A DNA stretch of 64,000 nucleotides from Lytechinus pictus (taxonomy: Eukaryota), in contig NC_087248.1 of assembly GCF_037042905.1 (NCBI RefSeq), positions 4,092,001 through 4,156,000 of the forward strand, written 5' to 3'. A program made the translations under genes and the position numbers. Positions within the stretch are counted from its first letter, which is position 1, and each line of letters opens with the position of its first letter. The notes beneath the pieces were generated by a model that was not told the DNA's origin, ran no database searches, and saw nothing but the letters and a program-made list of their open reading frames with translations. Positions 1-64,000 of this stretch are shown piece by piece.

Positions 1-23674: not shown

Positions 23675-26600
23675 CAACAAGCCACCGCCATGGACACAAC
23701 ACCTGAGCCTGTTTTACCAAGATGACGACAAAATAACGATGATTAAAGTATTTGATTAACTTTTGATAATTAGTTTATGGCCTTTATTATTTATAAATTT
23801 TTTCTCTCTTTTTGAAAATCGTTTTAATCAATGAATATAATCACTTTGGTATTTCCATACTACATCTTCTTGCATGAGTAATTTACTTCTTTCTTTTGCT
23901 GTATCTTTATCATTCTTTGAATACAGTATACACAACTTTATATCTCGTATTTTTTTATATTCATTAAAAGTAACGTCAGAAACATTTTCTGTTTCGATTT
24001 GAGAAGCTTACAATTTGACTCGAATTTGTTCCTTTTAAAGCATCCGGTAAGGCGTTGCATATTCCTTTCAAATAAAAATTATATTAATTTAAGACATTCA
24101 AATTTCGAATCTAAAAGTACATCTTTGTATTCTAATTTCAAGATTCAAATAAGATGGTAATGCTTATATAGAAAATTCTACACATTCATATTAATTTATA
24201 TAACTTCATACTTTATTACCCCGGGGTATTAATGTTGTTTCTGGTTTCATTTGTCTAATGAATATTCGTAGTTATGATACCACTAAGCCGTCGAATTTAT
24301 ATTCTGCCATTTAGAGAATCTGTCCGATCAAGGCTTATATTGTGTAAAACACCTCTTAGGAAATATGATCTGTTCTGTGACGTGTGTACACTTTCTCATA
24401 ATACATAGTCATTATCAAGGATGAGTGGTATATATTACCCCCCCCCCATTTTCCTTATAGTTGGACTGTCTTACATGTACCTTCTGAATTGCACACACTC
24501 TGACATTCAAAGCAAATAAATTAAGCTCCAACAAAGTAACTGAACTCCTTGAACTACAATTTATGCAAATGGGTGTGGTTGAAATATGATTTGATATGTA
24601 GGCGAGTGAATATTACATTCACGTTGAGTAATAATTTTGAATGTTAATCAGGGAGTAGCCTAGATAGGTCTATTTGGCTTTTGCTATTCCCCCACATCGC
24701 ATTCATTACCCTATGTATTTTGTTATTTTTGTTAATTTGTCATTTTACAATATTCATTACTCCTTTACTATGGAATCATTTTGATTGATCTCGATATATT
24801 GTATCTTGTATGTTTTTTACAGATGTGAAATAAATGAATTTGAATTTGAATTTGAATTTGATTATAGCCCGAGTACCCGAAAAAATAGCCTAATTTATTA
24901 ACGTTAATTGATATTATTTTCCTGGTGGGCTAATATTTTAGCTTGTGATTTTAAATATTTTCTTGGAATTGGATTTAAATAAGGATATTGTAATGCCCAA
25001 TTCTGTTTTTAAACAAATATGTATGAAAAGCAGGATCATATAAAAATTACATTTGAAATTCTCTGATACATTTCTTTTTATATACATATTTGAAAAATAC
25101 AATGCTTTGTAGGATTGGTTGAAGGGTGTATATTCTATGTTAAAATAAGAAATAATAAAAAAATGCATTGGTGTCAGGAATAGAAATATAGTATATTTTG
25201 TTTATTGTGCAAATGAGATCTTATACTCCGTACTTGAAGTAATTTTAAATTTCTTTCTTGCAATCTTCATCTTCATTTTCCTCTTGCTCCTTTTTGTTCT
25301 TCTTTTTTTTCTCAATGGGATGAAAGCGAGATCGGTGAAGTTAGCATCGGAGGAAATAATATCAAGGAAAACAGAGTGATGAATTTACATTTAGTTATAG
25401 GGAGAGTGCGAGAGAAAGGGGAGAGAGCGAGAGAATGAGAGGGACGAAGGGGGAATGTGGGTAGAATTCCCTTACCCCTTATCCTATCCATACATAACTC
25501 CTTGATCCATTCAACAAAGTCCTACCATCAGAGGCGTCCTTTCATATTTCGGGGTGGGGAGGGGGGGGGGGGTGGTCATCAATTTTCTGCGCACCAAATT
25601 TTAGTACAGAATTTTGCGCGATAAGCTCGCCGAAAAATTGTAAAAATTTGCATGTTTCATGGCATTTGCATGCGAGTGTCTTTAATGTCTTTTAAACATA
25701 TTTTGTGTTAATTTATTGTATGTTTCAGGTTGTCAAAATCATGTATCATCACCCCTTCCCGGCTCCCATGAAGGCAACACTAAGCCTCCATATACCAGGG
25801 AAACTCACAATGCCATAATAAACAGTTCGATTGCAATTAAGTCGTGCATGACATATTGATTTCTTAAAACAATAAATATACTCAGCAAACCCAAAGTTAT
25901 CGTACTTGATCATGAATGTATCCGATCAATCTCATTTTGGTAATTAAGTTTTAATAACTCAGATTTCGCAAACTGGACTATACAATTCCTGATTAATCTA
26001 ATTTCCATACGCTTAAAACATGCAGTAGGCGTATACTTGCTAAACCGTGAACAGTTTCGAGCCTCTTGATGTCATATGAAATTCAATTCCACGAGCTATA
26101 AATACATAAATATAAACCTATTCTCCCAGTAAGCCTATCATAATGTTCGTCAACCATTTTAGGCACACAGTACTATGAGGCCCAGAGAGAGTTTTTATTT
26201 TGAAGTTTTGTCGATTTGTTCATTTACGAGCTGCAGGCTTAAAGACCCCGATTTTAGAATCTTACATCAATCACTTTAATTAAATGTAAATAATTTAAAT
26301 TTTAGTTGATATAAGCGTACAATTATAACGGGAAATTCGATTGTGGTATCAAAAGACTCCGCCTTTCATTTCAAATATTCATTTATCATAATTTAATTTA
26401 ATATAAATACTAACATCCTCTAAATGTTAAAGAATTGTCATGTGAATTACCTTGTAGTTTGACATTTTCAGTCTTAATGATCACGATACCCCCCCCCCCC
26501 CCGTTTCTCCATTATATAGAGGGAGAAATTATAGCTCAAAATAAAGAAAAAGAAAATGATGGTGTATAAAGGACTTTGGTCACGTGATTATTGCCCTCGA

Positions 26601-26841
26601 CTTCAAAACATTTATATCATTATTTCTCGTAATAGACTTTGTGTATTGTTTTTCAAGTATAGCACATAAAATTTGCTCCTTGTTCAATTTATTTTTTTTT
26701 CACCTTATCCATCGGTTATCTATACATTTTTTTCCAATCCTTACGCCTTCGAAGAATCCTTTTCATTCATTACATTTAGAATAATGCAATATTTATATTT
26801 TAGAACAATTGAATGCAGTTCATCCAGAAATCATGTTATTT

Positions 26842-27004
26842 CAGGGGGCGCGGAACGGTTTTAAAAGTGTGTGTGTGTGGGGGGGGGGTGACTGGCCATA
26901 CGAAAAATCACAATCAGATGGTAATTTTTACGCTTTTTGCACGATTTTTGGGGTAAAAAGTGGTGGGGGACTAAAGCCCCCAGTCGCCCGGTTCCGCGCC
27001 CCTG
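26842..27004. mobile_element. Short MITE (CAGGGG-CGCGGAAC family)
   Basis: TIR CAGGGGGCGCGGAAC / GTTCCGCGCCCCTG; homologous to 41699-41855. Confidence 0.7.
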
Positions 27005-27761
27005 ATTTTGGCGTACGTGACATTAACTTATGTCATGAAGGCTGCAGACCAACCTTATCTTTATAGTGCTGGTTAATCATTATCGAATTCAGTACGATAA
27101 AAATATTGTATTGAAAACGGTTTTATTAGGTTTCATTTGTCAAATATTTTTTTAAGATAACATAACATAACACAACAATACAAATCTATTTCTTGCCCTT
27201 TGGTTGGTGTTGGATAATGGCCAAGATATCCTGATGACAGAACAAATAAATTAACGATATGTACTGAACAGTTAATACTGTTAAACAAATATTGTAAAAA
27301 CGTGTATGGAAATTCCCGTTGCTGAAAACATGATATCATATTTGTCATGAGATTATGAGGTTGCTGATTTCAAGCGGGCAAAGGGGTGTGTCATATTTAC
27401 ATAATTCAGCTCGATGGATAACTGAAAAAAAAATCCAATATAGATTGAGTTCAACGCCATTTGGTGGTGCGAAGAGGAAGATATCTAGAAGCAGAAATTT
27501 TGTGTAGTGACACCTGGATTAGCAACCGAAGTGAGTATTTTTTGTTTAACCTCTCGATTTTCCTGTAGTTACATGGATATCTTTGCAGGACTTACACGTT
27601 TTGTTTTTTTAATATATAAGTTTCTTCATCGAAAACAAAAATGAAAATTGGAAAAGGAAACATAATGATGATGATGATAATATCAACAATTGTAATGATA
27701 ATGATGATAATAATGATATGCAGATGAAGAATGTCAGCGTATGAATTATACTCCACATCAA

Positions 27762-28043
27762 AGGTCAAGTCCACCCCAGAAAAATGATGATTTGAATCAA
27801 TGTAGACAAATTATATGAGCATAATGCTGAAAATTGGATGTAAAATAAGAAAGTCATTACATTTTAAAGTTTCGCTTATTTTTCACAAAACAGTTATATG
27901 TACAGCTCAGTATCAAGCAAATGAGAGAGTCGATGATGTCCCCTACTGACTATTTCTTTTGTTTTTTTATTGTTTGAATTGTACAATATTTATATTTTTA
28001 GAGATTCTCTTTTTTTAACTTTCTGTTGGGGTGGACTTGTTCT
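27762..28043. mobile_element. Internally deleted Kolobok-like element
   Basis: TIR AGGTCAAGTCCACCCC / GGGGTGGACTTGTTCT; body matches the left half of 42926-43514; flanked by TCAA on both sides. Confidence 0.75.
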
Positions 28044-29120
28044 TCAAGTATACGCCTCAGGTGCATTGGTGTTGGACGTTGCTCCAGCGTTCTTAAGCTC
28101 TTTTTAATTCATTTCAAATTTTATCAATATCAACGCATTTACAAAAGTAAAATGATAATGGTTTATGACTGAAAGATCGAAAAATGGGGTTGAAAAAAAG
28201 AAACAGAGGTGGTTGTGGAAGAAGAAAATGGGTAGACTCAGACACGGAGAAAGAATTCAGCGAGAATATTTTTTTTGTAATTGAAAATGGTACTTTCAGA
28301 AAATTGCTTTAACCAAGATATCTAACAGAATTACGTTCATGTTTATAACTGCTACAGGGGCCCCTTAGCAGAAAGAGTTGCGTTGAATTGGATGTTAAAA
28401 TCAAAAGCAGGTCAAATACTTTCCACGAAGGGTATTTTAGATTTAACACTACATAATGCATGGGCGGCGATTTGCCGGGCCGGCGGGGGGAATGACACTC
28501 AGCGATCAGTGTTCAACATCCTCAACTGTATTAGGCATATACAATCTATTCAATTTGTGAAGTCCTCTTTATCAAGAATGATGGAATCTTGATATTCCTG
28601 TGCCGTACTTATTTTATTTTAAATTGCAAGTTTAAATAAACAATTATTCGCCCTCGTTTTACATTATCAACATTTGTTGTTCTGAATAATAAATTTAGGA
28701 TGAAATAAGCAAGCTTATGCAATTAGACTCGGAGAGAGAGGCAAGGTATTGGTAAACCCGAAGGAGTGAACAAAGTAGGATAGAAGAGGAAGGTGACGGC
28801 AGACGTGGAGAAATAGAACAGGATAAGACTATTAATGTTACGACATAATGATTGAATCGAATAAAATTTCAAACATATGAAACAAGTTAGATACAATGAG
28901 GCATATTTGAAGAAAAAGAAATAACAAGGGTTTATTCATGAATACTGGTTTTATTACATTTTTTGACTTGGTTTTATGATCCTATCCTATCTCATCTTTC
29001 CAAATCATGACGCATAGGCCTTTATTCATCTTTTTTAAATTACAGCACCATTGAACCAAACAACATTGATAACAGCCCCTTGTGTTTCTTTTTCAATTTT
29101 ATTTGCCTCCCCCAAAAAGA

Positions 29121-32100
29121 ATGCCGGAAGGATCAGAACAAGAACTAGAAAATATGATACAAGTAGATAAGGAGGTAAGTGATCGACAGGATTTTATTTA
29201 TTCATTTTACTAGAATTAATAATTCAAATCTGATGCTTTTGATTCCATAACATTTCGTTCAATGAAGTGAGCACCCCCCCAAAAAAAAAAAAATGAAGAA
29301 ATTACTATTTTTTAACCAAGGCCAATTATTGGTTCTGGGATATAGACTTGGCATGGACAAATTCATATCGGTAATTCATTCAAAAATAATCATAGAAAAC
29401 AGTAAATTAGTGCACACACAATACTCTATTGCAATCGGTTAGTCAAAACTCATTGAGAAATCTTCAGATATGAAAAAAGAGATTTTTTTATCCCGAATAA
29501 CTCATTTACAAAAAAAAAACCTTCCTTCATTTTAGGACTATCTAACTTAATTTCTTTTTAACAAACCATCAGATTATCTAAACTTCGGACTGATGAATTT
29601 TTGGAATATTAAATCTTCTTATTATTCAAAGGTTCGGAATACGAACCCTGGGAAAACAATTGTCAGATTAATTTCAGATGCGGCTGTTGTTGTACAAAAT
29701 ACTGGTTTGCGGACCTGAGTGCTCTTGTCTGAGGAAAAAACATGAATATCCAGTAAATAATAAATGAATTCTTCATTTTCTAATATTTTCTAGATGATGC
29801 TTTTTGCGTTACAATCCACGCTAGAAAATGCAGAAGATGAGACCATCAGGAAAGAAGAATATCACTTTAAGTTGGTGACTTATACAGGTTTTGAACAACA
29901 GGTTAGTGCACCTTTTATTAATGAGTAGCTTTGAAAGAGAAGGATCTTTTCTAAATTATTATCGTATCACCGATCTGTGTATTGATATACAGATCAGTGC
30001 ATGATGTACTTTTTTTGTTTATGTAAGTAACTTTTTTATCACTTTTACTTCAACTTCTTTTCATATAAAAATTCCCATGCAATATCATCTAGGCCTACTT
30101 CAGGGCGATCCTCTTATACAAGTTTTCTCCCGGTGTCGATCAAGGGGAGAAGGGGGGGGTATATATATCCCCAAATATTTCAGGTGGGGAGGGCTTTTGT
30201 TATCATCCCTAATACTTAACAGTTGAACATCAGCCAACTTTATGAGGAATCATATGACAAGTGTGAAAAAGAAATTTCATGCAAGCACAGACTCAAATTT
30301 GACGGATCGCCAATTTCATGATAATAAAGTGAAAAGTAGACTCCAAACCCTTTTTGTGTCAGGCAGCCACAGTTCTATTCTCACTACTTCATACTCGGCA
30401 TTATGCATTATACGAATTAAGAAAATCTGTGCCTGCGGACTAATGATAGATTGTGGTATATGCACATGATGACCATCATTTTTTTTCTCTCTGAATTTTC
30501 TTAGGTTAATTGTTAATGAATAAATCGATTCCTTTCATAAAATTGTCAGAAACAGATACATGTAGGTGGAGGAAATATTCCAGGATGAAAAAGAATAACA
30601 TGTTCATTAAATGATGTTGAAACCAAATCAATGAATTCTCATTTTATCTGTCTCTCTTCTCCCCCTTTCATAACACTTCGAATGGATTTCCACAAAGTAT
30701 GGGTGTTTGACTGATGTCACGTTGACACCGGATCTCACTGAGGTAAGATTTTATTATCATCGTAATCATGGTAATTACGGGTGGGTGGGACAGAAAAAAT
30801 AGTATGCCTTTACCATGGCAAACATTTTCCTTCAAATTTGACAAATGTGTCGTATCGGCTTCAGTCCAGGTCCATGGTCCAACCTACTCAGCGAGACAAA
30901 CAGTCTGTATAATAAATTTGAAAAAGTTCCCCAATTTAGGGGATTTGGGAGAAGACTCGTTTTCCAAATGCACAGGAAAGGAAATGTGTGAGAGAGCTCT
31001 AGTTTGTATTGAGCGAAAATAAGGGGAACTGGCTTGATTCCCAAATTAATCAACGATTTATTGCGACGATATACCGTTAATACAGGACTAGACATTTGAA
31101 AGTCCTGGATTCAATCCCCGGCCACGGAACATTTGCCCGTGAGCAAGGAATATAATCATCAGTGCTCGTTTTATAGTCTGATTACTGTTTTTTCCCATGA
31201 GTATTTATTACTCAATGTCTCACAATGATTTGATTTGATTAGATCCCGGGGATTAGATTCAAATATGTATTCATTACAAACCACCTTGCAGTCTAAAGCT
31301 AATATACGGTGTATACGGGGTATGTAACCGTGGACATAATGCTACCATCTTTCCGTTATTAAAGACCTATAACTTTTTTTCGATTTTATATATTGTAATG
31401 GATTTGTTGTGATATAAAGTAATACAGTGAATATCAATATGCGAGCGAGCGAGCGAATTTTCAGTACTTCGAAGACAAAATGGTGTTCAAAACTTTTTCA
31501 AAGTGGTGTGTTATTACGAGTAGCACATTACGGGCAATGAATACGTATACAGTTTGTATAAAAAAAACGGTACAGATTTGAAAAGTCTATAAGATTTTAG
31601 TTTCAAATTATTATGTCTATATTTATTGTGTTAATTGGTGCTCTAAGGTCTTCTCTTTCAAATGCTATTAAAAAATTTAGTTTTGTTCATGCTTGAGGGA
31701 ACACGGGACGTTTTTGTTGGGGGTTCAAAAAGAGGCTTGCGCCAGAATTGCAGAATATGAGTAATATGATGATCGGACTTCTTGCTAATTAGCAGACTTC
31801 CTCTTAACCTTTTCATTATCTTTGCAATAATTTTCAAATCATGCGGTCAAAATTCATTTTCAGATCTATTTATTTGTTGAATTATTCTGTTATTTCTTTT
31901 TAATATGCTCTGTGTTAGCTTTGAATATTCCTTCTTCAAGCTAAAATTATTTTTTTTCAACCGAATTATGGGAGAGCATGGATTTTTATTCAAATCCTTT
32001 CATTATGTGCTACAAAGGTTATGGTGCCTTTTGAACAAAGCCACACAGATGGGCGGGCGCTCGGGTTGCTCCCCCCACTCAATTAAAAAAATCATGACCA

Positions 32101-35100
32101 AGAAAAAAAGTGGACAGGAAATAAAAGGAAAGATAGAAAGTAAAATATGATATTATTTTCTGAATATTATATCAAAATCTATCACAAAATTTGATATTGT
32201 GATTAAAAAAAGGGGGAATATTTGCGTGCTCACTTCGCTCGCTCACAACTTTTTTATACATTTTACCCGATCTGCCATATCTAGCTCTTTCAAAATTGAC
32301 TCAATACACCATTGTCATTGAAAGACATTAATCCCTTCCTGTGTTTCCTGTCAAGCAATTAAACTTGGTCAAGGAATTAATGACCCATTGAAAAATAGAT
32401 TCATGTCTTTTAAAGGTACATAACATAATTTGTTTCACATAATAAAACGATTTGAATAATCACAAGTTTTCCCAATTAATAATTCAAATCTTCTTGCTTG
32501 TGTCGAAAAAAAAATCTTCTTTTCTCAGTTACTTATGAAGGAAAATTAAAAGGTAAGAAAAGTTTAAATGAAAAAACAAAACAATTCAATTAAATAGATA
32601 ACTTTGTAAATGAAATTTGACAGCAGAATTCGAAAATTGTGGCACAGATAATGAAAAAGTCAAGAGGAAGTCTCCTGATTAGCAAGAAGTCTGATCATTG
32701 TATGGTTACACATATTCTGCAATTATGGCGCAAGCCTCCATTTGAACCCCCAACAAAAACGTCCCGTGTTCGCCCAAGCATAAATAAAATTTATTTTTTT
32801 AAATTGCATTTCAAAGATAAGACCTTAGAGCATCTATTAACACCATAATATAGACATCATTATTTGAAACAAAAATTTTATAGACTTTTCAAATCTGTCC
32901 CGTTTTTTTTATACGCACTGTATACGTATATTGTAAGTGTGTTTGTTATACTACCATCTTTCTAAACGGCCTATATTACGGTTTTTCGATGTGGATATAT
33001 TGAAATGGATCTGTCATGATATAAAGTTACGAATTACAGTTAATATCAAAATGCGAGCGAGAAAAGCGAGCGAGCAAATTTCCAAATTTACAAAGACAGA
33101 ATGGTGACCAAAAATCGTATTTCGAGGAGTGTGTAGTTATGGAGAAATGCAGCGAGTTAGCATAGAAATCGAGCCTTGAAAAAGTTGATTTAATCGTTAA
33201 AATGATGTGCATATACATGTATTACAATGGATGATAAAGGCAAATTATCAATAAATGAAACATTAGAAGAGCAGGAAAACGAAAATAAAGAGCAAATAAG
33301 TATCAAACAGTCCATGTTCTGTTCAATCAAAACTCATTTGCTCACTGGTTAAAGATGAGATAAGAATAAAAATAAATGTGATCATTATTATCAGGAATAT
33401 GAAACGATTATAGGCCATCGCAGAACACAATGTAAGCTTCGAAAAACATCGAAATAGCACTCAATGCAAACTAAAAGGAAAATATTGCAGGAAACGAATT
33501 ATTTTACAACATTCAACATTTTGAACAAAATTCATATTTGAGATATTTGATAGATTTTCATGGAATTGATACGATTTAAAGTCTCCTATAACCGGATAAT
33601 AAAGTGTGTGGGAAATATTTCTTTGATATTAAACGTGCCTCTGATGTGTTCCATTTGGTTTATGTTGGTCAATGTCATCAGTAACTCATCATACACTTTA
33701 CTTGAAGTATTCAGGGTATGCCTATATATTTTTTAAATATACCCCGCTTCCACAAAGATGAAAGGAAAATAATTATGACCCCCACATTCACGCCAGTACC
33801 TGTATTCAAACTATGTTTTGCTTGGTTTATGATCATTTTAAAAGTAAATGGTATTATCCAATTCATAAATTGATGTATTCTAATCAGACTCTCATTATGC
33901 AGGGGGAAATAACATTTGCAATAATAAGGCTAAACATGGTGATTTGTCATGACCAAAATCTTGTAAGATTAGTTTTTCATTTTTTATAAAGCAAAATTTT
34001 TAGACAAATTTAAGCAATTTTACCGCATTTAAAAATGAATACACCCATTAGTAGTATTAATTATCTGATGATAAAAAATCGTTCTGCCCTAAAAGTGGGG
34101 GGAGGGGTGATTGTACATGCCCCCCCCCTCTGCAAAAAATGGGGGATGTATCCCCTATCCCCCGGGATTTACGCCCGTGGTTGACGGGATGTAAAGGGTT
34201 TTACAATGTTAAAACGGAGCAGCAGCTGAGTAGACGAGGGATATTGTTGAGAATGAAAGATGAAAAATCAAAGGCCATACATAATATGCACATCCAATAC
34301 AAAATTACATAAAAATAGAAATAAGAAAGGATAGATTAAAACATCATCAAATCCGAGATTACGGTTTATTGAGGATAAGGTAGTTAAAGCATGGACCCTA
34401 TTCTGTCGATGGCCTAACAATGTTCTGTTGTCCTGTGTTTTCTTTAGATGGCGATGGGAAAGTTAACAGCATGTTTTGAAGCTGTAGAAGAGGGATTGAT
34501 GACCGAAGATGACTATTTTTTCGAGCTCATATCACCTTTCTTCTTTTACACCGTAAGTATGTGTCATAACAAAAGAAGGTATGTTGTTATTAGTAAGAAA
34601 TGAACATTGATAATAATTAAGTAACATAATTATTCTGATGTACAAGACAGTTGTAAGAAGATTCTCCAAAATAAGTATGTTAAAACAAGAAAATATGAAT
34701 CTGAACTATTTCCCTTTTCAGTATTACGGCATTTTCTGCGATATTCATATCATTTAATTTAGGTTGGTTGAATTTTAAATTCCTTTTCACAGATATATTG
34801 ATTGATTGGTGGTGATTTTTTTACCTGATTGCTAAGAAAGCACGAATGCTTGTAAGCAAGCAACCAGAGGACCGACGGCTTAAGGTCCTCTCCAAAGGAC
34901 CTGGTACTGAGGATTAATGCCTTACCAAAGGGCACTAGCGCACCAAGTGGGAATCGAAACCGGGTCACCGGAATACGAATCCCCCGCTCTACCGACTGAG
35001 CTATCACGCCTCCTATATAATTGATGTGGCGTTCGGCTTGACAGAGATGAAAGTTTATATTGGATTGAAAACAATTACTATACAAATCATTCCATTTATC

Positions 35101-38100
35101 ATATTATTTCAGGGTTTCTTCCAATTTTTCTTCATATCTTTTTTAATTTGTCTCTTTTTTTAATAAAAAGATTTTTTATTGACTAACGAGACTATTACTC
35201 TCTAAAATACCCAAATTGAAACATGCAATAATCATTGATAATAAAGAAAAAATATACGCAGATAAGTGATCCATAGATAGATATGCCCTTTTCATTCACT
35301 TTTTGGGTCACAATTCTGATACTTCTTTGACACAATACGTTTTGACGATTTAAAACGAAAATCATCCGGTTTAATTTCATAGCGTTATTTATCAAACAAT
35401 TTTTGCAGTGAATTTTATATATGTTAATTTCTCTCTCACTTCATTATTTCAGTCAGGAAAATACAATCAAACAGACCAACTTCTGACGACAATGTCAGCT
35501 TTGTCAAAGATATCCAACTTTCAGGTAAGGTTGAAAAAAACATTGTCTCAGTTTCTTTCTTTTAACTATAAATAAAACTATTTTTACTGTACAATCTAAG
35601 AACTGTATATACTGTATGTAATAATATGTATCACCTGATTCATTTTTATTCGCATGTATGTTCAAAGGATGAAGAAAATGACACAAATGATCTGAATGCA
35701 TTTCTGATGTTGAATGAACCTAACGATCTCGAGGAAAACAGACTTTTGCAAATATTGATACCAAATCTACTTCCTTATTGATTTAATGTTCTTAATTACT
35801 CTAATGGGCAATAGCTGTAAATGGATAATTCCATTTAGATGTGTTTAATGACAAGAAAAAAGTCGGATCAAGAATACTTCTTACAGTTTGGACACAATAA
35901 AGCCCTATATTGGGCTAACACAAGTGTATGTTGTGTGTCACTAAACCATCAAATGGTATTTGTAAATTTAACGAAAGAAGTTAAAGAGAACTGACTCTTT
36001 AAATTTAATGTTTATCACCGTTTGTAAATAAAATTGTTCTTTTGGTCACCTTTCTTTAAATAATATTCTGTCTATTGTGTTCTTTTTTAAATTTGTCTTT
36101 TTTGTTATTTTACAAGCTTTACGATTTATCTTTTTATTTTTAGTGCTCAATGCCTATTTGAAGTTGTTTGTACATATTGAAAATAATGAAATGATTATTA
36201 TGTTTCTCTTGTTTCCTTTTAATTCGCATGGTATGCTTGAAGGACGAAGAAAATGTGGAAGAAAACATTTTTATTGCATTTCCGGTGTTGAGTGGACCTT
36301 GCGATCTCGAGGTAAACAGACTTTTACACTGGGGTACAGATGGAAGGGGGCTGGGGGGGGGGGGTGGTGAACTGTGTCATCAGTTACTTAGTCAATTACC
36401 TCATTTTGAAATAAACCATCTCGGTTTTCATTGGCTATCCTGTCAAGGTATTTTCGTACATTTTATCATATTCTTGTACATGTAATTAACGAGCAAAAAC
36501 CTTTTTCTGTCCAGACATCATTGATCAAGGAAAGGTCTACTTCCAAAGATCCGATCTACCAAAAGACGAGAATCCGTGATGTAAGTATATGTCATATTCG
36601 TTTTTTATACCTTATCTGTGTTTAATACTGTATTGAATCATAACATAACATTTCAGATTAAAAATTATAATCCTGGAATAAAATGTTTCAAGGCTAGACG
36701 ATTTTTTAGACCATGATTGTTATTTCAATACTGGGGTCTGATAATATGCGATCAACGAAAGTTTTATTTATTAAAAAAAACAGATAAATTTGCATGGTCA
36801 TAATGCAATGATTCTAGTAAATTACTATTATGGGATATGAATTGAATAAAAATCATATAAACAGACTAAGATGAAACAGAAAACTGGAATTTCATGAGGT
36901 TCCGATAAAATTCGAAACACTTTAATATTATATTCAATAAGTGAATAGATGGCATATTTATCCAAAGACAATACCCGAGTAGGCCTACTCGATTATGATG
37001 CAGAAAACAATGATGACGATGGTGATGATGATGAAAATGAATATATTAGTATTAATGTTACATTGATTTTTGATAAAAGTAATGATAATATAGCAGGACG
37101 GTAACATGTTGTAATATTATCGATAACAATAATGACATGCAGTTCTAATGATAATGATGACAATATTAGTAACAATAACTACTAAACCATATGTAATGAT
37201 GTGAAAACAATTATAGTAATGCAATAGTTAGAAACAGTTACATATACTTGATAATGATATAACTATTTATATCAATAAATTATCAATTATATATCTTTTT
37301 ACTTTTGAATTAACTTTTAATATATTCATTCGTTATTACTTCACAGAAAAAAATCGATTTCACTTCAAAAGAGATGATACAAGTCGAACTGAATCAGCTT
37401 CACCACGTCTTTGGGGTAAATATCACGTAAACGGGGACATATGAAGTTAAAAGGAAAACATGACAGTTTGCATATAACCGTTTTCACAGAATGCTGCAAA
37501 ATTTTAATATTAAATAACTTTGTTATTTGTTATCAGATTTTGAAAAATTTTTCCTTATATTCTGCTCTTTGGATTTTAATCTATATATTTAGATATAATT
37601 ATTTTTTAGCCCCGATATATCCATTTAAACGCTTTTAGCTATAAAACATGCATGTGTCCACATCTATCAAAATATTTTTTAAGCCAAGAAACGTATATCA
37701 AATAATTAATTTCGAGTAGCAAAACAATATTTGAATGATTATGATATGAATTCGTGGATGTGCACCAAGAATTGCATGTGATCGTTTAATATCCAAGATT
37801 GCACTGAAGAACTTTGAATTAACATTAATCTTTAACGATTTTGTTAAATCATAAAATGACAATCGTATATCATATTCAGGTTGATACTAATTGATAATTG
37901 ACTAAATAGTTAATTTATACTAGGTATACAAGGCATGTAGACTATGTATAAGTAGAGACAGTAAATATTTTCCTCATAATGCACAGATAGGTTGAAACAA
38001 ATAATCAAGACAGCTCTGTTCTTTTATGATCTATCTGTCTCTCTAGAAGCGCTCAGTTGGCGGAAATACGATATACATTTGGATGGTCTGTATGCTATTG

Positions 38101-39816
38101 TATATCCGGATTTTTTTTACCAAAGTACTCAAGGTAAACGTACTAAGATCAAGTATTATTTTGCTTTCAAAACAACCATACCAGATATGGGCCAAATACT
38201 AAAATATCCAGTAGTCGGAGAAAGACCTCCCAATCTCATTCTCATTGGAAATAGTTTTTTTTCTGTCCCGGAAGTTTTTTTTTCCTTGGTAAATAGTTGG
38301 CTGCTATGATGATAATGATGATGATCTGCAGCATTAACATTTCTGTTAAAATGCATTCATATGCGAATAGTTGATCGAATCAAGTTTATTTCTACACATT
38401 TGCTGAATGAAGTGAGTTTTGAGGCATGATTAGGCATAGAGCTAATAAAGCACATATATAATATTATCAATTAAAACATTTTTCTCTAAGCCGATAGAGA
38501 CAATCTATGAAATAAGTCCCGACCACAAAAAATAAGTGCTAAGACAGACCAGTTACTAAGTATACTAAGTACCCGACCACAAAAAATAAGTACTAAGACA
38601 GACCAGTTAAGACTGTGCCGATAGAAACAATATCACAACCTGTATTATTTATTCATGATTTATGTTATTTCAATCGCATATATCCTGCACACTATTATTG
38701 GGTTAAATAGTTGTAAAAATGTGCATGTGTCAACTATCTGTTCAAAGGAAATCACAACAGCAGAACAAGAATTGTGTATACTCAGGATAATGAATAATAA
38801 GAGAAAGTTATTTCCCCCATCATGAACGATCATATTTACTCATTTAATCTTTATGATTTTTTTTTTTTCTATTTCTTCAGAAGCTATTGGTTGGCGGGAA
38901 TTCGAAAAACATTTCGATTATCCGTTGGCTGTCTGTGCTGTTATTTCTTGACAAGTGTGCCGTGGCAATCCCCGTAAACACAGAACATTCACCCGTAACA
39001 CTTACTGCTGGTTCAAATGGGATCGTTCCTTTTGCTTGCAGAAAAACAGATCCATTCGCAGCCAAATACTACAGTCTTCAGCTGGAAGGGAAAGATATGC
39101 CATTTTACGTGGATGGAGATTTTTTCTCGGATGGGCTGATGTCAACAGATCAGGTCGAAAGATTCAACGTGGAATTTGTTGAAAATGATCAAGAAATGTC
39201 AATAGAAATTAATATTGCGCAGGTTTCCGTTGAAGACCAGGGGACATACATTGCTATACTCATTGTCAAGGGGGATACGACGGAGTCTCATGTCATGAAA
39301 AGAGCTGTCATGATAGTAATTCCGCCAGGCCCAGCGATCTGTTTCTTAATGCCAAGTGAAATTTATCCTGATAGACATGAGATACACTGTCACTCTGAAC
39401 GTGGAAGTGGCAACTCGACACTCACTTGCTTTCAGGAAAAGGACAAGATACCATATTTTCAGATTGGGAAAGATCAGAGTGATTCGCAGGTGGTTTACAG
39501 ACGGCGATTCTGGATCCTGAATATAAATGTCACAGTGTATTGTTGTTCTCATGATATTAAAGAAATTGAGAATATTAAGCAAAAGTCATGTAACCAATTC
39601 ATATTCCCCCCAGGACCGGAACCAGAACCAGAGATCAGTACAACCTTTAAGCCTTACACACCGACTGAAATTGCACCAATTACAAAACCTTTTTACATGG
39701 AAGAAAATAACAATCCTTCCTCTGAAGTTTATTCTATTTCTGGAAGTGATCGAAATATTGACAAGTCCTCTTTAATCATATCTCTAATGTTTTCAATCAT
39801 TTACCTTATCATGTAG
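29121..39816 (+). CDS. Paralogue A: multi-exon N-terminal module + internal signal-like segment + V-type Ig domain + 6-Cys domain + GPI-signal-like C-terminus, about 507 aa
   Basis: join(29121-29174,29794-29901,30698-30742,34448-34552,35453-35524,36243-36311,36515-36580,37347-37415,38881-39816), optional extra exon 38047-38133. All AG/GT flanked, all lengths multiples of 3, stop-free, phase 0 and in frame with ORF 38887-39816. Homologous to paralogue B in the first four exons and the last. Probable non-coding first exon ends at the donor at 27531. Confidence 0.8.
31550..32920. mobile_element. Tc1/mariner-like non-autonomous element with long inverted arms
   Basis: TA|CAGTTTGTATAAAAAAAACGG ... 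CCGTTTTTTTTATACGCACTG|TA; arms remain inverted homologues for about 300 bp (e.g. GAACACGGGACGTTTTTGTTGGGGGTTCAAA vs TTTGAACCCCCAACAAAAACGTCCCGTGTTC). Confidence 0.85.
34796..35013 (-). mobile_element. tRNA-derived SINE (second family)
   Basis: Minus strand GGAGGCGTGATAGCTCAGTCGGTAGAGC (A-box), GGTTTCGATTCCC (B-box), then about 140 bp of non-tRNA body and a (CAAT)n tail. Confidence 0.85.
35668..35733 (+). pseudogene. Duplicated exon with GA in place of the GT donor (probable pseudo-exon of paralogue A)
   Basis: DEENDTNDLNAFLMLNEPNDLE is homologous, including flanks, to exon 36243-36311 (DEENVEENIFIAFPVLSGPCDLE); donor reads GAG|GAAAACAGAC versus GAG|GTAAACAGAC. Confidence 0.6.
38518..38609. 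repeat. 38-bp direct repeat, two copies
   Basis: CCCGACCACAAAAAATAAGTRCTAAGACAGACCAGTTA at 38518 and 38572. Confidence 0.85.
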
Positions 39817-40339
39817 TAATTTCTATTCATAACTTACTGTAAGTTTCTTGCTAAGACACTAAATTTCATTTCTAGAGATTGAACAGAATTTCTCTTCGTT
39901 TCAATCACAGGTGTAAATTGAATAAAAGTATAAATCAAACATAATTACACATCAAGAACAGATCAAATTATAAGAATTGTACAATAGCATATTTTTATGA
40001 TCACAAAAGCTTCTACAGAACAATGTCACCTCACCTGAGGGAACTTACTTATCTGAAGCAGAGCTCAGCCCCATGTTTGTAGAAGATTTTCCTGCGATTC
40101 GGTATTTATAATTAATTATGTTTTCATTTATGGAAAAGAGAAAAAACAGTATAGTTTTATATTCTACATTAGTGTTGTTTCTATCTCAAGTGATCAAGGG
40201 GCAATATTCCGTTGCTAACATATCAAATTTAGAAGCAAATACCATTTTTCTGAGAGTTCAAAAACCCTCATTCTTGTTCTTAAAAACGGTGTGCTTCTGA
40301 GAGTTTAGGGAAACTGATCTGAAAATCACGGTTTCAATT

Positions 40340-40577
40340 CACAGCAAAAACTGTGGTGTTAACCGGTGTACATAGAGGACCACACCAGTTATTTTACACC
40401 GGTGTTAAATTGGTGGTGTTAGATTTACACCTGTAGGTGTTATGACAACACCTATGGTTGTTACATTTACACTCTTTGGTGTTATGTTCAATCTCTAGGG
40501 TGTTATTTTAACACCTCAGGGTGTGGTCCTCTATTAACACCAATTGGTGTCAGTTTTAACACCACAGTTTTACAGTG
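40340..40577. mobile_element. MITE with CAC..GTG termini and GGTGTT/AACACC subrepeats
   Basis: CACAGCAAAAACTGTGGTGTTAA ... TTAACACCACAGTTTTACAGTG inverted ends. Confidence 0.7.
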
Positions 40578-41698
40578 AAACATGGCGTATGCAATATTTT
40601 TTCCTAACATTAGAAACTAGTTCAACCTGGCCTTATTATAGAATAACTCATGTAAATGGAGTGGCGTGTATGGGTAACATATACTTATTCATGTATTTTG
40701 TATAGCTGAAATCATGTGTAAAAGAAAATACGGATACTTTTATTTTCAAGGAAAGTGGTCCCTTTGCATATCCGATTGGCGATTCCTTGCCTTGTCTCAC
40801 GGGACATTTTTAAAATATCTTAGATCTTTTTTATATTAAATTAAAAGATTAATTTCCTGATTGATGGTGATCCTCAAAAAAGTACCAGAAGGAGAACAAG
40901 AACCAAGACTTGACTGGAATACTCATGCCAAAATAGTACCGTGCTGTACTGAACACGAACATAAAATAAAAAAGCCAAGAGATAAAGAATACAACAAGGC
41001 ATGAAGTCGACCATCTGTTGACCTTGAATATGGTCCGTGCTTTATCATGTTTATGTACTCGAAATATCTGTTCTTAATATTTTGTCTAGAAATCTTTTAA
41101 TTGGTTTATTATAGATGATGTAAAGGTGGCATCATTGATTGAATATTTTTTATAAATTACATAATTAAAGTCAACAGTTTTGCCTTGCAGATTCTGAGTT
41201 CATTGTTCTAAAAATAGTAATTCAATCTTCTTCGATAACATGTACATGCAATTATGTCAATGCAAAATTTATGCATGAATTTGTTTTATCGGTTATATTT
41301 TCTTATAGTATTCTTCTGTTGTATTTTAATGTTATATAAGTTTCCTTAATGTTGATACTTCGATCCTTTGATCTCAATCACTTTACACATTAAGATACAT
41401 AATATTCATAAAGAGCTTCAAAACAGTATTCAGTCGGTTTTCATTAAAAACGGCACTTCAGGAAAGATGCTGTCGTTCTCTGTACATGTACATGATTGAA
41501 TATTGTTAATTGTTGTAAAATTCTAATTTCATATATTATATTTGTTAGAATTTCAGGCATGTAGAAAGTCTTTGATTTGATAATATGTCCAGTTCATGAT
41601 ATCATGGTCATCGATAAATTTGCAACTATTCCAAACAATTATTTATCTTTTCAAATATCACGTTCCTCTGTGCAAAAGTTGTTTCTTCTACCCTCTTA

Positions 41699-41855
41699 CA
41701 GGGGCCGCGGAACGGTTTTCAAAGTGGGGGGGGGGGGGCTGACCATGCTAAAAATCACAATCGTATGGTCATTTTTTAGTTTTTGTACACGGTTTTGGAA
41801 AAAAGTGGGGGGGGGATGCTGAAGCCCCCCAGCCCCCCCGGTTCCGCGGCCCCTG
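41699..41855. mobile_element. Short MITE (CAGGGG-CGCGGAAC family)
   Basis: Perfect TIR CAGGGGCCGCGGAAC / GTTCCGCGGCCCCTG; TCTTA on both flanks. Confidence 0.75.
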
Positions 41856-42129
41856 TCTTACATGTCTTCATTTTTAATATATTATAATATAGCCATATCT
41901 CTTTGATTTCACTTTATTACAATGCTTTGATGTAAGAACTGTAAACTCGGGTATAAAATACAAAATTTGCTTGCTTTACTTTCTATAGTGTCTCCATCTT
42001 GAATGTATAATATATAGCCATGTCTCTTTAATTTCACATTATTACAATGCTTGTTATATAATATCTGTAACTCCATTTATATCCAGGTATACAATACAAA
42101 GAAGAAGTGTTTGTAATTTTGCGTGATGA

Positions 42130-42130
42130 T

Positions 42131-42161
<31 letters not shown>

Positions 42162-42236
42162 CGCGCGCGCGCGTGGGAGAGGACATTGGGGTGCAAGAGC
42201 TAGAGCTAGAGAGAGAGAGAGAGAGAGAGAGAGAGC
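42130..42236. repeat. Compound microsatellite (GT)n(GC)n ... (GA)n
   Basis: Directly visible dinucleotide tracts. Confidence 0.9.
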
Positions 42237-42925
42237 AGGGGGATGAAAGTTGGTTTTAAGAGGATTAAGCGACCAAGTTTGAAAACCCCATCCTATGTTT
42301 ACAGAACAATTACCAGTGGCAGTCAAACTGTAAAGAAAATTCATATACGATTTTCATGATTGCATTATAATCATTAAACACTTGGCAATGATTCGGGGTG
42401 TCTTTTCACGCACGTATAATACACATTGACAAAAAAATACTCGACTTAAATTTTGAAGAGAATCCTGACAATGGAAATGTGGAAATTATTCACTTGGGGC
42501 ATACCAATTTTCAGAGGACCTTATCAGCAATGTAAAGGGTCACTAAAACTGACATTTATATCAGGACATATTTTTATTATTTTCAAATTCATTGTATCTA
42601 CAAAAATATTTGAATTTACTGCTCACTAATTGGAAATTTGTGTACACATTGTGCAAATGGCCAAGGAGGCCGAAGTGAATGGAATGGTCAAAATTCTTTC
42701 TAAAATATAGTGTTACAGCCGCTTTGTACATGTTGCAATGATAATACAAAATAAATAATAATGATAACGGCATATTCACCTAGTTTAGCCACTTCAGTTC
42801 GAAAAACTGTTCTCCCAGCGGCCCCTGCTATTATTATTAGCCCGGCTTTAATAAAGCACCTTTGAGCCGAGTTTGGATGCCTTGTCCAAACTGATAACAG
42901 TTCTTAGCATACATTAAACTGTTAA

Positions 42926-43514
42926 AGGCCAAATCCACCACAGGAAAAAGTTGATTTGAATAAATAAAAAGAAATCAAACTAGCATAACGCCGAAAATTT
43001 CATCAAAATCGGATGTAAAATAAGAAAGTTATGAAATTTTAAACTTTCGCTTATTTAAAAAAAAACAGTGATACGCACAACTCAATGACATGCAAATAAG
43101 ACAGTCGATGATGTACCTCACTCACTATTTCTTTTACTTTTAATTATTTGCATTATACAATATTTCATTTTTCACAAATTTGACAATATGGACCAACTTG
43201 ACTGAACCATCATAGTATTAAACAATGCTAATTCCACATGTTCAGGGAGGAATTATTGTTGTTTCAATTGACAATGAGGAGAAAATTAGAATACATCATA
43301 TTTCATATAATAAAATACAAAAGAAATAGTGAGTAGATGATGTCATCATTAACGACCAGGATGTGCATATAACTATTTTGTGAAATTAAGCGAAAATATA
43401 AAATGTCATACCTTTTTTATTTCACATCCGATTTTGATGAAATTTTCAGTGTTATGTTTGTTGGATTTTTCTGTTTTTATTCAAATAAAATTTTTGTTGG
43501 GGTGGACTTGTCCT
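42926..43514. mobile_element. Kolobok-like non-autonomous DNA transposon (589 bp)
   Basis: TTAA|AGGCCAAATCCACC ... GGTGGACTTGTCCT|TTAA; subterminal inverted arms (AAAATTTCATCAAAATCGGATG / CATCCGATTTTGATGAAATTTT). Confidence 0.85.
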
Positions 43515-45590
43515 TTAAATGATATAATTGTTAACTGTGGGCACAAAGTGACCAAAATGGCACACGTTTCTACAAACAGCTGCTATTACTAAAGTATTAG
43601 GAATTAGCACAAATTTTGCAGTAAACGGGTAGATTAGCATTTGCCCATAAAAACGACAGTATTATACGTACTATTTCCATGCTGATCAATATAAAGTTGA
43701 ACCTTAATGATCAAGTTGGTCCAAAGGACAAAAATGGACAAAATAGTTTCGTTCAATTTAACTCAATCCATTGTATTTAATAACTAATACCCATTGGTTG
43801 TGGGAGAGATAACTCAAATAGCATGTACTGAACATTTGAACCTTTAAAAAAAAATGAATTATGGCATTACTCATTTTTATGTTTTAAAAAGACAAAAGTA
43901 AATATACATGCTCACCAATTTGCAGGTTTAATATTTGGAACCAACTACATTATTTCAATTATAGACTAATAAGACTCACGATGGGTTGTGAGCAATGCTT
44001 ATTTGGTCTGTTAGCATGCCCTGGGAAGCGAGGGTGCTACGTGTATTATTCATCATAGGCAATAACCCCTGGAAATCAGGCAGGTCCATGCTGAAAAGTA
44101 GTAATCTAACCAAAATCACCTTTATCTTTTAGAGAAAATTCTTCTTTTTTGTTTGCTTGTCAAACTTTCCTGACTCAAAGCCGGTTCATTTTGGATTGAA
44201 AGTCTTTTGGGGGGCTTGTGAAATTGTTCTTACAACTCAGCACCCCCTATTAAAAAGTCATTCACAGGCCAGCCTGTTGGCATGATGAAGAACAAATGAG
44301 ATTAGGAACCAACGCGCATTTTATGGTAACTTCAGTTTCCCAAACACATCGTAATTCAAGTAAACGTTTATTTTCTTCCACATGACATTTCATCAATTTT
44401 TCATACATATCAATTATACAAATCATTTATATACTACTAAACAATTAGCATGAATAGAGTATTTAAATTATGTACGTAGAAGCAAGTGTAAAACCCAGTA
44501 ACCGGAGGCATATGTTTGTCGGGATACGCCTATGGGCCTATTGACCATTCGGAATACGCATGTAATAATCATTCTGATCAACACTTTTCTAATATGTGAG
44601 ATACCAGATATTGAAAATTGTCATTTTGGGCCAACATGACCAACAAATGGCCAAAATGATCACTGAGATCGTGCTTGGGTCAATAAATAAAACTTTTTAT
44701 TCCCTTCCCCAACACCCTTTTGCATAACATGATTGATCCTTCCATTTCGCAGGCAGGGTGAAACATGATTGTGTGTGTGTGTGTGTGAGGGTGTTGGAAA
44801 AAGTGTGTGTGTGTGTGTGTGTAAAATGACCTTTTTAAAAAGTCTCAGTGTGTGCGCGCGTGTGGGTACGTGAAATTGAATCTTGTCAGACGTTTACTAC
44901 CGATTATTCACGTCTGGATCGAACTTAAACGCCACCATCCGATAGGCATGACCAGGGCTAGGACCTAGAACCTCTGCATCAAATTCCAAGCTGATTAATC
45001 TCTCCAAGCTTTTCCCTGAAAAAATAATAATAGTAATACAAAATGGTTGTGTCTTTGTTAAAGCACACACCGTCCACAGACACTCATGGCGCTACACCAG
45101 CAACGGATCCTTTGAATATTATATAATAGTACAAATGTAAACGAATTCAACTTACAGATCTAAAATTACCACAAATACAACGCGGTAGAAAATGCAAAAA
45201 ATGTATATATACAGTTTTGCGTCACCCGCTCGCACTCGCTCACACACAGACTTTTGAAAAGGTTAATGCCCCCCCCCCCCAAAAAAAAAAAAAAAAAAAA
45301 AAAAAAAAGATAACAATGATTTTTAACCCTGCCTGTAAAATTGAAAGATCTATCATAAATGCGAAAAAGTGATAAATTTTAGCAGTCCATATAAAAGTTC
45401 CCTCTTTCCTCGGTGAACTATAAATACAGTCAGAAATCATATTAACACATTGCAATTTGTAACTGAGCCCCTCCCTCCACCCAGGTCGTAAATCACTTTC
45501 ATACGTTATTTCGTCGCGCACGTACATCAACAACAACGATTTTGAATTTTGAACTGTTATACAAATATACGTGACATTATATTTACTGAA

Positions 45591-45671
45591 TCATTCCTGG
45601 CAGATTCGTCGTGTTCGTGTTGCATTTCTAAGCCATTCTCCTAGCTACCAGCATTCGCTACGGTGTAAAAG
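45591..45671 (+). other. Probable non-coding first exon of the IAP gene
   Basis: Inr-like TCATTC at 45591, about 30 bp after TATACAAATA; strong donor AAG|GTAAGT at 45672; matching acceptor TACAG ending 48174 lies upstream of the ATG. Confidence 0.5.
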
Positions 45672-46207
45672 GTAAGTTTTATTTTGAAACAATGCTTTTG
45701 GAAATGAAATTGATGATTCTACCTTTACCATATATGTCGATGCTTAATGCATAGAATAAGCAAATGTAATTTTTGCCGTCGCGTCGTTTTAGACCCTTTT
45801 TTATTAGAACAACTATGATTCAGCTCATATAAATGGTCTACGGCATTAACAAATAACAAAATTTCCTTTTGAAAGTGTACAACTCAACCAAGGTATGTGT
45901 TGATTCCTCATGGAAAATGTAAAATCGTCATCATAGCTATCTATGATTTCTACTTATTAAGATCTTGAAAAGATGAAATATCAAATAATTGAAAACATAA
46001 GAAGAAGTGAACTTTCGAAGTTGTGAAGTTCACCATTTGCCTGCAGGCTGTGAAAATGAAAGATGAAATTTCTAAGAACTTAAATAACCTCTTATTTGCC
46101 ATCGGATTTCAAGACGTTTTCAACACTATGCTTGTCGGGTTGTTTATATGATATTTGTTCAAATCAACATCCTGATAGGGTTCTCTCAGGGAGGAAATGC
46201 CTATATA

Positions 46208-46528
46208 CACTGTTAGAAAACAGAAGGTTTTACAAAAGAAAAACATATTTAAAAAACCCCAGATATTACAGAAAGAAAAACCAAATCAATCTGTAAATTG
46301 TTTTAACGGGAAATATTTTCTACAATTTTTGTACAAACAGGTCTCTTTAAAAACAGTGGGAAACATTTTTATTACAATAAAATTTGTAAGGTTACATACA
46401 TCAAATACCAATTTTCTGTAATCTTGCCCAAATGCGTGGTAGATTACACAGTACAGTAAGATTGCAGGTGTTCTCGAGACACTGCTGCAGGAATTTTAGT
46501 TCTGTTAAGTAGAAATTTTCTAACAGTG
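46208..46528. mobile_element. MITE, TA-flanked, CACTGTTAGAAAA TIR
   Basis: TA|CACTGTTAGAAAA ... TTTTCTAACAGTG|TA, perfect 13-bp TIR. Confidence 0.8.
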
Positions 46529-48306
46529 TACTCTCCTGCCCATAACGCAAAGTTTTTTTGTTTTTTTTTGGGGGGGGGGGGGAATTACAGAGAAACAAAA
46601 TGATAACTTTGATTGTTATTATAAAAGGATATTGTATCGGATATTCGGAATTGAATGTCTGATCTACTTTGAAAAGATCGTTTCGGAAATAAAGAGGTTT
46701 GGATGCAAAATAGGTGGTGTGGAAAGAGAGAGGGGGGGGGGAGCGAGGGGAGAGAGTGAAAGCGATAAAAAAATAGAGGGAGGAAAGGGAGAGTGAAACG
46801 ACAACAAAAGAGTGCGACTCGCATGTAACTCCAATAGCTCAGTTTAGTCTTGAAATATACTTCTGTTTGTTTTGATACTTGACCATAAATTACCTTCATC
46901 ATGATTTTAATCTGTCATCAGATAAACGAAGTTAAACATTGATAGAATATGTAATCACAATCAAATTATGTTTATTGAATTAGCCGTCAATAATTATCTT
47001 CTTCTACTATGACCCATGCAATGATTGCTCCTATAAAATCAATGTAAATATGATAATACACTACTTTCAAGAATCACAAGGTTCAGATTGATATCTCACA
47101 CCATTTCGAAATACTGAATCGAAAAATCCCTAAGCACTAAATATGGGAGCCGCAAACATGATGTAACCGGGCGTGAAAATGACGAAAAGAGCATGTAGTT
47201 ATCGTCGCCTACTACTTTGCCTAACTTAATCTTAACTTATTTTGTTGGCGTTACTTGAGAGGAACATTTTCTAATTTGTACCCTCGTCTTATGTTTGGCC
47301 AGTTTAAAAAATAATGTCATATTCTTTATTCAGGCCAACGCAATTACTCTCCATAAAAAAGAAAATGGTAAAAATTGTACCAGAATGTTAACCATAATTC
47401 ATTATGGTTCATACTGTCACGATTTGAACCACGATTCAAACGTCTTTCTTAATCGTGATGTAATCGTTATGATCTTATCAGATCGTAACAGATCATATCA
47501 GATCAGTCGTGGCAATCGTATTGAAAGTAGAATACTTTTCAACAGTTAAAAAATCGCGATCTGTTACGACAGTGGGAACGAGGAATTATCAAGTTGACGT
47601 ACGATCATGACGGTAGTGGCAGAGGGAATAACTTGCGGTTATTAGCTTGGAGTTCCCACCCCTTTCCAAATAAAAACAGTGCTTGGGAGGAGATCAGTGG
47701 GTGGATAATGGAGTAATTATGTCACTCCAAAGAAAATTCAGGTTATTTTTTATCATATGCAAATTCATTTTTCTTCTTTAATGGAAGAAGCGTGCTCACC
47801 TGAAATTCAAATTATTGATTTTTTAAAATAAAATCTTATGCAACAGGTCAAAGGTGAAGTAAACTTTAATAACATCTCTATATAGACTTCGTAAAGACTT
47901 GATAACTTATACATGTACATGTATGCTCTAAATACCCATAATAATACTATGATGAGGCAATGACCCTATAGACACAAACAAGAAGAAAATATCAACAACA
48001 ATTCAACAAACATTCTCAAAGCAAAATACTGTGACTTTTGCGAGGCTAGCTCTTCGTCATGTTGAAATGAATACCCAAGTTTACATATTAAACTGATCAT
48101 CTTTCGTGCCTCATGTGTTGCATACATATTAAATGTTCGATTTCTCTTCTCATTTATCCGTCTAATATCTACAGGTACAAGAGTGTCTCAAAATGCTAAA
48201 TCTAAGATATAAACATATCATGTGCAACTAGCTTTCGAAAACGCCGAACTTACTCTTTTGAGATCAACGAGTTCATCTAAAAAGAAGCATTATATACTAG
48301 GAGAAT

Positions 48307-51300
48307 ATGGCTGCCAATACTACCGTCCCACATGCTAGCGTACGCGGCAAATTCAAGGCAAGATATGACCTGCAGAAAATGAGGTTTGAAGTGGAAAGGA
48401 TAAAAACATTTAAAACATGGAGCAAATCATGTCCGATTCGACCTGCACCTCTTGCGAAAGCTGGCTTTTTCTACGTTGGAATATTTGACTTAGTGGAGTG
48501 CTTTTCCTGCAGAGTTCAAGTTGATAAGTGGAAAAAGGGACAAACCGCTAAGGGTCGACATGAAGAGAAGAATTCACTATGTAAGATGGTGAATAATGAG
48601 GAGAAGTTAAATATTACGATTGTAATGTGGAATGAAATGAAGAAGTGCCTTCAGTCAAAAAGTGAAACTGATGGGGAAGTGGTAGTGAATCAATCCGATA
48701 CCAGAAACTTGATCACTCCAGATGATTATGTAGACGCTTACTGTGGAACATCTTTCTCTGGAAGGTTGTCATTAGCTAAATATCCGGAGCATACAGGGGA
48801 ACTAGATAGACTTGACACCTTCCGTGATAAGTGGTCAGACGAATTCAATTTGCCCTCCTCAGCCCTGAGGTGGCTGGCCAACGCTGGATTTTTCAAAGAT
48901 GGTATGATAATAAAATAATAGAATATTAAAAACAGGTTTTTTATTAATAAATGAAATAATTAATGATTATTTGCAATTAATTACTTTCGTTTAATGAATT
49001 ATGGGCGTCACACTAAATTTGAAGGTTTTGGGTTTTTTGCTTTTTTGTTTGTTTTGATTTGTTTGTTACTGTATTTTGGGGGGGTGCCTATAACCTGTCG
49101 CCTCTCCAGCTACTTTAAAAACGTTATACCTTGTTATATTGCTATCACTCCTTTCCCCGCTCAGGGACTACTACTTCTACTTTCCGGAAGCATGTATTAC
49201 AATTACTTTAACTGTTCAACTTTGCAGGTCCTGGTGACAGGGCTAGATGTTTCTATTGCGGTGGTGGTGTTGAATGCTGGGAGGAAGATGATGAACCTTG
49301 GTGTGAGCATGCAAGAAACTTCCCTACATGCACATGGCTTCTTGGCATGAAGGGCGAGGACTTCGTCAATGACGTACAGGTGAGTTATGGATCTCAGTCT
49401 CTATTGATATTTCGTATTCTCAATTTTGATCGATACCATTGGTTCATTTGAACTTTTATGTAATATATTGTTCGCAGCCCATTGGCTGAATTTGTTAGGT
49501 TCTTGATAAAGACGTTCATTATCATTCCCAACTTAAAATGCGTTAAATTAAGTCTATCCCGAATGGTGAATTGTATGTTGCTGGTACATGTATTACATAA
49601 TGTTTTATAGATTTAAAACCCTCATCTTCGTTATTGGTTTATTTTTGTTTTCTGCTTGTTTGCCTTGCTTCTTGGAGTCTACAGTGATATGTATCTTAAT
49701 AGTTAATAGACGATTTTCTTAACTATTGTGGGCAATCTCTCCACAATGTTTGTCCATGTGTTAATTTTATGTGGTCTTCTTCATTTATTGAATGTTTTGA
49801 AAATTACAAATATATAAATTATCTATCCATGATGCATCAAATTTAGAAATAACCTATGACATGTTTCACAGGATTACTTTAAGAAAAAGAAAACACGCGA
49901 GGAAGAGGAAAAGAATTCCGGAGACACTTCAACTGCCTCTTCGCTGAATCACCAGAATGCTCCTGCGTCAGTCCCAAACAAGACAGGTAATGATGCTCAT
50001 GGTAGGAATGTACGATGTTTAGATGTGTTGCCCCAATTCAATATGCACCCTACACATAGTGCTATTAAGTAACAGAGAAAAGTTTGGTTGATGTATAAAA
50101 GGGACATCATTAGAAGGTTGATTTAAATCAAGATTGTTCAAGATTTTATGTATAGTGCACCGTAATTTTATGGTGTTTTAGTGTTAATGCTGATTGTATT
50201 CGGATTAAACATAAAAAATACTTCTAACGCATGAGGTTTGTTAAAAATATACAATTTTTCAGGACAAGTGTCTGCTAATGACTTAGTAAAGATGATGGAC
50301 AGCCCAACCGTGAGAATCATTCTCAAGACTGGATTCGACGCAGCTCTTGTATGCCGCGTCCTCGAGGAGCAACTGCGTCAAACAGGCATCGACTTCTCAT
50401 CTTCAGACAACTTCATCAAGGCTTTAGAGGCAGAAGAGAAGACCAACCCGAAATCTCCAGTGCCCAATATTGAGATGCAGGTGAACAATATTGAATATAT
50501 ATTGCTTTTGTGGTACAGTTATATTGAAAATATGATAATAATAAATATATTGAAAATAAGAGGAAAAGCAAGAATAACCAAATGAAAAACATAACCAAAT
50601 AATGAATAATTTACGTCACTCTTACTCCTAGAAACATGAGTAACAAGCTTGCAAATTACGAAATGTCTCATCAAAAGCAAGAAATGGAAGGAAGACAATG
50701 TCAAGACTGAGGTTTTTTTCATTTAATTACACAGACTCAAAGGCTTGCTGCCATTCAGATAGACGGTAGTCACAGACAGGATCATTCATATAACACTCGG
50801 TCGGATCAAAACGGCTTCGGCACGTCAAGATCTTCAGTTGTTAATCGTGAGTAAAACTTTTTAGGATGGGATGGAGAGTACGGGACGGAAGGTCTATATT
50901 TTTTAAGCTTCTGAATATGACGTTTTATCCATTGCATATTTACTATGCCTACGTAGAATGACTTCGAGATAAAATTAGATTAAAAAACCCTTTAATTGGG
51001 TCTTCTTTTCAGATCATCGCAAGATTTTGACAATCCGGAAACATATCAATTTTCTAACTTAATGAATAGTTCTATCAATAGTTTTAACTGTTATTGTATC
51101 TGTCAGGTGCACCCCTAGGGGTGCAAATTGAACCCTTTTTCATAGTGTGTGGTGATTTATCAGTTAGATAATTATGTAAGACAGCGAAACATTTTGCATT
51201 ATTCAAAATATTATTAAGAGGTTATCTGCTCGAACTTCTTACAACAAAACTCATCTTCTCGACATTGCAGAACCCTTGCCAACCTCACCAAGGACTGGGT

Positions 51301-51476
51301 ATCCACAGACTACTCGGAATGCATCCTGCTTGATCTGTAGGACGCAAGATGTTGCTACCAAATTGCTTCCATGTAACCATGAAGTGGCTTGTCTTCAATG
51401 TACCCGCGTTGCTGTCAAATGCCCATTATGTGGCATTGACATTACCAGCTATCGGCGAATTACTTTTGACGTTTAG
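48307..51476 (+). CDS. Inhibitor of apoptosis protein (BIR-BIR-UBA-RING), 465 aa, 6 coding exons
   Basis: join(48307-48901,49228-49379,49872-49986,50263-50480,50735-50846,51271-51476). GT-AG introns, phases 1,0,1,0,1, 1398 nt open. BIR1 RIKTF..LAKAGFFY..VECFSC..H..C; BIR2 RLDTF..LANAGFF..CFYCGGGVECWEEDDEPWCEHARNFPTC; cIAP/XIAP-type UBA MMDSPTVRIILKTGFDAALV; C-terminal C3HC4 RING CLIC..LLPCNHEVACLQC..CPLC. Confidence 0.93.
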
Positions 51477-54400
51477 TGTCATACGATAGGAAGTTTAAAA
51501 TATATGTCAATATGGGCATGGTAAGGTTTTTGACAGCAGAGTTGAATCAAATTGAAATAGTAATACATGAACATGTAAATAGAGTCTCATTGCATAAAAT
51601 TTCACAGAACGTTGAAAATTGAAAACTATTTGTTACTTCAAGTCATAGAGAACACGGCTATTTGAGCACTGACTTTTGCTGGTCAAGTTAGCGGTCAGTT
51701 TCCATTTCATGATTTTAATTCAACTTCATAGACCTTCATCAGCAAAGTTTGATAAATTATCGAATGTAGATAATCTACTGCCCCTCGTACAAAACCTACT
51801 GCAGTTGAAGTAGAGAGGTTTGATTTGTACACGATCTTTTCTCGTCAATGTCTCGGCCTGCAACCAAGCAAAAATCAAATCCTTAATAAAATCTAAATAT
51901 AACAGAACTACAAATTATTAGGATTTGTTTGAGACAAGCGTATTAAAAACAACTTGATAATGATCACGCGAAATAATTCAGAAACTGATAAAGCATTCGG
52001 GTTATTTGAATTTTGCTACCTTCCATCCATCCACTGGACGTCAAGGCGCAAAAATTTGGTTTAGCAGCTTTAACATCATGATTATGGCGGCTCAAATACA
52101 GCCGAGATAGTCAAAAGTACGTTTGCTTTTATTACAGAATGAAAAAATATTACCAAGTAAACAGGTTGCAAAATATGGCATGAATCTTTTCATAAGTACA
52201 GTAGTTATCCATCCATTAATATATTGTTTGTTTGTTTATCAGATTTTTTTCAATATTTGATAAGCAATTCATATGAGGCCAAAGTCTTGTTATTATCGAT
52301 TTAAGACCGATTTAGGGGTAAGTGTCATGTTTGTCTTCGCATACATGTAGATCATAACGCACCTTTGTATCCAGTATATTTGCTGTAAAATCATATGACA
52401 CCGATCATTAACTTAACAAGCTGCAAATAACAACATGAATATCACGAATGAGTAGACCCGTGACTTCGTTGGTTCATGTATTCTCTTGAATTATGAATAT
52501 AAATGTGACCAAGATTTATGGTGAAAACATTGAAAAGGGGTCATATTTAACGACAGTATTTGCAAAGTATACCACGCATCTTGTACCAGGGGTTACACGC
52601 AACACTTTAGATTAAAAGGCTAACTAACTCACTAATGAACCTGTTCCCTTAATTACTCTCACGTGTTTTATCCACCTTTAAATATTGGATTATTGACAGA
52701 GAATATGGAATGAAAATATTAAATTTTCTTTATGTTTTATATACGGCTCCGTATTTTTTTCGTTTAATACTCTCACTATGTTTTCATCGTATTGCATTAT
52801 ACCATTATCTTGTAATGCGCATGTACAAAGAACACTTTGAAATTGTGGATGCAATTAAATAATTCAAAATAAGATTTTAAGTATCATGCGACAAAGTCCT
52901 TGTACATTCAAGTCTTTCTTTTAGACCTCATGATGTTGAATTACGATGCGTTTTATAAGATTTTGAGGAGAATATAGCTATTTGGATATATTTTTTGAGA
53001 CGTGAGTTATTTATTTCAATTTATGATTTCAATCAGATTAAATGTTCCAACTGATTTTAATTAAATGAAATATTTATCTTCTCGTAAATCAAATTTGAAA
53101 TTCTTGACCGGCATTCATTACAAATCGTCTTAGATTGTTATGTTATTCCATTTAATATCGATTGATTCGCTATCTATTTAATATTGAACTGTTCAAATAA
53201 AAAAGTTAATGAGAAGATAATATAAAAGTAACATAATCAACCCAATAATTATGTTTTAGAAATGACTCACATGCAATCTGATTTTTTTTATCGCTCTGGT
53301 TTTGTGAATAAATGAAATTATATGTACACAAATTTTGATTTCTCCATTATTTTAGATCAACAGGAATTGTATGATTTCTGAGGGATCTAATGAAGACCCA
53401 GCTTAGGTTCATAAAAAAACATTTGTCCATTGTACGGGCTGCGAGAATGCAAGAACATGACCGCAACCAATTAGAGGCGTGCAGCCATACTTCAATGAGC
53501 AAAAATGACATTAGACTAAGGTATTATTCAAAAAGAAGCTAAATCCAAGGAAATTAAAATAATAAAAAAATCTTGTAAAAAATTTTGAAATTAAATTTGA
53601 AAAAAGAAAATATTAAAATTTCAGGTTATAAATATAAGAAATCGAACATTACTGTTTTTTTCTGAAATATAAATAATACTTTCTCTTCATATAATACCAA
53701 TGCCCCGTTAAAATCTCTGGAATACCTACAATAAGAAAGGCAGCAATCGTACAATCCTTTATACCAAACTATTGGAGAACCCCGTAGACTTTAGCCCAAG
53801 ATTTAAGACACAACTCGACAAACTTTATTATATTTGTATCTTTGTACATAGTTCTTATAGTCCTTTGCTTTTTGTATCTGTGTGTATTTACATTTAACAG
53901 GGCCCTCTGGGAGAACAGTGTGGGCCACTGATGAGACTACCCTACATAAACAAGACTTGATGGTGATGATGACGATGATAATAATGATAATGATAATAAC
54001 AATAACAATCCAGGAACAAAGAGTTCCTGGATGATAAAAGCGGGTGTAGACGACGTTAAACTGCATTTTTTGTGTGCAGAGGGAAAACGGGGTAGTAGAA
54101 ACAAATAAAATACAAAAAAGGAGAAAAAACTTTTTGAAATAAAGAGGGTGTGAATAAACGAACGAAATTTAGCATTGTCGCATCAAATATTGTTGTCATG
54201 AGAGTTACGTTTTCGTTGTTTGATTGTTAAAAAGCTCCAGCCAAAACGTTTATCTAGGTGGGTTGGAAAAAATTAGATCATGATCTTGCAGGAAATGAAA
54301 TATTTGACGTAATGCATCAGAAATAGATTTCGCAATGAGTTGGGTTTCCAAATCCTTGTCGTAGGGGTCATCTGTATTCTGATATCAAGTTCTTGTGATC

Positions 54401-56267
54401 CAATCACGACCCTACATTACATCACGTGATATCCAATGTAACGGGCGTCAAATATTTACTTTACGCACGGCCCAGAAATTATATCTATAAACAGATATAT
54501 CGAATCACTCTATACGTTAAGCACTGCGACGCAAATACGCAACAGACATCCATGGTTAAAACGAAGAGACGCTGCAGATTGATAGTAAGTGGCATAATTT
54601 TGATTTTTACCATTTTACATCTAAATGTTATTTATGCTTATATTAATGTGTTGTATTTCAATTTACCATGTTTACAAGAAATACGGTGGAACTAACATAC
54701 TAATAGCATTGGACTGAGTTGGCGCACTAATTGTCTTCCACAATGATATTCCGCACTGCTTTTTTTGCATGTTTCAGTGTGGTCGTGTTTCAATTATGAT
54801 GTTGCGTTAAGCAAAAATATCACTGGTTAACATTTCATGTATACTGAAAAATCTGAAAGATAATTTAAAGAATGAAAGACAGGATATCGATGATAACAGA
54901 TGAAGCTGATATACTATAAGAGGATGTAAACAATAATATAAATATTTAAAAAGAGAAAACTCCTTATAGAGAGAGTTGTGAGAGCTCTTATGAAAATATT
55001 ACAAATAACATATTAATATTTTTATTTTAGATATCGTAAGATTATTTCAGGAATATAAAATGATTTATTATGCGATCAATAATAATGATATTACAAAATA
55101 ATTAAGATTCCTTAAGGATTAATGCGCCGAAATGACAGACAGTCAAGAGTTATCACATATTATCTCATACATGTAGGCTGGGTATTTCCATTGTGACGTC
55201 AAGAAAATTTGCATACAATAGCAATAAATAACGGTGGTCTATAACCAATCAATTCCAAGCTTCATATCGAGCAAACATGTTTACCGTTATCATAAATCAT
55301 ATTTCATGACATCAACAAGGCAAGTCTGCTATGTATCACAGCATGATATTATTTTCACTTTTTCTATTTCATTTAACCAAACGGCAAATACCCAAGGCAG
55401 AAGATGAATATCGACTTTTCAAGCAGAGAAAACCGTAATAAACAAGGTATAATATATTATACATCATAATCTAGCATTTCGTGATTTTCGTCTCGTCTCA
55501 AATGTTTCAAATAATCAACATTGAGACTTGAGAGGTCATACTTATTTTGATGAATATGAAATTCAATATATTTTTTTCTCAAGAAAAGAACATTTCTTAT
55601 TGCTTTAATGATTGCGCACCCGCTTCAAAAGAAATAGTCATGGTGTGGTGCTATTATCATAATTACCATAAAAACCATTACCATTACTTTCATTTAAGTC
55701 GATCTGATATTAACCTATAGTGCATATAAAAATGAGTTGATTGATATATCTAAACGATTTTATTTCACAGCTGTGATATTTTAAAGTATTATGCCTATAT
55801 ACCTGTATATATATTGATATTCCATAATGTGAATTTTATTTAGGAGCTTGAAATTTTGTTATATTTAGAAAAGTAATCGTTTACACATTATTCCTGAAAT
55901 CTAAAAAAATGTCAATGTATTCGTGTTTCCTTATGTTACGGAAAATGAGATTTAAAATTGCGCCAAAAAAACAGAAACCGTACAAAATATGGTATTTTAG
56001 GATCAAAATAAAGCAATGAAGATTAACATTCATTCATTCTGTGTTCAGCAACAAGAAAAGTTTGAATTAATGATCCCAACGCACTACTTGATTCCGCGTT
56101 TAAACGAAGACATCCGTCTTGTATGATAGATACTGAGGAAAATGGATGTCTCCTTTATTCTATTTCCGGGTGAAATTTACAAGTTAAAAGTTATATTATT
56201 CATACACCCATCGCTTTACCGTATTCATTAGTAAACATATTAGTTTTGTTTTAATTTAAACAGCATA

Positions 56268-56603
56268 ATGGGAAGGAAACCGCAATCACAAGAAAGTACG
56301 GATGGGGAACAAGTCGGAGAGGAGGTAAGAATTTTTTTTATACTAATATATTTTATCGTCATCATTAGTAGTATTAATAGTAATATCATTAATATATTTA
56401 CAAATATTATAATTGCAATTATTACTATATCATTATTATTGTGATTGGCATCATTATCGTCATGACTATTCTTTGTTTATTATAAGTGTCATTATTATTA
56501 CTATTATCACAGATTTCGTTATTAATATCGTTATCAATTTTTTTTAATTATCATTTTAGTAGAAGCAGCAGCAGCAATATTAGTAGTAGTAGTATTAATA
56601 GAA

Positions 56604-56639
<36 letters not shown>

Positions 56640-59600
56640 AGTAGTAGTAGTGAGTAGCAGTCATATTATTGTTGCAATTTCTATTAAGTAATCGTCATTC
56701 ACTTTTGATTGTTTTTCAGGCGATGTTGGAGGCCCTGGAATTAGCGGTATTGGCCGTACGAGATGGAAGGATGCAAAAGCACGACTACTATTTCAAGTTC
56801 TGTACTGCTGATTCCAATGAATATGTTAGTCAAATTACAATTTGTCCTAAAATCATCTAATCCTGAAGATTGATACTGAACGATTATTTGAGGAATCGTA
56901 CCTTGTTTTTTATACAGTATATGCCTAGCCTTGTGACGTCATACATAGTTTTTTTTTAGTTTACGTCAATTTAAACTCCTACTGAACGATTATTTGAGGA
57001 ATCGTACCTTGTTTTTTTATACAGTATATGCCTAGCATTGTGAAGTCATATATAGGTTTTTTTTAGTTTACGTCAATTGAAACTCCTGAAATATTAATCG
57101 TATTACATAACTATGATTGATTTCTTTATCAGACCATTTCAATTCTGTGTAGCAATCGTAGTCGCTATATGATTACGATAGTTTCGATTCGAATAGTCGC
57201 ATATTTGTAAAGAATCATTGGTAGTTGGTTGTAATATATCTCTATTTATCTCGAGGAAACATCACTAATCTAAATATGCCATTTTTATTCCTGTTTGAAA
57301 GGCTGGAAACTGTGAAAGGAGATCAAATAGGAGTCGGGAACTCAGTAAAGAGGTTAGTAGATTCCTGGTTTCGGATGTTATTTCTTGCAATATTTTCAGA
57401 AATTGAAAAAGAAAGTTATACAATTGGTTTCAATAGATCAGCTGTAAAATAAATAACAGTTTTCAAAACGTTCGAGAATGTTTATAAGTTGTAAATATCT
57501 AAAGACATATATTTGTGTTTTGTTGAAATATTTTTGAAAAGATGCTGATCACATACATAAACGGGCGTATCATAAAGAAACGGTAGCGGTGTTGTGGCTT
57601 AGTGGATAAGTCTCCAGACTTTAAACTGCAAGGCCAGGGTTCAAATCCCACCACAGCACTCGCAACGCGTTTATCTACATTTGCCACTCTCCACCCAGGT
57701 GTAGGAAATCCTTGAATGCTTGAGGGTCCGATCAGGATAGCCGTGTTAAAAGCCGGGCTAATAGTATGCAGCGTTTAGAGACAAATGTCATTTGATGTCG
57801 CATGCATTATTATCATTATTATCTTTGCTGCATGTTTGGCAGTATGGATCTGTCTGTGTTATTAAAATACCTATATGTTCATTATACAGATGTTTGAGAT
57901 GGTTGAATCAGCATTTGAAGCAGTTGGAAACGGATCTTTAAAAGAAGAAGACTATTACTTTGAACTCACTACACCTTATTGTCAGTACGAAGTAAGTTGT
58001 TAAAATCGCTAATTTACATACATATATCAAGTTACTTCATTTGAATGGAAGTTCATGCCATCTCTTTGTACCATCTAATATTTTTATGTACATACTCGTT
58101 CTCTTAAAAAGCAAATTAAAGTATTATGTAAAAAAAAAAAAAAAAAAAATTGACTTGCAAAGTCTGGTATCTCCCGCCCCTTTTTTTCGCCTCTCTATTT
58201 CTGTCGTCATCACTGAATTCTTTACTTCTCGAAGAGTCTTGAATTGTAAGTGGGAATGGAGCCTTACAACCCCATATATATTTATTTTCAAAAAGACCCC
58301 CAAAGGATATATGATAGAAGGAATAAGGTATTGAGACATATTTTTCATTAAACTATTCGGCACATATCGTACAAATTTACCTCTTGGCTTGTTGAATACA
58401 ACATTTTTAAAGTGAAATAAAGTGTTTAATTGAATGAAAATGATTTTTTCATTGGCAAATTGGATGCAAATATATGTATAACAGTCCAGCTACATTTATT
58501 ATCATTATAATACATGTATTCTTCTTTCTTTCTCAGTCTTTCTTTCTATCTTTCTTCTTCGTCTTATTATTATTATCATTATTAATATTATTATTGTTAT
58601 TATTATTATTATTACTACAATGTTTATTATCTTCGTCCTTTTCATATCAAAACATTGTCCTTTCCAATAGTCAGGCTGCTATCCACATTATGATAAAACT
58701 ACATATTTGGAGGATCCACAAGGGCCTGAGTCATTCAGAATCTGGGTAAGGGTATTTTTTATTGGCAAAATACGAATAACCGAATCAACAGTAAACAATG
58801 AAATATGCATTACATAGCTACGCATCATATAGTCCTGGGTGATTTGAGCGCTCCGTAAGGTATACAAAAAATATAGTTTTGATAGAAAAAACTGAATTAT
58901 AGGAAGCCAAATGTGTATTGCAATCAATTTACCTAAATCAATACTTAAATTCGCTAACCATTGGCTTTATACACATTTCAAATGTATAATGATACCAGAA
59001 AATATTACACTATATTCGCGCGGTACGCCTTCGTCTTGGTCTCATGTCATAGTTTTTAAATAAACCGACTCTATTAATAATTCTCTTGAACTAGTGCACA
59101 TTGTCTTGTCGTAATTTAACCTCTAACGTTTCAATTTCACATTAACCCTACCCTTCACTTTGAAATGAACTAATAATCAATTGTATCATGAGTATGGAAT
59201 ATTATTATTAGTGCTTATAATGATATGCTATTATATTACTTAATATTGTTGCTAAAGATAATCTCTTTTGAATCTAAATGAAAAAAAAAATCATACAAAA
59301 CTCTGGCCTGACCAGTAAAATAATTTTTAGTTAAACCCCCTAAAGGCAAACATCACTAAGGGATAATTGCAAAGTAGATATGACTGTGTATCAGTATTAA
59401 GATATACTTGCTGAAACGTGTATTAAAACAACATCAGGTTCATTGCATGAAATGCTTGGGATTTTCCCTTTGTAATATGAATAACCACAAACACATATAC
59501 CATGATGATTATTATACAGGATTACATCTGTCCAGTTGGGTCGCAGATCAAGGACTTTGTGAAAGATGGATTACCGTATCAGCTTACAGGGAAGATGGTA

Positions 59601-61127
59601 AGGTTATCATATGTAAAATATAAAAACAATATAATCACGATACTGAACATATTAAGATCGGATGTTAACATGTAATTTATGCCATTTTAGATTTGTGCTT
59701 ATTCACAATATAATTTAATGTAAATTCAAAACAAAATAGATATTAAAAAAGAGGTAACTATGTCATACAAAGGTTATTTTTTTTGTATTATGCAATAAAG
59801 TATTATGAAATAATGAAAAATACTTAAAAATATTAATTTTCATATCATATACAAAAGGATTTCAAATTATCATTATACAGAATCGCTTTCATTTATATTA
59901 TTGCATCATGTTTGGCTATAAAACGTCTATGGTTAGCGTTAACATCCAGATTAACTATCCTTTCCCATTTCTACTTATAAAATTCCTCAGAAGTTGGACA
60001 GACCCATGAACGCCATAAGCATCACATTGTCTACATCAAGGTTCTCAATTCGATTGTTTCTGGTACTTTCCGTAATGATGATACACACAACACCATCAAG
60101 TGCCAGGGAGGAACCACCCTTGACACTGACTGCCGGGCAAAGTGGCGTCATTCCGTTTGGGTGCAAGAACAAACAACCGTCTGCGCCTAAATACTACACC
60201 GTCAAGTTCGAGGACAAAGACCGTCCTTTCTACATAGATGGACATTTTTACCCTGAAGGACTGATGTCATCGGACCAAGCTGAACGATTCAACGTGGAAT
60301 ATGTCGAGAACGACAGTGAAATGTCTATAGAAATTAATATAGCCTCTGTCTCTGTCGAAGACGAGGGGACATACATCGCATTACTCATTGTCCAGGGGGA
60401 TACATTTGAGTCTCATACCATGAAAAGAGTTGTCTTTATATTCATTCCTCCCAGCCAGGCGCTTTGCTATATAAGGCTCAGTGGAACTTTACTTACACAA
60501 AACAGGCCTACGATTCATTGCCATTCTAAACGTGGAACTGGTAATTCCACTCTTAGCTGCTTTCAAAAAGGCGACAAAATTCCGTTTTTTTACAATATTG
60601 ACGATGAAGAGGGCTATTCTCAGGTAGTTCACAGACGGAATTTTCTGCTCATGGATATAGACAGCCCAGTCTTTTGTTGTTCTCATGACATAAGCGATAC
60701 TATTACTCAAACGTCATGTAACCAATACAGATTTCCCAACAAATACCCTAACATTAGCACTACTCTCAAACCTCCGAAAATTGCTACAGAAAATGTGCTG
60801 ATAACAAGCTCAATATCCAAAGTAGATAAAAACATTCCGCCGTACACTGAATATCCTTCATATTCTGGATGTGATCATAATAGTAACCGGTCTGCTCTTG
60901 TCATCTCTCTTGCCGTGCTTTTCATTTATGCTTGCATATCGAATCCCCAAAACAACCTCGCAATGAAAATGAAGTTCATGCTTTGTCTCTTTGTATTTTC
61001 TTTCAATTCATTTTTACCAAAAATTACCGATTTAGAAAACAAAGTTCGATGCACGTTTTTAATGTCTGCTTTGATTTTTTTTTTCGGTGGGTTTAATGGG
61101 ATTGCTATTTTTTTTCGAACACTTTAG
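56268..61127 (+). CDS. Paralogue B: multi-exon N-terminal module + internal signal-like segment + V-type Ig domain + 6-Cys domain + extended hydrophobic C-terminus, about 534 aa
   Basis: join(56268-56324,56720-56824,57302-57352,57890-57991,58671-58745,59520-59597,59991-61127). All introns GT-AG, phase 0, in frame with ORF 59994-61127. Ig region strongly similar to A (GLMSxDQxERFNVE, EMSIEINIA, SVEDxGTYIA, ESHxMKR). Probable upstream non-coding exon ends at the donor at 54585. Confidence 0.82.
56874..57088. repeat. Tandem duplication of about 107 bp in a paralogue B intron
   Basis: ACTGAACGATTATTTGAGGAATCGTACCTTG..AAACTCCT occurs twice head to tail (56875 and 56981). Confidence 0.9.
57582..57822 (+). 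mobile_element. tRNA-derived SINE
   Basis: A-box GTGGCTTAGTGG, B-box GGTTCAAATCCC, CCACCCAGGTGTAG body, (ATT)n tail; same family as 61283-61545. Confidence 0.8.
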
Positions 61128-61282
61128 GTAAATTTACATAATAAGGAGATAATAGTTATGGTTCTGCAATGCACGAACAAAATTTGAAATGGAAAAACCG
61201 ATTCATTCATAATATATTATCATTTCAACACAACTATCACACGTCTGTATGATCATGATGATACTTAAGTATAACAATGCTA

Positions 61283-61545
61283 ATAATATGAAACATTTAT
61301 ATAGCGCTTAATAAAAAAAAATCTAAGTGCTGCATATATTACCTCGGCTTTAGCACGGCTACACTGATCGGGCGCTTGAGCATTCAAGGAATTCCTTTCT
61401 ACTGGGAACCCCATTTACTACACCTGGGTGAAGAGTGGCAAATGTAGATGAACGCCTTGCCAAAGGACGCGAGTGTTGCGGTGGGATTTGAACCCCAGAC
61501 ATTGTGGTGCATAGTCTGGAGACTTCTCCATTGAGCCACAACACA
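61283..61545 (-). mobile_element. tRNA-derived SINE
   Basis: Minus-strand GTGGCTCAATGG (A-box), GGTTCAAATCCCACC (B-box), CACCCAGGTGTAGTAAATGGG body. Confidence 0.8.
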
Positions 61546-62194
61546 TATATATACCCATTATCTATATCCAAAGTGTAACTGAATAAAAAATAATAACTCT
61601 ACTGTAGTTACCTATATACCGTTATAAAGAAATATATACATGGACAGTGATAAAGAAAAAATATCTTACCCAAATACTCTGCAATACTAGTATAGCGCTT
61701 GTATCTGCACTTGTACTTTTAGTGTATTTGGTAACTTGTTGTTTTAGCTCTTTGTATATTTTTGAAATTAGGTTTAGTTGGTTTAAAAAGCAAACATCTT
61801 TTGAAATTCAGTTTTACGTTGTAGGCTTTATATTTGTTTATTGAACCCAAATGGCGTTTAGCTGAGATGTACATATCAAGAAAATGTGTTTGTTATATAA
61901 AAAACAAAATATCTGTACATATGATTACATTGACAAGTCACCCAGTATGTAATTTTTATCATAAAACATTGCAATTAGTTGTGTGAGATATTAGGGGGTT
62001 TGCGAATATATATTTTTGTTAATATTATGCAGTTAAAGAATATTGAAAACTGCATTATGAAAGGTTTTGAAATTCAATGAATATTCAATTGCATAGTTTA
62101 TTTTATTTTCCAAAGGATTTTTCATTATCTAAACTTTGTTATTAATAAATTGTCAGTATCTCAACAAATGGTTTATTTTTAAAGAATATACCAG

Positions 62195-62463
62195 GGACCC
62201 GTCTTACAAAGAGTTGCGCGATCGATCCGATCAACCACAACTATGGACGGCCAGGAACATCAAGATCTAAAATGCAAATTGTTCACAATATTTTCTAGAT
62301 AAGTTTTATATTCATTCATTCGTCATTCTCTTGAAGAAAATGGTCTGATCCTCTTTGTTAACTAAAGAGATTGTGCAAATTTCCTGCATGAAAAATGGTA
62401 TTGATGGGTTTCCATACAGTTGAGATTGATTGGATCAATCGCAACTCTTTGTAAGAGAGGACC
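62195..62463. mobile_element. PIF/Harbinger-like MITE
   Basis: Imperfect TIR of about 50 bp (TCTTACAAAGAGTTGCG / CGCAACTCTTTGTAAGA), GG..CC termini, 3-bp CAG on both flanks. Confidence 0.65.

Positions 62464-64000: not shown

Follow-up and report, generated by a model that had tools for sequence, protein, structure and literature searches.

A conserved coding module precedes an internal signal-like segment in a sea urchin family with a predicted two-Ig ectodomain and GPI-signal-like tail

The window analyzed here, a stretch of 64,000 nucleotides from Lytechinus pictus (NC_087248.1, positions 4,092,001 to 4,156,000), carries on its forward strand two tandem neighbors, genes A and B, which belong to the same small family. 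Gene A opens with eight small exons encoding 196 amino acids; as proposed in the first-pass annotation, they exist. They are in phase 0 and identical to exons 1–8 of RefSeq XP_063954945.1 (P0014). The lengths of all eight are divisible by 3, and all are bounded by AG/GT sites. Exon 1 (29121..29174) encodes an acidic peptide without a signal sequence, and its start codon has an adequate Kozak context (A at −3) with an in-frame stop 51 nt upstream. Exon 2 (29794..29901) encodes the first repeat of the N-terminal module (predicted helix plus β-hairpin) and is followed by a 45-nt linker exon (30698..30742; phase 0, retained in L. variegatus together with its splice sites), by the exon for repeat 2 (34448..34552), which contains the DYFFEL motif and shows the strongest conservation within the module, by linker cassette exons in phase 0 at 35453..35524, 36243..36311, and 36515..36580, and by the last small exon (37347..37415). 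A duplicate of the next cassette exon downstream is present at 35668..35733; its donor reads GA in L. pictus, compared with GT in L. variegatus, and it is therefore probably dead in L. pictus. The large exon (38881..39816) encodes a signal-like segment (38911–38967, with a predicted cut after 38967), a V-like and a C2-like Ig domain, a Ser/Thr/Pro stalk, and a GPI-signal-like tail (39739–39813), followed by the stop codon. Compared with the L. variegatus orthologue, its dN/dS is 0.32.

The Ig exon of gene A contains no ATG ahead of its hydrophobic segment, as had been noted, and the same holds for the L. variegatus orthologue. Their phase 0 puts the small exons in the frame that the Ig exon has when it is entered at acceptor 38881. 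The earlier claim that the two are spliced together is thus correct as to frame, and an acceptor of the 38881 type is used in the model of the L. variegatus orthologue (P0008); the junction 37415->38881 itself, however, is absent from the RefSeq model. XP_063954945.1, the sole public model of gene A, instead runs from 37415 via 38047–38133 to 39042, where it enters the Ig exon out of frame, to end at a stop at 39182. The extra 87-nt exon used in this model (38047..38133) duplicates the 5′ end of the Ig exon in diverged form; it encodes a second hydrophobic segment, and its ORF and splice sites are preserved in L. variegatus. What had been overlooked is an in-frame ATG at 37374 in the last small exon, which permits an ordinary short precursor and is a possible start for a short gene A product with a long n-region.

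Gene B shows the layout attributed to it, with six small phase-0 exons that encode 156 amino acids and join the large exon in frame (59597->59991), exactly as in RefSeq LOC129259683 (P0001). The start codon in exon 1 (56268..56324) has a strong Kozak context, with an in-frame stop 27 nt upstream. The exon for repeat 1 (56720..56824) is followed by a 51-nt cassette exon (57302..57352), which is missing in the L. variegatus model P0002 but found in P0003, by the exon for repeat 2 (57890..57991), by a linker exon (58671..58745), and by the last small exon, also a linker (59520..59597). The large exon (59991..61127) encodes a signal-like segment (60006–60104), two Ig-like domains, and a GPI-like tail that extends to 60947. 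The earlier description had missed that the signal-like segment of gene B is preceded by an ATG at 60006, only 15 nt past the acceptor, which would yield a conventional 33-residue signal peptide, albeit from a weak context (C at −3). The stop codon is lost in this assembly (CAA at 60948–60950 vs TAA in L. variegatus), and the ORF continues for 59 codons past the GPI-like tail, to 61127; because of this loss, the tail of gene B is no longer C-terminal.

Whether the small exons are coding was judged by comparison within and across genera. In genes A and B, each of the 14 small exons has a length divisible by 3; in L. pictus, L. variegatus, and Strongylocentrotus purpuratus alike, the small exons are all in phase 0 and flanked by GT-AG sites. 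In the orthologues, none contains a stop codon in any of the three species, splice sites are intact, and indels comprise 3, 9, and 6 nt; the repeat exons of 105 and 102 nt are of constant length across genera. Stops, or a dN/dS near 1, had been named as signs that these exons are 5′-UTR; between L. pictus and L. variegatus, dN/dS of the small exons was 0.47 (A) and 0.52 (B), with a flanking-intron divergence of ∼0.10, and the pooled synonymous and nonsynonymous counts gave a Fisher p of 0.005. These values are just moderately below 1, and exon identity (0.75–0.97) is similar to that of the flanks (0.81–0.93), with the Ig exon of gene B being no better conserved than the introns of this gene. 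The two Lytechinus species are too closely related and the genes too fast-evolving to discriminate exon from intron, which is why the cross-genus comparison was needed. Versus S. purpuratus, the repeat 1 exons showed pS 0.65/pN 0.41 and pS 0.67/pN 0.21, the latter for gene A, and the repeat 2 exon of gene B showed pS 0.84/pN 0.23. Furthermore, paralogues with saturated synonymous sites have amino acid motifs in common.

Were the small exons non-coding 5′-UTR or chance open frames, the N-terminal extension would be an artifact of choosing the longest ORF. The near equality of exon and intron conservation within Lytechinus is compatible with this explanation, as is the fact that an in-frame last junction, taken alone, is a 1-in-3 event. 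Divisibility of every small exon by 3, indels confined to multiples of 3, frames free of stops in three species, cross-genus pN values well below pS, motifs shared by synonymously saturated paralogues, and a confidently predicted fold leave it barely credible, and it was rejected. By these comparative criteria, divisibility, conserved splice sites, and purifying selection together amount to more than chance, and the small exons are a coding, conserved N-terminal module.

The core of this module consists of two units of ∼35 residues, each predicted to form a helix plus β-hairpin and containing the motif D-Y-[YF]-F-E-L. They are followed by poorly conserved linker exons, which behave as cassettes. 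For residues 20–110 of the gene A module, AlphaFold2 returned a pLDDT of 85–93, from an input of only 12 sequences. N-modules are net acidic and lack a signal sequence; basic residues occur just ahead of the hydrophobic core. Searching 1.84 billion proteins with a profile of the module recovered the urchin family and, beyond it, no credible match (three weak, repetitive, and unrelated-looking hits); no match was obtained among PDB sequences or in Pfam. With Foldseek, the best hit of the module model in PDB and BFVD had E = 0.07 and a TM score of 0.25, values that a low-confidence tail of the model may depress. A pair of EF-hands, suggested by the loop pattern (G at 6, acidic residue at 12), was rejected: there was no Pfam match, AlphaFold2 places a β-hairpin after the helix and no second helix, and neither sequence nor fold matched the PDB.

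The ectodomain encoded by the large exon appears, by profile and motif, to be a divergent but otherwise ordinary-looking V + C2 pair of Ig domains. The best Pfam V-set match was that of P0012 (E = 5.3e-5; 23.8 bits at a cut-off of 26), with A reaching 15.2 and B 14.5 bits. A profile of the family ectodomain aligned with JAM-A (E = 2.6e-4) and CAR (E = 7e-3) over the end of V, the linker, and the start of C2, a similarity that is weak and below family thresholds. The first Cys of the V domain is invariant, and in the motif D-Q-G-T-Y-I-[A/V] the second (F-strand) Cys is replaced in all members; the canonical V-set Cys pair with D-x-G-x-Y-x-C was accordingly found in none. The AlphaFold2 model of the gene A ectodomain, with a mean pLDDT of 38 and strands in the first domain, was unusable for fold search. 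The tail was compared across the family: S-G-[C/S] is invariant in 13 of 13 aligned ectodomains and is followed by a polar spacer of 6–9 residues and a hydrophobic end of 10–17 residues, after which 0–4 residues and no cytoplasmic tail remain. By rule of thumb, this arrangement corresponds to a GPI signal, as had been put forward for gene A, except for B of this assembly with its read-on of 59 codons.

Across the family, the signal-like segment lies 90–250 residues inside the reading frame. That a module stands ahead of an internal segment of this kind, the central claim of the first-pass annotation, is borne out by the sequence, by the orthologues, and by RefSeq models in three urchin species. 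The uncharged hydrophobic cores span 7–14 residues, and in 12 of 12 sequences the best 19-residue window gave +0.9 to +5.9 kcal/mol, that is, unfavorable for membrane insertion (a rule-of-thumb estimate, obtained by simple summation of Hessa-scale values). The uncharged cores of the Lytechinus genes comprise 8–14 residues and are broken by Arg, Asp, or Lys (windows of +2.1 to +5.9 kcal/mol); those of P0011, P0006, and P0009 from S. purpuratus are longer, with ∼18 mostly apolar residues and lowest windows of +0.9 to +2.2 kcal/mol. In agreement with the small-x-small sites described for A and B, every member has small residues at −3/−1 after the hydrophobic segment (c-regions S-S-A, A-V-A, A-E-A, V-R-A, V-G-A, and T-E-A). 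Between A and B, the segment cannot be aligned, whereas both flanks are conserved. An n-region of 90–250 residues (>40), an h-region of 7–14, and small residues at −3/−1 are the hallmarks of long or recessed signal peptides; the internal segments look like cleavable signal peptides and not like membrane anchors.

Two topologies had been offered for the encoded protein, and both are possible; as the hydrophobic cores are short and the windows unfavorable, cleavage by signal peptidase is favored over an anchor like that of tetherin. In the latter case, the segment would stay uncut and span the membrane as a type II signal anchor, with the N-module in the cytosol and, on the opposite side, the Ig ectodomain attached a second time through its C-terminal GPI anchor. 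Such a double anchor would agree with the conserved GPI-like tail, with the longer cores of P0011, P0006, and P0009, and with the lowered efficiency reported for signal peptidase on long n-regions (PMC13578380). We regard it as decidedly unlikely, given that the Lytechinus cores are short and interrupted by charges, that all 19-residue windows are unfavorable, that small residues occupy −3/−1 in every member, and that the segment evolves like a signal peptide, being unalignable between paralogues. Judged by the hydrophobicity heuristic, it does not reach a stable type II span, which weakens the assignment to tetherin-like proteins.

The family was seen solely in camarodont sea urchins (L. pictus, L. 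variegatus, and S. purpuratus). The module is present in 10 of the 13 family models that include the Ig ectodomain; P0004, P0006, and P0009 contain the Ig part only. Seven further loci were read, six of which have N-module exons on the same strand and 5′ of the Ig exon, the layout of genes A and B; at the seventh, that of P0009, no N-module exon was found within 10 kb. P0006 has intact module exons upstream that its RefSeq model omits. Conversely, P0013, P0014 (gene A), and P0015 are models of the N-module only, and an intact Ig exon that is not annotated lies 5.5 kb downstream of one of them; among the family loci read, there was no case of an N-module without an accompanying Ig exon. The Logan/ENA fragments (P0016–P0018) are uninformative on splicing, as those with DNA run from exon into intron. 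In sea urchins, the family adjoins apextrin-type (ApeC) and BIR genes, a neighborhood that is compatible with a role in recognition or immunity without demonstrating it.

These models also bear on whether module and ectodomain are made as one chain. Leaky scanning or a transcription start farther downstream could let the Ig protein begin at an ATG near the signal, and the N-module could derive from transcripts that end early or are spliced out of frame, the long RefSeq fusions then being minor isoforms or merged models. ATGs just 5′ of the signal occur in B, P0005, P0006, P0009, P0010, and P0011, and one lies in the last small exon of A; the short models P0006 (despite its intact, unmodeled module exons) and P0009 as well as the N-module-only models P0013, P0014, and P0015 agree with this scenario. 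We nevertheless consider it doubtful. No member has a stop between the module and the Ig frame, the Ig exon always begins at a conserved acceptor and hence is always spliced to something upstream, and the module is always accompanied by an Ig exon. The internal ATG of B is in a weak context, behind the strong ATG of exon 1. In P0007, P0012, P0022, and the P0008 isoform, no Met is present between repeat 2 and the hydrophobic core, which makes the N-terminal extension unavoidable in these sequences.

The reading we tentatively prefer, at a confidence approaching but not reaching an even chance, is that the long isoform is a precursor with a recessed signal and is cleaved to give a GPI-anchored Ig protein and a fragment facing the cytosol. 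All exon joins it builds on come from RefSeq models and sequence logic. Translation would start in exon 1, and the N-module would be made in the cytosol. The recessed signal would then direct the growing chain to the ER in an orientation that keeps the N-terminus inside, in keeping with the basic residues before the core. Given the shortness of the core and the small residues at −3/−1 behind it, signal peptidase would most likely cut after the hydrophobic segment. The signal core would keep the resulting N-terminal fragment tethered, facing the cytosol, and signal peptide peptidase might later free it; the Ig protein would be displayed on the cell surface by its GPI anchor. Against such a long precursor, the RefSeq model leaves the small exons of gene A unconnected to the Ig frame, and signal peptidase, the efficiency of which is reported to fall with n-region length (PMC13578380), would face an n-region of 90–250 residues with a folded domain.

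An extended version of this proposal, which we rate as unlikely, holds that a single animal ORF is a two-product precursor, yielding a GPI-anchored Ig receptor outside and, inside, a folded lineage-specific domain that is tethered by the core and then released to act alone, with cassette exons and alternative starts tuning the inner product. If true, cells would have an equivalent of the functional signal peptides known from viruses (MMTV Rem type), with a cytosolic part that is far larger and structured. If the long ORF is translated as written, the family offers a natural test of how far behind a folded domain a signal still targets and is cut, and of whether the piece left behind has a function of its own, which bears on internal signal sequences and on the selectivity of signal peptidase. 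The genes moreover define a small Ig family that evolves fast, and with it an orphan domain. If, on the other hand, the short precursor is the main product, what is left is an inconsistently annotated gene family with unusual upstream coding exons.

The statement that this architecture is not recognizable from described Ig families was a fair one: every member is named "uncharacterized protein" in the databases, and no paper on the A/B family was found by topic or by LOC identifiers. The layout is, as read from the genomes, real and unusual, and its parts have counterparts elsewhere. With GPI-anchored Ig-superfamily proteins, the family shares signal, Ig domains, stalk, small putative ω residues, polar spacer, and hydrophobic tail, and it differs by the additional N-terminal module and, in B, by the 59 codons after the tail. 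CTX, JAM, and CAR have the same V + C2 order and align weakly by profile over the V/C2 junction; in the urchin proteins, however, the F-strand Cys of V is replaced and a GPI-type tail takes the place of transmembrane helix and cytoplasmic tail, and JAM and CAR have ordinary N-terminal signal peptides. The single ORF of tetherin/BST-2 likewise begins with a cytosolic part and continues through an internal hydrophobic segment and an ectodomain to a GPI-type signal at the C-terminus, but the Lytechinus segment appears too short and polar for a stable span, the ectodomain is Ig-like instead of a coiled coil, and there is no sequence relationship. Long and recessed signal peptides are a further group of counterparts. 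Functional ones of the NtraC type exist (PMC2447879), that of MMTV Rem/Env is functional and has 98 residues (PMC8725593), recessed signals occur in Plasmodium (PMC10900883), and signal peptidase cuts internal signal sequences, with an efficiency reported to fall as the n-region lengthens (PMC13578380). As in the urchin family, an extended region precedes ordinary h- and c-regions in the NtraC and MMTV cases; the N-terminal part of long signal peptides is cytosolic and, once signal peptidase has cut, can go on to act independently (PMC2447879, PMC8725593, PMC13578380). The cited cases span 40–100 residues, whereas the urchin pre-signal region spans 90–250 and contains a predicted folded, duplicated domain with its own exons.

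The exon structures of the tandem paralogues A (29121-39816) and B (56268-61127) were mapped by tblastn and by exact spliced mapping of database proteins onto the window. The small exons of A (29121-29174, 29794-29901, 30698-30742, 34448-34552, 35453-35524, 36243-36311, 36515-36580, and 37347-37415) coincide with the first eight exons of XP_063954945.1 (LOC135153937; model P0014), and its large Ig exon lies at 38881-39816. Those of B (56268-56324, 56720-56824, 57302-57352, 57890-57991, 58671-58745, and 59520-59597), as well as its large exon (59991-61127), are those of the RefSeq model P0001. AG/GT sites flank every small exon of either gene, and each is in phase 0 with a number of nucleotides that is a multiple of three; therefore, whichever of them are included, the frame into the large exon, as read from its acceptor, is maintained. 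The first-pass annotation had described the eight small exons of A as in frame with an Ig exon lacking an ATG before its hydrophobic segment, which the mapping bore out, the latter for both L. pictus and L. variegatus. Of the same layout claimed for B, the joining of small exons to the large exon stands in the RefSeq model, but an ATG (60006, 15 nt past the acceptor) precedes the signal and would begin a textbook signal peptide of 33 residues. The junction 37415-38881 proposed for A is not that of its RefSeq model, which instead splices 37415 to an additional exon (38047-38133) and this one to an acceptor at 39042 within the large exon, out of frame and with a stop at 39182. The 38881-type acceptor does appear in L. 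variegatus, where the orthologue model P0008 has it directly joined to the exon of the second N-module repeat. Exon 38047-38133 (87 nt) is a divergent copy of the beginning of A's large exon, codes for another hydrophobic stretch, and retains its open frame and splice sites in L. variegatus; its splicing to 39042 may reflect alternative use as a "signal exon," an isoform that is not productive, or an error of the model. A cassette exon at 35668-35733 duplicates 36243-36311 and has the donor GA in L. pictus versus GT in L. variegatus, which looks like species-specific exon death. Between A and B, a short fragment (47652-47714) resembling the first Ig-exon residues (R-R-S-V-G-G, then a stop) is probably the relic of another duplication.

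To assess the coding status of the small exons, orthologous loci from L. variegatus (L001 for A, L002 for B, L004, and L007) and S. purpuratus (L003, L005, and L006) were compared. As the two Lytechinus genomes can be aligned throughout, with introns matching as well as exons (∼80-92% identity; exons 0.75-0.97, flanks 0.81-0.93), simple conservation between them is uninformative. In L. variegatus, no exon has lost its open frame or splice sites, and indels within the exons measure 3, 9, and 6 nt. Between the two species, the concatenated small exons had a Nei-Gojobori dN/dS of 0.47 in A and 0.52 in B, and the large exons one of 0.32 (A) and 0.64 (B), at an intron divergence of ∼0.10; pooled synonymous and nonsynonymous counts differed with p = 0.005 (Fisher). 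Neither a ratio near 1 nor stops in the orthologue, the outcomes named beforehand as speaking against a coding function, were thus found. Across genera, the coding signal is clear from the substitution pattern: the repeat 2 exon of B compared with the S. purpuratus model P0007 gave pS 0.84 and pN 0.23, and the repeat 1 exons gave pS 0.65 versus pN 0.41 and pS 0.67 versus pN 0.21. S. purpuratus also shares the intron positions, phase 0, and the repeat-exon lengths of 105 and 102 nt. Because of this evidence, the reading of the small exons as 5′-UTR was rejected, and an artefact of this kind is hardly credible.

The protein part encoded by the small exons (N-module) aligns as two conserved units of ∼35 residues, one exon each, which are related to one another (43% identity over 28 residues); the linker exons downstream are poorly conserved and variably included. 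For the 196 residues of A, AlphaFold2 (12 sequences) predicted a helix, beta-hairpin, helix, beta-hairpin, helix order with pLDDT 85-93 at residues 20-110 and low confidence for the remainder. With D+E at 25-37 versus K+R at 15-20, the module carries a net acidic charge; it contains few cysteines and is devoid of a hydrophobic leader. It matched no Pfam family, no PDB sequence, and, by Foldseek, no structure in PDB or BFVD; given this and the predicted order of elements, its identification as a degenerate EF-hand failed. A profile run against 1.84 billion representatives retrieved only the urchin family, apart from three weak extra matches that look spurious. As in A and B, module exons lie upstream of the Ig exon and on the same strand at six of the seven other loci read; at that of model P0009 (L005), none was present within 10 kb upstream.

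Whether the segment between N-module and ectodomain is cleaved or retained governs the topology of the product. Its longest uncharged run spans only 7-14 residues in 12 family sequences, and the best 19-residue window scores between +0.9 and +5.9 kcal/mol on the Hessa biological scale (a simple sum of scale values, and thus a heuristic). Basic residues precede the core, small residues occupy −3/−1 behind it, in agreement with the small-x-small signal peptidase sites noted before, and the sequence itself evolves freely. These features are characteristic of a cleavable signal peptide, for which cuts are predicted after 38967 (A) and 60104 (B). The same features speak against a tetherin-like protein, in which the segment would persist as a second membrane anchor. 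On the other side, signal peptidase cleavage was experimentally reported to worsen with longer n-regions (PMC13578380), and by analogy n-region length would count against efficient cleavage of the family precursors. Taken together, the double anchor is considered unlikely.

Pfam V-set matches of the ectodomain stay under the gathering score (best 23.8 bits). With the family profile, similarity to JAM-A (E = 2.6e-4) and CAR (E = 7e-3) covers the F and G strands of the V domain, the linker, and the start of the C2 domain; the F-strand cysteine is substituted in all members. Because the AlphaFold2 model of this region is poor (pLDDT 38), the presence of two Ig domains is proposed from sequence only. 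The tail consists of an invariant S-G-[C/S], a polar spacer of 6-9 residues, a hydrophobic end of 10-17 residues, and 0-4 further residues, which by the usual rules would be a GPI-attachment signal and extends to the family what had been noted for A. In B, the stop at 60948-60950 reads CAA in this assembly versus TAA in L. variegatus. The ORF is thereby extended by 59 codons to 61127, and therefore the GPI-like tail of B is no longer C-terminal. The extra codons are not conserved as coding; they correspond to 3′-UTR in L. variegatus, with frame-breaking indels between the two species. The loss may be genuine, may be polymorphic, or may stem from an error in the assembly.

Ten of the 13 family models with an Ig ectodomain (P0001-P0012 and P0022) contain the module, and three are Ig only. 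One of the latter, P0006 (LOC100889709, S. purpuratus), begins with an ATG immediately ahead of the signal, and intact module exons lie 2.5-4.5 kb upstream (L006:5487-8046), so either two isoforms exist or the model is truncated. Three more models (P0013, P0014, and P0015) are module only. Downstream (5.5 kb) of P0015 (LOC121412462, L. variegatus), outside any called gene, lies an intact unannotated Ig exon (L007:21999-22886) that encodes a GPI-like tail, spans at least 295 codons, and lacks an ATG ahead of the signal. This exon is one of several indications that the family is inconsistently annotated in RefSeq. Separate short and long products, the short ones starting near the signal, would accord with P0006, the ATG at 60006 in B, and an in-frame ATG at 37374 within A's last small exon. 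Against them stand the C at −3 of the B internal ATG and the absence of Met from the stretch linking repeat 2 to the hydrophobic core in models P0007, P0012, P0022, and the P0008 isoform; the exon 1 ATGs have good context, with in-frame stops 27 nt (B) and 51 nt (A) upstream. Such separate products are possible but less likely. The most likely reading, still tentative, is a long precursor whose recessed signal would be cleaved, giving rise to a fragment that faces the cytosol and a two-Ig protein with a GPI anchor.

Over its C-terminal 373 residues, LOC129259683 (P0001, 534 aa), an "uncharacterized protein" of L. pictus in RefSeq, matches the large ORF of B (60006-61124) with 100% identity. 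Among 5.8 billion proteins, its relatives were exclusively "uncharacterized" ones from L. pictus, L. variegatus, and Strongylocentrotus purpuratus. The large exons of A and B (38881-39816 and 59991-61127) share 54% protein identity, in an alignment starting only past the hydrophobic segment. As to the surroundings, three exons on the forward strand (11730-12065, 13000-13377, and 21362-21763) strongly match the Pfam apextrin C-terminal domain (ApeC; E = 1e-24 to 6e-27), so that A is preceded by two or more apextrin-like genes; an ApeC gene likewise precedes a family member in L. variegatus (L007). Between A and B, an ORF at 48307-48918 (+), perhaps continuing to ∼50585, encodes a BIR (inhibitor of apoptosis) domain (E = 1e-19). 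Two neighboring ORFs at 18420-19909 (−), of which the upstream one (18989-19909) has a match to Pfam RVT_1 (reverse transcriptase; E = 4e-35), together resemble part of a non-LTR retrotransposon, and an N run (masked or gap) at ∼9340-10300 is flanked by threonine-rich, coding-like sequence.

The architecture seen in the first-pass annotation is real in the DNA and kept in more than one urchin genus. RefSeq already contains it in the form of uncharacterized models; it is undescribed in the literature searched, where no account of the family was found. Long functional pre-signal regions have precedents (PMC2447879), including MMTV (PMC8725593). What is new is the joining of an orphan domain, predicted to be folded, to elements of known kinds, namely, recessed or long signal peptides and GPI-anchored Ig proteins.
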